The position numbers were made by a program, and so were the translations under genes. 64,000 bases of DNA, taken from a virus. Shown in pieces: positions 1-64,000 of this stretch; position 1 is the first letter of the stretch, and each line of letters starts with the position of its first letter. Location: positions 64,001-128,000 of the IMG/VR virus record IMGVR_UViG_3300035698_017111; one strand, written 5' to 3'. Below the pieces are notes generated by a model. That model was not told the DNA's origin. It ran no database searches and saw nothing but the letters and a program-made list of their open reading frames with translations.

Positions 1-1
1 A

Positions 2-427
2 GATTTATCGGAAGAACAGAGAGTTATTCCTTGGGAATTGATGCAGGATGGATTTGCTAATGAGTTTGACACAAATAAACAGAAAAACAATAAGAAATTT
101 AAAGTTGTTAAAGTTAAAGGTAAAGATGGTAAGCCACAATTTATGCGGGTTAGGGTCATGAATCCTGCTGGCAATGGTGTTTCTCCAGCAAACACAACAA
201 CTCAGAAGGGTAGGGTAAAGAAACAAAGAAGATACAATCCAGATGATGGTGGTCCTGGTAAGAGTAAAGGTGCTTGGCCACATAATAGAAATATTGGAAC
301 CGAGGGTTGGTATCAAAGCCATTGGTCTCAAAACCAAGATGCTGATATGAGAAACCGTGTAACCACATGGCATGATTATGTGAATGATAGAGGAACTAAT
401 TTCATGGGTATATCGAAACCGCTTTAA
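2..427 (+). CDS. hypothetical protein, 5'-partial
   Basis: The frame is open from the window edge to TAA at 425-427; the next gene follows with an RBS. Confidence 0.6.
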   Translation, partial: DLSEEQRVIPWELMQDGFANEFDTNKQKNNKKFKVVKVKGKDGKPQFMRVRVMNPAGNGVSPANTTTQKGRVKKQRRYNPDDGGPGKSKGAWPHNRNIGTEGWYQSHWSQNQDADMRNRVTTWHDYVNDRGTNFMGISKPL

Positions 428-439
428 AGAGGAATAATC

Positions 440-736
440 ATGGCAACTTGGAAATATAGATTGACTAAAAATGCTGGAAATAAATTTCAAATTGGACAAG
501 ATGGTAATATTGATCTTGGTGGTGAAGTTACAGACGATATGGCCAACAAGATAGTACAGAAACTAAACACAATGGGTGTTAAGTCTAATTTTGATTCAGC
601 TACAAAGAAGATAAAAAGATCAGATGGGTTAAAGTTTGATCCAAATTCGCCAGCTCCATTTTATAATAAGTTACAAAGTTTTATAGACGAAATGTTGAGA
701 GCTGTTGATTATTCACCACCAGTATTTACAGTGTAA
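440..736 (+). CDS. hypothetical protein
   Basis: GAGG RBS, 98 aa ORF in a tight operon. Confidence 0.7.
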   Translation: MATWKYRLTKNAGNKFQIGQDGNIDLGGEVTDDMANKIVQKLNTMGVKSNFDSATKKIKRSDGLKFDPNSPAPFYNKLQSFIDEMLRAVDYSPPVFTV

Positions 737-754
737 TTAAAGGAGAAGAAGAAA

Positions 755-1474
755 ATGCCACTGCCAATTCAACCGATAAACGATCATCCTTCTCAGCATG
801 CTGAGCCGAAACAGGATATCACAACACTTATCCCAATGATGCAGCCATTCCAAATCACGGATCTTTTTGAGAATTTATTTTCAAACAAATTTTCTCAAGA
901 GAAAGAAATGTTAAAGAAGGTTTGGTTATCATCTACAAAAATTGATGACGATAAAATAGAAATCGCTGCAGATGTCGAGATAAAAGATCTCCAAGTTCTA
1001 ACAAGTAAGGGTCTCATTCAAGGGGAAAATGGAATTTTCGAATTTACAGAAGAAGGATCTAAGCTTCTAAGAGAATCTATTCTTAATGATGAGGAAAGTT
1101 CTTTCACAAAACAAGCATCTAAACAAATGATTGCAAATAGTAGTTATGATTTTGGTGATGATGTTCTTGTCAGGGTTAGTCATCCAGATAGATTTGGGAC
1201 AAGATATATTGTTCTTCCAAAGAAAACATTTGCCCACAAAACAGAACCAAAAGTTTTTGAGTCGTATAATGTTGCTACAAAGAGAGATGACGGGTCTCCG
1301 AAAACAATAGATGAGTACACGGAAAACGAGCTTGTACAGACCTTGCACTTGGCAAAGAGAATTGTAGACAACTCTCATAACATAATTATATCTGGCCATA
1401 AAATTGAACATGTTCCAGTACATAGAATCAAAACATTTTCAGAAATGATTATGAGGGAGTTAAATGCAAGATAA
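755..1474 (+). CDS. hypothetical protein
   Basis: AAGGAG RBS, 239 aa ORF. Confidence 0.7.
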   Translation: MPLPIQPINDHPSQHAEPKQDITTLIPMMQPFQITDLFENLFSNKFSQEKEMLKKVWLSSTKIDDDKIEIAADVEIKDLQVLTSKGLIQGENGIFEFTEEGSKLLRESILNDEESSFTKQASKQMIANSSYDFGDDVLVRVSHPDRFGTRYIVLPKKTFAHKTEPKVFESYNVATKRDDGSPKTIDEYTENELVQTLHLAKRIVDNSHNIIISGHKIEHVPVHRIKTFSEMIMRELNAR

Positions 1475-1476
1475 AC

Positions 1477-1833
1477 ATGAAGAAACTCAGTGTTGTCTTA
1501 TTCGCAGATAGTGAAGATACGAGAAGACAGGGGTTAATGTTCCACAAACCTCTAAAAAAAGATGAGTGTGCTTTGTTCTTTTTCCCTCAAGCAGGAAAAC
1601 ATTCGTTTTGGAACAAAAATGTAGAATTCCCCATCTCCCTGATATTTTGTGATCAAGATGGTAAGATAGAAGATATTCAATATCTTGAAGCACAACAAAC
1701 TAAAGCTGTAGTGCCTAAATCAAATCGTGTAGTTTATGTTATTGAAGCACACAAAGATGTCCCAATTGAATTGGGATTGAAACAAAACATTGATATTCGT
1801 ATGGTGGGACGAGAGGTTATGTTCGATGGTTAG
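1477..1833 (+). CDS. DUF192 family protein
   Basis: Motifs ADSEDTRRQGLMF, FWNKNVEFPISLIFCD and YVIEA. Confidence 0.8.
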   Translation: MKKLSVVLFADSEDTRRQGLMFHKPLKKDECALFFFPQAGKHSFWNKNVEFPISLIFCDQDGKIEDIQYLEAQQTKAVVPKSNRVVYVIEAHKDVPIELGLKQNIDIRMVGREVMFDG

Positions 1834-2851
1834 TATCCCTATACAGATTCAGAAAGATCTTGATGATATCGATATCGTCGCCAAAGACCTTCAAATGAAG
1901 CTCTATGTGGTGGGTGGTTTTCCACGAGATATCGTTTCTGGAATTAGTCTTACTGATGAAACAGATTTGGATGTAACAGAAGCGAACGGCAATGCTTTCG
2001 ATCTGGCTTTTTTTGTTGCTGCAAAATATGGACTACCAGAACCAGAGATATACGAAAGCACAGGAACTGCCCTTGTGACAATGCCAAGTGGAAGACCTGT
2101 TGAATTCCATAATGCTGCTTGGAATGTCCCACACATTGTCGATCAACTTTATGTTCTTGGAATTGAACCAACTCCATTGAATAAAGATATCTATTCTCGT
2201 GATTTTACAATCAATACACTTTTGTTTGATCCAGAAGACAACGAAATTATTGATATTACTGGCCAAGCCAAGGCTGATATTCAGAATAAAATACTAAGAA
2301 CTCCTCTTGCACCAAGAAAAACCTTATCAATCAACCCAAAGATTATACTAAGGGGAATTCGGTTTACTGTTCAGATGGGCTTGACAATGGACCCAGAATA
2401 TGTTAGAGAGGTGTCTAATTTTGTCCCGTATTTGGTTCACTTTATGCAGATGCACCCAGACAGTAAGATGGTGAGAAGAACGGTTGAAAAGACACTTGGA
2501 ATTGACCCACACAGGGCAATGGAAGAGTATCGCAAATTAGGAATTCTCGAATACCTACCCAAGACCACCGAAATGGATGCTGCTCTTAAAAAGGATTTGT
2601 TTGGGACAAGCATAGTTCCTGTTGCGGCCAACTTTTCTCAGTACACAACTGCACAAACAACGATGATAGATTACTTGTTGGAACAGAGAGAAAAACACAA
2701 AGCCTACATGAGACGTAAAAGACGAGAAGAACAACAACAAAGAGAAAAGAAATTCGATGTTTTGGAGAAGGCAAGAAACGGATTCTTTACACAAGAAGAT
2801 CCTGTTCCAGAATTGACCAAAATAAAAGAGGACAGGAGTAAGAAAAAATGA
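1826..2851 (+). CDS. class II tRNA nucleotidyltransferase/poly(A) polymerase family protein with an atypical template motif
   Basis: VVGGFPRD, DLDV and SRDFTINTL; INPKIILRGIRF stands where EDPLRxLR is expected. ATG at 1826 overlaps the previous gene end. Confidence 0.8.
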   Translation: MVSIPIQIQKDLDDIDIVAKDLQMKLYVVGGFPRDIVSGISLTDETDLDVTEANGNAFDLAFFVAAKYGLPEPEIYESTGTALVTMPSGRPVEFHNAAWNVPHIVDQLYVLGIEPTPLNKDIYSRDFTINTLLFDPEDNEIIDITGQAKADIQNKILRTPLAPRKTLSINPKIILRGIRFTVQMGLTMDPEYVREVSNFVPYLVHFMQMHPDSKMVRRTVEKTLGIDPHRAMEEYRKLGILEYLPKTTEMDAALKKDLFGTSIVPVAANFSQYTTAQTTMIDYLLEQREKHKAYMRRKRREEQQQREKKFDVLEKARNGFFTQEDPVPELTKIKEDRSKKK

Positions 2852-3390
2852 CAGATAAAATAGACATAGTAGAATCTAATTTTGGCGTATTGGGACACAC
2901 AGCTGATATAGAAAAAAGACATCCTATCGTGCAAAGTGGCTTAGGAATACTTGATACTGGAAAATATGTGAAGGCACAAGATATTGGACTCATGGATGTG
3001 TCTCAAGATCAACAGCCAATTGCACCACCAACAAACGAAGCAGACAATCAGGGGATTTCGCCAGAAGAGATTAAATCAAAATCTTTGCAGATATATTACG
3101 AGACAACAGGACAGGATGACTCGTCACCATATGCTCGTGATTACGTTGATATGATGTACAACAATGCAGCAGAGGGGATGTCTGCAGAGGTTGAACAAAC
3201 ATACAATTATATGGAAAACATGTTGCAAGTCCTACAATCACCTGGTATGGTGTTAATAGAGGGAGAAGAACAGGTAATAGATGCAACAGAAACCATTATG
3301 CTAGTTCTCAATAACAATAGAAGTTTATATCAAGATATGGTCAATGCCATTGAACAAGCCAAAAGTGAGTTAGGTGCAATAGGAATTTAA
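2848..3390 (+). CDS. hypothetical acidic protein
   Basis: 180 aa ORF with an ATGA overlap. Confidence 0.7.
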   Translation: MTDKIDIVESNFGVLGHTADIEKRHPIVQSGLGILDTGKYVKAQDIGLMDVSQDQQPIAPPTNEADNQGISPEEIKSKSLQIYYETTGQDDSSPYARDYVDMMYNNAAEGMSAEVEQTYNYMENMLQVLQSPGMVLIEGEEQVIDATETIMLVLNNNRSLYQDMVNAIEQAKSELGAIGI

Positions 3391-4538
3391 TGATGCCATA
3401 TGAATGGCTCGTCAAACAAGATGAAAACGGAAACCCTTACAGATTTTGGCAACCAGAAGAACACTCTTCCTCTATGCCAACATCTGATGTAAATGACCTT
3501 GCTCAGGTTGAAAATGCGAAAGCCCTCCTAAGAAAATATTCAGAATACAACAATGAAGAAGATTGGATTGAGGATCAGCATGGCAATATGTTGACTCCAC
3601 AACAAATTTTTGGTGCTTGGCATCAAAGATACAAACCAGAGGAATTTGATCAACCAGCATCAGTTCTTATGGATGAACAAAGCAAACTTCTACAAGCGAA
3701 AATACCAACAGCTGGGAAAAGAAATTGGTATAGGAAAGCTCAGGTACAAATGCGATTAGAAATTCCAATATCAGATTGGCTTGTCTCTGTAATGCAAGAT
3801 CTTAAAAGACAAGGTATGACATCCCTGATAGTTGGTGGTGCTGTTCGAGACGCCATTGTCGGTTCTCCATCAAAAGACATAGATGTTGAAGTTTATGGTA
3901 CAAATTACGAGACTTTGTCAAACATTCTGAACAACTATGGGAAAGTTAATCTTGTTGGCAAGGCATTTGGTATAATTAAGATAAGTGATCCAGATGGAGA
4001 GGAGTATGATTTTTCAATTCCAAGAAGAGAAAGTAAGATGGGTAGGGAACATAAAGATTTCTCTGTGGAATTTGATGAAAAGATTACGCCAAAAGAAGCT
4101 GCATCTAGAAGAGACTTTACAATAAACTCTCTTGCATACGATCCTCTAACAAAAGAAATGCATGATTATTTTGGTGGAATGAATGATATCGAAAATGGAA
4201 TCCTTAAGGCAACCAGTCCAGCGTTTGCTGAAGATCCGCTTCGTGTTCTTCGTGGTATGCAGTTTGCCGCTAGGTTTGGATTTACAATAGAACCACAAAC
4301 TGCAGAAATGGCCAAGAGTCTTAAGGATGAACCTATTGTAATTGAAAGAGTATCAGAAGAATGGATGAAACTCTTTACAAAAGGTAAACATCCAGGTAAA
4401 GCCATACAGTATTTAATAGATACTGGTTGGATGGAAAACTATCCAGAACTCCAAGCTCTTGTCGGTTTGAGACAAGACTCTGAATGGCATCCAGAAGGAG
4501 CTATGGTGAGAAAAATAATAAAGAAAAAGAATGTTTAG
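3390..4538 (+). CDS. cca: CCA-adding enzyme, N-terminal half (catalytic head and neck)
   Basis: VGGAVRD, DIDVEV, RRDFTINSL, EDPLRVLRGMQFAARF, ERVSEEW; ends shortly after QDSEWHPEG. Confidence 0.85.
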   Translation: MMPYEWLVKQDENGNPYRFWQPEEHSSSMPTSDVNDLAQVENAKALLRKYSEYNNEEDWIEDQHGNMLTPQQIFGAWHQRYKPEEFDQPASVLMDEQSKLLQAKIPTAGKRNWYRKAQVQMRLEIPISDWLVSVMQDLKRQGMTSLIVGGAVRDAIVGSPSKDIDVEVYGTNYETLSNILNNYGKVNLVGKAFGIIKISDPDGEEYDFSIPRRESKMGREHKDFSVEFDEKITPKEAASRRDFTINSLAYDPLTKEMHDYFGGMNDIENGILKATSPAFAEDPLRVLRGMQFAARFGFTIEPQTAEMAKSLKDEPIVIERVSEEWMKLFTKGKHPGKAIQYLIDTGWMENYPELQALVGLRQDSEWHPEGAMVRKIIKKKNV

Positions 4539-4542
4539 TGAG

Positions 4543-4569
4543 AGGATAAACAGTACCTTCCTTAGAATA
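4543..4569 (+). promoter_or_regulatory. putative late promoter AGG-N19-GAATA
   Basis: Same spacing as the copies at 30282, 50637 and 57931. Confidence 0.6.
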
Positions 4570-4593
4570 TATAGTTAAGAGTATTCTTGGGAG

Positions 4594-5496
4594 ATGAAAA
4601 TGCATAAATTTAATTGTTTAAATTGTGGAATAGAAAAATCATCAAAATGGAAAAAAACAAAGTTTTGCAGCGTGAAATGTTCGAATGTTTATAACGGAAG
4701 CAAAGGCAAGGTCGGGGGCAATACCTCTAGTTTAGACTGTATGGTAAAAAAATATGGAAAAACAAAAGGGAAGAAAAAATACGAAGAAAAATTAAAGAAA
4801 TTATCTAAAGCACATAAAGGTAGGGTTGGTTCGATGACGGGCAAAAAGCATCCTGATTCTACTAAAAATAAAATTGCCAAATCTCTTAAAGATTTTCATA
4901 GAAAAAATGGTCACAAAACATTTGATGAAACACACAATATATCAAAAGAAGAATTATCTAAAAAAATGAAAGGCATATTTTCCATAAATTGGTTTGTGAA
5001 TAAATATGGAAAAAAAAAGGGCAGAGAAAAATATCAAGAAAGATCAAACAAAATAAAAAAGACAACATTTTTCAAAACATATAACAGAATGGACAACAAA
5101 AATAATTATTCTAAAAAATCACAAGATTTATTTTGGACAATATATAGAAACCACAAAAACCACCTATCAAATAAAATGGTTTATTTTGCAGAACTAAATC
5201 ATGAATATGGATGTGAAACAAATAGGAATTTTGACTTTGTTGTAATTGATAATAAAAAGATAATAGAATTTAATGGAGATAAATTTCATGCAAACCCAAA
5301 TGTTTTTAAAGAGACAGATAAACCAAATCCATATCTTAAAAACACAACAGCACAGCAAATATGGGAATTTGATAGAAAAAAAATAGAGAAAGCACTATCT
5401 AATGGTTATGAAATTTTAATTGTTTGGGAAAGAGATTTCGATAAAAACCCAGAGGAAGAGATAAAAAAATGCCAGCATTTTCTCCTGAACAAATAA
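4594..5496 (+). mobile_element. free-standing homing endonuclease (Zn-finger, NUMOD3-like repeats, Vsr/DUF559-like PD-(D/E)xK domain)
   Basis: CLNC...FCSVKC, GKKHPDSTKNKI, FDFV...IEFNGDKFHANP, GYEILIVWE; very A-rich; sits between the two cca halves. Confidence 0.75.
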
Positions 5497-7346
5497 AAGA
5501 AATGGGGAAACAATATGTTTTGGGTGAACCAGAACCATATGATCCATTTAATAAAGAACACAATGATCCAAATAAGTATTTAATACAATACGGAACTGTG
5601 GAGATTCATACAGCCCACACATTGGATGCTGCTGCTCAAATTGCAGACAGAGAGGGACTACAAGGAGACGATAGAGCTGTTTTAATCGCCTCTGCACTAG
5701 CACACGATCTTGGTAAAGCAGATGTTACTCAGGATGAGATGAAAGATGGTAAGATGAGAGTAACGTCCAAGGGACATGAGGGATTAAGTGTAGATCTTGC
5801 TAATAGTCTTTTGAAAAGAATGGGTATTAAGAAAGACATAGTGGACAGAGTATTACCTATTGTTGGCCATCATTTGTTACATTTACATTTTGACCCAGAT
5901 TCTAAAAACGGCAATGCTAGACAGATTGCAGAAAAACTATATCCAGCAAGTATTAAAGAATTAATATATCTTATTGAATCGGATCATTCTGGGAGACCGC
6001 CCATTGAGGGTGGATTGCCTGAATTGGCAGAACAGTTACAAGCTTCAGCTCAAGAACAAGGGGCATATGATGGTAGGGTTCCACCACTGATTCAAGGAAG
6101 AGATATTTTGCATCTTTTCCCAGAGGCTGGTCCTGCTATTGGACAAGTTCTGCAAGAAGTACGTAAAAAACAACTTCGAGGACAGGTTAGTACTCCAGAA
6201 GAAGCTATGTATGCGGCAGAAATGTCAGCACAAAAACTAATTCTTTTGGTTAATGGAAGGGATGTTTTAGATGTTCTTGGTGGGGTTGGTGGACCACATG
6301 TTGGTGAGATCTTGAATAATGCATGGGAAGCTCAGAAAAATGGTGTTTTTACCGATAGAGAAGGGGCTTTGACGTGGTTGCAAGAACAATATACTAGTGA
6401 ACCAGTGCCTCAAAATGAGGTTATAGACAATGTTCCAAACGACAATATGGAGAGATTCGAAGCAATGGAAAGTAATTTAAGATTCTCAGAACTCAATATG
6501 AATTACGTGACGAAAATATCCGACAACATGTCGGATAAAGCAATTGTTGCTGCGTCTCTTGTTGTTAGTGAATTCAAGAGTGGACAACCAGATTGGAGTC
6601 TTATTCAAAAATACATTAGTAGCAATTCAGATTTTAAATTAGAAGAAATGCAGTTGTTTTATGAATCTGATCCAAAATATGCAACTGAGACATATGAACA
6701 AATATTAGAAGAGTTTCTAAATGCTGATATAGAGGCATTTTTAGATAGTTATATGAAAACAGGACAGTCAACAACAACAGAATATGGAGACGTTCCATTC
6801 GGAGTACAAGAAGGTTCGTTACATGCAGAGGAACTGGCAGATGCCTTTGGTTCTGAAGCTGTAGCACAAGCAATGGAATTGATACAAATACACAGTCCAG
6901 AATCTCTCGATGGAATTACGTACATTGGTCTTGTTGATAAGGGAGATATGTTCGGGGTTACGGAAGATGAGTTAACGCAAAAACTCAGAGAACAAAGAGG
7001 AGAACCCATAGGGGATGCTGGTAGTAAGGAAGCATTTAGACTCAATGCAGAAATAATTAAGGGAAAGAAACAAGAGTTCGAAGCAGAGTCTAATGCACAA
7101 AAAGACAATCTATTACGATCATATCCTCCAGATGTTGTTGCACTATGGGAAGAAAGAAATGCAAGTGAAGTTCTTCCACTGATTATTGCGGAGGTTATAG
7201 TACACGAAGCAGAACACGCTCATGGTGCGGAAGGTGAAGGGCAACCCATTGCAGAAGAAAGACAATTTCTTCAAGAAGCTATAGTTCGATTAAATAAAAA
7301 AAGACAAGATGATGGTATTCCAGAATTACCAGTTGTTTTAAAGTGA
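5469..7346 (+). CDS. cca: CCA-adding enzyme, C-terminal half (HD phosphohydrolase, two tail repeats, HExxH extension)
   Basis: IHTAHT, ALAHDLGK, GHE, HHLLH, SDHSGR; PLIQGRDIL..GPAIG and LVNGRDVL..GPHVG tails; HEAEH near the C-terminus. Confidence 0.8.
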   Translation: MPAFSPEQIKEMGKQYVLGEPEPYDPFNKEHNDPNKYLIQYGTVEIHTAHTLDAAAQIADREGLQGDDRAVLIASALAHDLGKADVTQDEMKDGKMRVTSKGHEGLSVDLANSLLKRMGIKKDIVDRVLPIVGHHLLHLHFDPDSKNGNARQIAEKLYPASIKELIYLIESDHSGRPPIEGGLPELAEQLQASAQEQGAYDGRVPPLIQGRDILHLFPEAGPAIGQVLQEVRKKQLRGQVSTPEEAMYAAEMSAQKLILLVNGRDVLDVLGGVGGPHVGEILNNAWEAQKNGVFTDREGALTWLQEQYTSEPVPQNEVIDNVPNDNMERFEAMESNLRFSELNMNYVTKISDNMSDKAIVAASLVVSEFKSGQPDWSLIQKYISSNSDFKLEEMQLFYESDPKYATETYEQILEEFLNADIEAFLDSYMKTGQSTTTEYGDVPFGVQEGSLHAEELADAFGSEAVAQAMELIQIHSPESLDGITYIGLVDKGDMFGVTEDELTQKLREQRGEPIGDAGSKEAFRLNAEIIKGKKQEFEAESNAQKDNLLRSYPPDVVALWEERNASEVLPLIIAEVIVHEAEHAHGAEGEGQPIAEERQFLQEAIVRLNKKRQDDGIPELPVVLK

Positions 7347-7353
7347 GAGAATA

Positions 7354-7905
7354 ATGGCTAAATATTTTTTTGACACAGAATTTGCAGAAAATGGTCCACA
7401 TGAACCAATTTGGTTTCTGTCTATTGGTATGGTTACAGAAGATGAGGATGGGTCTATTCGTGAATACTATGCTGTAAATAAAAACTTTGATAAAAGTAAA
7501 GCTAATGAATTTGTTCTCAGTAATGTCATTCCTAAATTAAAACCTAAAAAGGAAGACATGAAGACAACTGACGAGATAGCAAGTGATATTATTGCGTTTG
7601 TTGGAGATGATTTGAATCCTATGTTTGTTGCTGATCATTGTAGTTATGATTGGGTTGTTATTTGTCAATTATTCGGCACAATGATGGATCTTCCAGATCA
7701 TTTTCCGAAGTTTTGTCTCGACGTACAGCAATTGAAGGAATCTCTTGGTAATCCAGAATTCCCTCAAAGCACAGAAGAAGTTCTTGATGAACATAATGCT
7801 CTTGCAGATGCACACGAATGTAAGGGTCGTTGGGAGTTTCTTCAGAAGTATAAGTTCGTAGGGAAGAATTTTAATCTAAAAGATTGGAAAAAACATAGGA
7901 AATAA
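7354..7905 (+). CDS. DEDDh 3'-5' exoribonuclease (RNase AS/Rv2179c-like)
   Basis: FFDTEF, SIGMV, YDWVVICQLFGTMMDLP, HNALADA. Confidence 0.8.
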   Translation: MAKYFFDTEFAENGPHEPIWFLSIGMVTEDEDGSIREYYAVNKNFDKSKANEFVLSNVIPKLKPKKEDMKTTDEIASDIIAFVGDDLNPMFVADHCSYDWVVICQLFGTMMDLPDHFPKFCLDVQQLKESLGNPEFPQSTEEVLDEHNALADAHECKGRWEFLQKYKFVGKNFNLKDWKKHRK

Positions 7906-7912
7906 ATCTGTT

Positions 7913-10111
7913 ATGAAGACTCAAGATATTGTAATGTTACCACCATTTACCGTTAACATGATGATGATGTCATTATCTGAAACGGTTAACTATGGGCATC
8001 AGATGCACAATATTCCTGGTGCATGGTTAAAATCAAAAGGAGAAGGAGTTGTCGTTGCTGTTCTTGATACTGGACTTCCAGTCCATAGAGATTTGGAAAA
8101 CCAAATATTAACTGCTGAAAATTTCACAAATTCTCCAATTCAAGATCTTGTTTCTGGACATGGTTGTGTCTCTCCAAACGATTATGTCTATACTTCAATG
8201 TGTGGTCTGCAAAAAATACAAGATGTTTTTGACAGATCCCCTGGAATTGTTCATTTTCAGCAAGACGGATCAGTTATAAAAGACTGTTCTAGGAATTCCA
8301 TCCATACATTCTCTCTTGATAAGAAGGGCAATACGGTTAAATCTAACATTATTGCAGTTCATAAAATACCATACAATGGAGATGTTTTTTGTATTAAAAC
8401 AAAACAGGGAAAATTGACACTGACTCCATGGCATCCAATATATATAAGGAAAACAAACCTTAAGTCATTCGTCAAAAAAAGAGCAGACGAATTACAAATT
8501 GGTGATTCTATAGCGTTACCAGAAAGCGGTCCAAGTTTTCATTCATATTTAAACATTCCATATAGAGAATACTACAAATGCCAATATTGTGGTTATAAAT
8601 CTTCTGGGTTCCGTAGAAAACAATGTAGAAAATGTAATAAATATAAATGGCATAATGGAAAAACAATTGATTGTATTAAACTTGACGAAGATCTTGCATT
8701 CCTAACTGGTCTTGTCGCATCTGATGGACATAGTATGAAAAGTTCTATGAGTATAGAGTTTTGCAATATGGATGAAAAATTAATAAATATATTTGAAGTT
8801 TTATGTAAAAAATTATTTAACAAAAAATGTAAAAGATATAAAGACAGTAGAAACAAAAAACTAATCAGAACCAGGATACATTCTAAAGATGTTCAAAATC
8901 TTTTTGTAAAATTAGGAATAAAAAAAGGAAATAAAACTCATAATCTTTTATTTCCAGAACTAATATCAAAATCTCCAAGATCTGTTTTTTGTTCATTTGT
9001 TGCAGCCTATGTAGAGGGCGACGGAAGTGTAGACAAAAAAGATAAAAGAATAAGGATAGTCTCTGGAAGCAAATCTTTTAGTGATCATCTTTCAATGAAC
9101 CTTAAATTTTTTGGTATTAAATCTTCAATATCTAAAAATAAAGCAAGCAAAAGAAATTTTGGATATGGCACATATAATTGTAAGGAGTCTTACACTATTA
9201 GATTAGTCTCTGATTATGAAATAGTAAAATATTTAAAGTTAAAAAAATCAAAAGAATCTCAAAGACAAATAATTCAATCTAATGTAATTTCCATTGAAAA
9301 GAAATCTTATAATGGGCACATGTTTGACTTTACTATAAAAGATTATGGAAATTATGTGGCAAATGGAATGATAGTCAGCAATACGCACGTCTCTGGAATC
9401 ATAGGTGCCGAAGAGAATAATGAAGGCGTCATAGGAATAGCTCCGAAAGCAAGACTCATAATAGCGAAAACGTTAAGTGACAGTGGTGGTGGAACAGATG
9501 AAAGCATAGCCAATGGTATCTTCTGGGCTATAGAAAAAGGTGCTGACATTATCAACATGTCTTTAGGGGCACCGGCGAAACATGAAAGTATGTTTGTTCA
9601 AACAAAACAGGCAGTACAAGCCGCAAATAGGGCTGGAATTATATTGGTCTGTGCCGCAGGAAATGAATCTGCAGCAAAAGTAGGTGTTCCTGCAAGATGG
9701 CCAGAATGTATTGCAGTCTCTGCGGTAAATTCAAAGAAAGATAGAGCAAGCTTCTCAAACAGAGGTGCTTCGTTGGACTTTGCTGCAGCTGGTGTGAATA
9801 TTCTTTCTACATTTAAGGACAATACTTATGCGGAATTGAGTGGAACCTCGATGGCATGTCCACAAATCGCAGGTATTGCAGCTTTGATTCTTTCTGAACA
9901 TAGAAATAGAATGGACAATACAAACACACCTGTCGATACACCGGAACAGTTAAGTGAACATTTACAGAAGATATCGTTAGACTTGGGTAAGGCTGGACAC
10001 GACACTAATTTTGGTTCTGGTTTGCCTGTGTATGGTAGAGCAAAATATTTTGTTCCCAATCCACCAAAAAAGAAACCTTGGTGGCTGAGATGGATACCGT
10101 TTTGGGGGTAG
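7913..10111 (+). CDS. subtilisin-like S8 serine protease with an intein
   Basis: VAVLDTG, HG/THVSG (split by the intein), AAGN, SGTSMACP. Confidence 0.9.
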   Translation: MKTQDIVMLPPFTVNMMMMSLSETVNYGHQMHNIPGAWLKSKGEGVVVAVLDTGLPVHRDLENQILTAENFTNSPIQDLVSGHGCVSPNDYVYTSMCGLQKIQDVFDRSPGIVHFQQDGSVIKDCSRNSIHTFSLDKKGNTVKSNIIAVHKIPYNGDVFCIKTKQGKLTLTPWHPIYIRKTNLKSFVKKRADELQIGDSIALPESGPSFHSYLNIPYREYYKCQYCGYKSSGFRRKQCRKCNKYKWHNGKTIDCIKLDEDLAFLTGLVASDGHSMKSSMSIEFCNMDEKLINIFEVLCKKLFNKKCKRYKDSRNKKLIRTRIHSKDVQNLFVKLGIKKGNKTHNLLFPELISKSPRSVFCSFVAAYVEGDGSVDKKDKRIRIVSGSKSFSDHLSMNLKFFGIKSSISKNKASKRNFGYGTYNCKESYTIRLVSDYEIVKYLKLKKSKESQRQIIQSNVISIEKKSYNGHMFDFTIKDYGNYVANGMIVSNTHVSGIIGAEENNEGVIGIAPKARLIIAKTLSDSGGGTDESIANGIFWAIEKGADIINMSLGAPAKHESMFVQTKQAVQAANRAGIILVCAAGNESAAKVGVPARWPECIAVSAVNSKKDRASFSNRGASLDFAAAGVNILSTFKDNTYAELSGTSMACPQIAGIAALILSEHRNRMDNTNTPVDTPEQLSEHLQKISLDLGKAGHDTNFGSGLPVYGRAKYFVPNPPKKKPWWLRWIPFWG
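8165..9382 (+). mobile_element. LAGLIDADG intein (406 aa) in the S8 protease
   Basis: C1 (CVSPND), TPWH block B, GLVASDG and AYVEGDG, ending MFDF...VSN followed by T+1. Confidence 0.9.
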
Positions 10112-10119
10112 TGTAAAGA

Positions 10120-10638
10120 ATGCAAAAACTCAAAAGAATTGTCAGGGCTGAAATACCAGCAGTTCTCATAGAAGACCTTGGCGTTTTTCTGAGACACAAG
10201 GGTGATAGTAGGGACCTGCTCGAAGCAAATGCAAAGAATCAAACTAGATTTACTGTGCAGCAAATTTGTAAATCTAACAGTTTGGATAATCTCGTTAAAA
10301 GAGGATTTCTCACACTCTGGGATGAAGATGGATTACAGGTCACTGGAGATGATGAAATAGAAAAGGCAACAAATGTTGCTACTTTGAGAGATGCTGGAGG
10401 TGGTTCTTCAGCTATATCAAAGAGAGTTATACAGGAGAGTTTCACGGCAGTGGGTGGAGAGGGAAGTTTTATCCTCACAAGCAGCCCACTTTACGAGAAT
10501 GGTGTTATTATGTTTGTGAATGGTAATAATCAAATTTATGGGACAGACTATACTGTGAGTGGAACAACGGTTACGTGGTCTGGTTTTACACTTGCATCTG
10601 GAGATCAACTCAACTTCTCATATGAAGTTCTCATATAA
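10120..10638 (+). CDS. hypothetical, possibly virion protein (C-terminal beta domain)
   Basis: MFVNGNNQIYGTDYTVSG, a motif type seen in phage structural proteins. Confidence 0.55.
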   Translation: MQKLKRIVRAEIPAVLIEDLGVFLRHKGDSRDLLEANAKNQTRFTVQQICKSNSLDNLVKRGFLTLWDEDGLQVTGDDEIEKATNVATLRDAGGGSSAISKRVIQESFTAVGGEGSFILTSSPLYENGVIMFVNGNNQIYGTDYTVSGTTVTWSGFTLASGDQLNFSYEVLI

Positions 10639-10647
10639 GGATGAATA

Positions 10648-11436
10648 ATGGCTAAGGGACAAAACAATAGAAAGGGAATGATTTATTCCGCTACCAACAA
10701 GATAAATAACAAAAAATATATTGGACAAACTATCAGTACGCTATCTGTTAGAAGAAGTGGTCATAAAAGCAAGGGAAAGAGAGCTTGTCCTTATTTTGGT
10801 AGAGCAATAGAAAAATATGGAGTCAATGGTTTTGTATGGGAGATTATAGAAGATGATCTGCCTATTTCTGAATTAAATGAAAGAGAAATATATTATATTG
10901 CAAAACATAAAACAAGAAACAAAATTTATGGATACAATATCGATATTGGTGGCTTTGTTCATAAAGAATATTCGATAGAAGCAAAATTAAAAATACAAAA
11001 TACGCATAAGGGTAGAAAATTTTCAGAAAATCACAAAAAAAAGATAAGTGAAGCAAAAAAAGGAAAAGGTTTTTCTAAAGAACACATTAAAAACCTTTCT
11101 ATTTCTCATATTGGAAAAGTATCTGGAAAAAAAGGTATTAAGAATTCTGAAAAAACACGTAAAAAGATTAAGGAATCTGTAAGGTTTAAAAATTACCAGA
11201 AAGGACTCTCAAAAAACAACACTAGTGGATATAAGGGCGTTTGTTGGGACAAGAGATATGGAAAATGGCTATCGCAAACCACTGGCATGAATAAGAAAAT
11301 GGTTTTTATAGGTTATTTCGGAACTAAAGAAGAAGCTGCTATTTCTTATGATAAAAAAATAGTCGAAATGGTTGGTATCGAAAATTGTGTCACTAATTAT
11401 GATCTTGGGTTAATTGGATGTAAATGCTATGAGTGA
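10648..11436 (+). CDS. GIY-YIG homing endonuclease with NUMOD3 and AP2 domains
   Basis: MIY..NKINNKKYIGQT, GYN, KFSENHKKKISEA, NTSGYKGVCW...IGYFGTKEEAA. Confidence 0.85.
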   Translation: MAKGQNNRKGMIYSATNKINNKKYIGQTISTLSVRRSGHKSKGKRACPYFGRAIEKYGVNGFVWEIIEDDLPISELNEREIYYIAKHKTRNKIYGYNIDIGGFVHKEYSIEAKLKIQNTHKGRKFSENHKKKISEAKKGKGFSKEHIKNLSISHIGKVSGKKGIKNSEKTRKKIKESVRFKNYQKGLSKNNTSGYKGVCWDKRYGKWLSQTTGMNKKMVFIGYFGTKEEAAISYDKKIVEMVGIENCVTNYDLGLIGCKCYE

Positions 11437-13348
11437 TCAAAAAATAAATATAGAAAACAATACTGGCGTCATCAACATATACAATGGTACTGAAGACAAT
11501 GAAGTCTTTAAGAAAAGTATATCGATGAATTCTGTAGACAAATATTCAACTCCGCTTGAAGCTAATATAGAAATGTCTCCATGGGGATCAAATAAATATA
11601 AAGTTTCCTTTATGTTAAAGAACAGTCTTTTGGGACAAGTTATGCAGCAAAACAATTTGGTCTACGACACAGAGGACAAGGCGAGAAAAGCATACAAAGA
11701 TATAATTGAAGTCATGAATGGGTTCAAAGAAGACGCTGAGAAGAAATTAACACATAGTGCTATAATCGTTCCTGCTATTTGGAATCGAATGGCATCTTTC
11801 AAAGATGACCTACATAAACCAGAATCTGACGATCTTCTTATTAGACACGACATCTCTCATCTCCATAAAGATTTCCAAGGTGCGACTCCAATGGGTCTTC
11901 TCGTCCATCCTGTTGACGAACACTTTCCAGATCACTATGGAATCGTCAAGGATGCTGCCAAGAAACAAGGTATGATTAAAACATCTGAGAAGAAAGATAT
12001 GGATTCTGGATGGTATAGAGAATCAAAAATAAAGAAGATGCCAAGTGGTAAATGGCGAGTTACCGATGAGTCTGGTAAAAAGAATCTGGGTGAATCAGAT
12101 ACTGAAGCAGGTGCCAAGAAAAGACTTCATGAAGTTGAGTACTTCAAGAACAAATCTGCTGGCAAACAAGAACTCGACCTAATAGAAGAGCTTGATCGAA
12201 AAAGACTGGATGGTAACTTTAATGAAGATGATTTGGCCAAAATCGCATGTTGTTTGTCTATATTTCCCAACGATCCAAACGATGTGAGGGAGATAAAAAG
12301 AGAAGCTCTTTTGCGTATACATAGTTTGTTTAAAACTAAAGAAACAATTGATAATTGGGCTGCAAAAAACTCAGAAAGAATAGATAGTGCGATATCTGCC
12401 ATTGGACAAATCGGTATTGTAAGATCGGCCGCAACAATTAAAGAGATATCTGCAAACGACTACGATTTGTTTATTTTTGATGCCGACCAAACGATTTGGG
12501 ATGGTGAATGTGCAAAAGATATGGAACTTCCATTCTCTATGATTGAAGAAAACACAATACAAGACAGTGTGGGGCGTAAAATTCGTTTACGTGATGGTGT
12601 TAGGGAAACTCTTCAGGGACTAACTGATATGGAGAGAGACATTGGTCTTGTTAGCCATTCTGAAAAAAAAGGTGTTCAGTATCAAGAACAACCTGTTGTT
12701 CTTCTCCTAAGAGAATTCGGTATTCTTGAGTATTTCAACGAAATGGTAGTCGTTGCTGGAGATATTCCTAAAAGTATATTTATTCCAAGTGGTAGACGAA
12801 CCATTTTTATAGATGACGAATCTCATAATCTTTTTGATGTATCTGAAAATTCAGATGCAGATGCAGCAGATGTGAAAGACGTTAAGTTCTTTAAGGTAGA
12901 AGATCTCTTGGAAAGAGGTAAACAGGAATTGAAAGACTCTGGATACTCTTCTGCTGAAGAAGCATTGTCCGATGTCGTCAAACAACAAGATATTGTCTCT
13001 GCAGCCAAAAAGCCACCTAAGCCAAAGGGTAAGGGTAAGTATGAACTTGATCACAAGAAGCCAAAGTGGAAGGGTGGTACGGAAAACGAAAGCAATCTTC
13101 AGTGGATACCAAAATCAAAACATAAGAAAAAGACCCAAGAAGAAGGTTCGTTCCAAGAAGGTGGAAAAGATCGTCACAGAAAGCTGAAAAACAAGAAGAC
13201 AGATCAGGGTTATTCTCAATATCAGAGTGATGCTGGTAAAGCCAAGGTCAGTAAAGAAAGAAAAGAAATGGGTGAAGAGGCTTTTAGTCGTAAACAAAGA
13301 GAGAGAGCTAAGAAAAGATGGGCCAAAAATACATGGTATAGAAAATAG
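11429..13348 (+). CDS. mosaic protein: HAD (MDP-1-like) phosphatase plus an HNH-like domain
   Basis: FIFDADQTIW and IFIDD; YELDHKKPKWKGGTENESNLQ. Confidence 0.65.
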   Translation: MSDQKINIENNTGVINIYNGTEDNEVFKKSISMNSVDKYSTPLEANIEMSPWGSNKYKVSFMLKNSLLGQVMQQNNLVYDTEDKARKAYKDIIEVMNGFKEDAEKKLTHSAIIVPAIWNRMASFKDDLHKPESDDLLIRHDISHLHKDFQGATPMGLLVHPVDEHFPDHYGIVKDAAKKQGMIKTSEKKDMDSGWYRESKIKKMPSGKWRVTDESGKKNLGESDTEAGAKKRLHEVEYFKNKSAGKQELDLIEELDRKRLDGNFNEDDLAKIACCLSIFPNDPNDVREIKREALLRIHSLFKTKETIDNWAAKNSERIDSAISAIGQIGIVRSAATIKEISANDYDLFIFDADQTIWDGECAKDMELPFSMIEENTIQDSVGRKIRLRDGVRETLQGLTDMERDIGLVSHSEKKGVQYQEQPVVLLLREFGILEYFNEMVVVAGDIPKSIFIPSGRRTIFIDDESHNLFDVSENSDADAADVKDVKFFKVEDLLERGKQELKDSGYSSAEEALSDVVKQQDIVSAAKKPPKPKGKGKYELDHKKPKWKGGTENESNLQWIPKSKHKKKTQEEGSFQEGGKDRHRKLKNKKTDQGYSQYQSDAGKAKVSKERKEMGEEAFSRKQRERAKKRWAKNTWYRK

Positions 13349-13397
13349 ATAAGAAATAGCTTGAAATCGTCCCTCGGATGTCGTATTGTGAAATATA

Positions 13398-13880
13398 ATG
13401 TTCGAGGGAGATTTGTATCCAATGAAATATCTAGTGCACGTCATTGATGAGGCATCCGTTCATCACAAGACAGAGGGTGGTGAGTATGAGATGGAAAGAG
13501 GGTTGGCTGAGAATGGTGAAGAATGCCAGGTTTCTCGGTCTGATTCTTTCTATTTCATAGACGTAGATGATGCTGTAGATGCCGTTGTATCTGTGGCTAA
13601 AATAGTAAGAGTTAAAGACTCAAATGGGGATCTTGTTTCTCTATCTACTGCATTTTCTCAAACAAAAAAAGAAGTTGAAAACGCTAGTCTTGACGAAGAC
13701 GACTTCACCGTTCTTCATGACCTACCATTGGATTATGCTGGGAACACTCATTCCAATCTACTCATTGCTTCTTGTCAAATTAAACGTCATAATGAAGAAG
13801 AAGAATGGCAAGAGCTTCATAGAGTCTATTTCTACGTAACTCAACAAGATAAAATAATGCAAATCACAGGCAAGGATTAG
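13398..13880 (+). CDS. hypothetical protein
   Basis: 160 aa ORF after a TTGAAA-17-TATTGT promoter; the true start may be 13422. Confidence 0.6.
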   Translation: MFEGDLYPMKYLVHVIDEASVHHKTEGGEYEMERGLAENGEECQVSRSDSFYFIDVDDAVDAVVSVAKIVRVKDSNGDLVSLSTAFSQTKKEVENASLDEDDFTVLHDLPLDYAGNTHSNLLIASCQIKRHNEEEEWQELHRVYFYVTQQDKIMQITGKD

Positions 13881-13884
13881 ACCA

Positions 13885-14424
13885 ATGGGCAATCTTAAAA
13901 ATTTACGATGTTATTTTTCTCATCCAATTGAGAATCAGCAAGATCCAGGGCCAATTGCAAGAGATAGGGATCTGTTGGCCGACTTTCTAAAAAAGAAATC
14001 TTCATTTTTCATCGATCCAAGAAAGATATCACTTCATGGTATCTCTGAGGTAATCGATAAAGATCAAATCGTAAAAGAGAAAGACTTTAAAGAGCTTCGT
14101 AGGCAGATGAGGATTATTGTCAGAAAAGATCTCAGAAGTGTTGATATCTCTGACTTTATAGTTGCGTATTTACCCAAAGACATTAAGACAACGGGCTGCA
14201 TTCATGAGGTGATTCTATCTGATGACCAGAAGAAACCAACGTTTATTGTATGTCCAGAGGGAATAGAATACATTCCTTCATGGCTTTTTGGCCTTGTTCC
14301 TCTTGAATATATGTTTGACTCCATGGAGGATTTAATCGTATACTTGACTGAGATCGATAATGCCAATATCGAAACTTTAGAAGATGATAGATGGCAATTC
14401 ATCATAGCAACACTAATAGATTAA
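13885..14424 (+). CDS. nucleoside 2-deoxyribosyltransferase-like protein
   Basis: YFSHPI, DLRSVDISDFIVAYL, TGCIHE, KKP. Confidence 0.65.
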   Translation: MGNLKNLRCYFSHPIENQQDPGPIARDRDLLADFLKKKSSFFIDPRKISLHGISEVIDKDQIVKEKDFKELRRQMRIIVRKDLRSVDISDFIVAYLPKDIKTTGCIHEVILSDDQKKPTFIVCPEGIEYIPSWLFGLVPLEYMFDSMEDLIVYLTEIDNANIETLEDDRWQFIIATLID

Positions 14425-14435
14425 GGAGACGTGAA

Positions 14436-14627
14436 ATGGCAGTAGATCCCTTTGCAAGACTCGCAGAAATTTGTCGTGAAAAAGAAAAGAAGATGCACCC
14501 AGATCCAACGAACAACTTTTTGGAAAGAGAAGAATATGTAGAAAAAAAGGGCAAGGGACCAGAGTTTATCTACGTCCCAACAGAAGAGGGTGAAGAGATA
14601 TTTACAAAGATAGAGGAGGAGGAGTGA
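14436..14627 (+). CDS. hypothetical protein
   Basis: AAGGAG RBS before ATG 14436. Confidence 0.55.
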   Translation: MAVDPFARLAEICREKEKKMHPDPTNNFLEREEYVEKKGKGPEFIYVPTEEGEEIFTKIEEEE

Positions 14628-14628
14628 A

Positions 14629-15141
14629 ATGAAGACTATTGCAAGGACACTCAGAGAAAGAAAGACTTGGTGTGAGAATCTTAGGATTTGTTCTCATAGA
14701 ATAAATATTAGTTCGGTAACAGATGATGAAGTCAAGCCAGATTTCAAAGTTACAGATTTGTTGAGTGAATTCAACGAAATGCAGATCGGTCTTAGAGAAG
14801 CCAAGACAAAGGTGGCTAAGAAGTCACAGGAGTTGATGGTTCAAATTCCCGAGGGTATCGATACCGTTGGTGAATCTGGAAGCGAAGTCACTCTTTATTT
14901 GGCTATCTTGATTCGAGATGACATGAAGGCTCGAAAATCTATTCTTATGCGTATGGCAGAAAAGACCATTGATCCAAGAGCAGTGCATGGTCACCTTCTA
15001 CATAGGGATGATGCTCCACCGCCAAAGAAAGTTAGGCATTTCGATTTCGATGCCGTGTTGTCGGAAATAGATAACCTACAAGACAAGATTGATATTCTGG
15101 ATTCTTCAATCCAGTATGTTGATAGTACATCGGAAGTCTAA
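14629..15141 (+). CDS. DIP1984/septicolysin-like helical protein
   Basis: Pattern KTIARTLRER...TLYLAILIRD...IDNLQDKIDILDSSIQ..TSEV. Confidence 0.6.
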   Translation: MKTIARTLRERKTWCENLRICSHRINISSVTDDEVKPDFKVTDLLSEFNEMQIGLREAKTKVAKKSQELMVQIPEGIDTVGESGSEVTLYLAILIRDDMKARKSILMRMAEKTIDPRAVHGHLLHRDDAPPPKKVRHFDFDAVLSEIDNLQDKIDILDSSIQYVDSTSEV

Positions 15142-15169
15142 GAATTCTGCATGCCTGCCGGTGCAGATA

Positions 15170-15368
15170 GGCTGATGGAAAACAAGAAAATAGGGCTTGA
15201 AACCCCTGTTCCTACATGCTTTAATGAAAATGGTTGATCTCGATCAATAGCTGATTGAGCCAATGACAAACACGCACAATGCACATTGGGAAAAATCAAC
15301 AGGCACATTGGGCAATTATGGTACTGGGTACTGTGGACTGGGTACTTTTATCTTGTTTGACATTAGCC
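15170..15368 (+). ncRNA. putative structured ncRNA with short internal repeats
   Basis: Closing helices GGCTGATG/CATTAGCC and AAACAAGA/TCTTGTTT, with internal hairpins and repeats. Confidence 0.55.
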
Positions 15369-15371
15369 GTT

Positions 15372-15403
15372 GAGAGAGGGCTTTCGTGGCCCTCTCTCTT
15401 TTT
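15372..15403 (+). terminator. intrinsic terminator
   Basis: GAGAGAGGGC/GCCCTCTCTC stem followed by a T tract. Confidence 0.75.
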
Positions 15404-15414
15404 AGGAGACTATT

Positions 15415-15933
15415 ATGACGACTGTCGAGGAATTTTTTGACAACATAAGAGATTTGAATATCGGTGCTGCTGTAGATTGTTGGATTTCTCTCAGCGAAGA
15501 TGAAAAAAGTGCCATTAGGCAAGGAATGCTTGATCTTTGTGAAGACGATAGGGAAGGTTTTAGAATGCGGTTTAATCTTCTCAGCGAACACATATCCAAT
15601 GACATCTTTGCTCTTTGTTCACGACAAACAGACATTCCAGACATTCCTGATGTTTTGGATGGTTTTCAAGATGGCTTAAATAAAGTTTCTAAATTAATTG
15701 AAGAAAATCAAGAAGATATTGTTAATCTTATCATGAGCCTTCGTTGTTTGTCGAATTTATTGATAACACCTTTGCCGAAAGAAAACAAGAAAATGGATCC
15801 CGAATTATATGGGGTAATAGCAGACCTATTGTCTTCATATAGACGTGAATTAGAAGACAGAGGGATGCCTGCTTATTATGTTAAAGATTTAATAATAATA
15901 GAAGCTAGGAGGCTTAGTTCACGATATGAATGA
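15415..15933 (+). CDS. hypothetical protein
   Basis: AGGAG RBS, 172 aa. Confidence 0.7.
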   Translation: MTTVEEFFDNIRDLNIGAAVDCWISLSEDEKSAIRQGMLDLCEDDREGFRMRFNLLSEHISNDIFALCSRQTDIPDIPDVLDGFQDGLNKVSKLIEENQEDIVNLIMSLRCLSNLLITPLPKENKKMDPELYGVIADLLSSYRRELEDRGMPAYYVKDLIIIEARRLSSRYE

Positions 15934-16345
15934 AATTGATCCCATGTCTATGTCTACTGAAAGTTTGATAGATTTCTTCCTAGAGAAAAGTGATATCTCT
16001 ATAGAGGAGTTTTTATACCACGTTAATGATAAGAGAATGGTCTTCTACATAGAGGTGGTAAACTTCTTTCTATTAAACAACACCAATGATGATATGTGGT
16101 ATACGGTTGTCCATGAGGCAGAGCCAATAATTAAAGACATAGAAACGGATGAGGGGTCGAATTGGATCCTTCGAGAATTTATGATTGATTTGACACATTT
16201 GGTTGGTTACAGGGGAGAAGATTTGCAATTGCTCGTCTTCCCATTTGAGGATGAAGAAACCAATGAACTCTTCGGCTCTGCATTGAGAGACACAAAACCA
16301 GCACAATATTGGCATAATGGAGAGTTTGTTGGAGATAATCTTTAA
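15926..16345 (+). CDS. hypothetical protein
   Basis: 139 aa, overlaps the previous gene end. Confidence 0.65.
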   Translation: MNEIDPMSMSTESLIDFFLEKSDISIEEFLYHVNDKRMVFYIEVVNFFLLNNTNDDMWYTVVHEAEPIIKDIETDEGSNWILREFMIDLTHLVGYRGEDLQLLVFPFEDEETNELFGSALRDTKPAQYWHNGEFVGDNL

Positions 16346-16584
16346 TAAAGTATGGTCTGAATCTCTTCCTCCCAATTCGAACAATTAAAATGTTTTTCGC
16401 ACCTAAGACATTTGTGATCTCTGGATTCCCATTTATTTCTAAATAAAACAGCATATTTAACCATCCATTCAACAGCTGCTTCGTTATGGGTAAGTGTCCT
16501 TCCCATTTCGTTTTCTTTTTCAAGATAAGATGCGATCATGAATCTTTCGGTCTTTACGTATAATCTAAAGTCAATATATGTCAT
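16342..16584 (-). CDS. hypothetical protein
   Basis: GGAGG RBS, 80 aa, C-terminal Cys cluster. Confidence 0.55.
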   Translation of the reverse strand: MTYIDFRLYVKTERFMIASYLEKENEMGRTLTHNEAAVEWMVKYAVLFRNKWESRDHKCLRCEKHFNCSNWEEEIQTILY

Positions 16585-16657
16585 TACATTCCTCCCACAC
16601 TAGTCTGTTCGATACAATATACAACAATACCTTTCTGGCTATGTCGTATAGAAATAT

Positions 16658-17020
16658 ATGGCCAACAAAAGACAAAAGATTCCCAAACATGTTAAAGAGG
16701 AGGTCAGGCATAGACAGAAGTCTGGCTGTGTAACATGTATTGATCGTGGAATAATCTATCACCACGTTCATCCAGTATCTATGGGTGGGATGAATTCTCA
16801 TTACAACATAGTCCTCCTTTGCAAATCTTGCCATAACAAGATACATCTAGGTGACCTGCCTACCATCACTAGCGTACTGGAATACCTGTACTATCTCAAG
16901 CATAATTGCTTGCCAGATAGCCAAGAAGAAATCACGGAATTGGCAGAAACAATAAAGGTAGAACATGTCCCTATTTGGAATAGAGAAGAAGAGGACATTG
17001 ACAATGAACTGGTACGCTAA
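16658..17020 (+). CDS. HNH endonuclease
   Basis: CVTC...HHVHPVSMGG...NIVLLCKSCHNKIH. Confidence 0.85.
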   Translation: MANKRQKIPKHVKEEVRHRQKSGCVTCIDRGIIYHHVHPVSMGGMNSHYNIVLLCKSCHNKIHLGDLPTITSVLEYLYYLKHNCLPDSQEEITELAETIKVEHVPIWNREEEDIDNELVR

Positions 17021-17687
17021 AAAAATTGTAGATAAAGAAACACCCACAGACAATATCCCCGGTGGATTTGCTGATAATATGCCAGATGAGTCCTTTGACG
17101 AAGAACAAATTGCCAAGGGAATAAAGATAGAAATGGAACATGTTGATGATGTTGATCTAGCAAGAGAAATATCAAAGGACCATCTTAAAGAATTCCCTAA
17201 ATACTATAACGCTTTAGAAGAAATGGAAAAGAAACTAAAGAATGAAAAGAAAGCTTTTAATTTCAGAAGGATTGTTGCTCAAGAAGAATACGAGGGACAT
17301 TCTAGTGTTGTAGATAGTATGGAACTTGGTGGAGGGGACGGCCGTAAATTAGATCCTAAAACAAAGGTTCAAATAAATAATGAGTTAGATTCTAAATTCA
17401 TTCACTATCCTGGCACTAGTAAAACAATATTTTTCAAACAAATACCAATGGCAGATATCGAAAATATTATTGCCAAATACGGTGTGGTTCTTCTTCAAGA
17501 AGACAATACAAAATTGCAACTACTGTTTCTAAGTGGAGAAGATAGTTATGACTATTTTGATGCAGCATATGCCGACTCAAAGGATGGGGAGTCTGGATTC
17601 TATATCCCATTTGAGAACACAAGATTATATCTACATTGGACTCGTGTAGACAACGGAACATATTATATTAATGTTCGTCTTACCTAA
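17004..17687 (+). CDS. DUF5661-like domain protein
   Basis: GIKIEMEH...AREISKDHLKEFPKYY; begins MNWYAKK after a GAGG RBS. Confidence 0.65.
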   Translation: MNWYAKKIVDKETPTDNIPGGFADNMPDESFDEEQIAKGIKIEMEHVDDVDLAREISKDHLKEFPKYYNALEEMEKKLKNEKKAFNFRRIVAQEEYEGHSSVVDSMELGGGDGRKLDPKTKVQINNELDSKFIHYPGTSKTIFFKQIPMADIENIIAKYGVVLLQEDNTKLQLLFLSGEDSYDYFDAAYADSKDGESGFYIPFENTRLYLHWTRVDNGTYYINVRLT

Positions 17688-18152
17688 TTAACCCAAAAGA
17701 ACATAACAACCAGCACGTGGATGATTTGCGTAAATTTCTTCAATTTGCTGTGCTTTAATAATATGTGCTGGGTCAATTAATATTATTGGATTTTCATGTC
17801 TATGAAATGTACATCTTTCTACTTCTGATATTGGAATAATTCTCGATTTTTGATCTTCACTTATTTCAGATCTTTGATTTTCCATCATTCTAAATATGAG
17901 ATCTTTACAGTACATGTGTGTGGGGCCTATTAAATAACATTGTTTAAAATATGATAGTAACATAATGGCCAATGTTGTATTTCCCATTCTCCTTGGCAGT
18001 TTGGTTGCAATTGTCTTTAACTCCCTATCTGCACGAATAGGACCCAGATGTGCTATCTCTTTTGAAAGGTCACATTCTAAAATATACTCCACACATTCCA
18101 CTAAACCAGAAAATATACTAAACAATTTAGGATCTATTTTACCAAGTTCCAT
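17688..18152 (-). CDS. hypothetical protein with a P-loop-like motif
   Basis: PRRMGNTT...ILID. Confidence 0.5.
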   Translation of the reverse strand: MELGKIDPKLFSIFSGLVECVEYILECDLSKEIAHLGPIRADRELKTIATKLPRRMGNTTLAIMLLSYFKQCYLIGPTHMYCKDLIFRMMENQRSEISEDQKSRIIPISEVERCTFHRHENPIILIDPAHIIKAQQIEEIYANHPRAGCYVLLG

Positions 18153-18282
18153 TTTTTCGTCTCCTTATACTGTTGTACTGTCATTAGTTTACATAGTACG
18201 ATTAGGATATACAAGTAAAATCGACAGCCAAGAAGGATTTTTTATGTTTTAAGCGGAATTTAGATTAAGTGAGGATAATACC

Positions 18283-18618
18283 ATGGCTTATGAAGACTAC
18301 AACCCACTAGAACAAGTTCTTGCTCAACAAAGAGACCAATATGCTGAAGAACTAAAAGCATTGAAAGGTCAACTACAGAACATAGGACTTTCAGAGATAC
18401 ATTACAAAATGGTAATAGAAGAATGTCAAAATGCTTTGAGCAAAATATTCAAAACAGCTTCTTCTGATTGTGATGAATACGATTTAAAAGATATTCGTGA
18501 AGAAATACAAAGAACTCTATCTGTTGTGAAAAGACAAGTGGAATTAGTGCAAGAAACAAAAGAAAAGGGATTTGATGCTGCATATGCATTTAATTTAAGA
18601 AGAACAAAAAAGGGTTAA
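18283..18618 (+). CDS. hypothetical coiled-coil protein
   Basis: GAGG RBS; AGG-N19-GAATT upstream at 18234-18260. Confidence 0.65.
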   Translation: MAYEDYNPLEQVLAQQRDQYAEELKALKGQLQNIGLSEIHYKMVIEECQNALSKIFKTASSDCDEYDLKDIREEIQRTLSVVKRQVELVQETKEKGFDAAYAFNLRRTKKG

Positions 18619-18893
18619 AGGTCCCATTCTTTTTTACCCATAAAATCAATTGCCTCATCCTCTGAGTCAAACATAAAATCCTGACGTATCATTCCCTCAT
18701 CATCATATTCTGTTGTATAGAACGCAAACGATGTCTTAATCTTCCCATCTGTTTCATCTTCACGCATTTCGTATATAACCGAGACAATGGTTGTTCTAAC
18801 AAAAGAAATAATATCTAGATTCTCATTGTCATAATCTGGAATCCAAACTTCATCACCTATATCGTAAATGGGTTTTTCTCCAGATATCCGCAT
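18615..18893 (-). CDS. hypothetical protein
   Basis: AGGGA RBS before MRISGEK; YDIGDEVW motif. Confidence 0.6.
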   Translation of the reverse strand: MRISGEKPIYDIGDEVWIPDYDNENLDIISFVRTTIVSVIYEMREDETDGKIKTSFAFYTTEYDDEGMIRQDFMFDSEDEAIDFMGKKEWDL

Positions 18894-18921
18894 AATGCAT
18901 TCCCTATTGATAAAAATTATA

Positions 18922-19092
18922 GGAGTGGTTGACTTCGGGTTTGTAACCTGACACCTAACGCTCATGGCGTGAGGACGTTCTGGCCTTGGGTATGATCCTC
19001 ACCAGATTTTTCAGCCCGTACTTCAGTTGTTACAATTTGAGGCTACCCTTTTCTCATACTCAGTACGATTAATTACGTACAGCAACCACTCC
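18922..19092. ncRNA. putative structured, possibly pseudoknotted ncRNA
   Basis: Perfect 10-bp terminal helix GGAGTGGTTG/CAACCACTCC plus several internal helices. Confidence 0.5.
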
Positions 19093-19099
19093 CATTTTC

Positions 19100-19808
19100 T
19101 TATACGACATTGTATATCTTGTCGAGATCTCCCCTAAGGAATTTCGCTAAAGAAAACTTACCTTCAGGACACTCAACACGATCTCTTCTATAGTTATAGT
19201 TTCTATTATAACCACCACGTTTTCCTTTATTTTGATTCTGAGAGTCATATTGTCCCTTGATGTCTGTGTGTTTTTTCTTCTCACTAATCACAGACATTTT
19301 CTTGGATAGTCGTTCAAAAGCTATCTCTTTGTTTTTTCTCTGATCACGAGTATCACAACATTCAACGGTTATTCCGTCGTATTGCAAACGAACACCAGAG
19401 AGAGTTTTATTTCTTTTCTGTCCACCACAACCAGAATCCTTATAGTACGTAACCCTAACCTTTGATTTATCAATAGTGTTCTCTTCGACTCTATTCTTTT
19501 CGACAAGAACGACATTGATCAAAGAAGTTTGGACCCGGCCACGAGTCTCCGTTGGAGGGACTCTCTGGACACGGTGAACTCCAGGCTCTCTTCAGAACCA
19601 GTCTCTACATCCAGGTCCAGTTAATTCTAATTCTGTTTGTTTTGCGGTTTGAGACACAACACGGGCTTTAATGTTATGTTTTGCAGCATGCTTCAGGTAA
19701 GCCTTGAGTAGGTCCTGAGCAAATAGGCGGGAATCCTGACCTCCCTCACCAGGCAAGATTCGAAGATAGAGGGGGCTAAAGACAACTCCTTTTCGTTTGT
19801 GTTTTCAT
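19100..19808 (-). CDS. RF1-like peptide chain release factor lacking domain 1; needs a +1 frameshift and UGA readthrough (about 235 aa)
   Basis: RBS and ATG at 19808; AGGAGT-TGT-CTT-TAG-C; the +1 frame reads PGEGGQDSRLFAQDL...WF*REPGVHRVQRVPPTETRGRVQTS and continues into SGCGGQ. Confidence 0.8.
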
Positions 19809-19894
19809 AATTACTCTCCTTTTTAGTATTTCTCATATCAATACGATTTTCTTTATGCAAATACCTCGTTACATGATTTATCGTATACTACAGG

Positions 19895-20371
19895 ATGGAG
19901 AACGATATGACAAGTGAAAAATGGGAACCACTGAAAGATTTAGGACTCGATACTAATCCATGCCAAGAATGTGGTGGACGATGCTGTAAAGAAGGAGTCC
20001 ATATAGAACAAGGGAAATTCGTTCCTGGTCTAACGGAGCAAAGCATTAGATGGGCAGAGTGTTGGGAAGGTGTTGAAACATATGTGTACTCTACTCAACT
20101 TGGAAAGCTTTGGGGAATCAAGATACCAAAACTACAATGTAAACATATTGGCCAAGACGGTGGTTGTTCAATACACGAGAACAAACCACCTGCCTGTAGG
20201 GAATACTTCGGCTTGAAGCCAACTGGACCAGATCCAGACTGTCTTTTGATTCGTGAACTATTACGACAAGACAAAGTCCCATACGAAGATTGGGTAAAAC
20301 AACTTTGGCCAAAAGGATTACCACTGACCAAATGGTTGAAAGAGTTAGGAATTGTTCTTATACCGAAATGA
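19895..20371 (+). CDS. YkgJ-family CxxCxxCC zinc/iron-chelating protein
   Basis: CQECGGRCC...CKHI..CSIHENKPPACREY. Confidence 0.75.
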   Translation: MENDMTSEKWEPLKDLGLDTNPCQECGGRCCKEGVHIEQGKFVPGLTEQSIRWAECWEGVETYVYSTQLGKLWGIKIPKLQCKHIGQDGGCSIHENKPPACREYFGLKPTGPDPDCLLIRELLRQDKVPYEDWVKQLWPKGLPLTKWLKELGIVLIPK

Positions 20372-20534
20372 TTTCAACTCTTTTGCCAATATCTACAAGA
20401 ATAACCTCTCCACCCTTATAGACATCTTTCTGTAGACTCACAACTGGTGTTATTCCCCAGTCCTGATCAAAACAGACGACTTCGGTTTCTTCATCTTCAT
20501 TTTGAAGCAATTCAATAAGTTGTTTAACTTTCAT
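20358..20534 (-). CDS. small hypothetical protein
   Basis: MKVKQLIELLQ, a common phage small-protein start. Confidence 0.55.
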   Translation of the reverse strand: MKVKQLIELLQNEDEETEVVCFDQDWGITPVVSLQKDVYKGGEVILVDIGKRVEIISV

Positions 20535-20544
20535 TTGTCTATTC

Positions 20545-20889
20545 CTATTCCATGTATAGTAGAAGATATCCAGGATCTTCTGTTGTTTCTGATATTTCAG
20601 CTGCGTGAGAAAAAGCTGCGTAAAGCACATCGTGAAGTTGAACTGGAGAACCAGAGAGTCTCTCTTTGTAGTCTTCCAGTTTGTCTGGCATCCAAAACAG
20701 ATACTCAGAAGTTTCTGAATGAACAAACGTGGCATTTTGTTTCAGCCAATTTTCTATCTTGGCTTTGTCATCGGGTCCAAGGACATTAAACAATTCGCCA
20801 AGACTAAACTCATATAGATTTCTTGATCGAAATGTCATGACTCTTTCGTTCTCATCACCAGAATCAAGCGTTACAGATATTTCGTCCAT
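20545..20889 (-). CDS. hypothetical protein
   Basis: AAGGTGG RBS, 114 aa. Confidence 0.6.
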   Translation of the reverse strand: MDEISVTLDSGDENERVMTFRSRNLYEFSLGELFNVLGPDDKAKIENWLKQNATFVHSETSEYLFWMPDKLEDYKERLSGSPVQLHDVLYAAFSHAAEISETTEDPGYLLLYME

Positions 20890-21100
20890 CTTTATCCACC
20901 TTTCTATTCCATTCTAAGTATATACCAGTCTCATATCGAAGAAACTTGAAAGGGAAGAAGACATACGAACATGGTGTGTATTGTTTCTTCTTTCTATCGC
21001 CACGACTAGTACCCACACACAGAACTGGAATCCAATAAATACACTTCTTGCATGTGCAATCACTTCTTTTCGGCCATATCATATCACCTGAAAATCTCAT
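20864..21100 (-). CDS. small Cys-rich hypothetical protein
   Basis: GAGGG RBS; downstream of a TGTCG-TATAGT promoter. Confidence 0.45.
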   Translation of the reverse strand: MRFSGDMIWPKRSDCTCKKCIYWIPVLCVGTSRGDRKKKQYTPCSYVFFPFKFLRYETGIYLEWNRKVDKDGRNICNA

Positions 21101-21170
21101 TTGTCAACCCTCTTACTCCACTATACGACAAATCGTATAATGACAATAAATATACACGAAAGGAAGAAAA

Positions 21171-21590
21171 ATGGTATTTAACCTGAAAGCAGAAAAGGGT
21201 AAGAAAGTATTCCTTGGTGGAACATGTAATGAATCTACCTGGAGAGATGATCTGATTCCAGATCTGGAAATCGATTTCTTTGACCCAGTTGTTGACGATT
21301 GGGATGACGCAGCATATAAGATAGAGTTGAAGGAAAGAGAAACATGTAATTTCTGCCTCTATGTTATTACGCCAAAAATGACTGGAGTCTATTCTATTGC
21401 TGAAGTTGTTGATGATTCGAACAAAAGACCAAAGAAGACCGTATTCTGTTTTCTGAAAAAAGATGGTGATAAAACGTTTGACAAAGGACAGGTCAAGTCG
21501 TTAGAGTCAGTACAGAAGATGGTTGTCGATAACGGTGGACAGTCTTTTGAGTCGTTGGAAGAAGTGGCCAAGCATCTAAACTCTCAGTAA
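21171..21590 (+). CDS. nucleoside 2-deoxyribosyltransferase-like domain protein
   Basis: VFLGGTCNESTWRD...FFDPVVDDW...YVITPKMTGVYSIAEVVDDSNKRP. Confidence 0.7.
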   Translation: MVFNLKAEKGKKVFLGGTCNESTWRDDLIPDLEIDFFDPVVDDWDDAAYKIELKERETCNFCLYVITPKMTGVYSIAEVVDDSNKRPKKTVFCFLKKDGDKTFDKGQVKSLESVQKMVVDNGGQSFESLEEVAKHLNSQ

Positions 21591-21693
21591 TTTTGGCCGA
21601 AAGATTTTTCTTGACTTGTAGTTCACTGTCGTATATAAAGAACTGTAGATTGAGTGAAGGAAAAAAAGTTACGGCCAAAAGAGGAATTAGTAC

Positions 21694-21722
21694 TTGACTT
21701 GCCGTATAGAAAGTGTTACACT
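21694..21722 (+). promoter_or_regulatory. sigma70-type promoter for the RNA array
   Basis: TTGACT-17-TACACT. Confidence 0.65.
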
Positions 21723-21740
21723 CAATGAAGTAAAAGATTT

Positions 21741-21826
21741 AGCCAGAACTTGAAGCTGTTACAGCTTATGCAAAAAGCACTGCCCTCAATAAAGGGCGGT
21801 ACACAACAACTTCTAAGAACCTGGCT
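21741..21826 (+). ncRNA. Y-RNA-like element 1 (two-hairpin cargo)
   Basis: AGCCAG/CTGGCT stem, GAAC, inner stem, TACA, two hairpins. Confidence 0.55.
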
Positions 21827-21895
21827 TTAAAATTTATAGGAAGGGGCAGGAGATAGGGATGACAGGTAAAGGATAGAGTCCTCGGACTAAATTTT

Positions 21896-22015
21896 GACTG
21901 GAACGGATAGTCATTACAGTGATAGCTCATTTTGGTAGAGCATCGGCCTTCAACGCCGGTTGTTATAGGTTCAATTCCTATTCACCCAAACAAACTGACT
22001 CTCAATAATCCAGTC
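21896..22015 (+). ncRNA. Y-RNA-like element 2 with a nested tRNA-like core (UCA anticodon)
   Basis: GACTGG/CCAGTC and AGTCA/TGACT stems, GAAC, TACA; core 21919-21985 with D arm, CTTCAAC loop and TTCAATT T loop. Confidence 0.7.
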
Positions 22016-22056
22016 TATTAATTTTAAATAAAATAAAGAAAGAGAGAAACAAGCAA

Positions 22057-22260
22057 ATGGCAGACAAAACACCGAGTCAATTAGTTGTGTACGAGGGTGA
22101 AGACGAAGTACTTGTTACTACACTTGAAAATGAACACATTCTAATTCAAGAATTTTTCGAAGAAGGTGAAAGAGACAAAGAAGATTATGGACGAACTGTT
22201 ACAAATTTCGAATCTGTTGTCCATATCGAAACTGGTCTGTTGCAAGTTAGCACATGTTAA
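22057..22260 (+). CDS. small hypothetical protein within the RNA array
   Basis: 67 aa acidic ORF. Confidence 0.55.
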   Translation: MADKTPSQLVVYEGEDEVLVTTLENEHILIQEFFEEGERDKEDYGRTVTNFESVVHIETGLLQVSTC

Positions 22261-22265
22261 AGGTT

Positions 22266-22393
22266 TTGCTAGGAACGGCACGTTGATACAGACAAAATAG
22301 CTCAGCTGGTAGAGCTGTTGGTATTCTAACCAATAGGCGTAGGTTCAATTCCTACTCTTGTCACCTTTACTCAACTGGTAATCACCCTAGCAA
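22266..22393 (+). ncRNA. Y-RNA-like element 3 with a nested tRNA-like core (8-nt anticodon loop)
   Basis: TTGCTAGG/CCTAGCAA and GTTGA/TCAAC stems, GAAC, TACA; cloverleaf 22291-22362. Confidence 0.7.
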
Positions 22394-22400
22394 TTAAAAC

Positions 22401-22431
22401 AAGGCCCCTCAAACGAGGGGTCTTATTTTTT
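22401..22431 (+). terminator. intrinsic terminator
   Basis: AAGGCCCCTC/GAGGGGTCTT followed by a T tract. Confidence 0.75.
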
Positions 22432-22522
22432 CTTTAAGTTTCTCAGCCAAAAGACTTGACATTGACCACACAATATGTTTAGATGAAATCTGTGGCAAGA
22501 CATAAAGGAAAGGAATACCACA

Positions 22523-24193
22523 ATGACTACAGCACTAGCACCAAAAACAAGTAAGATGGTTACTGATCTGACCGAGAGAGCTTCGATTCAGGTTCCAGAA
22601 AGCGTGGACACATGGTTGAAAACCGTGGATGTTGACACTGTCGCATCTATTGTGGATCGTTTCCTCGACGTTTGTACCACAGTCACTGGACGAGCCACCC
22701 ACTACAACTCCAAAGCCGATCAAGAAAGACTCATGGCAGGATTGCATACTGAGCTTTTCGACGTTGACCGTGGTATGTATGGTCTTCTAGTGTGCCTTGA
22801 GGGTGCAATGGATATCAGTAGACAAATGGCCATGTCCAGATTGCTTGATAATCCAAGAGAAGGTGAGGCTTTGCTTACAGTACATCAGGAAAATCAACTC
22901 ATCAGTCACCTTGCACTGAGCATGCCTCCACAAAGAATGTTGAAACTCTACAAGAAATTCGTAGAGCAAAAGGTCAACAACTCTCGTGCTCGTAAACTGA
23001 TCCTTCGAACGATTATTCAGCAACCAGTTGGAAGACTGGAGCATTGGGCGGTCATGTATCGTTCCAAGTTGGCTTCGGCAATCCGACATGCACTGGGACT
23101 CAAGTCCAGTTACGTTCTGGAGAAGACTCTTGAGAGGAAACTCTCCGGTAAGAGAATGTCTACAGACCAGAATAAAACTATTCGTAAACTTGTTGGTAAG
23201 TTTATGAAAGAGATCTACGATAACAATGATACCAAGAACAAAAAGTTGGAAATCATTGGCTTTATTCTCGGCATTGAAACCGGAATGGAATTGAAGAAAA
23301 CCAAGGCATATGTTGCTGTGAAGGAAGGAAATTTCGCAGCTGGTAAAGTTCTTCCTCTCGAAACAATGGAAGGTCTCAGAAGCGTTTACCACCCAAAGAA
23401 AACGGCCAAAGACATCCTTGAACTAACCAAGGATACTATGACCAAGGGTCAGAAGATGGTTCGACAGAGACAGGCCAAAGAAGTTGGTGTTAAGATTGAC
23501 CTAGATCCAAAGCAGTACGATCCTGTCAAACTTTACATCTACTGTTACGAGCAAGGTATCGATGGCCCAATCATGAAGGCTCTTGAAGAGAAGGCACAAA
23601 GTGCCGTTAAGAACCTCCCCCTTCGTTTTGGGAAGATTGGCATCCTGCTTGACAACTCAGCTTCGATGTTTGGCCACAAGACACAAGGAAACCGTCCAAT
23701 GGCAGTTGCCTTGTCGATTCGTGACTATCTGTCGGCAGCAGCCGATGAAGCAAATGTCGAACTCGTCAACAGACCTGCGAGATTGACAAAGAAGAGAAAA
23801 GCTCTTCCTCTTCCAGAGGGTGACACTTCTCTCGCACAAGCTCTCGTTCAAATGCTTAAAGAAAAGAACGAAGCTATCTTTGTTATCAGTGATGGTTATG
23901 AGAACGCTCCGGCCGGACGTTTTGCCGAAGTTCTCAAGTTGGCCAGACAGGTCGGTGTGAAGACACCAGTGTACCAGATCAGTCCTGTTGCAGCAGCAGA
24001 AGCATCAGGTATCAAACATCTGGCACCGGGGCTCGTTGAAGCTCTTCCAGTCTCGAACGCAAATAGCCTTGGAACAACATTGTTCAAGGCACTGTTGGTG
24101 GCACGTCCCAAAGAAGGACTTCGTGTTCTTATTGGAATGGGCATGAAACAGCTTGATAACATTAAGAAGATCGATTACGAAGGGAGAAAGTAA
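22523..24193 (+). CDS. helical N-terminal domain plus vWA protein, divergent TROVE/Ro60-like
   Basis: MIDAS motifs LLDNSASM, GDT and ISDGYEN; Ro60-like size and architecture; adjacent tRNA-like RNAs. Confidence 0.6.
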   Translation: MTTALAPKTSKMVTDLTERASIQVPESVDTWLKTVDVDTVASIVDRFLDVCTTVTGRATHYNSKADQERLMAGLHTELFDVDRGMYGLLVCLEGAMDISRQMAMSRLLDNPREGEALLTVHQENQLISHLALSMPPQRMLKLYKKFVEQKVNNSRARKLILRTIIQQPVGRLEHWAVMYRSKLASAIRHALGLKSSYVLEKTLERKLSGKRMSTDQNKTIRKLVGKFMKEIYDNNDTKNKKLEIIGFILGIETGMELKKTKAYVAVKEGNFAAGKVLPLETMEGLRSVYHPKKTAKDILELTKDTMTKGQKMVRQRQAKEVGVKIDLDPKQYDPVKLYIYCYEQGIDGPIMKALEEKAQSAVKNLPLRFGKIGILLDNSASMFGHKTQGNRPMAVALSIRDYLSAAADEANVELVNRPARLTKKRKALPLPEGDTSLAQALVQMLKEKNEAIFVISDGYENAPAGRFAEVLKLARQVGVKTPVYQISPVAAAEASGIKHLAPGLVEALPVSNANSLGTTLFKALLVARPKEGLRVLIGMGMKQLDNIKKIDYEGRK

Positions 24194-24195
24194 AA

Positions 24196-25257
24196 ATGGC
24201 TAAGACGACTACCAGCATCAGAGAGGTCCTGAGAGGGACCAAAACGGGTCGTATGCAGTCTGTGGGTAGAATGCAAGTCATTCCACTCATACTGGATATG
24301 CCCGAGGACAACAGGTTTACCTCACCAGAAATTCTCTGGATTAAGAACCGTGATTACGGTAGCATTAATCTAGACAACAGAGGTGATGTGACAACGATTG
24401 CACCAGTGGGTGCTACGTATCTCACCAAACAGTCAGCACAGGATCATGCCATCATGAATGCTGAGCTTGTTAAGGCAAAATCTGGAGTTGAAGTAGATAC
24501 GGCAGCTTGTGTCCAGTCAAGCCAAGGTGGAACTATTCGTAACGAGCAAACCGAACTCTTGATTCTGCCATATGCCCTTCGAGAAGCTTCGATTGGTATG
24601 AGAAAGACCAAGAGATACAATAAACTATGGGATGATATCGGCAAGTTCAACAAACTCGCTAAATGTGGATCTGGTAGCGAGCATCTCGAATACTTCGTAA
24701 AAACGCATGAGTCCACAATGGATGATTTCGTTGCACAGTTCGAGATCGTTCCTGGACAGGTCGGAGCAATTGTTCTGATTGATGGTGAAGTCTACGGAGT
24801 TGAAAGAGCACCTAACTGTCAGTACTGGGAAGGTGTCTGGTCTCCACTGATTCGTATGTGTTACGGATCGCAGGCTATCATCGCAGATCTTGAAGACAAG
24901 GCAAAGAAGGGTCCACGTACCAGTAACGCAATGCTAAATCCCCTTCCTTCTGATGTTGAGGATCTCGATGATATCGAGGAAGCCCTCAAGGAAGCAGACG
25001 AACAGTATTCTGAAGCTTCTATGGATGTTGTTCGCAACCTTCTGGACGATGAGTTCAAGAGAGAGGATGTCGCAAGACAATCTTTCCTCACTGACGAAAA
25101 GGAGACTGTGAATCTCGACAGAGTGACCGTAAGCAACGACCAGTTCGTTGGACAGGTCTTCCAAGACGGTCCTCAGGTTTGTTACGCATCAATGGTGACG
25201 AAGAAAGGCTGGAAGAAACATGCCAGCTGGAGAGCGGCACCGGCGTTTGATGCCTGA
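24196..25257 (+). CDS. ARPP-like domain protein
   Basis: GRMQSVGRMQVIPL, QDHA, ACVQSSQGG, FVAQFE..PGQVGAIVLI. Confidence 0.55.
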   Translation: MAKTTTSIREVLRGTKTGRMQSVGRMQVIPLILDMPEDNRFTSPEILWIKNRDYGSINLDNRGDVTTIAPVGATYLTKQSAQDHAIMNAELVKAKSGVEVDTAACVQSSQGGTIRNEQTELLILPYALREASIGMRKTKRYNKLWDDIGKFNKLAKCGSGSEHLEYFVKTHESTMDDFVAQFEIVPGQVGAIVLIDGEVYGVERAPNCQYWEGVWSPLIRMCYGSQAIIADLEDKAKKGPRTSNAMLNPLPSDVEDLDDIEEALKEADEQYSEASMDVVRNLLDDEFKREDVARQSFLTDEKETVNLDRVTVSNDQFVGQVFQDGPQVCYASMVTKKGWKKHASWRAAPAFDA

Positions 25258-25275
25258 TAGACTTCCAAGCACGTA

Positions 25276-25310
25276 AAAACCCCGGCCAGTAATGACCGGG
25301 GTTTTCTTTT
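25276..25310. terminator. bidirectional intrinsic terminator
   Basis: AAAACCCCGG...CCGGGGTTTT between convergent genes. Confidence 0.75.
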
Positions 25311-25329
25311 GCTTTATATAAATCTTCTA

Positions 25330-25695
25330 TTAATTACTACTTTTAGCTCTATCGTCTTTCATGATTTCAACTTCATCAAGTTTTCCATCACGAATTACTG
25401 CTTTTAACTCCACATAACCATCACCAAACCAAAGCTCACCAGACCAATTTGTGGTTTCTGTTCTTTCATTTGTTCGTTTAAATCGACCTGCTAAATCGGT
25501 TAAATCATTCACTCCACATAGGCTTTCATCCCACTCGTAATTACACGTATTGAAAACAAGATCACCATCTTGTGTGATCTCAACTTCGTGTAGAATGTTT
25601 TCCCACGGGCCATCTTTTGTTTGCCACTGCGAATCCGTAGGGACATCGTCTGGCAAATAGTCTTCATGAATAACAAAATTATTGTACATTCCCAT
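25330..25695 (-). CDS. hypothetical protein
   Basis: MGMYNN...WQTKD, 121 aa. Confidence 0.65.
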   Translation of the reverse strand: MGMYNNFVIHEDYLPDDVPTDSQWQTKDGPWENILHEVEITQDGDLVFNTCNYEWDESLCGVNDLTDLAGRFKRTNERTETTNWSGELWFGDGYVELKAVIRDGKLDEVEIMKDDRAKSSN

Positions 25696-25707
25696 TTTAT
25701 TTCTTTC

Positions 25708-25890
25708 CTATTCTGTTTTTTCCATCAGAACATCACCATCAACAAAGAAGTCGAGAGTATCACCATCGACACCCTCTGGCCTAATGTAGAAAGTGACATT
25801 CCCATCAGCATCAACATGATGTCGAACAACATGATCTATTGTCTTTTGTTTTTTAAAATACTCTTCAAGCGTCATTCTCATCTTTATCAT
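25708..25890 (-). CDS. small hypothetical protein
   Basis: GAGGAGG RBS. Confidence 0.55.
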   Translation of the reverse strand: MIKMRMTLEEYFKKQKTIDHVVRHHVDADGNVTFYIRPEGVDGDTLDFFVDGDVLMEKTE

Positions 25891-26428
25891 CCTCCTCTTT
25901 TATTGTTCCACAAACATGAATATCTTTACTCCAAATAGATCCACAAATAATTTCATTTTTTCGTAGAAACGAAACAGTATTCCTCATTATTTCTTTAAGC
26001 TCATCTCCATAACCAAATCTTCCTTGATTATGTTCAAGACTCTTCTGAATATCCCCATCAGCATGTCTTTCGGTAGCAGCCAACCAATCACAAATCATCT
26101 CAATTAAATCAACAAGATTCATTTCTTTAATACCATTTTTGAAATGTTCTGGATGATGTCTATTGTGGGCATAGTGATGATCTAACGCCACTTGCATTTC
26201 TTTAAGATATTGCTTGTATTCGTCAGAACCATACGTTGTCTCCTTTAAAAGCGGAGTGTATTTGACAAATGTTGGGAATTCATCTTCCTTCAATTTTGTC
26301 TTGTCGTGTTCTATTGCCTTTAACCGCATCTCCATAAGAAGAATGTTGAGGAAATCCCTGACACGTTCTATATGTTGTTCTGTTTGTTGTCTTATTTCTT
26401 GTTCGTTAACATTATCAGACATTATCAA
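25865..26428 (-). CDS. DUF5662 (HD-like) family protein
   Basis: HDKTK...HHYAHNRHHPEHF...MNLVDLIEMICDW. Confidence 0.75.
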   Translation of the reverse strand: MIMSDNVNEQEIRQQTEQHIERVRDFLNILLMEMRLKAIEHDKTKLKEDEFPTFVKYTPLLKETTYGSDEYKQYLKEMQVALDHHYAHNRHHPEHFKNGIKEMNLVDLIEMICDWLAATERHADGDIQKSLEHNQGRFGYGDELKEIMRNTVSFLRKNEIICGSIWSKDIHVCGTIKEEDDKDENDA

Positions 26429-27189
26429 TCCTCTCTCAACTTTTCCATTGTAGCGAAATACTCACGAATACAATTTCCACAATGACGACAAGCTGTTGTT
26501 CCCTTCTCGCCTTCTACCTTACCACAGGAGTAAACCCAACGATTGTACTTGAACTCAGACATAACTTCTTCCCATGCTTCTGTTGTTATGGCCCAGTAGC
26601 TATTTGTGGTTCTTTTTCTGAAAACATAGTTCTCGACATGGCTCGGAGAATCATCGCCATCACCCTGTGGTATAGCATCATCACAATAATAAGCCATAAA
26701 GGTGAGAATGACGGGTACTTCTCTTTCTGAATAATGTGCTATTGCTGTTCTAACCAAATCAATATTCCATGTATTTGTCCTTATTCGAACAAACATTAGA
26801 TTATCAGGAATAATATCCAGAAGACAAACAGATTCATCGGTGTATTCGCCTGGGTTTATTGTAAGAACAACTGGACCATCAAACTCATCAAGCCCGGTTG
26901 GAATAGCAGTATTGTAAAACTTCATATCGTAGAACTGACACGAGTCCATAACAAGCTTCTTGTCCACGTTAGAATCATTACCATCGTTCACTCGAACAAT
27001 GCGACCCTCTGCGTTATACTTGTCTGGCATATTTGGCAGATTGTCTTTCAATGGCTCAAGATATGAACGGCCAGATTGAAAAAAACAATCAGGACATTCG
27101 TTGGGACATGTACCAGTTTGCGGTATTGCGGCCAGTATTCCACTGTCTTTTGTTTTTGGGTTAATTTTGTAACCCGCAGATGCTTCCAT
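26425..27189 (-). CDS. radical SAM-like Fe-S protein
   Basis: CPNECPDC (CxxxCxxC) and a C-terminal C...CRHCGNC. Confidence 0.6.
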   Translation of the reverse strand: MEASAGYKINPKTKDSGILAAIPQTGTCPNECPDCFFQSGRSYLEPLKDNLPNMPDKYNAEGRIVRVNDGNDSNVDKKLVMDSCQFYDMKFYNTAIPTGLDEFDGPVVLTINPGEYTDESVCLLDIIPDNLMFVRIRTNTWNIDLVRTAIAHYSEREVPVILTFMAYYCDDAIPQGDGDDSPSHVENYVFRKRTTNSYWAITTEAWEEVMSEFKYNRWVYSCGKVEGEKGTTACRHCGNCIREYFATMEKLRED

Positions 27190-27260
27190 AGTATTTCTCC
27201 TTTTATGTTACTATACGACATTATACCCAGTAACTTAAGAAAAAACCTTCATAATAGCAT

Positions 27261-27293
27261 AAGAAAAGGGTGATGATCCGAAGACCATCACCC
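27261..27293 (-). terminator. terminator of the capsid operon
   Basis: GGGTGATGGTC-TTCG-GATCATCACCC-TTTTCTT on the minus strand. Confidence 0.75.
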
Positions 27294-27322
27294 CATAGAT
27301 GACTATAAACACTGGGTTTAGA

Positions 27323-28195
27323 TTACGATGTTGCTGTAACGTTAACCTTAGCGATTGCATAATCATTAATAACAATAATTCCTAATTCCTCATATATAAC
27401 CCACCCTAATCTAAGCTCTCTTGGGTTATCTGCGGGAAGGACGGTGATGTCCTGACGGACTGGGATTGCACCGACATACTCGGCTGGTGCAAGGAGATAC
27501 ACGCTACCAGGTGTGACCCTGTGCGAAACGTGGATATCTGCAGTCCAGATGTGTCCGAATAGACCACTCATAAGAACGTCACGTCTTGTTGCTTCGTCGA
27601 ACACATCACGTCCGAAAAGACGGACATCAGCATACTGCTGAGGATGCATAACGATTTTTGCAACGGTCAAGTCATGCGACTCGATTAGAGAGAAAGCATA
27701 ATTCAGTGATGCGACCTGAAGGTCACCCGACTGGGTGATTGTCTGATTTGTTCTAACTGCGGCGTTAATATCAGTAAGAATTTCAGTATCTTCCAGTTTT
27801 TGAATAGCTTCCTTTGCCTTCATTTGTGCCCTATCAACGATATAAAAACGACGGGCCTTGATCTCACTCAAACGGATCTGAGGATTGACAGCGATTTCAA
27901 ACGTGGGAACCAAGACTTCCTCACCTTCGGTGATTCTATCTGGGACTGCACCACGACGAGAGATAACGTATGCAACACTTGCAACGTCTTTCTCGTAGCG
28001 GGCGAGTGCCCCTTGGGGCAACTCGTCAACCATCAAAAGCTTACGTCCAATTGCCTGGTATTCCAATGCACGTTTGATTGGTTCTACCATGGCTTGAGCG
28101 AGAGCAACACGACCTTCCGGCGTCTCCAACGCTTGGGCGATGACAGCCTCACGCTGTTCATCAGTATAGTTGGATTTTAACATAGCCATTGTCAT
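27323..28195 (-). CDS. major capsid protein (HK97/encapsulin-like fold)
   Basis: ALAQAMVEPIKRALEYQAIGRKLLMVDELPQGALARYEKD, PTFEIAVNP, RLGWVIYEELG; AAGGAG RBS at 28195; last gene of the head module. Confidence 0.85.
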   Translation of the reverse strand: MTMAMLKSNYTDEQREAVIAQALETPEGRVALAQAMVEPIKRALEYQAIGRKLLMVDELPQGALARYEKDVASVAYVISRRGAVPDRITEGEEVLVPTFEIAVNPQIRLSEIKARRFYIVDRAQMKAKEAIQKLEDTEILTDINAAVRTNQTITQSGDLQVASLNYAFSLIESHDLTVAKIVMHPQQYADVRLFGRDVFDEATRRDVLMSGLFGHIWTADIHVSHRVTPGSVYLLAPAEYVGAIPVRQDITVLPADNPRELRLGWVIYEELGIIVINDYAIAKVNVTATS

Positions 28196-28266
28196 AAGCT
28201 CCTTTTGTGTAAAATGTGAAAGTTTTTTTATACAGACCTTTCTATGATCTGTTTCAATCAACAAAC

Positions 28267-28836
28267 TTAGACCGTAAGTTTGATTTTAACCCACGTTCTC
28301 GGAGTATCATCCGATGCGAGGTTAGATGTAAGGGGTTCGTACTCTCCGGGGATTCCACCGTCGAGAGCAGCTGCAGCGGTAACACAAACAGCAACAGTAA
28401 CTGTGCTTGTAGATGTGTGTGTCAACTTACCAGCGGTTGCACCAGAGCTATTCTCTGTGTAGAGAACGGTACCTGGAGTTGTGGTAGCACCAGTCGAGAT
28501 AACACCAGAAATGGTAGAACCAGCTGGTGTCTGAAGTGCACTATCATCAACGTCAACGAAAAATTCGCCGCCACTGTGATAGATGGTCATCATGCCGCTT
28601 GCACGAGTATCGTTACCAGAGTCACTGACACGGTTCACCCACTCATATGCTTCACTTGCACGATTTCTATCGCCAGCAAGACCGATACATGCGATGTCGG
28701 ATCCATATGCTCTAACAGCTTGACCATCAGAGTTAAGACCAACAGCCATACCCGACTCGAAGTCGTTAGTGTTTGTCGTAATCGTTGCACTAATGGGAAC
28801 CATAGATGAAACGACGTGGTAGACAGGAATAATCAT
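28267..28836 (-). CDS. putative head decoration/cement protein
   Basis: Position before the MCP; GMAVGL, IGLAGD, SGMMTIYH; AGGAGG RBS. Confidence 0.55.
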   Translation of the reverse strand: MIIPVYHVVSSMVPISATITTNTNDFESGMAVGLNSDGQAVRAYGSDIACIGLAGDRNRASEAYEWVNRVSDSGNDTRASGMMTIYHSGGEFFVDVDDSALQTPAGSTISGVISTGATTTPGTVLYTENSSGATAGKLTHTSTSTVTVAVCVTAAAALDGGIPGEYEPLTSNLASDDTPRTWVKIKLTV

Positions 28837-28866
28837 TTTCTTCTTCCTCCTTGGGAATTCCACACC

Positions 28867-30234
28867 TTAGTCTTTTTGATGTGGTACATAGTTTTCATAT
28901 TCAGCCATCTTCTTACCTAGGGTTGTTGAACCCATAAGAATTGCTTTCATATCATCTTCGCCAGTTTGACCAATTCCATCTTGCGGGATAACAATTGCTG
29001 TTGCGAGACCGGAGTCTCCCCTATTAACTTCAGCTGTAACCTGCTTTCTGGTTTCGGCCGCTTGTTGCTTAATGACATCAAGTTCTTCAACGGCAGTTTC
29101 AATGGCGTCAATATTCATTTTTCTAACGGTATCTTCAACCTTCTGGTTGAATGTTTCCGCAGATGCGTATTTTGCGGGGTTGAGGTCTCTCAGGCTAAGT
29201 GCATAAGCATTTGCAGCCTTCTGACGCTCTGTGCGGATTTTGTAACGGCTATTTTCTACTTTAAGTTGCGAAATTTCCTCTTTTGCTTCTTTCAACTGTC
29301 TGTCCAGTTGACTAATTCGTAGATTGCTGTCCTTGGCGGCTTCTTTGTCGTCGTCGTCTTTGTCGTCGTCTTTACCTTTTTCAAGCCATGGGGGAAGTTT
29401 CTTCTTCCCTTTGTCGTCGTCTTTGTCGTCGTCGTCTTTGTCTTTTTCAAGCCATGGGGGAAGTTTCTTCTTCCCTTTGTCGGACTTCTCGTCTTTTGCG
29501 TCTTTGGATTCGTCTTTTGAGTCTTCTTTATCTTCATCACCTTCGTCTTCTTCTTCTTTAGCTATCGTAAGTTTCTGATACATTTCGGCTTCGGGACGGA
29601 CCTCAATATTGTGGTCGGCGTCTGCTGCATGATTTTCTTTTGTTCCAGCACCAGCTGGCTTCTCAGAAGGGGTGAATTCTTGTACATAGGTATCTGGTTT
29701 GTTAGAAGTAGCTTTATCACCTTCTTCAGCTTCAAACGAAGTCGAATCGGAGCCCTTCAATCCAGAATTACCTTTTGATCTTGGAACTACGTCAGTATGG
29801 GAGTCTTCTCCACCTTTACCTCTGTCATAAGTTCCATCACGAACCTCTTTTGGGTTTTTAACATCGTCTCTTCCAACATCGATTTCTGGTTTCGACTTTT
29901 TCTCATCTCTTGGAACTTTGAGATCAGGATCTGATCTGTCGCCAGAATCGGTGGGTTCGGTTTGTTTGCTGTCGGAGGTCTGAGCAGTTTTAACTTCAGC
30001 AACTGTTTTCCTATAAGTTTTAACATCATCACCCTCACCATAACGACCATAAACATGACCTGTTTTAGGATCGTACTTGACTGCAGTAAGAGTCAGTCCG
30101 TTTTTCTCTTCAGGAAGCATGGAAGTAAAATGATCCGATACTTCTGATGCAGTTGCTTTACGGACTTTGCCTTCGCCCAAGTGGACGATAACCGTACCAT
30201 TAGTAAACATGGCAGTTTTAATCTTATCAGACAT
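28867..30234 (-). CDS. scaffold-like head protein
   Basis: Acidic low-complexity region plus coiled coil; lies between the protease and the MCP. Confidence 0.55.
   Translation of the reverse strand: MSDKIKTAMFTNGTVIVHLGEGKVRKATASEVSDHFTSMLPEEKNGLTLTAVKYDPKTGHVYGRYGEGDDVKTYRKTVAEVKTAQTSDSKQTEPTDSGDRSDPDLKVPRDEKKSKPEIDVGRDDVKNPKEVRDGTYDRGKGGEDSHTDVVPRSKGNSGLKGSDSTSFEAEEGDKATSNKPDTYVQEFTPSEKPAGAGTKENHAADADHNIEVRPEAEMYQKLTIAKEEEDEGDEDKEDSKDESKDAKDEKSDKGKKKLPPWLEKDKDDDDKDDDKGKKKLPPWLEKGKDDDKDDDDKEAAKDSNLRISQLDRQLKEAKEEISQLKVENSRYKIRTERQKAANAYALSLRDLNPAKYASAETFNQKVEDTVRKMNIDAIETAVEELDVIKQQAAETRKQVTAEVNRGDSGLATAIVIPQDGIGQTGEDDMKAILMGSTTLGKKMAEYENYVPHQKD
29344..29481. repeat. tandem duplication encoding DKGKKKLPPWLEK-D/K-rich x2
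   Basis: Two copies of TTTTCAAGCCATGGGGGAAGTTTCTTCTTCCCTTTGTCG. Confidence 0.85.
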
Positions 30235-30281
30235 GTGCTTTTCTCCTCTTAATTTGAGTTACTCGAAGTCTGTATTGTAGT

Positions 30282-30308
30282 TATTCGTTAACTTCTTTTT
30301 AATTACCT
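30282..30308 (-). promoter_or_regulatory. putative late promoter AGG-N19-GAATA
   Basis: Upstream of the scaffold/MCP genes. Confidence 0.6.
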
Positions 30309-30335
30309 TTATTTTTTTAACTTTATTTCACTTTT

Positions 30336-33300
30336 TTACTCTGCTTCAACTGTAGCCTCTGGTTGAGTTTCTGTTTCTGTCTTAACTTCTTCTTCCATAG
30401 AATTTTCTTCCATTGGAAGTCGATACATCTCACCAGATTCAAGGTCCATGACGAACACGAAATCGTCTTCAATCATGCCTTCAAGATTTGATTCTTCAAC
30501 ACCCTTGGACTGTGCGACTTTCTTAATTGCGTTAGCTACAGCTGCTCCAAGGTGGTTGTCTTCTGACGAAACTGGAGTTGGGGCAATCTGGTTGTCGTCC
30601 TGGAATTCTTGGACATAACTATCGGGGTTACCAGAAGTTTGTTTATCTCCAGATTCTTCATCAAACGATACAGACTCTCCACCAATGCCATCACCAGAAC
30701 CATCACGAGGAACTACGTCAGTATGAAGATCTTTTCCACCTGGTCCAAGATCGTATGCTTCTTCTCTAACCTTGGTAGGACTATCTACATCAGGACGTTT
30801 AACATCTATTTCTGGTTTTGCTTTTTCTTCCTTGCGAGGAACGTCAAGTTTATCACCAGTAGGTTCTTCTTTTTCTGCCTGCTCACTATCAACTGGTTCT
30901 GTCTGACCAACCTCGGAAGTCTGAGCTTTTACAACCTTCTTGTCTTTGCTTGCCGTTTTGTCATCTTTGTCATCTTTGTCGTCTTTTTTACACTTTGGAT
31001 CACATTCACATGGACACTTTTTACAGGTCTTGCATGGTTTTCCACGACCTGTTCCAGGACCATCACCATCTGGTCCTGTGCCGTCTCTGTTTCGTGCGAC
31101 CTTCATCCATTCGTTGGTAGAAGCTTCCTTGGGGGTTTCTTCCTGAGGGGTAGGTTCTTGAACCTCAACACCTCTTTCAGTTCCCTGAACGACATCTTCT
31201 TCGGCAAGAGTGCTTCCGGCTGCTGTGCCGTGCATTTCTTTTGCTTCATTTTCACTATCGTTCGTATCAAGATCCACTTCGCCATCGTCTACAATGCCTT
31301 GATCCTCATCACGAGGAACATCTGCTTCTGTGTCGAGAGGCATACTAATTGCCTGTGCGACTGCAGAAAGATCCAAGTTCATTCCGGCACTCTGTGTCTG
31401 CGAACCAACCTGACCACCTCTAAGGAGTTCGGTTGTATTCTTCGACACATTATGGATATCTTCTTCTGTCATCGGTTCGGTATCTGTTTCTAATTCATCT
31501 TCTTCAACTTCCATCTCAAGACCATCACTAAAGAGGCTGTTCATGATTCCAACTTCTTCTGCCTCTGGTTCTGGTGCTTCGTCGATAATGACATCTTCTT
31601 CAACGTCTTCGCCTGGACCTTCGTCCTCTAACATTGGAGGCTCTTCGTCGGTTTCAAAAGTCTCAGTAATTTCAAGGATTTCTTCTGGGTCTCCATCTTC
31701 AGAACCTTCTCCACCAGCGACTGGCAGTTCTACTTCAACTTCGTTACCTTCAGTATCAGTAATTGAAAGTTCAATCTTCTCGATGCTATCGGAGTTAAAC
31801 GAACCAGATCCCTCACCCAACTCTTCACCTAATTCATCAACAGGCTCATCGTCAAAGATCTCTTCAAGTCCGTCATCATCTCCGAAGTCAACTGCATCTT
31901 CTTCTGTCTCGTCAATATCTTCCTCAAAATCAACACTATCGACTTCTTCTTTGTCTGTATCTTCGAAGTTTTCTTCACCGAACTGTGCTGTTTTTCTCAA
32001 GTCTTTAATCGAGGCACAGATTTCAATTGCGTCTTCATCGGCATATCCAGTGGCAACCTGATCTGACATGCAGTCAAGCCAAGGATTGTCACCAAGAACA
32101 GCTGCGATCTTCTGAATTTGTTCTCTATGTGAAAGAATCTTATGAAGAGCGTCTTTCACTTCGTCACAGTTATCACATCCTGCGTTCACTGCATAACCAC
32201 CAACGGAATTTACTTTCTCTGAGATGCTAAGGTTAGGTTCAACGGTTAAAATAACTTTCATCTTATCTTCTTCACGAGAAGCACTCACGTGGGTTTGGCA
32301 ACCACAACTCACACAGGCTCCGAAACTGTCCTTAAATGCGACCTTTTGACTACCACACTGTGGACAAATTGTTCCGATTGGCGAAAGAGCGATCTTAGAA
32401 ATCTCATCACTATCGTTTTCTGGATCAAATATTGCTTTTGTATCGGTAACAAGTTCTGCACCGCGAATAAGTCTATCTGCTGGAAGTTCCATGGAGAACT
32501 GCAACGATGCTGTTTTAATCCAATCGTTTGCTCCACCAACTGCTCCAGGTGCACCCATCTGATCTGCACCACCGGGAGCTGCCGGAGCGGGCATACCAGC
32601 TGGTTGTGCGTTAATCATTTCATTTGTTTCGTCTACTGCATCTGGCTCCATCTCTTCTTCTTCACCACCGGGCTCGCCACCTGCTATTCCTGCGTCACCG
32701 ATAACTTCAGGATTCAGGATATCGAGATTAACTGCGACAGAGTATTCAAGACCACAAGAGTTACACTTATAATCTCCACCCATTGCGTCAACATCATCTG
32801 ATGCACAGAGAGGACAAATAGAACCAAATGGTTTTGCTGCATACTCATCCATATCTCCATCTTCTGGTCCAAGTTCATCAAGACCTTCTGGAGCTGGGGC
32901 ACCAAGAGACTCGACACCAGCACCTGGAGCAGGCATTCCACCCATATCAGGTGCTCCCTGAGGAGCTGGCATTGTAGTACCGGCTGGGCTTTGTGCCAAA
33001 CGTTCTAATTTCTCTTTAGTACCTGCGGCGAGTTCTGTTCCAACTGGCTCTTCCATGGCAGGAGCTTGATCAACCATCTTATTTCCTGGTTGTGGTGCTT
33101 CTTGCATGTTATTTCTTGAGTCGTATGACTGAGGTGTATGTTCTTTTTCAACAGTCGATGTAAACGTTGCTGTTGCTTTGACATTACCAACCTGATCAAT
33201 TTCGATGTTATTTAACGAAACATCTTCTTTACCCTTAAGGATGCTTCCAGAAAGCCAATTTCTAATAGCTGCTCTTCCTTCAGGAGTATTTGCCTGATCG

Positions 33301-35933
33301 GAACTATTTAAACCGGCTTCGGATAACTGAAACATAATAGTTGTTTCGTTGCTCTGCACGTCTGAGATATTTGCTGCATGAATTTTTTTCCATGCATCTC
33401 TGATGGAAGCTTCTCTTGATTCCTCAACGGTTTCATCTTTAACCTGATTCTTGGCGATGTTTTTAAGTTCTTCAATCTTCTCATCGGCAAGCTTCGAAAC
33501 TTCGTCGGACAATGCCTGTGGGTCTTCGTACATGACCTTGATTGTCTCTTCAAGAAGTGGGCTAATTGACTCTACATCATCAATTTGTTCCGAGATAGCC
33601 TTTTCGGCAATGTCGGAAACGTCATTAATAGTAAGTTGAGCTTTCTTAGAAATGCTCTCTTTCGGAGACTGTATTCCGGCGACCTTGATCGGAGCAGCAC
33701 TGAGAGTTTTCGGAGAAATTCTTTCACTAACGACAACATTGGAGAGACCAGTAAGTATTGCTTGTATGACAGTATCGGCAGCAGATGCGTTATGTGGGGA
33801 AGCGTCGGAAGCGATTGGACTGTCTGTACCTTGACGATGTCCTTCGAGCTGTCCTTCGCCAACTTCATCTGCGGCTTTGCCGAGACGATCTTTGCCTTCA
33901 AACTGTTCTTCAGTAATAGGCAATTTATCACCGTCACGAGCTTCTTCATCCCATCTATCTGCAGTTCCACCGTTTTCAGCAAGCTGACGTTCACCGACTT
34001 CTTTTGGTGTAGCTTGATCTGATTCGTCACGGTCTGAACCGAAGTTTGTTGGGCGAGAAGTGTCGAGCTGGGTTTCTGTGACTTCAAGGTTTTCTTTAAT
34101 ACCGTCAGGTCTTACCCTGCTGAAATCACCCTTACCAGTTTCTGGAGTCTGTTTGATGTCTTCCAACTGTTTTTCAGTTGTGACACCAACTTGGCCAGTG
34201 GCCAAAGACTCATCATTCTTTCTTTCGAAGTTCCCACTCAGTCCCTCAAGTTGACTCTCTCCGACTTCGTCAACAGGAGGTGCATTGGTTAGGAGGGCTT
34301 CTTGTGTAATTTTTTGGTCTTTTGCACTCATTTTAATCTCTCCATTTTCAAAATATTTGTTTGACAACTGTTCGATTAATCTTCCAGCCATAACTTGCGG
34401 ATTTACTTTCATCAAAGAAACAAGCTCATCTCCCAGTTGTTCTGCAGTAAGAATTGCAACTTCTTTTCCACTAACAGATCCCTTAATCCCCTTGTTGGGG
34501 TCAAGAGTCACAGAGTAAGGGCCATCCACGATAATCATTGGTTCTTCCTCTGAAGCTTGCTTCTCCAAAATGTCAGCAAATTTTCCACTAATCTGGTTGC
34601 TTGCAACCATTCTTGCTTTTTCTTTGGAAGTAGGCATATTATCGGTTCTCCTTGAACACTCTGTTTTAAGGGCAGTAATCCCTCTAACTAAGTTATTTAA
34701 TTCTGACTTCAATGTACTTAATCCCTCTATGTAATTAGCTGTTTTGATATTTCTTTCACTCGACATAGTCGGTGTAAGAGGGGGTGCTGCACCTGGGGCA
34801 GCGGGAGCGGGTGCTGCGGGAGCTTGTGCTGCGGGAGCTGCAGGAGCCGCCGGAGCTGAATCTTCTGGAGTTGCTTCTGGCATTCCTAATCCTCCACCAG
34901 CATCTCCACCACCTTGCTCTGGAGTGGCATTTTCTTCTCCACCTTGATTGGCAAATCCTGCTTCCACCAGGTCGAGGATCAGGTTCTGTAGATCCGAAAG
35001 CAGGCCACCAATCTCTTCTAAGAACTCAAAGTCAACATCTTTTGAGCCCAATATTTGTTCAGCAACTTCTCTAAGTAGATCAAGGGACCTGTTGAGTTTG
35101 TCAACATCTTCTCCTCTTGCGGTTCTACTAATAGAAGCAACTTTCTTCAATCCGACTAAACTATCATTACCTTCCCTCAGAACACTGGTAAGTTTATCAA
35201 GTAGTTCAGGTCCAGTAAATACATTTTGAACGGTACAGTTTTCACATGCACCGTCTGTTACAGCACTGAGTTCAATAAACTTAATGCCATAATTTGATTC
35301 ATAGACCTTCTTACCCTTAATTGTTTTACCTTTATGACTTCGAACGTGTGAGCAGTAGTCAGCTTCAGTGGATGCTCTATTCTTACAAACAGAACAAACA
35401 CTTTCTTTTACCGCACAACCCATGGAAACGTCATTAATGTATCCTTGACGTATACCTCTTGCTAATTCTGGATACGCTTTAGCGTCAACCATTGTGTCGG
35501 TATAGATACAATGGTTATCTAAATCGTAGAATGCAGAAACGATTTTTCCCTTGGCTTGTTCAATGTCATCATTTTTATGGTTGGTAAAGAAGGCACAATT
35601 GACAAAAGTCTCAAAAGCCTTCAGACCAGTCTCTTCACAAACTGATAAAAGTTCTTCTTCTGAGAAATAATCACCATTATCATTCGCACCATGAAACATT
35701 TCACCAGTGGCATCTGATCCACCAGCATCAATGGCACGGGCACGAAAAATAATCCATTCTTCTGGATTCCTGTCCTCTAGTTCGGAAACTAGATTAAGTG
35801 AATTAGAAGCATGGAGAAGGTTTTCACTGATATCATGCTTAATGAATGCCATTCTCTTAGGCCCATGAAGCAATATGTCCCGATCAATTGTAGATGAGGC
35901 AATAATTCTAAGATTGGCTGTCTTATAAATCAT
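30336..35933 (-). CDS. prohead protease fused to a long acidic scaffold with Zn ribbons (1865 aa)
   Basis: NDNGDYF, FTNHKN, DVSMGC..CSVC..CSH, FIELSAV; position between the portal and the MCP. Confidence 0.75.
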   Translation of the reverse strand: MIYKTANLRIIASSTIDRDILLHGPKRMAFIKHDISENLLHASNSLNLVSELEDRNPEEWIIFRARAIDAGGSDATGEMFHGANDNGDYFSEEELLSVCEETGLKAFETFVNCAFFTNHKNDDIEQAKGKIVSAFYDLDNHCIYTDTMVDAKAYPELARGIRQGYINDVSMGCAVKESVCSVCKNRASTEADYCSHVRSHKGKTIKGKKVYESNYGIKFIELSAVTDGACENCTVQNVFTGPELLDKLTSVLREGNDSLVGLKKVASISRTARGEDVDKLNRSLDLLREVAEQILGSKDVDFEFLEEIGGLLSDLQNLILDLVEAGFANQGGEENATPEQGGGDAGGGLGMPEATPEDSAPAAPAAPAAQAPAAPAPAAPGAAPPLTPTMSSERNIKTANYIEGLSTLKSELNNLVRGITALKTECSRRTDNMPTSKEKARMVASNQISGKFADILEKQASEEEPMIIVDGPYSVTLDPNKGIKGSVSGKEVAILTAEQLGDELVSLMKVNPQVMAGRLIEQLSNKYFENGEIKMSAKDQKITQEALLTNAPPVDEVGESQLEGLSGNFERKNDESLATGQVGVTTEKQLEDIKQTPETGKGDFSRVRPDGIKENLEVTETQLDTSRPTNFGSDRDESDQATPKEVGERQLAENGGTADRWDEEARDGDKLPITEEQFEGKDRLGKAADEVGEGQLEGHRQGTDSPIASDASPHNASAADTVIQAILTGLSNVVVSERISPKTLSAAPIKVAGIQSPKESISKKAQLTINDVSDIAEKAISEQIDDVESISPLLEETIKVMYEDPQALSDEVSKLADEKIEELKNIAKNQVKDETVEESREASIRDAWKKIHAANISDVQSNETTIMFQLSEAGLNSSDQANTPEGRAAIRNWLSGSILKGKEDVSLNNIEIDQVGNVKATATFTSTVEKEHTPQSYDSRNNMQEAPQPGNKMVDQAPAMEEPVGTELAAGTKEKLERLAQSPAGTTMPAPQGAPDMGGMPAPGAGVESLGAPAPEGLDELGPEDGDMDEYAAKPFGSICPLCASDDVDAMGGDYKCNSCGLEYSVAVNLDILNPEVIGDAGIAGGEPGGEEEEMEPDAVDETNEMINAQPAGMPAPAAPGGADQMGAPGAVGGANDWIKTASLQFSMELPADRLIRGAELVTDTKAIFDPENDSDEISKIALSPIGTICPQCGSQKVAFKDSFGACVSCGCQTHVSASREEDKMKVILTVEPNLSISEKVNSVGGYAVNAGCDNCDEVKDALHKILSHREQIQKIAAVLGDNPWLDCMSDQVATGYADEDAIEICASIKDLRKTAQFGEENFEDTDKEEVDSVDFEEDIDETEEDAVDFGDDDGLEEIFDDEPVDELGEELGEGSGSFNSDSIEKIELSITDTEGNEVEVELPVAGGEGSEDGDPEEILEITETFETDEEPPMLEDEGPGEDVEEDVIIDEAPEPEAEEVGIMNSLFSDGLEMEVEEDELETDTEPMTEEDIHNVSKNTTELLRGGQVGSQTQSAGMNLDLSAVAQAISMPLDTEADVPRDEDQGIVDDGEVDLDTNDSENEAKEMHGTAAGSTLAEEDVVQGTERGVEVQEPTPQEETPKEASTNEWMKVARNRDGTGPDGDGPGTGRGKPCKTCKKCPCECDPKCKKDDKDDKDDKTASKDKKVVKAQTSEVGQTEPVDSEQAEKEEPTGDKLDVPRKEEKAKPEIDVKRPDVDSPTKVREEAYDLGPGGKDLHTDVVPRDGSGDGIGGESVSFDEESGDKQTSGNPDSYVQEFQDDNQIAPTPVSSEDNHLGAAVANAIKKVAQSKGVEESNLEGMIEDDFVFVMDLESGEMYRLPMEENSMEEEVKTETETQPEATVEAE

Positions 35934-35945
35934 ATGTGATTCTCG

Positions 35946-36083
35946 CTATTGTATTTCAGCAGCAGTCGTAAAGTCAGTTACGAGGGCAGAGGCATGCTCT
36001 GTTCCTAATAACTGCTTTAGATACTGATGAAGCTTCACCCTATCCCCATCAGATAATTCTGAAATTTTGACGAATCCACCCAT
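35946..36083 (-). CDS. 45-aa microprotein (MGGFVKISELSDGDRVKL...)
   Basis: AGGAG RBS; paralog of the adjacent microprotein; below the ORF-track cutoff. Confidence 0.75.
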   Translation of the reverse strand: MGGFVKISELSDGDRVKLHQYLKQLLGTEHASALVTDFTTAAEIQ

Positions 36084-36098
36084 TGATGGGTTCTCCTA

Positions 36099-36269
36099 TT
36101 AAGCCTTTGTTTCTTTCGAGGAGGCCTCAACATCGATAGCTTTTCCATCTGGTTTGAAGTCAGTCGTAAGGGCACCTGCGAATTCACTGCCCCACAATTC
36201 ACCCCAATACTTACGGAGTTTTGTTCTGTCTTTTCCAGAAAGCTCAGATACTTTAACAAACTGTTCCAT
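36099..36269 (-). CDS. 56-aa microprotein (MEQFVKVSELSGKDRTKL...)
   Basis: AAGGAG RBS; paralog of the adjacent microprotein. Confidence 0.75.
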   Translation of the reverse strand: MEQFVKVSELSGKDRTKLRKYWGELWGSEFAGALTTDFKPDGKAIDVEASSKETKA

Positions 36270-36433
36270 TGTGATTCTCCTTAATCGGATTATTGAAGAT
36301 AGAAAACCAATGTTCCTGATACTTCTTTGTCAAGAACACTGAGATAACCCTTTCTCTATTCAATTTACGGAAAACTAAATCGTTTTCCCTTTATTATTTT
36401 TGATTATCTGCATTTTTTTTAGTATTAATTTTA

Positions 36434-36823
36434 TTAGAACGATTCAAACTTCCTATACAACCAAACATTCACACTCGTTGCACCAGATGCTAATTTAATT
36501 CTAATCCATGGATATGGTAAATTGGTTGCATACGAATCTGTAGAACCACTAAGGGTCATTGAATCTATTTCATGCCACAAGCCAGATTGCGGAGAGGCAC
36601 TTGCTTCAACAGTTACGTCTCCTGTTCCATCTGCCATTACAACAAATCCACTAGATCTCATTGTTCTAAAAGGTCCACCATATGTGTCAACAGAAGCATT
36701 GGCATCTGCGAATACTTGCAGTTCAGGTGCATCTTTTTTAGCATGGACATCTGTCCAATTGCCAAATCTGGGATCTGTAGTGGGATTTATATCTCCCCTG
36801 GGTCCTGGTTGTCCACTAGCCAT
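36434..36823 (-). CDS. hypothetical, probably virion protein
   Basis: GAGGAG RBS; AGG-N19-GAACC upstream at 36864-36890. Confidence 0.65.
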   Translation of the reverse strand: MASGQPGPRGDINPTTDPRFGNWTDVHAKKDAPELQVFADANASVDTYGGPFRTMRSSGFVVMADGTGDVTVEASASPQSGLWHEIDSMTLSGSTDSYATNLPYPWIRIKLASGATSVNVWLYRKFESF

Positions 36824-36910
36824 TCTAATATCTCCTCAGTAAGATCCGTTCTTATGCGTATAAGGTTCACTAATAACTTCGTGTTTCCCTTTATTTATTG
36901 CAATATATTT

Positions 36911-39900
36911 TTACATTGTTTGATCTGTAGATTTTGCTTTGACGACTTGTATTATTTTTGCAACTACATCATTGATATTGAAATTAATTTCATCTTCAGT
37001 GAACCTTAATACTTCCCAACCGAATCCTGCTAATCTAGAGTCTCTATCGGTATCTTTTTCTATGTCCTCTGGCATTGAATGAAATCTTTTACCATCGGAT
37101 TCAACAATAACCTTTTGTATAGGAAAAAAACCATCAACTGTTACCTTTGCCATATGTACTGGTTCTGGTTTTTGTTGTGCTTGAAAGTCTATAGGTAAGT
37201 TGCCAGTTTTCTGTGCTTCTTCAATACCGGAATATAGTTTTTGCTCAATAGACGTGAGACGAAACATTCCAGTACGAGGACCAACTACCCATTCATTGTC
37301 AAGGTTTTCACCTGCTTGTTGCGGCGGCTGCTTAGGTTCCATAGGTGGTTTCATTTTGCGTTTATTCGGACGCCTAACAGAAGGCTCCATCTCTACAGCC
37401 TGTTCGTAACTTTTCATTTGAGTGTCGTGTGCCATAGAAGCACCTGATGGAGCTCCACCGCCTGCGGCACCACCACCACCCGACATAGATGGTGCAAGAG
37501 AATCACCTGGTAAACCAGGACCAGATTGTCCACCTGGCAAATTACCACTATTTTCATCCTGAGGCATACCACCACTGCCAAGACCGCTACTACCGCCACC
37601 ACCAAAACCTGATCCCATACCGCCTGGACCATCCTGACCACCTTGCATTTGTGGGGCAATGCCGAGTTGTTGTTGATAAGCTTGTTCGAGACGAACTCTT
37701 TCAGTTTCTATATCGTAATCAATATTCATTTTTTCACAGAGGAACTGTGTTGAGACAACACCCTTGTCCCAAAGTTGAATGTAGGTATTGTTCTTTTGTG
37801 TCTCATCTCTAAGGTTAAGGTCATTCCACTTAATCTCTGGATAATCAAGTATTTTCTTGCCACTTTTTGATTCGGTATAAAAACCACGCATCCTTGCTTC
37901 TGTTTTGTATACTTTGTCTGTGATCCAAAATGCCAATAGACCCTGAATCATAACCAATCGTTTAATTGTTGCCTCAATACCAATAGCAGCTTGAGAATAA
38001 CTAGGTCCAGTACCACTTAAGAGAGCTTCATTCACACCAAGACCCTTAATGAGTGCTTTATCAATTAATTCATATTCTTTAGTTAACTGAAGAACCTTAC
38101 CAGCGGCTCCAACCCATTGAAAATCAAAAGCATGGTGTGTCACAAGTGTAAGGTTTGGATCATTAGCAGTAACTGCTAATTGTCTCTGGGTATCACCAAT
38201 ATCATTCGGTCCAGCAGGACGTTGATCGTTACCAATCTTACAAACCTTAACTGGTAGAATATGTCTCTCTGCCACAATCCACTGTGCCTGTCTTAATTTA
38301 TCTTGATATGCGAGGACTGGGAACAGAGGAGCAATTAAACTACGACCATAAGCCTGATATGGGATTTCATCATGCTTTAAGTGAGTAATGGCATTTGAAC
38401 TAAGTGGAATTGGTTGTTGTGCTAGAATTAATCTTCTAAGATTCTCTGGAATCTGTGCATAGATTTCTGCTGGCTGTTTGTTCCAAACGATCTGCTTCAG
38501 TGTATCGTCTGGAATAAGAGATATAATGGGTTCGGTAGGAATGAGTGGATTCATTTTAACATCAATCCAATCAGGATTCATAACAGAGACACTGGCTATT
38601 TGTGAATCTTCGTGATTACATGGTTCTCCATTCTTTTTCTTTCCAAAACCACCACATTCTTCACAGGAAATAGACACGAACGGAAATGCGTCTCCCATGC
38701 AGAAATACTCAAATGCAATAAGGGGCAACCATTTCTCTAATCTAAGTCTTTTCTTTAAGTTGTCAAAATGTTCTTTCCTAATAGGATCACCAATTACATT
38801 TTCAAAACCTGCAAATGGGAATTGTGAATAAAATCTAAGAGATGAGGCAATGGTTGGATCGTTTTGTGCGAAAAACCTACAATTAGAAACCTTAAATCCA
38901 GAACATAAATAACTTCTTTCTGGATCAATCTGTAGATCATACCCAACACCAGTATAAAGATATTTCTCAATCTTTTCTATTGGTTGTGCGAAATATTCAT
39001 TCCCGTCTTCGTCTTTGGTAAAAAATCTGAGAACACGATCATGACCGTCATATTCGAAATCTTCAGGTATCTTGTTAGACTTCATGTACGGTCTGATCTT
39101 ATGAACCTCTGAGGCGGGAACAAAAATACGATAGACCCAAGTTCCGATCCTACCCATAGAATCTTCAAATCGCTCATATCTATTCAGAGTGCAAGAGATG
39201 CCACACATCAATAACATGAAATATAACTGATCCGCCATATCTTTACTGGAGTTATTAGCAACAAGTTTGTTCTGTGTCTTTGTGAAACTACCATCACCAT
39301 CAAAGTATCCACCAAGTACGTGAAGCATTTGTTCACGGTTAAGATGCGTGATTTCCTCGGTAAATTTCTTGTTAGAAAGTTTACCTACAATAAATCGTTT
39401 ATAATCAGAAAAATATCCCTTAATAAATTTTGCTATTCTAGTGCATGATTTTCCATGTTTATATTTATTGTAATTGGGTATTAGATTTTCAACAACTGGC
39501 AAAAATAAATTTAATTCATCATTGTTGATGTTTAGATATATGGCGTCGTCATAAACAGTTCCATCGGCTATGCAAAGCCCAACAGACCATAAAAAATCAT
39601 CTGTCGCAGTCAAAAACACAGAGTTGTATCCGTATTTTTCTTCTTTAAATTTTGGGATAGGAGTTAATAGAAAATCTTTAAGTACGGCTTCATCGGCACG
39701 GATTCTTTTTATTGGCCAGTTTTCAGATTGAATAAAATCTTTTTTAGGATACGGACCTTTCTTGCCTTCTCGATATAATTTATCACCATATCTTTTTACT
39801 GCATTTTTAAGAGGCTTAGATTCAATGCAAAAAAGATTATGTTCTTCGGATATTTCTAGTTCATGATAATACCCAGAACATTTAATCTTAACAAACGTTT

Positions 39901-40408
39901 TGTCTTCACATTTTCTTTCGGATATATGTACTGGATTCCTCCAGTTACCTTCACCAGAAACGATAGAACAAGATTTAATGTTTTCATACAAAAAACCACC
40001 AGTTACCGTGTCTTCTACTGTGGATTCTGGAACGAACTCGAAGTCTTTAACTTCAACGTAAGACATGTCAGAACATAATAACCCAGATGTGGACATCAAG
40101 ACCCATTGATAAACTTCCCTTCGCTTGGTAGGTATTTGCCAGTTAACAGGAGTATGGATTGGTGAATAAAACGATGGGGATGTGTACATAACCCTTGATG
40201 CGGCTAAACCTGCACCTGCTGCAGATGCAGTTTCATACGATTGGGCTTCTCTAATAACTGAAGGTTGATCTCCAGTTAGTATTCTTGAAGAAGATGCACT
40301 CTCGACAGTACCAGTTTTCATCAAATCACCAGATTCACTGATGATCTGTTCAGCTGTTCTTCCCGTCTTGGAGAACACTTTATCGACATTGCTAAATATG
40401 TATGTCAT
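36911..40408 (-). CDS. portal protein with an intein and a C-terminal DUF559-like domain
   Basis: QW/CRFFAQNDP, EYFCMGDAFP, MNPDWI, YGRSLI...YQDKLRQAQ, VTHH; tail VESDGKRFH...DRD...GWEVLRF. Confidence 0.75.
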   Translation of the reverse strand: MTYIFSNVDKVFSKTGRTAEQIISESGDLMKTGTVESASSSRILTGDQPSVIREAQSYETASAAGAGLAASRVMYTSPSFYSPIHTPVNWQIPTKRREVYQWVLMSTSGLLCSDMSYVEVKDFEFVPESTVEDTVTGGFLYENIKSCSIVSGEGNWRNPVHISERKCEDKTFVKIKCSGYYHELEISEEHNLFCIESKPLKNAVKRYGDKLYREGKKGPYPKKDFIQSENWPIKRIRADEAVLKDFLLTPIPKFKEEKYGYNSVFLTATDDFLWSVGLCIADGTVYDDAIYLNINNDELNLFLPVVENLIPNYNKYKHGKSCTRIAKFIKGYFSDYKRFIVGKLSNKKFTEEITHLNREQMLHVLGGYFDGDGSFTKTQNKLVANNSSKDMADQLYFMLLMCGISCTLNRYERFEDSMGRIGTWVYRIFVPASEVHKIRPYMKSNKIPEDFEYDGHDRVLRFFTKDEDGNEYFAQPIEKIEKYLYTGVGYDLQIDPERSYLCSGFKVSNCRFFAQNDPTIASSLRFYSQFPFAGFENVIGDPIRKEHFDNLKKRLRLEKWLPLIAFEYFCMGDAFPFVSISCEECGGFGKKKNGEPCNHEDSQIASVSVMNPDWIDVKMNPLIPTEPIISLIPDDTLKQIVWNKQPAEIYAQIPENLRRLILAQQPIPLSSNAITHLKHDEIPYQAYGRSLIAPLFPVLAYQDKLRQAQWIVAERHILPVKVCKIGNDQRPAGPNDIGDTQRQLAVTANDPNLTLVTHHAFDFQWVGAAGKVLQLTKEYELIDKALIKGLGVNEALLSGTGPSYSQAAIGIEATIKRLVMIQGLLAFWITDKVYKTEARMRGFYTESKSGKKILDYPEIKWNDLNLRDETQKNNTYIQLWDKGVVSTQFLCEKMNIDYDIETERVRLEQAYQQQLGIAPQMQGGQDGPGGMGSGFGGGGSSGLGSGGMPQDENSGNLPGGQSGPGLPGDSLAPSMSGGGGAAGGGAPSGASMAHDTQMKSYEQAVEMEPSVRRPNKRKMKPPMEPKQPPQQAGENLDNEWVVGPRTGMFRLTSIEQKLYSGIEEAQKTGNLPIDFQAQQKPEPVHMAKVTVDGFFPIQKVIVESDGKRFHSMPEDIEKDTDRDSRLAGFGWEVLRFTEDEINFNINDVVAKIIQVVKAKSTDQTM
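38882..40102 (-). mobile_element. LAGLIDADG intein (407 aa) with atypical Val1
   Basis: SEEH block B, GLCIADG and GYFDGDG, YDLQI...VSN followed by C+1. Confidence 0.8.
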
Positions 40409-40572
40409 ATTAAACTTTCCTCTTTGTATTTTCTAAACATACTTATACGATTATACTTTTTCTTTTTTCCAAAGAGGTTCCTCTGCATTAAAATTATTGC
40501 CCTCAATATGGTAAACGTTACCACACTTAGGGCAATAAAGAAGTCGATTTTCCTTACCACTATTTCGAAGTT

Positions 40573-42228
40573 TTATCTCGCTTCCTTTATGCTTTGGGTT
40601 GGGACAGAGTGGAGTAGCGGTTTTCCCTGCACTAACGCTTTTTTTTTACCCAAAGCTGCTTCTAGGATACCCTTTGAAACATAAGTGTTGTCTTCGAGTT
40701 CTGCTGCCCTAGACATACTATCCATAGCTGCCCGTGTAACAAACGTATTGTTTTCAGAAGCTGTTGGTAAAGGACTTTGAACCTGATCTGGACTAACTGG
40801 ATTAACCGCAGGTGCCACATTGTAATCACTTGGATTTCCCAAAACTTCCTCTAGTTGTCCTGTGTTTGTTCTCAGATATGTGGTTAAAGCAGCGAGAACA
40901 ATACTTTTTGCGTGTTCTGTGGCAGTACCAGCCTGCAAGCCTTCAAGTATAGATGTAACACCCTCTTGTAGTTTAAGGGTGTTGTCCATTTGTTCATCGT
41001 TTAATTGAGCTTTTTGAAGAATAGTTTTGGCCATTGCAACTGTAATATTAAATTCCTTATTATCAGCGACAATAGTTTCGTATCCATCTTGAAACATATG
41101 TCTTGACTCTAATTGTTTCTCGTAATTAGCTTCATCTGGGAATTTTGGAGCATGTTCTCTTTCACTCTCATTGAGATTCATTGTTTTTTCAGTGTTGCTA
41201 CCAACCATTTTCCCACCAGAGTTCTCAATATGATCCGTTTCCCAACCGTCGTAATATTTGTCAACCTGCTCTTCTTTCCATTCCTTCATTTCAGGCATGA
41301 CATCTTCGGGCTTTGGCGAACTTCTATATTCTTTCCTCTCGACGCTATCAAAAGAACGGTCCTTATTTTCGACCTGTGAGTTACCACCACCTTCGCCGCC
41401 TTCGTCACCCTCGATATTCTGTTTACCTTCGTCAAAAATCATATTCTTCTCAGAGTCTTCTTTTCTTTTCTGACCCCAAGGTGATTTCTTGAACTCTCTG
41501 GCTTCCTTTACGAAAGGATTGGACGACGCTTCGGTTACCTTTTTTGTTTTGGTAAATGGATTTTCCATAGTTTTCATTCCCTTTTTGTTGAGCTCAATCT
41601 TCATTTGAATCATTGATTGTATTATTTTTGTCGTTTTTTTTGCAATGTCTGTAATAGACGTATCCACCATGTCTTCTTTCATGATAGAATGGAACACTGC
41701 ATTTATTAATTTTAAGGACATCTCTACTGGTATTTCAAACAAATTACGATCAGGATAACCAGTTTTGAGCCTTGATTGCTCAAGCATTTTAACGACATTT
41801 GAGAGGTAGTTTACGGCATCATCAAGATAATTTAAATGTTCACTATTGTCTAGTGCAAGACGTATTCTTCTCTCTAATTCACCACGAACATGTTCCGAAT
41901 CAACACTATCTCTCGGATTGGTCGTAGTTATTCTCTCTTCAGGCTTCATTCTCCGTTGCTTATGCTTATTCCTTGTTTGTGGAATCTTTGGGTCGTTCTT
42001 AAACTCTGGTTTATCTGATGCAGAGGGATCTCCAACAGATCGACGTGCTACAGTAGACAGGTCTACCTGTTGGGCATTCCAAGCTTCTGGTGTTGACTGT
42101 CTGCCACAACTTGAGCATTGATAAAACGTAGTTGTAGAACCACCACTATGCTGTTGTGTGTAGTCCGTAGAACCACAATTAGGACATTTTACAGATTCTG
42201 GTTTCTTTTTTTTGTTCATGTTTGGCAT
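40573..42228 (-). CDS. hypothetical virion protein with an N-terminal Zn ribbon; putative -1 extension to 40451
   Basis: CPNC...CSSC; A9 run at 40639-40647. Confidence 0.7.
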   Translation of the reverse strand: MPNMNKKKKPESVKCPNCGSTDYTQQHSGGSTTTFYQCSSCGRQSTPEAWNAQQVDLSTVARRSVGDPSASDKPEFKNDPKIPQTRNKHKQRRMKPEERITTTNPRDSVDSEHVRGELERRIRLALDNSEHLNYLDDAVNYLSNVVKMLEQSRLKTGYPDRNLFEIPVEMSLKLINAVFHSIMKEDMVDTSITDIAKKTTKIIQSMIQMKIELNKKGMKTMENPFTKTKKVTEASSNPFVKEAREFKKSPWGQKRKEDSEKNMIFDEGKQNIEGDEGGEGGGNSQVENKDRSFDSVERKEYRSSPKPEDVMPEMKEWKEEQVDKYYDGWETDHIENSGGKMVGSNTEKTMNLNESEREHAPKFPDEANYEKQLESRHMFQDGYETIVADNKEFNITVAMAKTILQKAQLNDEQMDNTLKLQEGVTSILEGLQAGTATEHAKSIVLAALTTYLRTNTGQLEEVLGNPSDYNVAPAVNPVSPDQVQSPLPTASENNTFVTRAAMDSMSRAAELEDNTYVSKGILEAALGKKKALVQGKPLLHSVPTQSIKEAR

Positions 42229-42242
42229 ATATATTTTAACCC

Positions 42243-45200
42243 CTACGGCCTTAGATTCATTTTATCTAACAGTTTTTCCTCTTTACCCGTAATTAATATA
42301 ACATCAAATGGACTATTTTTAACAAAATCATAAACACCAGAAATGGATCCAAACTTCGAAAACGGCAACATCATTACAGATGGCAAGGTCGTTTCTTGTA
42401 ATCTATTTCTCGTGTTTGTTTTGGCAATGGCATTGTGTTCACAGGCAGCGATGTCTTGTGCCGTATATATCATAACAGCGGTGTATTGATCGTCCATTTT
42501 GTCGGGCTGAGTCTCCTGAGCCTGTCTGTACCAGTTCTCTGTATCTGCTTTCTTCTTTTTAGGTTGTATATTCTTCCTAAGTTCCTCTTCTGTTCTCTTT
42601 TGCTTACCTTGTGCAGACCTGAGAGTTGTGCCCATATCTATATCAGACCAAACAATCCCTAATGGTGCCCATGCATGAGAAGCCAAACTTTCTTCCTTAA
42701 TTGAAAATGACCAAATGTTTGTTGCATCATTACCAGCTGGCAATCTTCCCTGCATGGCAAGGATTCTATTATATGCCAAAGACGTTAGAGCAACTTGATC
42801 TTTACGTTCTTTGGCAGCAGATGCGTATAGGGATGCGGCTCCAAGTATGTGACGACCCTTCTGTGTGTGAAAACTTCTATCATTTTCAGATTGTAATTCC
42901 AACATAACTTCAGCAGCTGAATCAGATACATTGAGAAATGTTACAAAATCCTCAACTGCAACTGGATAGTACGATGTTGCCTGTGTGGGATCTCTAAAGT
43001 TCTCTGCCACCATGTCATCTGGTATTGTCGGCATTGAGAACCCTTTTTCTGGTGCAAATGTATCAAGATCCTCATCGTCATAGACATAATCAAAGAAACC
43101 AGGTGATATATTTGTTCCCTTTGAAAGAGTCATGTATAAAGATGTTTTCATATCTTCTTCGCTTCTTTTACGAGAAGATGTATTGGCTTTCATACGCATT
43201 AGCAGATCTTGTTTGATCCCCAATAGTACTGGAACAGGATCTGTCAAACCAAGAGATCCACCAGTTTGTTCAAGGATTAGATCAACAGTAGCTAATTCTC
43301 TTTGAAATGCTCCTTCGTGATTTGGTAAATACGGAGCAATCCTTTCGTCAAGTTGTTTGTCTTTAGAAACAGAAACAAATGTATCAAGGAAGCTAGTGAA
43401 TGCACCAGCTTTAGCTTCTGACAATGCAGCACCTGGCGGTCTTGGTTGTTTGTAGAGTTGCAGCATTACTTTTCTTAATTGTTCTTTCATCTCTGGTTCT
43501 GATGCTTCGTAGAAGATAAACTCTTCTTCTTCTGTTGAGTCTATGGTAAATTTCAACGACTCTTCATGCCACTTAGCTTTCTCTTTATCTGTGGCTTTCT
43601 GCTTAGGTGGTTTGGTGATACCTGGAGTTCTAACTGCTTTTGATCTAAGAATTTCATAGGCTTTTTGTTTTGCCTCTTCAAATCCTTCTTGTGTCTTTAG
43701 GACATCAAATGGGACATCACCCATTGCTTCTACGGCAATATCTCTCAACATCTCACCAGCAGATTGTCTCTTGTTTTTTGCATGGAATCTACAATACATA
43801 CTTGGATTGTTGATATGTGTAAATCCATTGTTAATCATTTCTTCATCAAAAGCTAAACCAGTAAATGGTGCCACTGTTTCTTTAGAGAGATAAGGTCCTA
43901 TGTTCCAGTTGGTATCGTCATTGAAGAACTTGGCATTAAATGCTTTGTTTGGAAGATCCATTATCAATTTATTATATTCTCTGGCTGCGACCAATGCAAC
44001 AGATCTTTCATCTGTCATATCTGGTCTTTCTATTTGTGCTAGTTTTTTTAAGTGCGAAAACAATCTAACTGACATTGCTTCTAATTGAACCATGTCTTCT
44101 TTGAATACAGTACCTCTTTTCTTTTTAGGTGGGAAAAGATCTGTTTCGGCAAAAGAATAAGTTGTATACGGAAACAATGCACTCATCCATTCATGGATAT
44201 CTCCCTGTACAATCACAGGGTCTTCTCCCATCGAAGCTGCATTTATTACAATTCTTTCAATTAAGTTTTCAAGATTTTGTGCATAAGTTTCATGACAAGA
44301 AACTTGTATTTCCTGGCCATCCATACCTTCCACAACAACAGGCTTGCCACCAACCTCAAGGGGAATTTCAAGACTGTAGTATTCTGCTATTGGATTCTGT
44401 GTAACATCTTCTCCCAACAACAAATTCTCTACAAAATTACAAGATCGTCCATCGCATGCCACATCACGCATTCTCTGTGCTTTAGGAGAAAGAAATCTTT
44501 TTTCGTTTTCTGGAATTGGATCATTTTTATCTCTTTCATGATGCTTAAAGATCCAGTTGTTAACGTCTGGACTCCACTGTATCCAATCTCCCTCACTGGC
44601 CCTACTTGAAGGCTTAGCACCTCTAAACCTCCCACACGTTAAACAGAACTGTTTGACACCACCCTGATGTGGATCTCCCTTTTCCTTCCTAAGTTTATCA
44701 AATGCCATCAATTCAGTTTGAAGTTGATAAACAGATGCTCTTTCACTAACCTGTGTCAAGTATCTAAGTTTTTCTGGAGGGAAATATGTTTCTAAAATAC
44801 CTTTCAACGAATCTTCATCACCTTGGAATGCAGATCGAAGGTTATTTACAGCCGATTGGATAGCAGATGTTTGCTCTCCCTTTTCTATAGAGGTTGTCTC
44901 TTCTGCCACAAACAAAGATGGATCATTTAATGCAGATGAAATTGGGAGATCACCAGATAGTCTATCGTAATGCTGACCATAACAAAGAGATGCAAGATTC
45001 ATTACAGCATTGTAAACTTCTGTTGTAATTGGATTGTCACTAGATTCTATTTGATTTGCGATATTCCAACGATAATAGTATCCGACGATATCACCACCGA
45101 TATCATAGTAGAACTCAATGGTTTTCATATCTTCTTTAAGTGCTGGATCTACAGCAAGAATCTCGGCAACAGTCTCACTCGTTGCAGACTGTAATGCCAT

Positions 45201-46163
45201 TAACCTAATGTCTGGAGAATCTCCATGTTCTTGACGATATTTTGTAATAATTGAGTTCTCTAATTTTCTTTTAGTTCTCTCAACAAGAGGGACACCACCT
45301 TCGCCTTCTTTGAAATGAGAATCCATTTCCTTATGGTATCTGTCCATCATCTCAAAGGCTTGATCTTTAGCTGCAGTAGGATCACCTCCCTTTGCGATTT
45401 GTTCTTGTGTCCATTGATCGAATTCGCCACCAAACAACTCGACAACATTATCCAAGAAGTCTGTTCGTACAAGTGGAACTACCGTGTCGTTTCCTGTTTC
45501 GTCTTTACCAACAGTAAGTGGAACGGTAAAAACACCATGTCTTTGTCCGTATTCTTCATTTCCGGCCTGAAGGGATTCAAGAGATGATGTTTCTTCTGGA
45601 AGATCATAAACCTGTGGTTCATATCCTATTTCAACATTAAGGATTCCAATAGCAAGTTGACTAAGAATATCTCGATACACACCATCGTCTTGCAATTTAA
45701 GTTGAAAAGATTTTAATGCTTCTGAATATTGTTCACCTATAGTTGCCACGAAGTTTGGGTGTGTTATCAATCCGTTAATAGTGCTCTTAAGTTCCTGAGC
45801 AATCTTGATGAACGTAGGTGTGCCATCTGGATCAATCCTTCTATCCTCAACGGCAACCTGATATTGTTTGATCTTTTCTTTATATGCAGCAAGACCTTCA
45901 CTTTTAGTCAAAGCATTAACCAACCTCTGGATGATCTCTTGATCACCCAAAGGTAGTTGTTCTATTTGTTGTGGTTCTTGAAGTGGGGCTTCAGGCGGTA
46001 AAGCTGGTGGAGCTTCTGTGGGAGGTTGCTCCACGACAGGTTCACCAACATCCTGAGCTTCTCTCAAGATGTTCTGTATTAGATCGAATTGATTAAAGAG
46101 ATATTCTTTGTCTCTTCGACTAAGAGAACATACTTTCTCTAAAACATTTGTTCTATCCATCAA
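42243..46163 (-). CDS. large hypothetical virion-associated protein
   Basis: 1306 aa, within the head operon, NWYRQAQ motif. Confidence 0.7.
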   Translation of the reverse strand: MMDRTNVLEKVCSLSRRDKEYLFNQFDLIQNILREAQDVGEPVVEQPPTEAPPALPPEAPLQEPQQIEQLPLGDQEIIQRLVNALTKSEGLAAYKEKIKQYQVAVEDRRIDPDGTPTFIKIAQELKSTINGLITHPNFVATIGEQYSEALKSFQLKLQDDGVYRDILSQLAIGILNVEIGYEPQVYDLPEETSSLESLQAGNEEYGQRHGVFTVPLTVGKDETGNDTVVPLVRTDFLDNVVELFGGEFDQWTQEQIAKGGDPTAAKDQAFEMMDRYHKEMDSHFKEGEGGVPLVERTKRKLENSIITKYRQEHGDSPDIRLMALQSATSETVAEILAVDPALKEDMKTIEFYYDIGGDIVGYYYRWNIANQIESSDNPITTEVYNAVMNLASLCYGQHYDRLSGDLPISSALNDPSLFVAEETTSIEKGEQTSAIQSAVNNLRSAFQGDEDSLKGILETYFPPEKLRYLTQVSERASVYQLQTELMAFDKLRKEKGDPHQGGVKQFCLTCGRFRGAKPSSRASEGDWIQWSPDVNNWIFKHHERDKNDPIPENEKRFLSPKAQRMRDVACDGRSCNFVENLLLGEDVTQNPIAEYYSLEIPLEVGGKPVVVEGMDGQEIQVSCHETYAQNLENLIERIVINAASMGEDPVIVQGDIHEWMSALFPYTTYSFAETDLFPPKKKRGTVFKEDMVQLEAMSVRLFSHLKKLAQIERPDMTDERSVALVAAREYNKLIMDLPNKAFNAKFFNDDTNWNIGPYLSKETVAPFTGLAFDEEMINNGFTHINNPSMYCRFHAKNKRQSAGEMLRDIAVEAMGDVPFDVLKTQEGFEEAKQKAYEILRSKAVRTPGITKPPKQKATDKEKAKWHEESLKFTIDSTEEEEFIFYEASEPEMKEQLRKVMLQLYKQPRPPGAALSEAKAGAFTSFLDTFVSVSKDKQLDERIAPYLPNHEGAFQRELATVDLILEQTGGSLGLTDPVPVLLGIKQDLLMRMKANTSSRKRSEEDMKTSLYMTLSKGTNISPGFFDYVYDDEDLDTFAPEKGFSMPTIPDDMVAENFRDPTQATSYYPVAVEDFVTFLNVSDSAAEVMLELQSENDRSFHTQKGRHILGAASLYASAAKERKDQVALTSLAYNRILAMQGRLPAGNDATNIWSFSIKEESLASHAWAPLGIVWSDIDMGTTLRSAQGKQKRTEEELRKNIQPKKKKADTENWYRQAQETQPDKMDDQYTAVMIYTAQDIAACEHNAIAKTNTRNRLQETTLPSVMMLPFSKFGSISGVYDFVKNSPFDVILITGKEEKLLDKMNLRP

Positions 46164-46172
46164 CTTTCTCCG

Positions 46173-47189
46173 CTAGTATTTTCGGCTTTTCGCATTCCCT
46201 GCCGTTTCCCACGATCTGTCGTCTTCTCTTTTCTTACGAGGAGCATTTAGTTTAGAAGTGTCTCTCTGAATACTCTCTTCCTTACCAGCTTCCTTAGGAT
46301 CTACTGGAACAGCAAAGATTCCATTAAGATCTAATTTAGAATCCTTAGGATCTACTTCTGTGAAATCAGCAGCCATTTTAGGAATGTCTTTTTCAGCCTC
46401 ATGTTTCTTATCAAGAGTTTCTGCAATGGAATCACCAGCCTTGTCTTCCCATTTTCTTTCGTCTTGAAAATCCTTATCCCACTTATCCGAAAGAACCTTA
46501 TCGAGATTTTGTTTAATATCAGCAGCTTCTTTACCAGCTTGAGCACTTGCCTTGGCTTTTGCTTGTTGTGCTTCGACTTCTGGAATCTTAACCTTTGGAA
46601 GTTCTGGAGCTTTAAATGAACTTCTATTGGGGGTGAAACCCATCTCACTAGGCGAAACGTCTTCTGTTGTTTTAGCCTTACTCTCCGTTTCCCAATCTCT
46701 GTCTTTCTCTGTCTTCTGTTCTTGTGCCTTTCTACGATCTCGTCCAGCCTGAATGGCATGATCTGTAAATTCAGAGTTCTCTGCTTCTTCAACTCTTGTT
46801 GGATCAAAAATACTGTTCAATGCCGACATCATTGGATCACTACCACCATAGGCATTTTCTCCATCAGATCTAGATGGTCTGATTGATTTCGAATCCATAG
46901 GTTTGGCTTCTGCTTTAGTTGGGGCTTTGACTTGTTCCCAATCTTCTTTAATATCAGCAGAACTCAAACTATTTAGATTCTGTGGCGTTACTTCCTTGAC
47001 TCTATTTCTAACGGGCTCATCACTCTTAACTGGATCACCACCATCTTTATCTGGAACATTTGGAATGCTCTTGGCAAAGATGTCACTAATGTCACCAAGA
47101 CTTTTAATATTCTTGGTTCCTTCGGCAGCTTTGAGATTTTCAGTTATAATATCTCCTGCCATGATGTGGGTCTGTCTTTTTTCATCCAT
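46173..47189 (-). CDS. hypothetical charged protein
   Basis: AAAGGA RBS before MDEKRQ; DRxWE repeats. Confidence 0.65.
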   Translation of the reverse strand: MDEKRQTHIMAGDIITENLKAAEGTKNIKSLGDISDIFAKSIPNVPDKDGGDPVKSDEPVRNRVKEVTPQNLNSLSSADIKEDWEQVKAPTKAEAKPMDSKSIRPSRSDGENAYGGSDPMMSALNSIFDPTRVEEAENSEFTDHAIQAGRDRRKAQEQKTEKDRDWETESKAKTTEDVSPSEMGFTPNRSSFKAPELPKVKIPEVEAQQAKAKASAQAGKEAADIKQNLDKVLSDKWDKDFQDERKWEDKAGDSIAETLDKKHEAEKDIPKMAADFTEVDPKDSKLDLNGIFAVPVDPKEAGKEESIQRDTSKLNAPRKKREDDRSWETAGNAKSRKY

Positions 47190-47233
47190 GATTCTATTCC
47201 TTTCTTTTAGAATTTGCAAGAGGACATCATGTC

Positions 47234-47716
47234 CTATTTGCTTGTGTATGGTAAACAACGCTTAAAGGGGCTTGCCTTTGCGTTGAATGCATCCGGGAAC
47301 TTTGTGTTCTTCTTGGGCTTAGTCTCTTCCTTGCTTGGTTTCTTCTTCATGCTATTTTGTTGTTCGCTTTCATTATCATCAGTAACCATGTCCTTGGCAT
47401 ATGGTTGTGGAAAAACATTCTTCCAATAATTCATAAGTTTGTTTCTATCGCTATTGTCCAATGCCATGATTTTTCTATAAATCTCAACATTCAATTCCGA
47501 TTCTTTCATTGTCGATGCAGTTTTTCGAAGAGACTGTGCCTCTCCTTCAAGAACAATCGTTTGATAAAAACCACATTTACCCCTAATATCCCCTTGAAAC
47601 TCAAGAGTACTCTTCCTAAGATGATTGTTGTATGGGCATTCTGCAACAGCAAATAGTCCACAACTCATACATATCGAACCTACTGTCACTGTGTTCGGGT
47701 TTTCTATTAAAGGCAT
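47234..47716 (-). CDS. hypothetical protein (Cys cluster plus microprotein-like motif)
   Basis: CMSC..CP..C; RKIMALDNSDRNKLMNYW. Confidence 0.65.
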   Translation of the reverse strand: MPLIENPNTVTVGSICMSCGLFAVAECPYNNHLRKSTLEFQGDIRGKCGFYQTIVLEGEAQSLRKTASTMKESELNVEIYRKIMALDNSDRNKLMNYWKNVFPQPYAKDMVTDDNESEQQNSMKKKPSKEETKPKKNTKFPDAFNAKASPFKRCLPYTSK

Positions 47717-50589
47717 TTTGCTTTCCTCAAGTTAAATGATTTACTTTCAGATTCTTTTCTATACCAATTAGAATTGGCTACCTGATTTTGTTCACCCTGC
47801 ACGTAAACTTTTTTAGTAATGGTCTCAACATCTGTTTTCACACCAGTGGCAGGAATGTGTCTACTTCTGATACCAGAACCTTTCTTGGCCATAACCTTAA
47901 TATCTAAATACGGGTTACGGTAAATGCTAATAAAAACATCCTGACCATCTTCCACTGTTCTGTCACTAGACATTTTCTTGATGTCTTTATCGAAAAACCA
48001 AGATCTGTTTTTTTGATATGAATTAACTACTGTTGTTCTATTTCTATCTCTTGGGTCTTGTCTCAATACCTGCCATGTCTCTGAAAAATTAGCAGAGTTT
48101 ACTGTTTGTCCAGAATATACAGCAGATGTTAGGATCTTTTTATCACCAACAGGAAGACCGTCAACTCCAAGTTTATTTCCCTCTTCATCTTCATTAACCT
48201 CTACTATTTCTTCTCCTGATTTGAGAAGTTTACTAACCTCAACAGACGACAATGGATCTCTCTTGTTTATCATGCTACCGGCTTTATCGTTCACCGTAAG
48301 ACCAATACGACCATGAAGGATAGAAAGACCTTCAATAACGTCTTCCATACCTTCGGATGTAAGGGTTGGTTTAATAATACTTATAAAAGAATCCAACTCC
48401 TTAAGGAGAGAACTGAGAAGTTCCGATCTACTTTCTACTTGAGGTTCCACTACAGGTTCTATGGTCTCTTCTTGTGCTGTTTTAATATTGTTTTCTGAAA
48501 CTTCAGCAAAACTCACATCCATGTCATGAACATCTTCAGGTGCTTCTGGTTGTGGTGCTTGTGGAGCTTCTTGCTCTTCTGGGAAAAGCCTCTGTACGAT
48601 ACTCTTCACTCTTGTTTCAATCTCTCGTAAAGATTGAGACTCTTCTATACTTGGATTCATGCCATACTTCTTATATGGTTTTGCTTGACTAAGACCGAAC
48701 CCCTCCTTGAATAATCCCTGCAGTATGCCAACCAGCTCGTCTGCCATTTGGATTTGTTCTTCTGGAGAATCTGGTATCATTGCGATATAAGAATCTATTG
48801 CATCTGATTTTTCTTGATCTACACCAAGATTTGCTTTGATTTGCTGCACATATGCCGGGTTCTTAAGGTTTTGTACATATTGTCCAACACCCTGCATATA
48901 ATTGTCTATTGTCAACAAGTCTCTTTCATTCAGATCACCCAATTCACTTTCGAACTTAGACCAATCTGTCCAGAAACCATTTTTATTTTGTCCGGTTGGA
49001 AAACCTTGTTCGTCTACATTGAGTAGAATCTTATCTGGATCATTCCACATTGCTTCATTTAATCTATCTTGTTTTGTTTTAAGTAGATATTGAAGTTGAT
49101 TAACTGATCTGTCATGTTCAAGTCTAATGTTTTCAACTTCTGGGCTAACATCAGGATATCCTGTGTCTTTTGCGGCCGACATCGATCTTTGTGACAGAGT
49201 ATTCATTGTCTCAAGGATACTTGGAACATATCTAGAAACAACCCACCACGGGTCTTTGTCCAATCTAGCTTCTGCTTCGGCCAATTCATTACCGACATAA
49301 CTACCAAATCTTTTCTTATCCAAACCAACAAGATCGTGAATCCTATTTAAAAATTCTGCAACGACTCTTGGGTCTGAATTTCCCTGAAGGAGAGAAACCC
49401 TTGACAGTCTTTGTAGATCCTGAACAGTTTCTTGTTCTTCTGGAGTCCTAACTTTAAGTTGTTGTGCTATATCGTTTTGTTGAAACCTATGTAAGAGTTT
49501 AGTAACTGCTGGTTCTTCATTTGGGTTAGATGTATTAACGGTAGAGACACCCTCTTCGTTTGTTTTAGAAATACTTCTTCTCAAAGACATGAAAAGATCA
49601 AATGCATTTGATCCAAGTCTCTGTGCAAGCGAAGTTGGATCAAACTTTTCATCAAAAAGAGAACCATGTGCTGCCTCTACAAAGTCTTTTATTAACTGAT
49701 CTGGATCTTGTTTCTGTTTTTCTGGATTCCCACCAACAATAGAAGCGAGAAGCGTTTCTTTAGTTAGTCCATATCTCTCTAAAAATTCTTGTTGTAATCC
49801 TTCTTCTTCACCAATAAGATTTGACCAGTCTGGATCCCACTTTGCTTCATTCCAATCTGGTAATTCTTTACCAATTTCTGGAAACTCACCCAAATCTGGA
49901 ACCACAGGTGCTGGCGGGGTACTGAGAATTGATTGCAGATTATCCTGAAGGGAAACAAAGTCTTGTTCATCCAAGAATCCTGTTGGGAGAAGTCCAAGAT
50001 TAATAGTTTGTGCCGTTTGTGTGATCGTATCCCAATCAACACCAATCAAGCTACCAAACGCAACATCTAACTGTTCACCAAATCTGTCTGCTTCTGACTT
50101 ATCAAGTTCTCCATCTTTTATTTTTCTTTGTGTTATAGATCTTGCTATTCCCTCAACAGAAGAACTAATGTCAACCAATCCCATTGCTTTTGGTGTTCCA
50201 TTAGCTAGGACTCTAAATGTGAGTAGTTCATCTTGTGTAAATGGAATAGCCATACCGGACGTATTTTGTGGTTGCTCTATTGGCATTTCTGCTGGAATAG
50301 TTTCATTCATATCGACATTTTCTTGTCCAGTTTCGCTTACTTCTGGTTGAACACCAAGATATTGTGTCGATTTAATATTCATAATGCTCAAACATGCTTC
50401 TGTTGCTGTTTTTAACTGATCCAGCGAGAAATACATGTTTTTAATAAAAGCAGAATAGTCTTTTGCCCTTTCGGGTGACGTGAATGGACTATCGCCAGTA
50501 AGGTTTTGTTCAAAAGTTTTTTGATCATAGATCGATAGTTTTTCTATCCCGATTTCAGGAGAGGACACTTTTCGAATTGGAATTGCCAT
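47707..50589 (-). CDS. large hypothetical virion-associated protein
   Basis: GGAGG RBS before MAIPIRK; late promoter upstream; NWYRK near the C-terminus. Confidence 0.7.
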   Translation of the reverse strand: MAIPIRKVSSPEIGIEKLSIYDQKTFEQNLTGDSPFTSPERAKDYSAFIKNMYFSLDQLKTATEACLSIMNIKSTQYLGVQPEVSETGQENVDMNETIPAEMPIEQPQNTSGMAIPFTQDELLTFRVLANGTPKAMGLVDISSSVEGIARSITQRKIKDGELDKSEADRFGEQLDVAFGSLIGVDWDTITQTAQTINLGLLPTGFLDEQDFVSLQDNLQSILSTPPAPVVPDLGEFPEIGKELPDWNEAKWDPDWSNLIGEEEGLQQEFLERYGLTKETLLASIVGGNPEKQKQDPDQLIKDFVEAAHGSLFDEKFDPTSLAQRLGSNAFDLFMSLRRSISKTNEEGVSTVNTSNPNEEPAVTKLLHRFQQNDIAQQLKVRTPEEQETVQDLQRLSRVSLLQGNSDPRVVAEFLNRIHDLVGLDKKRFGSYVGNELAEAEARLDKDPWWVVSRYVPSILETMNTLSQRSMSAAKDTGYPDVSPEVENIRLEHDRSVNQLQYLLKTKQDRLNEAMWNDPDKILLNVDEQGFPTGQNKNGFWTDWSKFESELGDLNERDLLTIDNYMQGVGQYVQNLKNPAYVQQIKANLGVDQEKSDAIDSYIAMIPDSPEEQIQMADELVGILQGLFKEGFGLSQAKPYKKYGMNPSIEESQSLREIETRVKSIVQRLFPEEQEAPQAPQPEAPEDVHDMDVSFAEVSENNIKTAQEETIEPVVEPQVESRSELLSSLLKELDSFISIIKPTLTSEGMEDVIEGLSILHGRIGLTVNDKAGSMINKRDPLSSVEVSKLLKSGEEIVEVNEDEEGNKLGVDGLPVGDKKILTSAVYSGQTVNSANFSETWQVLRQDPRDRNRTTVVNSYQKNRSWFFDKDIKKMSSDRTVEDGQDVFISIYRNPYLDIKVMAKKGSGIRSRHIPATGVKTDVETITKKVYVQGEQNQVANSNWYRKESESKSFNLRKAKCL

Positions 50590-50636
50590 TAGAGAACCTC
50601 CAGGATGCGTGGAAATACAGCCCACCTTCTTAAAAA

Positions 50637-50663
50637 TATTCCATATCAGACACACGAATCCCT
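50637..50663 (-). promoter_or_regulatory. putative late promoter AGG-N19-GAATA heading the structural operon
   Basis: Exact motif directly downstream of the sigma gene. Confidence 0.6.
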
Positions 50664-50689
50664 CTATTATTTTATCCAAAATAAGGACG

Positions 50690-51259
50690 TTAGTGTATGT
50701 CATAAAAAAAATCACGTAAATACTCAATTGCTCTTTTATGTCTTTTTCTGACACCTTCATGAGAAATATTAACGACCTTACCAATTTCTCGCCAAGTTTT
50801 CTCCTCAGAATACCTTAAATCAAAGATAATCCTATCTTTATCTTCAAGAGAATCCAACATAGAAGAACAATCCACTCTATCTTCCATAACATTGCTTTCT
50901 ACTGGAAGTCTCATCTCAGACAAACAAATCTTTGGCATATTCTTCTTTATTGCGGATATTATTTTAAATTTAATGTACTTTCGACAATACGAATTGAACC
51001 TATTCCCATAGTTTATGTCGAATTTATCAATACACTCAAGGAGTCCAATGACTCCATCGTGTACTAAATCGTCAACAATATTCTGCTGTAGGGATAGGTA
51101 GGGTTTTGTTATGGCTAAAACAAGTTTCAGGTGTGATTTTATTATTTTATCTCTAGCATGGAGATCGTTATTCTTTATGCCAATAAAGAGAATTTTTTCT
51201 TCTTCTTCCTCAAGATTAGGATATGAGTAGAAGTATTGAAAGGACTGGAAATCACTCAT
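50690..51259 (-). CDS. sigma-70 family RNA polymerase sigma factor
   Basis: HLKLV, DLVHDGVIGLLECIDKFD..GNRFNSY, TWREIG..ISHEGVR. Confidence 0.85.
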   Translation of the reverse strand: MSDFQSFQYFYSYPNLEEEEEKILFIGIKNNDLHARDKIIKSHLKLVLAITKPYLSLQQNIVDDLVHDGVIGLLECIDKFDINYGNRFNSYCRKYIKFKIISAIKKNMPKICLSEMRLPVESNVMEDRVDCSSMLDSLEDKDRIIFDLRYSEEKTWREIGKVVNISHEGVRKRHKRAIEYLRDFFYDIH

Positions 51260-51754
51260 CTAGTGCGTCTTGGGACATATTGTGAATGAAAGAAGCATAC
51301 TTCCCACATCCGGTTGACCCACTCCTTGAAATGGAGTTTGAATCGTCCCGAGAATTTCTTCCAATTTATTATTCAACAATATAGTTGCTGTGTTTCGTTT
51401 CTTTCTAATCGATATCTTAACCTTATGGTCTGTACTGAGGAATTTATCGATTTGTTTTACTTTGGTCTCAAGATCGTGTACACTTGTTTGTACAGTGAAC
51501 CGTGATTCTTTCAATTTAACGACTTTGTGATTGCTCTTCTTTGCGTTCTTCTTTTTTTGATATGCTTGCTTTGAATAGTCCATTAAACGACAAACAGGTA
51601 CATCATCTTCTGTCATTTGTACTAAATCAAGATTTTTCTCGGAACTTATCGACCTAGCTTGTTCTGTTGGGATTTTACCTAGATTAACACCCTCAGAATC
51701 AATGAGGAGTACTTTGTCGGCATTAATTTCACCGTTAATACGTTTCTTAGTCAT
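51260..51754 (-). CDS. infC: translation initiation factor IF-3
   Basis: RINGEI..V.LIDSEG..LG, LDLVQ..PVCRLMDYSK, KESRF..HDLETK..FL..HKVK. Confidence 0.9.
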   Translation of the reverse strand: MTKKRINGEINADKVLLIDSEGVNLGKIPTEQARSISSEKNLDLVQMTEDDVPVCRLMDYSKQAYQKKKNAKKSNHKVVKLKESRFTVQTSVHDLETKVKQIDKFLSTDHKVKISIRKKRNTATILLNNKLEEILGTIQTPFQGVGQPDVGSMLLSFTICPKTH

Positions 51755-51795
51755 ATCTGTTCTGAAACAACCTCCGTTAAAAAATTGAACTCAAG

Positions 51796-52269
51796 TTACT
51801 TTACTTTTTTAGGGCGGCCAGGACCTCTTTTAGCCACTGGTTTATTTTGAGATACAATAGAGGATACTCGTTTCTCTTCGGCCACCCTCGTCTGTTCTTC
51901 ATCAAAATCATGATCTGCATCTAATTCAAGATTGTTGAATGGTTGATTCCTGAAGCCATCTTCAGTCCTTAACCTTACTTCCATAAAAGAAATAAAATGA
52001 TCAATGCTACAGAAATCCAACTGTTTCTTCTCGGAAATAAAACCCTTTTGTTCTTTTAAAAAGGCTTCTTTCTTTCTAATTCCACGGATTTCATCAAGCT
52101 GTGTTTGCATTTCGAGATCGTTTAACGTTTCGCACACAAGACCATTGGGTAACCGAACGGTCTTTCCACGACTATCGTCATCTTCGTTGAAAAATGAATT
52201 GCAATGATCACATTTATAACCCTTTACGACACTCATCTGCTCTCTCTCCTTGGGGTTCATCCTAGACAT
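51796..52269 (-). CDS. hypothetical protein
   Basis: YKCDHC...FCS; C-terminal RGPGRPKK. Confidence 0.6.
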   Translation of the reverse strand: MSRMNPKEREQMSVVKGYKCDHCNSFFNEDDDSRGKTVRLPNGLVCETLNDLEMQTQLDEIRGIRKKEAFLKEQKGFISEKKQLDFCSIDHFISFMEVRLRTEDGFRNQPFNNLELDADHDFDEEQTRVAEEKRVSSIVSQNKPVAKRGPGRPKKVK

Positions 52270-52335
52270 ATGTAAAATCCTTTAACCAACCATACGATAA
52301 AAACAAAGTCCACACAAGCGATAAATGTATAAAAT

Positions 52336-52677
52336 TTAGAAATCGTCAATAATTACGATTGAACGGCCATTTACAAGCAATGCAGTGTCTTCTACATGTC
52401 GGCCAGCTTTACTGAACCAATATCCCTTTGGTCTGTAACATTCAGAACAGAATGAATTTTGGTTGTAATCTAGAATTCGTTCCTGTAATGATGTGGCAAT
52501 ATTTTTGGCCAAAACGCTTATGTCGAATTCATCGACAATCTCTTCTGCAAGTGCTGATGAATCAAGGTCCTTTTTCTTGGGAGCGGCTTCTATTATCCTC
52601 TCTATATCCATGTCATTTGAGATATGACTTTCTATCTCCGACTCAATGAACTTACTCAAAGCAACGATATCTGACAT
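52336..52677 (-). CDS. hypothetical protein
   Basis: GGGGAG RBS before MSDIV. Confidence 0.55.
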   Translation of the reverse strand: MSDIVALSKFIESEIESHISNDMDIERIIEAAPKKKDLDSSALAEEIVDEFDISVLAKNIATSLQERILDYNQNSFCSECYRPKGYWFSKAGRHVEDTALLVNGRSIVIIDDF

Positions 52678-52782
52678 ATTCACACTCCCCTTATTCTTTT
52701 GGCTATCATACGATATTTCCATTTTGGCCTTGACGCTGGTTGTTTTGTCGTATAATCTACCATTAGAAAAGGGAGATTGTCT

Positions 52783-53097
52783 ATGTCAATTGAAATTGAT
52801 TCTGATGAGTTTTACGAGAAGACAGAAGAAGATGGACTTGTGATGGTTGACTGTTATACTGAATACTGTGGACCATGTAAGCAAGTCAAAAAGATTCTGC
52901 CAGAGATTGAAGAAGCCGTCGATGGATTAACAATATTGACTATTGATATTCAAGAAAACGTAAGTGTTGCACAGGAACATAATGTAATGTCTGTCCCGAC
53001 GTTTTTGATCTTCCAAGATGGTGATCTGGTTGATCGTTTTTCGACACCTCAAGACAAAGAAGGCATTGTAGAGAGACTTAATTCTTTAGTGGAGTGA
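52783..53097 (+). CDS. thioredoxin
   Basis: YCGPCK active site, SVPT. Confidence 0.9.
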   Translation: MSIEIDSDEFYEKTEEDGLVMVDCYTEYCGPCKQVKKILPEIEEAVDGLTILTIDIQENVSVAQEHNVMSVPTFLIFQDGDLVDRFSTPQDKEGIVERLNSLVE

Positions 53098-54251
53098 TTG
53101 AAATGTCATACAAAATACTGCAGAACATACCTGTCTGGGGCGTTGGCTTAGACGAAAACGCAATGGTACAGATACAGAGATGCCTTATCAATGGTAAGCA
53201 TGCTGCTCTAATGGCTGACCATCACCAAGGATATAGCATGCCAATCGGTGGTGTCGTTGCTTACGAGGGACTTGTATCTCCAAGCGGTGTGGGTTACGAC
53301 ATTGCTTGCGGCAACAAGGCCGTTAAGCTAGAGATGAATGCCAAGTATGCAAGAGAAAACATAAAGGCACTCACTGATTCTATTTTCAATGGCATCCCAA
53401 TGGGCAAGGGTATCTGTAACTCAAAGGTTATCGACCATGAAGTCTTCGATAATGATTTGTGGAACGAAAAACCATGCTCAGACTCACTAAAAGTAGCAAG
53501 AGAACAACTCGGCTCTCTTGGTGCTGGAAATCACTATATCGATATCTTTGTCGATGAGGAAGAATCCGTGTGGGTTGGAGTCCATTGTGGATCAAGAAAG
53601 TTTGGACACAATATTGCGACTTTCTTTTTGAGAGCTACCGGAGCAAAAGATGGTATCCATGCTTCTCCATGTCTCTTGAAAGAAGATTCCTATTTTGGGA
53701 AGATGTATATTGACTGCATGAACCTTGCGGGTGAATATGCATATGCTTCTCGTAATTGGATGTGCGATGAGATATCGAAAATTCTTGGTTCGAAAATCAC
53801 AGAAGAGGTTCACAATCACCATAACTTTGCTTGGAAGGAAAAGTTATCGGAAAAAGAATACTGGGTTGTCCGTAAGGGATCTACTCCAGCACGTCCTGGA
53901 CAGAAGTGTTTTATCGGTGGTTCTATGGGCGATATATCCGTAATTGTTGAAGGAACGGAATGCGAAGAAGCAAGACTATCAATGTATTCTGCTCCACACG
54001 GTGCTGGACGTGTCATGGGGAGAATGGAAGCACTCGGTAAGATCGCCAAGGATGGCACTGTAAAAAGAGAGCCAAAGGTCACTCAGGAAATGATGGATTC
54101 TTGGCTTAAAGATAAAAACGTATATCTACGTGGTGGGGGACGAGACGAATCGCCACATGCATACCGTCGTCTTCCAGAGGTTATCGAACAACATGATTAC
54201 CTTAAAACTCTACACACGCTAACCCCAATTGGGGTTTGTATGGCCCCTTAA
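53094..54251 (+). CDS. rtcB: RtcB RNA ligase
   Basis: MADHHQGY, VGYDIACG, GSLGAGNHY, HNHHN, VRKGST, SAPHGAGR, DESPHAYR. Confidence 0.92.
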   Translation: MIEMSYKILQNIPVWGVGLDENAMVQIQRCLINGKHAALMADHHQGYSMPIGGVVAYEGLVSPSGVGYDIACGNKAVKLEMNAKYARENIKALTDSIFNGIPMGKGICNSKVIDHEVFDNDLWNEKPCSDSLKVAREQLGSLGAGNHYIDIFVDEEESVWVGVHCGSRKFGHNIATFFLRATGAKDGIHASPCLLKEDSYFGKMYIDCMNLAGEYAYASRNWMCDEISKILGSKITEEVHNHHNFAWKEKLSEKEYWVVRKGSTPARPGQKCFIGGSMGDISVIVEGTECEEARLSMYSAPHGAGRVMGRMEALGKIAKDGTVKREPKVTQEMMDSWLKDKNVYLRGGGRDESPHAYRRLPEVIEQHDYLKTLHTLTPIGVCMAP

Positions 54252-54598
54252 GGAGGGTGAAGAGATGATGATTGAGCTTGACTTTATGGTGGCCAATATG
54301 GCATCATAAACATGGTCGGTGTTGATCGTTTCCTGAGAAATTATATCGCATCGGCAAATGGCCTGAGGATTAACTATCCCCATTCTCAGTGGTATCGGGA
54401 CGGGAATCGGACGGCACGACCCCGAAGGACAATGCTAAGGACTGCAGAAACCTAGCATTAGTCCAGAGGGGGGTATTTTTTTATTAAAAGTATACACAAG
54501 TGTCATTTAGATACATATTGATCATATAAAATGCTTTGGCCAAAGATTAGATTGACACACACTCTCAACAATGATATACGTATCTAAAGGAGATAGGC

Positions 54599-54793
54599 AT
54601 GTTGTATTTTCTTTGTGTATATTTGATAGGAATATCTGCTATAATATTCATATTGTCCATGGGCATATGGAGCTTCAAATGTTCTAGAAAAAGAGAAAAT
54701 AGATCCAAACAATTAATGGTTATGGGATTGAGAAAATTAAACAAAAAAACTAGACATAGGTTGCCAAAAAATCTCCACAAGAAAGATAAGTAA
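54599..54793 (+). CDS. small membrane protein
   Basis: GGAG RBS, hydrophobic N-terminus. Confidence 0.5.
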   Translation: MLYFLCVYLIGISAIIFILSMGIWSFKCSRKRENRSKQLMVMGLRKLNKKTRHRLPKNLHKKDK

Positions 54794-54794
54794 C

Positions 54795-55151
54795 ATGACA
54801 ATCTGTACGATAGATTATGGTCTCCCGTATCTGAGTTATTTCCCGACCTACGATTCTTTAATTGTTGGATTGAGGGCAATGGAAGCTTGGATCATTTCAC
54901 AAAACAAATCAAATCTGAAGAGAGTTTTGCCAAGTGGTAAGTCTGTCAAGACACGGATCTGCTACAAAAAGATAGTGACTGTTGGTGATTGTTCTATGCA
55001 TTCGGCAGGTTGGTATCTGTTGTGGCTAAAGGGTGAAAAACCAAAAAAATCAAAAGTCATGGATATGTTTCATGATGTTGTGGAAGAAAACAAAGATGAG
55101 AACGTTAGGAAAGCTGCAAATAGTGTCAAGAAAAAGGAGATTGAATTATAA
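54795..55151 (+). CDS. hypothetical protein
   Basis: 118 aa ORF in an operon. Confidence 0.55.
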   Translation: MTICTIDYGLPYLSYFPTYDSLIVGLRAMEAWIISQNKSNLKRVLPSGKSVKTRICYKKIVTVGDCSMHSAGWYLLWLKGEKPKKSKVMDMFHDVVEENKDENVRKAANSVKKKEIEL

Positions 55152-55396
55152 TGGATACCAAACATAAAAAAGTATTCTGTCGTTATTGTAAGTTCTGTTC
55201 TTGTCTGACAGTACGTGGTATCCCAATGGGTACTCCAAAATGCAAAGAAAATGGTGAGAAATGGGTTGTGGAAAAAGAAACCTATTACAGTCCTGAATCA
55301 GTTGAACAAGAAAATTATCGTAAATGTAGTGAGGTTAACAAAAACAATGATTGTGTATTGTTCAAAAGATCGTTAATAAAAATGTTTTTTGATTGA
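55151..55396 (+). CDS. Cys-rich hypothetical protein
   Basis: CRYCKFC...NKNNDC. Confidence 0.6.
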   Translation: MDTKHKKVFCRYCKFCSCLTVRGIPMGTPKCKENGEKWVVEKETYYSPESVEQENYRKCSEVNKNNDCVLFKRSLIKMFFD

Positions 55397-55412
55397 TCAG
55401 AGAGAATAAACA

Positions 55413-56135
55413 ATGGATGAGAAACGAGTATACGTTGATAACATTAGCTCATTTATAGAACTTGACGAAACAGAACAACCTGAAGGAACATCTGTATTGT
55501 CATTTTCTGGTGCTGAAGAATTAATAAAAGAGCTAGTGGGTAAGGTAAAAAAAGCAGAGGATGATATTTCTTTCAATAGAGATGAAATCCTTGACCTCTG
55601 TAAAGAAAACGATGGGCTGAAGGAAGACATTAACGACAGGGACGAGAAGAATACACATTTGTTGGAAGAAAATAGAAAACTGAGATCAAACACAAACTTG
55701 AAGGAAGAAATAAAAGTCTTGACAGCTGAGAGAGATAGGTATTTAATGTTGTGTGGCAGTACCGAGACACCTGCGGATGGATTTTTCAAGGCTCTTGATT
55801 TAATAAGAGAACTCTCTGTATTTCTGGAAAAAGCAACAGACAATAAAGTAGTCCGAAGCAATGTTCGTTTCGGCCGAATGGAACCAAGAGATTATTTTTA
55901 CATTGCAGACACACTTGAAAAACAACACAAATGTGATTTGGTGGATATTGACTTCTTGGAAGCAGAGAAAGCCGGTCTGGAAGACGAACTTGAGGATTTG
56001 TATTGCAAGTCGAGTGATCGTAAGTTTAAAATAAAATCACAGGGAAATGAAATAGAAGATTTAGTGGATGATTTGGCTGAACGTAACTTGAGGATAGTGC
56101 ATTTAGAAAAAAAAATTAGGAAAAAGAAAGAGTAA
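55413..56135 (+). CDS. coiled-coil hypothetical protein
   Basis: 240 aa, heptad-rich. Confidence 0.65.
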   Translation: MDEKRVYVDNISSFIELDETEQPEGTSVLSFSGAEELIKELVGKVKKAEDDISFNRDEILDLCKENDGLKEDINDRDEKNTHLLEENRKLRSNTNLKEEIKVLTAERDRYLMLCGSTETPADGFFKALDLIRELSVFLEKATDNKVVRSNVRFGRMEPRDYFYIADTLEKQHKCDLVDIDFLEAEKAGLEDELEDLYCKSSDRKFKIKSQGNEIEDLVDDLAERNLRIVHLEKKIRKKKE

Positions 56136-56139
56136 GACC

Positions 56140-57162
56140 ATGGGTGGTAGAGCGTTCATAAACAAAGACACGGGAGAGAATCCTGCTGTAAGAATACCGA
56201 CGAAAGATATTAGCAATCTATCTTGTCAGGTAAATTCTCTGTTTGCTCCTCAATTAGACAGTATTGAATTGGTTACAGCAAAAGAACTTTTGCCTAAAGA
56301 AGATCATGGCGATCTGGATTTCATATGCTTGGATCTCGGTAACCGAAGAGAAAAGGTTCGGGATTTTTGCGAAAGAGCAGGATTCCCATCAACAGCTAAT
56401 GGACCTATGGAGCATATTCTTTTTCCATTCAACGGCACGAATCACCAAGTGGACCTTATCTTTTGTGGTGATGTACGCAAATACGAAGCCATGAGATACT
56501 TCTACTCACGGCCAGTGGTTTTCAATGCTGTGGTAGGACATCTTGCAAGATCCATCGGTTACAAATTCTCTACCGAAGGTCTGCTGCTACACGTTACAGA
56601 CAAGAGAAAACAAAACTACTTTCATCTTCTCACCAGAAACTTCGATGAGGCAACGATCTTGCTTGGGTTGAAAAATATCTCTGACGAGGAATTGTTTTCT
56701 TCGCCAGAAACATTTGCATCTTGGATTATATCTTCTCCAAGATTCGATACTGATCTATTTGTATCTCGACACAATAGACATTCTCATAGAGATGCTCAGT
56801 CAACAGATTTCTGCCAAAGAGTTTATGAAATCATAGAGAACTCTCATGTGGAATCAGAGCTTCCACCATCTACAATTGATTTCACACAGCCAGAATTCAA
56901 TCTTGGCGAGTCTCTTGAGTTTGAAAGACGAGTTCTTGGTGAGCAAATATATCAAGACACCTTGTCCGAATGTGAGAGAAGATCAAAAGTGGCCGAACCA
57001 ATCGTCAGTGGAGACATGCTGATTGAAATGGGTTTGAAACCAGGCCCAATATTCAAAGAAATCATTCAAGATGTTTCAACAAAGTTTGACAAAGAAACAC
57101 CTGTGGATGAAATAGTAGAACATATCAGAAAAACTTATTTCGAGGAGGAAGAAAATGTTTAA
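56140..57162 (+). CDS. Pol-beta-like nucleotidyltransferase with a CCA-type tail
   Basis: MGG, DHGDLD, QVDLI; tail PIVSGDMLIEMGLKPGPIFKEII. Confidence 0.65.
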   Translation: MGGRAFINKDTGENPAVRIPTKDISNLSCQVNSLFAPQLDSIELVTAKELLPKEDHGDLDFICLDLGNRREKVRDFCERAGFPSTANGPMEHILFPFNGTNHQVDLIFCGDVRKYEAMRYFYSRPVVFNAVVGHLARSIGYKFSTEGLLLHVTDKRKQNYFHLLTRNFDEATILLGLKNISDEELFSSPETFASWIISSPRFDTDLFVSRHNRHSHRDAQSTDFCQRVYEIIENSHVESELPPSTIDFTQPEFNLGESLEFERRVLGEQIYQDTLSECERRSKVAEPIVSGDMLIEMGLKPGPIFKEIIQDVSTKFDKETPVDEIVEHIRKTYFEEEENV

Positions 57163-57511
57163 ATCTAAACTTCAAAAGAAAATTGACGGACACGGCACAA
57201 ATCATCGACTATTGACACATAAAGCGATGTTGAATCTCGTCAATCAAATTATGTCGAAAATAACAGCAAAGGGAATTGCTATTGACAAAGTCCAGAAGCT
57301 TTCTGGTTTGTCTAAGAAAAAAGTGGCTGATATTCTTGATTGCAAAGAAACAACGACTATTGCTGATATCGGCAAAGTTGCTGCTTCTATTGGACAAACT
57401 ATTGAAATCAATATATCGGACGTTGTGGACGACGACGACCTCGGACTGTTGAAAGATGTTGAAAAGATAGAAGCGGACGGTTGCGAAGAAGAGTCTGTAG
57501 ACTCTGTCTAG
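57155..57511 (+). CDS. XRE-like helix-turn-helix protein
   Basis: KGIAIDKVQKLSGLSKKKVADIL...TIADIGKVA. Confidence 0.6.
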   Translation: MFKSKLQKKIDGHGTNHRLLTHKAMLNLVNQIMSKITAKGIAIDKVQKLSGLSKKKVADILDCKETTTIADIGKVAASIGQTIEINISDVVDDDDLGLLKDVEKIEADGCEEESVDSV

Positions 57512-57900
57512 CGTTCTTCAACGTCCTCCGGTTCTCGTGGGATGTGGGTTGGAATTTCATACGAATCGCTTCGAATTCCATATGTAGCAATAACTCCTTT
57601 TCCATTCCATTCTGTAACATCTTGAAAGGAGAAAACCAGTTCAATTGGCTCATACACACCACCAATGCCATAATTGAACTCAGCAATACCCACTGGGTCT
57701 TCTGGAAAAAACTCAGATGAAACTTTTGCTGGAACGAATACATCGATTAATTGTGCATCTATATTAATCCAACCTGAATGATCTGATGGAGAAAACTCCA
57801 CTTTATTGGCCAATGCATCCCCAATACCATTTATTTCATCAGGATCAAGTGCTGCCATGGGTCTTGTGGGTTCGTTAGATGTCCTGTACCAATTTTCCAT
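57508..57900 (-). CDS. hypothetical late protein (MENWYR...)
   Basis: GGAGG RBS; AGG-N19-GAATA at 57931-57957. Confidence 0.65.
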   Translation of the reverse strand: MENWYRTSNEPTRPMAALDPDEINGIGDALANKVEFSPSDHSGWINIDAQLIDVFVPAKVSSEFFPEDPVGIAEFNYGIGGVYEPIELVFSFQDVTEWNGKGVIATYGIRSDSYEIPTHIPREPEDVEER

Positions 57901-58064
57901 TGCATTGTCCTCCAGATTGGTATAACAATGTATTCCAGACATACCCGATAAAGACCTCGAAAAAAAAGATACTCATTCTTCTGGCCAGAGCTTGACAAAT
58001 AAGAAATACTAATGTATGGTGTAACAGTAATTTGGAAGAACACCACAATAAAAGGAGACATACA

Positions 58065-58343
58065 GTGTTTGCACAATGGATGATTACGTTATTTATTATC
58101 ACAGTACTCTTGGTACTGTTCTGGAAATTTGCGGCCAAGAGACTCCTCACATGGGGAGGTATTATGTCTAATCCTAAAGAGCAAAAGAATGCTTTAGAAA
58201 GGAAAATACAGGGTCTCAAAGCCAATCAAGATCGATTGAAGGAAGTTCACAAAGAAGTTGATGTAACTGTAGAACTTCAAAGTGTACAGAAAGAACTGAA
58301 AAAAGAAGAACTCAAATTGGCTAAAATCGATGCAAAGAGCTAA
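58065..58343 (+). CDS. membrane-anchored coiled-coil protein
   Basis: AAGGAG RBS, GTG start, one TM helix. Confidence 0.6.
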   Translation: MFAQWMITLFIITVLLVLFWKFAAKRLLTWGGIMSNPKEQKNALERKIQGLKANQDRLKEVHKEVDVTVELQSVQKELKKEELKLAKIDAKS

Positions 58344-58376
58344 TTTGTCGCAGTAAAAACAAAAGGAGAAGTAATT

Positions 58377-59690
58377 ATGAGTAAGAGAGATATCTCGATA
58401 GTCGTTATTCTAGCAACACTGATCATTGGTGGAATTATCGTCGTTTTGTGTGGTAGTAACATCGTAGAAACAGTGTCTGCTGGTACGTACAAGATCAAGC
58501 AGGCTGCAGTTTCTGGAACAATGACGGCTCACATGCAGCCCGGTATGTTCAAGCAGATGTTCGGTGACATCACCGAATGGCCCAATCAGGAAACCTTCTA
58601 CTTTACGTCCACGGCGGACGAAGGTGACAACTACGACCAGAGCATGGAAGTTCGTTTTGCCGATGGTTCGAAATGTCAGGTTTCTGGTTCTCTCCGTATT
58701 ATCTTTCCGCAAAGTGAAGACGCTGCCATCGCCTTGGTGAAACAGCACGGTTTTCAAACCCCCAAAGCTGTTATGTTCGAAGCCGTTAAGAAACACGTTC
58801 GTGCCTCTCTCAGGCTTACCGCTAACCTTATGTCCGCTCGTGAGTCCTACAGTGAGAAACGTCCGAACTACCTTGAATGGGCAGAGGACATGATCTGTGG
58901 TGGTCTGTACAAAACCAGCGAAAGAACAATTGAAATTATCGATCCAATTACCGATAAGAAAATCGAGAAGGTTATTAAGGAAGTCAAGGAAGATGAAAAC
59001 GGCAATCCTATCCGTATCGCAGAGAGCCCCTTTACTGCATTGGGTATTGATATCTCGAACTTTGAGATCAACGTCTTCAAGTATGATCCAAAGGTTGAAG
59101 CTCAGATCCAGCAGCAGCAAGAGGCTTTGATGGCGGTTGCGACCGCTAAGGCAAATGCCCAACGTGCCCAACAGGAAGAGAAGACGAAAGAGGCTGAGGG
59201 TAAGGCACTGGTCATGACTGCTCAGTACGAAAAAGAGCAGGAGAAGGTGAGGGCGACGGTTGAAGCAGAAATGTTGGCTGAAGTTGCCGTTATCGAGGCA
59301 CAGAAGCTTGTTGATGTTGCCAATAAATCTAAGGAACAGGCAACCATTGAGGGTGAGAAACGTCTCGTCGTTGCCGATCTCGATAGACAGTCTGCCGAGC
59401 AGGTTAAGCTTGAACAGATCGCTCTTGGTGAGGGTGAAGCAGAACGCAAGAAACTCGTCATGGCTGCCGATGGTGCCCTTGAGAAGAAACTTAATGCATT
59501 GGTTACAATTGCTGGACTTAACGCAGATGCCTATGCAAAACGTCAAGTTCCCGCTATTGTTATTGGTGGAGCTGATGGCACTGATACCGATCAGCAAACC
59601 AATGGTTTCCAAACGGCATTGATGGTTAAGATGCTTGGAGATCTTGATCTCGAACTGATCAAGAAAGCTCAAGCACCTGCAACGAAGTAA
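58377..59690 (+). CDS. SPFH/band 7 (flotillin-like) membrane protein
   Basis: N-terminal TM, VRFADG, long AE-rich coiled coil. Confidence 0.8.
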   Translation: MSKRDISIVVILATLIIGGIIVVLCGSNIVETVSAGTYKIKQAAVSGTMTAHMQPGMFKQMFGDITEWPNQETFYFTSTADEGDNYDQSMEVRFADGSKCQVSGSLRIIFPQSEDAAIALVKQHGFQTPKAVMFEAVKKHVRASLRLTANLMSARESYSEKRPNYLEWAEDMICGGLYKTSERTIEIIDPITDKKIEKVIKEVKEDENGNPIRIAESPFTALGIDISNFEINVFKYDPKVEAQIQQQQEALMAVATAKANAQRAQQEEKTKEAEGKALVMTAQYEKEQEKVRATVEAEMLAEVAVIEAQKLVDVANKSKEQATIEGEKRLVVADLDRQSAEQVKLEQIALGEGEAERKKLVMAADGALEKKLNALVTIAGLNADAYAKRQVPAIVIGGADGTDTDQQTNGFQTALMVKMLGDLDLELIKKAQAPATK

Positions 59691-59715
59691 TCTTCATCGC
59701 AGATCAATTGCTTAT

Positions 59716-59752
59716 AGTGGCTGTGTCCTTCGGGACACGGCCACTTTTCTTT
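59716..59752 (+). terminator. intrinsic terminator
   Basis: AGTGGCTGTGTCC-TTCG-GGACACGGCCACT-TTTCTTT. Confidence 0.85.
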
Positions 59753-59863
59753 ATCGTATCATAGATCGGAGACATTGATGGCTGTGAAAAAAGTTTGGGA
59801 TAGAAGCTTCACAGAGGATTCCGCTTGACAACATCAGAAACATAGAGTTATGATAGACAATAT

Positions 59864-60262
59864 GGGCTCGTACTGGTTTCGACGGGAAGCAGAACGGGAA
59901 AAGCTGCAAGCCGAGCATGTCAGATCCATCTCGATAAACTGGTCTGTCAACAATAGCTGACGAAGCTATGCCAATCGCTGCCTAAGAGAACCTTAAGCAG
60001 TCGCCCTCTCTAAGTTCCGTCTGTAACGAAGAAAAGGGCGTCATCAAACAGACTCGTTCAGAGGTCTACTCCTGGGGTATCTGAACTAAAAAGCACAGGA
60101 CCGCAATAACCGAATGGTAACGACAAAACGTCAGACGGCTGACGGTCGAATGAGTTGTTACAGCCATGGGGAGCGGTTACTGAAAGTGTAGCAGCCTAAG
60201 CTTGTAGACGCTTTTTCTAGACTCTTTTCGGACGGGGGTTTCGATACCCCCCGAGTCCACCA
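59864..60262 (+). ncRNA. ssrA: tmRNA, predicted tag (A)DEAMPIAA
   Basis: 5' GGGCTCGTACTGGTTTCGAC and 3' CGAGTCCACCA with G3:U70; tag ORF ends AA-TAA; TTGACA/TATGAT promoter at 59825-59854. Confidence 0.92.
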
Positions 60263-60329
60263 AAAACAAAGAGACAAAAATTCTTGGCCACACCTTGACA
60301 GAGCGTATCTAACATGATATTATGTTAGA

Positions 60330-60752
60330 ATGATGACAGACGACACTATCTCACAATCACATATATCTAAAAAACATCTAAGATTCTCTTTGACTTGGAA
60401 TGATTACCTCAAGATGATCGATCAACTCGTGGAGAAGATTCCTGCAGGAAGATACTCTGCGATTTGTAACGTGCCTCGTGGTGGAAATATTCCAGCCACA
60501 ATTATTTCCTATAAGCTCAACATCTCTCTTATTCAAGCTGGGAAACATCTTCCAGATAAAGAAAAGAAATATCTGATCGTTGACGACCTTACAGACACGG
60601 GTAAGACGTTAGATGAATTTCCTAAATCAGACTGCATAGAAACAGCAGTTGTTTTCTGGAAAGAAGAGTCAACTCATAGTCCAAATTTCTTTGTGAGACG
60701 AATACCACAAAAGGTTTGGGTCGTCTTTCCGTATGAAAAGTCTGGCCAATAA
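60330..60752 (+). CDS. type I phosphoribosyltransferase (purine PRT-like)
   Basis: VPRGG, LIVDDLTDTGKTL, WVVFPYE. Confidence 0.85.
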   Translation: MMTDDTISQSHISKKHLRFSLTWNDYLKMIDQLVEKIPAGRYSAICNVPRGGNIPATIISYKLNISLIQAGKHLPDKEKKYLIVDDLTDTGKTLDEFPKSDCIETAVVFWKEESTHSPNFFVRRIPQKVWVVFPYEKSGQ

Positions 60753-60856
60753 TCTTTGGCTGAAGAAGCTAAAGAATTAGCAGAAGAAATCAAGGGAGAA
60801 GCAAAAAAGATTAGTGTTGAGTTTGGAATCAAAACAACCAAGAAGGAGAGTGAATA

Positions 60857-61306
60857 ATGAAATACGTAGCCATGTTATTGATCAGCATGCTCTTGGTCGC
60901 ATGTGCTGGAACTGGAGCCGGTCTTAAGGTCTATGAGGTAATACAACAGGATGGAAACCCAACACCTGTTTTGATTAAGAGTGGATTTTACAAATCTAGA
61001 AACGATGTCTCTCTTACCCTTATGTTTGATCCAAGATCAAATTTTGCAATGGTAGACTTTAGAAGCTTGTCTTCACCAGTCATAAGAGCTAAAGGTGATG
61101 CGTACTCTGATGTATTGGGTGCAAGTGGAAATGCTCTTTCCGTATTCCTCAAGGGATATCTTGCATTCCAAAGTGGTGGAATGGCGGCACTTGAAGCAGA
61201 GGAAGCAAAGCTTATTGATCTGGAAGACAACGATAAAGACACTACACATACTCTAAGATTACAGTCCATGCAGGGGATGTCTCTACCAGACATCAAGAAA
61301 GACTAG
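60857..61306 (+). CDS. putative lipoprotein
   Basis: Signal peptide with an LVAC lipobox. Confidence 0.65.
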   Translation: MKYVAMLLISMLLVACAGTGAGLKVYEVIQQDGNPTPVLIKSGFYKSRNDVSLTLMFDPRSNFAMVDFRSLSSPVIRAKGDAYSDVLGASGNALSVFLKGYLAFQSGGMAALEAEEAKLIDLEDNDKDTTHTLRLQSMQGMSLPDIKKD

Positions 61307-61309
61307 AAG

Positions 61310-61663
61310 ATGTCGATACTGTCAACAATATTATGGATCGTGGGAATGCTTCTCATAGTAGCATCTCTTGTAATAAATGCTCTTGATCTTAAAAAAAGAA
61401 ACCTACAGCAGCCATTCAACGATCCATATTTTCCAAAAAAGAACATGCCACCCAATGTCAATGGTTGGAGATGTCTTTATGTGTCATGTATGTTCTTGTC
61501 TTCTCATTCTCTTATGAAAATTTTGATTAACGATAATGTTGTCTTATCCTGGATAATGTTGTGTGCATATAGTTCTGGATTTGTAGTATTTTTTCTTATT
61601 GCTTCGTTTCTAAATAAAGAAAATAAAACCATAGTCAAGAAAGATGAAGGTGAAGAGTCATGA
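61310..61663 (+). CDS. membrane protein
   Basis: Three hydrophobic segments. Confidence 0.55.
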   Translation: MSILSTILWIVGMLLIVASLVINALDLKKRNLQQPFNDPYFPKKNMPPNVNGWRCLYVSCMFLSSHSLMKILINDNVVLSWIMLCAYSSGFVVFFLIASFLNKENKTIVKKDEGEES

Positions 61664-61899
61664 TAATATTACTCACATTAACAGCAATATGTTTCATTTG
61701 TACTATATTTTCATTGCTTAACGCACGTCTTGTCAATACACTGATATTCGGATTTCTAACAGTTGCAGGAATAGCCACAACATTTCTTTGTGCCATTGGG
61801 AAGATTGTATTTATGATCTTCAGCCTAAAAGCATTTGTCGGAATCATCTTGTTGGTAGCTGTTGTTGTAGTTGTGCGAAAGACAGTATTCAATAGATGA
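61660..61899 (+). CDS. small membrane protein
   Basis: Very hydrophobic 79 aa, ATGA overlap. Confidence 0.55.
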   Translation: MIILLTLTAICFICTIFSLLNARLVNTLIFGFLTVAGIATTFLCAIGKIVFMIFSLKAFVGIILLVAVVVVVRKTVFNR

Positions 61900-61900
61900 T

Positions 61901-62626
61901 TTAGTCTTTTGTTTCTTCGTCTTCATCAGAATCCAATTCTTTCTTTACGTCTTCCAATGGAATGAGATCCGCATCGCCATTCTCAACATCTTCTACCATT
62001 TTGTCCAGATCATCAAATAATTCTTTTGATTCCTCTGGTCCACCATAGAAACTAATATCAAAATAAATTGCGTCAAGAACGTCGAGAAAAGAGAAGGTAC
62101 TCTCACTTTTAATAAGAACAGGAGTCGGTTTTTTATAATCAGGATTATCTTTGCTATGATAGATAATAACTTCTTTGTTTAGACGAACCTCATGATTTAG
62201 AACATCACGGATACTTCCGCTTATAGACCACGGACAATCATCTTTATTGATATTGATTCCGTGAAATCCAGTATAGAGGTCAAATGATTTATAATCATCA
62301 AGATCCCAAGCTTCCCCACCCCAATATACTTCTAAGTGATCGATGTTTTTAAACTTATCTTCTTCCTTGTCTATCTCTTCGTGCCAATCGTCAATATGAC
62401 ACCAACAATATTGGCCGAGGAAAGTAGTAAGCATTTCATCTTCATCTACAGATATCATGATGTCTCGAAGAGTGACTCCTTCTTCGATCTCACAAGTCTC
62501 TCTCAGATAATGAAATGGCAAATCCATTTTTTCTAGAATAAAATCTGCATATTCATCATCATTTCTTTTTACAATATAGAAGCCATCTTTTTTGATAACG
62601 ACACTGTCTGTTACGTAGTTAGCCAT
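61901..62626 (-). CDS. hypothetical acidic protein
   Basis: 241 aa ORF. Confidence 0.65.
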   Translation of the reverse strand: MANYVTDSVVIKKDGFYIVKRNDDEYADFILEKMDLPFHYLRETCEIEEGVTLRDIMISVDEDEMLTTFLGQYCWCHIDDWHEEIDKEEDKFKNIDHLEVYWGGEAWDLDDYKSFDLYTGFHGININKDDCPWSISGSIRDVLNHEVRLNKEVIIYHSKDNPDYKKPTPVLIKSESTFSFLDVLDAIYFDISFYGGPEESKELFDDLDKMVEDVENGDADLIPLEDVKKELDSDEDEETKD

Positions 62627-63119
62627 TTTTCTCTTCCCTTTTTATAGCTTGAGAAAGTCTAAACCATCCAAGATCACGACCATCCTTCTTCACTTCACAA
62701 GTAACACATCTGAGGGCATGAAACAACAACAAAATTTCTGCTCTAAGAGTGGCTTTTCCACTATCAAATTCTTTTGCCTTCTTTTTAACAATTATTCTCT
62801 TGTCACGAACCTCAAGAAGTCCCCATTTGGGAGGGAGTTCATCCAATGGAATGACTCCAGGTGGAGCCATGTAATATCTCTCCATACCAAGACCACGGCC
62901 GGGTATCTTTCTGAAGTATTTCTTCCCATCGGCTTGGAAATCGCTATATGATGTTTTACATTCAACAAGAATGCTTCGTCGCCCGCCACGTCGCCATCCA
63001 ATGGCATCTGGTGTTTCACGAGAACCACCATTCCATTCGACCATGACTACGCCACAGTTTTTAGTTTTCTCCAGCCATTTTTTGGCTCTAAGTATTAAGT
63101 CTGAGTGTTTGTACATCAT
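62619..63119 (-). CDS. PD-(D/E)xK nuclease-like protein
   Basis: ETPDAIGW...ILVECKTSYSDFQAD, ELPPKWGLL. Confidence 0.65.
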   Translation of the reverse strand: MMYKHSDLILRAKKWLEKTKNCGVVMVEWNGGSRETPDAIGWRRGGRRSILVECKTSYSDFQADGKKYFRKIPGRGLGMERYYMAPPGVIPLDELPPKWGLLEVRDKRIIVKKKAKEFDSGKATLRAEILLLFHALRCVTCEVKKDGRDLGWFRLSQAIKREEKNG

Positions 63120-63238
63120 AACTTATACGAGAAATTGGCTGTGAAAAAATCAAACTTGGACCTTGACTTCGACAAGATCCTAGTATAGTATGTATTAATG
63201 ATGTGAAGACATCAAATACACATAAGGGAAATTTGAAA

Positions 63239-64000
63239 ATGACAGCATTAGTAGCAGAACCAGCAGAACCAAGTGTATTTTTGGAAGAATATCTCGAAGA
63301 ACTGAGTATCAGAGACCCAGAAATGTATAAAATGGCGATTACTGACCAGAGTTTGGAACAAGAACATGTCTTGAAGAAGTTGCAGGAAGGTGGATTGATA
63401 ATAGGCGAGATATATACCCGTGCAGGACGTATGGAATTTCGGTCTGCTCTTCACACAAGAGAGCTGTATGTGAATTTCCAAGACTACAGAGACGGAAACC
63501 TTGTTGTTGGTTGTACTGTTGTTCTCCGTGGTGGAGAACGAGCTCTTCTCATCGCATCACAGGCAATCCAGGCAAAGAATTTGGGCGAAATGCTTTATGA
63601 GTGGTCAATTATCGGAGAGTCTGGGAGACACGGTAATGCCACACATGGTGGTGGTGGAATGATTACTGCTCTCAATATGGTGAGAACAGAGAAACACGAT
63701 GCACATATTGCTTTCGGATGTAAAAACCAAGGTGCATCTCTTAGGAATTTCAACTTAATTACAAGTTTGAGTGTAGACTCTAAGAATACAAGCAAATTTA
63801 ACATTGATATCGGTTCTGAGATGTTTCGTGAAGTTATGGAAGTTCTCGAAAAACCAATGTACATAAAGAAGGGGAAAAAAGTTTCAGCAGCTAATGTCCT
63901 GAAACTAAGACAATGTTCTGTTTTCAGAATGCTCAAATTGCCCAATAAAACAGATGATGCACAGTTTGTAACTTCTGAGAATTTTGTCAACTCTCTATCT
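63239..64000 (+). CDS. hypothetical protein, 3'-partial
   Basis: ATG 63239 (MTALVAEPAE...) open to the window end; TTGACT-17-TATAGT upstream. Confidence 0.7.
   Translation, partial: MTALVAEPAEPSVFLEEYLEELSIRDPEMYKMAITDQSLEQEHVLKKLQEGGLIIGEIYTRAGRMEFRSALHTRELYVNFQDYRDGNLVVGCTVVLRGGERALLIASQAIQAKNLGEMLYEWSIIGESGRHGNATHGGGGMITALNMVRTEKHDAHIAFGCKNQGASLRNFNLITSLSVDSKNTSKFNIDIGSEMFREVMEVLEKPMYIKKGKKVSAANVLKLRQCSVFRMLKLPNKTDDAQFVTSENFVNSLS

Follow-up and report, generated by a model that had tools for sequence, protein, structure and literature searches.

A release factor gene interrupted by two stop codons

The window, by which we mean the whole 64,000-nucleotide stretch of DNA that was analyzed, belongs to a viral contig from IMG/VR that is linear, 146,772 bp long, and ~77% complete. 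Its minus strand carries a release factor (RF) gene divided between two reading frames (Table 1). A short ORF1 in the zero frame, preceded by a Shine-Dalgarno (SD) sequence, ends at a +1 frameshift cassette of the prfB type; the body of the gene follows in the +1 frame, and the full product would comprise 10 plus 225, or 235, amino acids. Past the TAG of the cassette, the zero frame meets a further stop after 9 codons. The sole in-frame stop of the body is a TGA that stands directly ahead of REPGVHRVQRVPPTE. The ORF listing shows the locus as two fragments, of 140 and 54 aa. An earlier note on this DNA had described the ribosome-binding site and ATG of ORF1, its peptide and the cassette, the TGA in the +1 frame with the PxT and GGQ motifs beyond it, and a C-terminal piece of 140 aa as the part reported by ORF callers. 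Direct reading bears out this description.

Table 1. Features of the release factor gene and of a nearby tRNA-like element, in window coordinates
Feature	Position	Strand	Basis or remark
Shine-Dalgarno AGGAG for the ORF1 ATG	19816..19820	-	read directly; spacer 7 nt
ORF1, zero frame: ATG plus 9 codons, MKTQTKRSCL, the last being the shift codon CTT	19779..19808	-	
ORF1 start codon ATG	19808-19806	-	
prfB-type +1 frameshift cassette AAGGAG-TTGT-CTT-TAG-C	19775..19790 (from AGGAG)	-	
Cassette, AGGAG	19790-19786	-	
Cassette, TTGT	19785-19782	-	
Cassette, CTT	19781-19779	-	
Cassette, TAG	19778-19776	-	
Cassette, C	19775	-	
Body, +1 frame: 225 codons plus TAA; RF1 domains 2-4	19100..19777	-	Pfam, NCBIfam, AlphaFold2
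In-frame TGA, context TTC-TGA-AGA	19592..19594	-	body residue 62, full-product residue 72
PPT tripeptide (RF1 PxT stop-codon "anticodon") inside HRVQRVPPTE	19550..19558	-	aligns to RF1 VQRVPVTE
GGQ catalytic motif	19418..19426	-	body residues 118-120; invariant in alignments A1 and A2
140-aa fragment in the ORF listing	19522-19100	-	
Body terminator TAA	19102-19100	-	
tRNA-like element, anticodon UCA (reads UGA)	21917..21988	+	ARAGORN; candidate decoder

The junction between the two frames has the form of a prfB slip site, that is, CTT TAG C with the body continuing in the +1 frame. An internal SD-like GGAG occupies positions -8 to -5 from the CTT both in the window and in 11 relatives, which have GGAGG-NNN-CTT. 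In the window, GGAG-N4-CTTTAGC is present once, versus 0.02 times expected, and GGAG-N3-5-CTT-T-stop, with TAG or TGA as the stop, has its sole case in the 146.8-kb record at this place. Where prfB has UGA as the stop, the window has UAG; 7 relatives likewise have UAG and 4 have UGA. Translation of the body from an internal start, without a frameshift, was considered and rejected. Ahead of the conserved first strand, the body frame has neither a start codon nor an SD sequence; the first body-frame start, a TTG at 19756, lacks an SD sequence, and its use would cut that strand. Moreover, every relative that bears the cassette has an SD sequence and an ATG in the zero frame, and in these relatives, too, the body frame offers no start before that strand.

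The predicted product is RF1-like and lacks domain 1

When translation is carried through the TGA, the body has Pfam matches to the RF-1 domain (3.8e-17) and to the C-terminal half of PCRF (3e-21), and it scores 152.6 bits against the NCBIfam model for RF1, 107.7 against RF2, and 47.7 against PrfH. The match to the RF1 model (TIGR00019/NF001859) begins at model position 107 of 347, and the alignment with solved RF1 chains starts near their residue 110; the score lies well below the RF1 equivalog cutoff of 400 bits. HRVQRVPPTE was aligned to VQRVPVTE of the RF1 in 4v4r. An AlphaFold2 model built from an input of 28 family sequences has a mean pLDDT of 87.9, and Foldseek superimposes it on ribosome-bound RF1 with a TM score of 0.89 to 0.90 and an rmsd of 2.3 to 2.7 Å. 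Identity with PrfH was rejected: the score against that model lies well under its cutoff of 166.65 bits, the PPT motif is retained, and the TM score is 0.70 versus 0.90 for RF1. Taken together, the profile matches and the structural model indicate that the product is an RF1-type class I release factor consisting of domains 2 to 4, without domain 1, and not a full prfA equivalog. This agrees with the minimal, domain-1-less phage factor of RF1 type that the earlier note had proposed. Truncations that remove domain 1 reportedly retain codon-specific release in vitro and lose the interplay with RF3, a result ascribed to Mora et al. in 2003.

The cassette recurs among relatives

A large protein database holds a family of short RF1 proteins, most of which have been called as C-terminal fragments. 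For close relatives, metagenome and genome scans yielded DNA for 15 distinct genes with 47 to 58% identity, the metagenome loci examined being 80 of 165 matches; counts for the close family are given out of 16 genes and include the window gene. Deposited phages searched for RF relatives gave only matches below 40% identity, and they gave none when a large structural gene served as the query. An IMG/VR scan with a single protein likewise found no match, and a scan with an alignment found distant relatives only.

A cassette of the form GGAG(G)-NNN-CTT-TAG/TGA lies at the equivalent place in 12 of the 16 close genes, which have otherwise diverged past synonymous saturation. Besides the window gene, seven relatives have an ATG, 5 to 11 codons, GGAGG-NNN, and CTT-TAG-C (L029 to L033, L036/37, and L040), and four have CTT-TGA-G/C (L035, L039, L041/42, and L108). 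Three others (L034, L038/43, and L044) start directly, without a cassette. In the remaining gene, L028, extra bases at the cassette spot fuse the two frames (CTT TTT GAA), so that, judged by its sequence, it is a natural "repaired" version of this region. ORF1 ranges from 5 to 11 codons among the relatives, and it is the nucleotides of the cassette, not the peptide, that are conserved. On a maximum-likelihood tree, TGA cassettes occupy basal branches, while TAG cassettes fill an inner clade that includes the window gene.

More distant clades carry the same device in other arrangements. A GGAG-TGT-CTT-TGA/TAG cassette sits in the middle of the gene in L010, L048, L068, L073, and L075; L009 has an in-frame TGA followed, 15 codons further on, by CTT-TAG-C; and two short RF2-type (SPF) genes, L072 and L076, have the canonical CTTTGAC. 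Combinations seen among the relatives include a UGA cassette with an internal UGA, an internal UGA alone, and a cassette alone.

An in-frame TGA recurs ahead of the decoding motif

The body contains an in-frame stop in 14 of the 16 close genes, and this stop is always TGA, never TAG or TAA. Conservation of both recoding sites, which the earlier note had named as a check on its reading, is therefore found at the TGA as well as at the cassette. Across short phage RF1-type genes, 26 of 31 contain one or two TGAs, distributed over nine alignment columns that need at least 10 separate events on the tree, a count that rests on an alignment of diverged sequences. Since the close family, which is strongly supported, by itself accounts for six different columns, the TGAs must have been gained independently many times. 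All of these TGAs lie upstream of HRVQRVPPTE, and the ~20 tryptophan codons downstream are all TGG.

At four of the nine TGA columns, stop-free relatives have Trp or TGG, and one of these four corresponds to the conserved Trp in the "GW" motif of RFs. The column of the window's TGA is also TGA in L030, L032, L033, L036/37, L038/43, and L040, and it is TGG or Trp in L029, P0003, P0004, P0007, and P0010. The base that follows an internal TGA is A in 7 events and C in 3, never T or G, whereas ordinary TGA stops of the phage are followed by A in 16 cases, T in 12, C in 8, and G in 6 (A or C in 24 of 42). In E. coli, UGA followed by A or C is a weak termination context.

In comparisons among L032, L033, L036, and L040, dN/dS was 0.07 to 0.12 upstream of the TGA and 0.06 to 0.24 downstream, at dS of 0.2 to 0.9. 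The relaxed selection that the earlier note had set down as the mark of a pseudogene is thus absent; the ratio is ~0.1 on both sides of the TGA, and purifying selection extends across both gates. The window's TGA column is also retained across pairs of sequences with saturated synonymous sites. The relatives' flanks, of only ~3 kb each, gave no sign of general TGA recoding. On this comparative evidence, we conclude that the cassette and the TGA are genuine parts of a domain-1-less RF1-type gene and are maintained by selection.

The rest of the record follows the standard code

Greedy ORFs under translation table 11 cover 93.6% of the record and end in TAA 90 times, TGA 42 times, and TAG 40 times; coverage is equal under tables 11, 4, and 15. 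No other gene split by a single in-frame stop was found in the record, same-frame neighbors restarting within 0 to 11 codons. In-frame codons in the ~77%-complete record comprise 554 TGG versus 1 TGA. Backup stops are no nearer after TGA than after TAG, with medians of 16 and 16.5 codons. The record has one RF-domain gene, and a search of it for a tryptophanyl-tRNA synthetase (TrpRS) found none. The phage is otherwise of standard code.

Two forms of wider recoding were rejected on these grounds. Phage-wide recoding of TGA or TAG conflicts with the use of all three stops and with the lack of any other split gene. A code-4 phage equipped with a code-change module conflicts with the TGG and TGA counts, with the lack of a TrpRS, and with the noncanonical form of the UCA element. 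A suppressor tRNA or further TGA-containing genes could lie in the missing part of the record.

RNA structure after the TGA

The earlier note had also pointed to a CTGGA/TCCAG hairpin shortly after the TGA, and this claim did not hold up. The inverted repeat exists but is absent from the minimum-energy fold; the region after the TGA folds no better than shuffled sequences (z = -0.97), and a comparison of seven genes with the TGA at the same column gave no conserved structure (consensus, -1.7 kcal/mol). A downstream readthrough hairpin and a SECIS element were rejected on the same data. Readthrough in bacteria needs no stimulatory downstream RNA structure.

A model in which two stops gate RF synthesis

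The explanation that we favor, and consider probable, is that a prfB-type +1 frameshift retuned to UAG and a UGA readthrough gate are both needed for synthesis of the 235-aa protein. Ribosomes would start at the ATG at 19808 and, nine codons on, would reach AAGGAG, the spacer, CUU in the P site, and UAG-C in the A site. Slow termination at the UAG would allow the peptidyl-tRNA-Leu to slip from CUU to UUU (+1), which would place the ribosome in the body frame. Because UAG is read only by RF1-type factors, the product and the host's RF1 would be expected to feed back negatively on the frameshift. Sixty-one codons later, the in-frame UGA, in a weak context (UGA-A), would have to be read through. 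A near-cognate tRNA-Trp would insert tryptophan where relatives have TGG, and the yield of readthrough would rise when RF2 activity is low. We infer +1 slippage as the mechanism, the insertion of tryptophan, and the response to RF1 and RF2 levels from the anatomy of the gene. Should frameshift and readthrough both be inefficient, very little full-length protein would be made.

As both gates precede the codon-reading motif, aborted products would be short and would lack both decoding and catalytic parts; a stop placed later could yield a fragment that binds stop codons without releasing the peptide.

The earlier note had read the gene as an AND gate that opens only when termination is weak at both UAG and UGA. 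The anatomy of the window gene suits that reading, under which both steps would respond to RF levels. As a fixed pair, however, the two stops do not look general. Relatives mix the parts freely, which suggests a looser principle in which the decoding motif is preceded by one stop-codon gate or by two, with no set combination of UAG and UGA. Relatives with UGA at both places would report RF2 alone, and in the four genes with a UGA cassette the frameshift could not be autoregulatory for an RF1-type product. Tentatively, and with slightly less than even confidence, we extend this principle to the short phage RF1 genes as a group: they may be modular "termination-capacity sensors" in which a UAG or UGA cassette, a Trp-read UGA, or both, placed before the decoding motif, tie RF1 synthesis to RF2 activity.

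Alternative explanations

How the UGA is decoded bears on a different reading, in which a phage-supplied decoder acts as a temporal switch: the UCA element here, or phage tRNA-Trp variants in relatives, would read the UGA, and RF1 would be made only after a phage RNA had been expressed and processed. Several observations speak for it. The UCA element lies ~2 kb from the RF gene; tRNA-Trp(CCA) genes, which make up 3 of 79 tRNAs in the relatives' loci (L017, L025, and L030), are in all three cases ~450 nt or less from the RF gene; the 120-kb contig of L108 has an aberrant tRNA-Trp(CCA); and TGA-recoded Jade phages pair an RF1 with a UCA suppressor and a TrpRS (10.1101/2021.08.26.457843). However, the UCA element matches the Rfam tRNA model (51.9 bits) over model positions 4 to 67 only, and its 4-bp acceptor stem makes charging and delivery by EF-Tu doubtful. 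Similarity to 79 phage tRNAs gave it no isotype, and searches of the 3 kb around 17 relatives and of the L108 contig turned up no UCA tRNA. The record is also without a TrpRS, and a general UGA suppressor would read the 42 TGA stops of the phage as well, and these have no special backup. We consider this reading unlikely, and the most likely decoder, judged from these loci, is a near-cognate tRNA-Trp, perhaps boosted by phage copies, in preference to the UCA element. The gate might alternatively sense the code of the host, with the extra RF1 made only in RF2-less hosts (code 4 or 25) that read UGA as sense. Many relatives do come from groundwater and sediment metagenomes, one contig having been binned with a Saccharibacteria metagenome-assembled genome (MAG); code-11-compatible phages of code-25 bacteria are on record (PMC10746230), as is a lineage of Patescibacteriota that reads UGA as Trp (PMC13092985). 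Yet 42 phage genes end in TGA, with backup stops no closer than for TAG, and the CTT-TGA cassettes of L035, L039, L041, and L108 need slow decoding of UGA, which contradicts its efficient reading as sense. The one candidate host MAG, from the bin of L108, carries a prfB of the normal two-frame kind along with another RF gene. In addition, TGA occurs only in the first third of the phage gene and tryptophan downstream is TGG, unlike a neutral sense use. A sensor of host code is thus distinctly improbable.

Were the TGA a true stop, the locus would make an N-terminal fragment of ~71 aa and a C-terminal piece restarted at the TTG at 19522, which act separately or assemble; in a variant of this reading, the UGA would encode selenocysteine. 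Gene callers do put starts shortly 3' of the TGA in many relatives, and ARAGORN labels the UCA element "tRNA-SeC." But the called restarts differ among the genes and lack a conserved SD sequence, the piece that begins at 19522 is without the PPT motif, and the nine TGA columns would cut the domain 2 sheet at nine places. Selenocysteine was rejected, as residues aligned to the UGA are Trp, Gln, Ser, or Lys and never Cys, there is no SECIS-like conserved hairpin, and the UCA element has no long variable arm. We regard either form of this reading as very improbable. That the TAG frame break and the TGA are mere damage, from pseudogene decay or from errors of assembly or sequencing, is barely credible: a frame break plus a nonsense codon in a single record does resemble a broken gene, but the cassette and the TGA are kept in 12 and 14 of 16 genes from independent assemblies, and relatives at 47 to 58% identity are no copies of one misassembled sequence. 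The unvarying identity of the interrupting codon, the low dN/dS on either side of it, and the confident, RF1-like AlphaFold2 model of the readthrough product point the same way.

Implications

The prfB frameshift is the textbook example of a translation factor gauging its own activity, with a stop codon as the point of measurement. The phage family supplies an RF1/UAG counterpart to it and a readthrough-type form of RF control, in which a response to RF levels would be expected. If this is true, it would be the first natural instance of readthrough-type RF control, a scheme that was predicted before prfB was sequenced and has gone unfound in cells, and one wired here across two factors. It would also enable the phage to top up RF1 exactly when termination is limiting during infection or under host defenses that target the ribosome. 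Both conserved obstacles look, from their sequence and position, like built-in sensors of cellular termination capacity.

The family offers natural permutations of this design, with UAG or UGA cassettes, N-terminal or mid-gene placement, and zero to two readthrough UGAs. These form a comparative series on how the identity, context, and position of a stop codon relate to recoding efficiency. Because gene callers routinely truncate stop-gated RF genes, phage release factors are under-annotated. Standard-code phages evidently still invest in the tuning of termination, which bears on limiting release factors and on defenses that attack translation.

Comparison with known systems

The closest parallel is bacterial prfB (AGGGGG, a 3-nt spacer, and CUU UGA C). 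Shared with it are a short ORF1, an internal SD-like GGAG(G) in equal register, a CUU slip codon followed by U, an in-frame stop followed by C, and the remainder of a class I RF in the +1 frame. In both, the stop is one read by the type of factor encoded, which allows negative feedback. Unlike prfB, the phage gene is viral, the stop of its cassette is UAG, and the encoded factor is RF1-type; some relatives have a UGA cassette or a mid-gene cassette. ORF1 is ~25 codons long in prfB and 10 codons in the phage, where, for lack of domain 1, the shift comes ahead of domain 2.

Natural readthrough of UGA by tRNA-Trp produces the A1 protein of Qbeta, and UGA is read as Trp at a low level in B. subtilis. 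As in A1-type readthrough, the phage gene has an in-frame UGA in a leaky context (A or C next) and relatives have Trp at the equivalent position. In contrast to A1, where readthrough adds a C-terminal extension, the UGA here interrupts the core of an essential-type factor; its recurrence at nine positions in one family suggests a gate rather than a second isoform. PrfH (RF-H, paired with RtcB2) resembles the phage factor in keeping the GGQ domain without N-terminal domain 1, but the phage factor retains the RF1 PxT decoding motif. The code-change RF1 of the Jade phages likewise links a phage RF1 with UGA decoding and Trp tRNA biology. That RF1, however, belongs to a standard-code module serving late genes full of in-frame TGA, whereas here the RF1 gene is itself the sole gene with an in-frame TGA, there is no TrpRS, and the only UCA RNA is noncanonical.

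The literature sets the phage genes apart in several respects. UGA is the stop in 98.6% of 8,164 prfB motifs and TAG in none, and the 2025 survey that gives these figures, which covered over 12,000 bacterial genomes, saw no prfA gene with a programmed frameshift (PMC12421855). A 2016 review of recoding called an RF1/UAG counterpart of the prfB frameshift "unknown" and knew of no bacterial RF gene with an early in-frame stop that is read through in frame (PMC5009743). In papers on phage recoding, phage RF1 figures only as a component, written in the standard code, of a code-change module (10.1101/2021.08.26.457843, PMC10746230), and no published account of a stop-gated phage RF1-type gene was found in the searchable literature. 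A sensor design of this kind has so far been published only for bacterial RF2 and for a giant-virus eRF1, the latter cited as the only case of frameshift plus readthrough (PMC5009743); Jeudy et al. in 2012 called that combination unique to Mimivirus and Megavirus (PMC3521657). The class I RF of Mimivirus and Megavirus is, like the gene in the window, a viral RF gene with two internal stops that are passed by one frameshift and one readthrough. It is an eRF1-like factor of archaeal/eukaryotic type in a eukaryotic virus, while the phage factor is of the bacterial RF1 type. The two are unrelated in sequence, so their shared arrangement points to convergence.

Predicted frameshift gates and decoding motifs of short release factor genes

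Domain-1-less, short RF2-type genes with the SPF motif were found on metagenome contigs, at L072 (∼2758) and L076 (∼282). Because both carry canonical AGGGG(G/A)-NNN-CTT-TGA-C cassettes, frameshift gating in short phage release factors (RFs) is predicted from sequence to cover both specificities, RF1-type and RF2-type.

Among related short RF loci, L028 offers a variant of the prfB-type gate. Its sequence at ∼1500 to 1545, TGG GAG TGT CTT TTT GAA, retains the SD-like and CTT-T bases, and extra bases join ORF1 and the RF body in one frame; the internal TGA is absent from this gene. We therefore read the L028 cassette as a “repaired” version of the frameshift cassette. In L036 and L037, the decoding motif just after the TGA is HRIQRSGITE, versus HRIQRVPPTE, and the gene is otherwise conserved. 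Since the PxT tripeptide is lost, the stop codon specificity of the encoded RF may have changed. The short RF1 gene of L007 contains two in-frame TGAs, and an amber-reading (CTA anticodon) tRNA lies ∼2 kb downstream (5499 to 5570).

tRNA-Trp(CCA) genes and the L108 contig

The fetched loci contain 79 tRNAs, and all three tRNA-Trp(CCA) genes among them lie within ∼450 nt of a short RF gene, with gaps of 12 nt in L025 and 92 nt in L030. In this small sample, such proximity may reflect a functional link to UGA readthrough.

A further CCA tRNA, aberrant in both its D-loop and its T-loop and not called by ARAGORN, is present in L115; the 120-kb contig that carries it also has an RF1 gene with both a UGA cassette and an internal UGA. 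That contig (G001:C1, 120,681 bp; locus L108) belongs to a metagenome-assembled genome (MAG) labeled Candidatus Saccharibacteria and encodes a phage-type short RF1 along with seven tRNA genes. The contig resembles a phage genome that was placed in the Saccharibacteria MAG during binning; this placement is either a binning error or a clue to the host.

Positions of RNA features
Feature	Position	Strand	Basis
tRNA-Trp(CCA) gene	L017 2473-2549		
tRNA-Trp(CCA) gene	L025 1484-1558		
tRNA-Trp(CCA) gene	L030 1871-1946		
Aberrant tRNA, anticodon loop CU-CCA-AA (Trp)	L115 120-190 = G001:C1:83419-83489	-	Rfam, 32 bits
Well-folding 185 nt directly 3' of RF stop codon	window 18915-19099	-	MFE and shuffles
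Full-length tRNA, 8-nt anticodon loop UAUUCUAA	window 22291-22365	+	Rfam, 59.7 bits
Phage-encoded tmRNA	window 59864-60262	+	ARAGORN; tag peptide read as DEAMPIAA

RNA elements of the window

In relatives, the position directly 3' of the RF gene is often occupied by a tRNA gene. The window has there a fold surrounded by a long closing stem (MFE, −56 kcal/mol; z = −3.3; 1 of 200 shuffles as good), which overlaps the start of a 116-aa ORF (18615 to 18965) and had no Rfam match at E ≤ 1.

The tmRNA extends a group of translation-rescue parts in the window's phage, to which its RF gene and tRNA-like elements also belong. The full-length tRNA has a 7-bp acceptor stem, and Infernal reads its anticodon as UCU, with an additional A before U33. 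Anticodon loops of 8 nt are typical of +1 frameshift-suppressor tRNAs.
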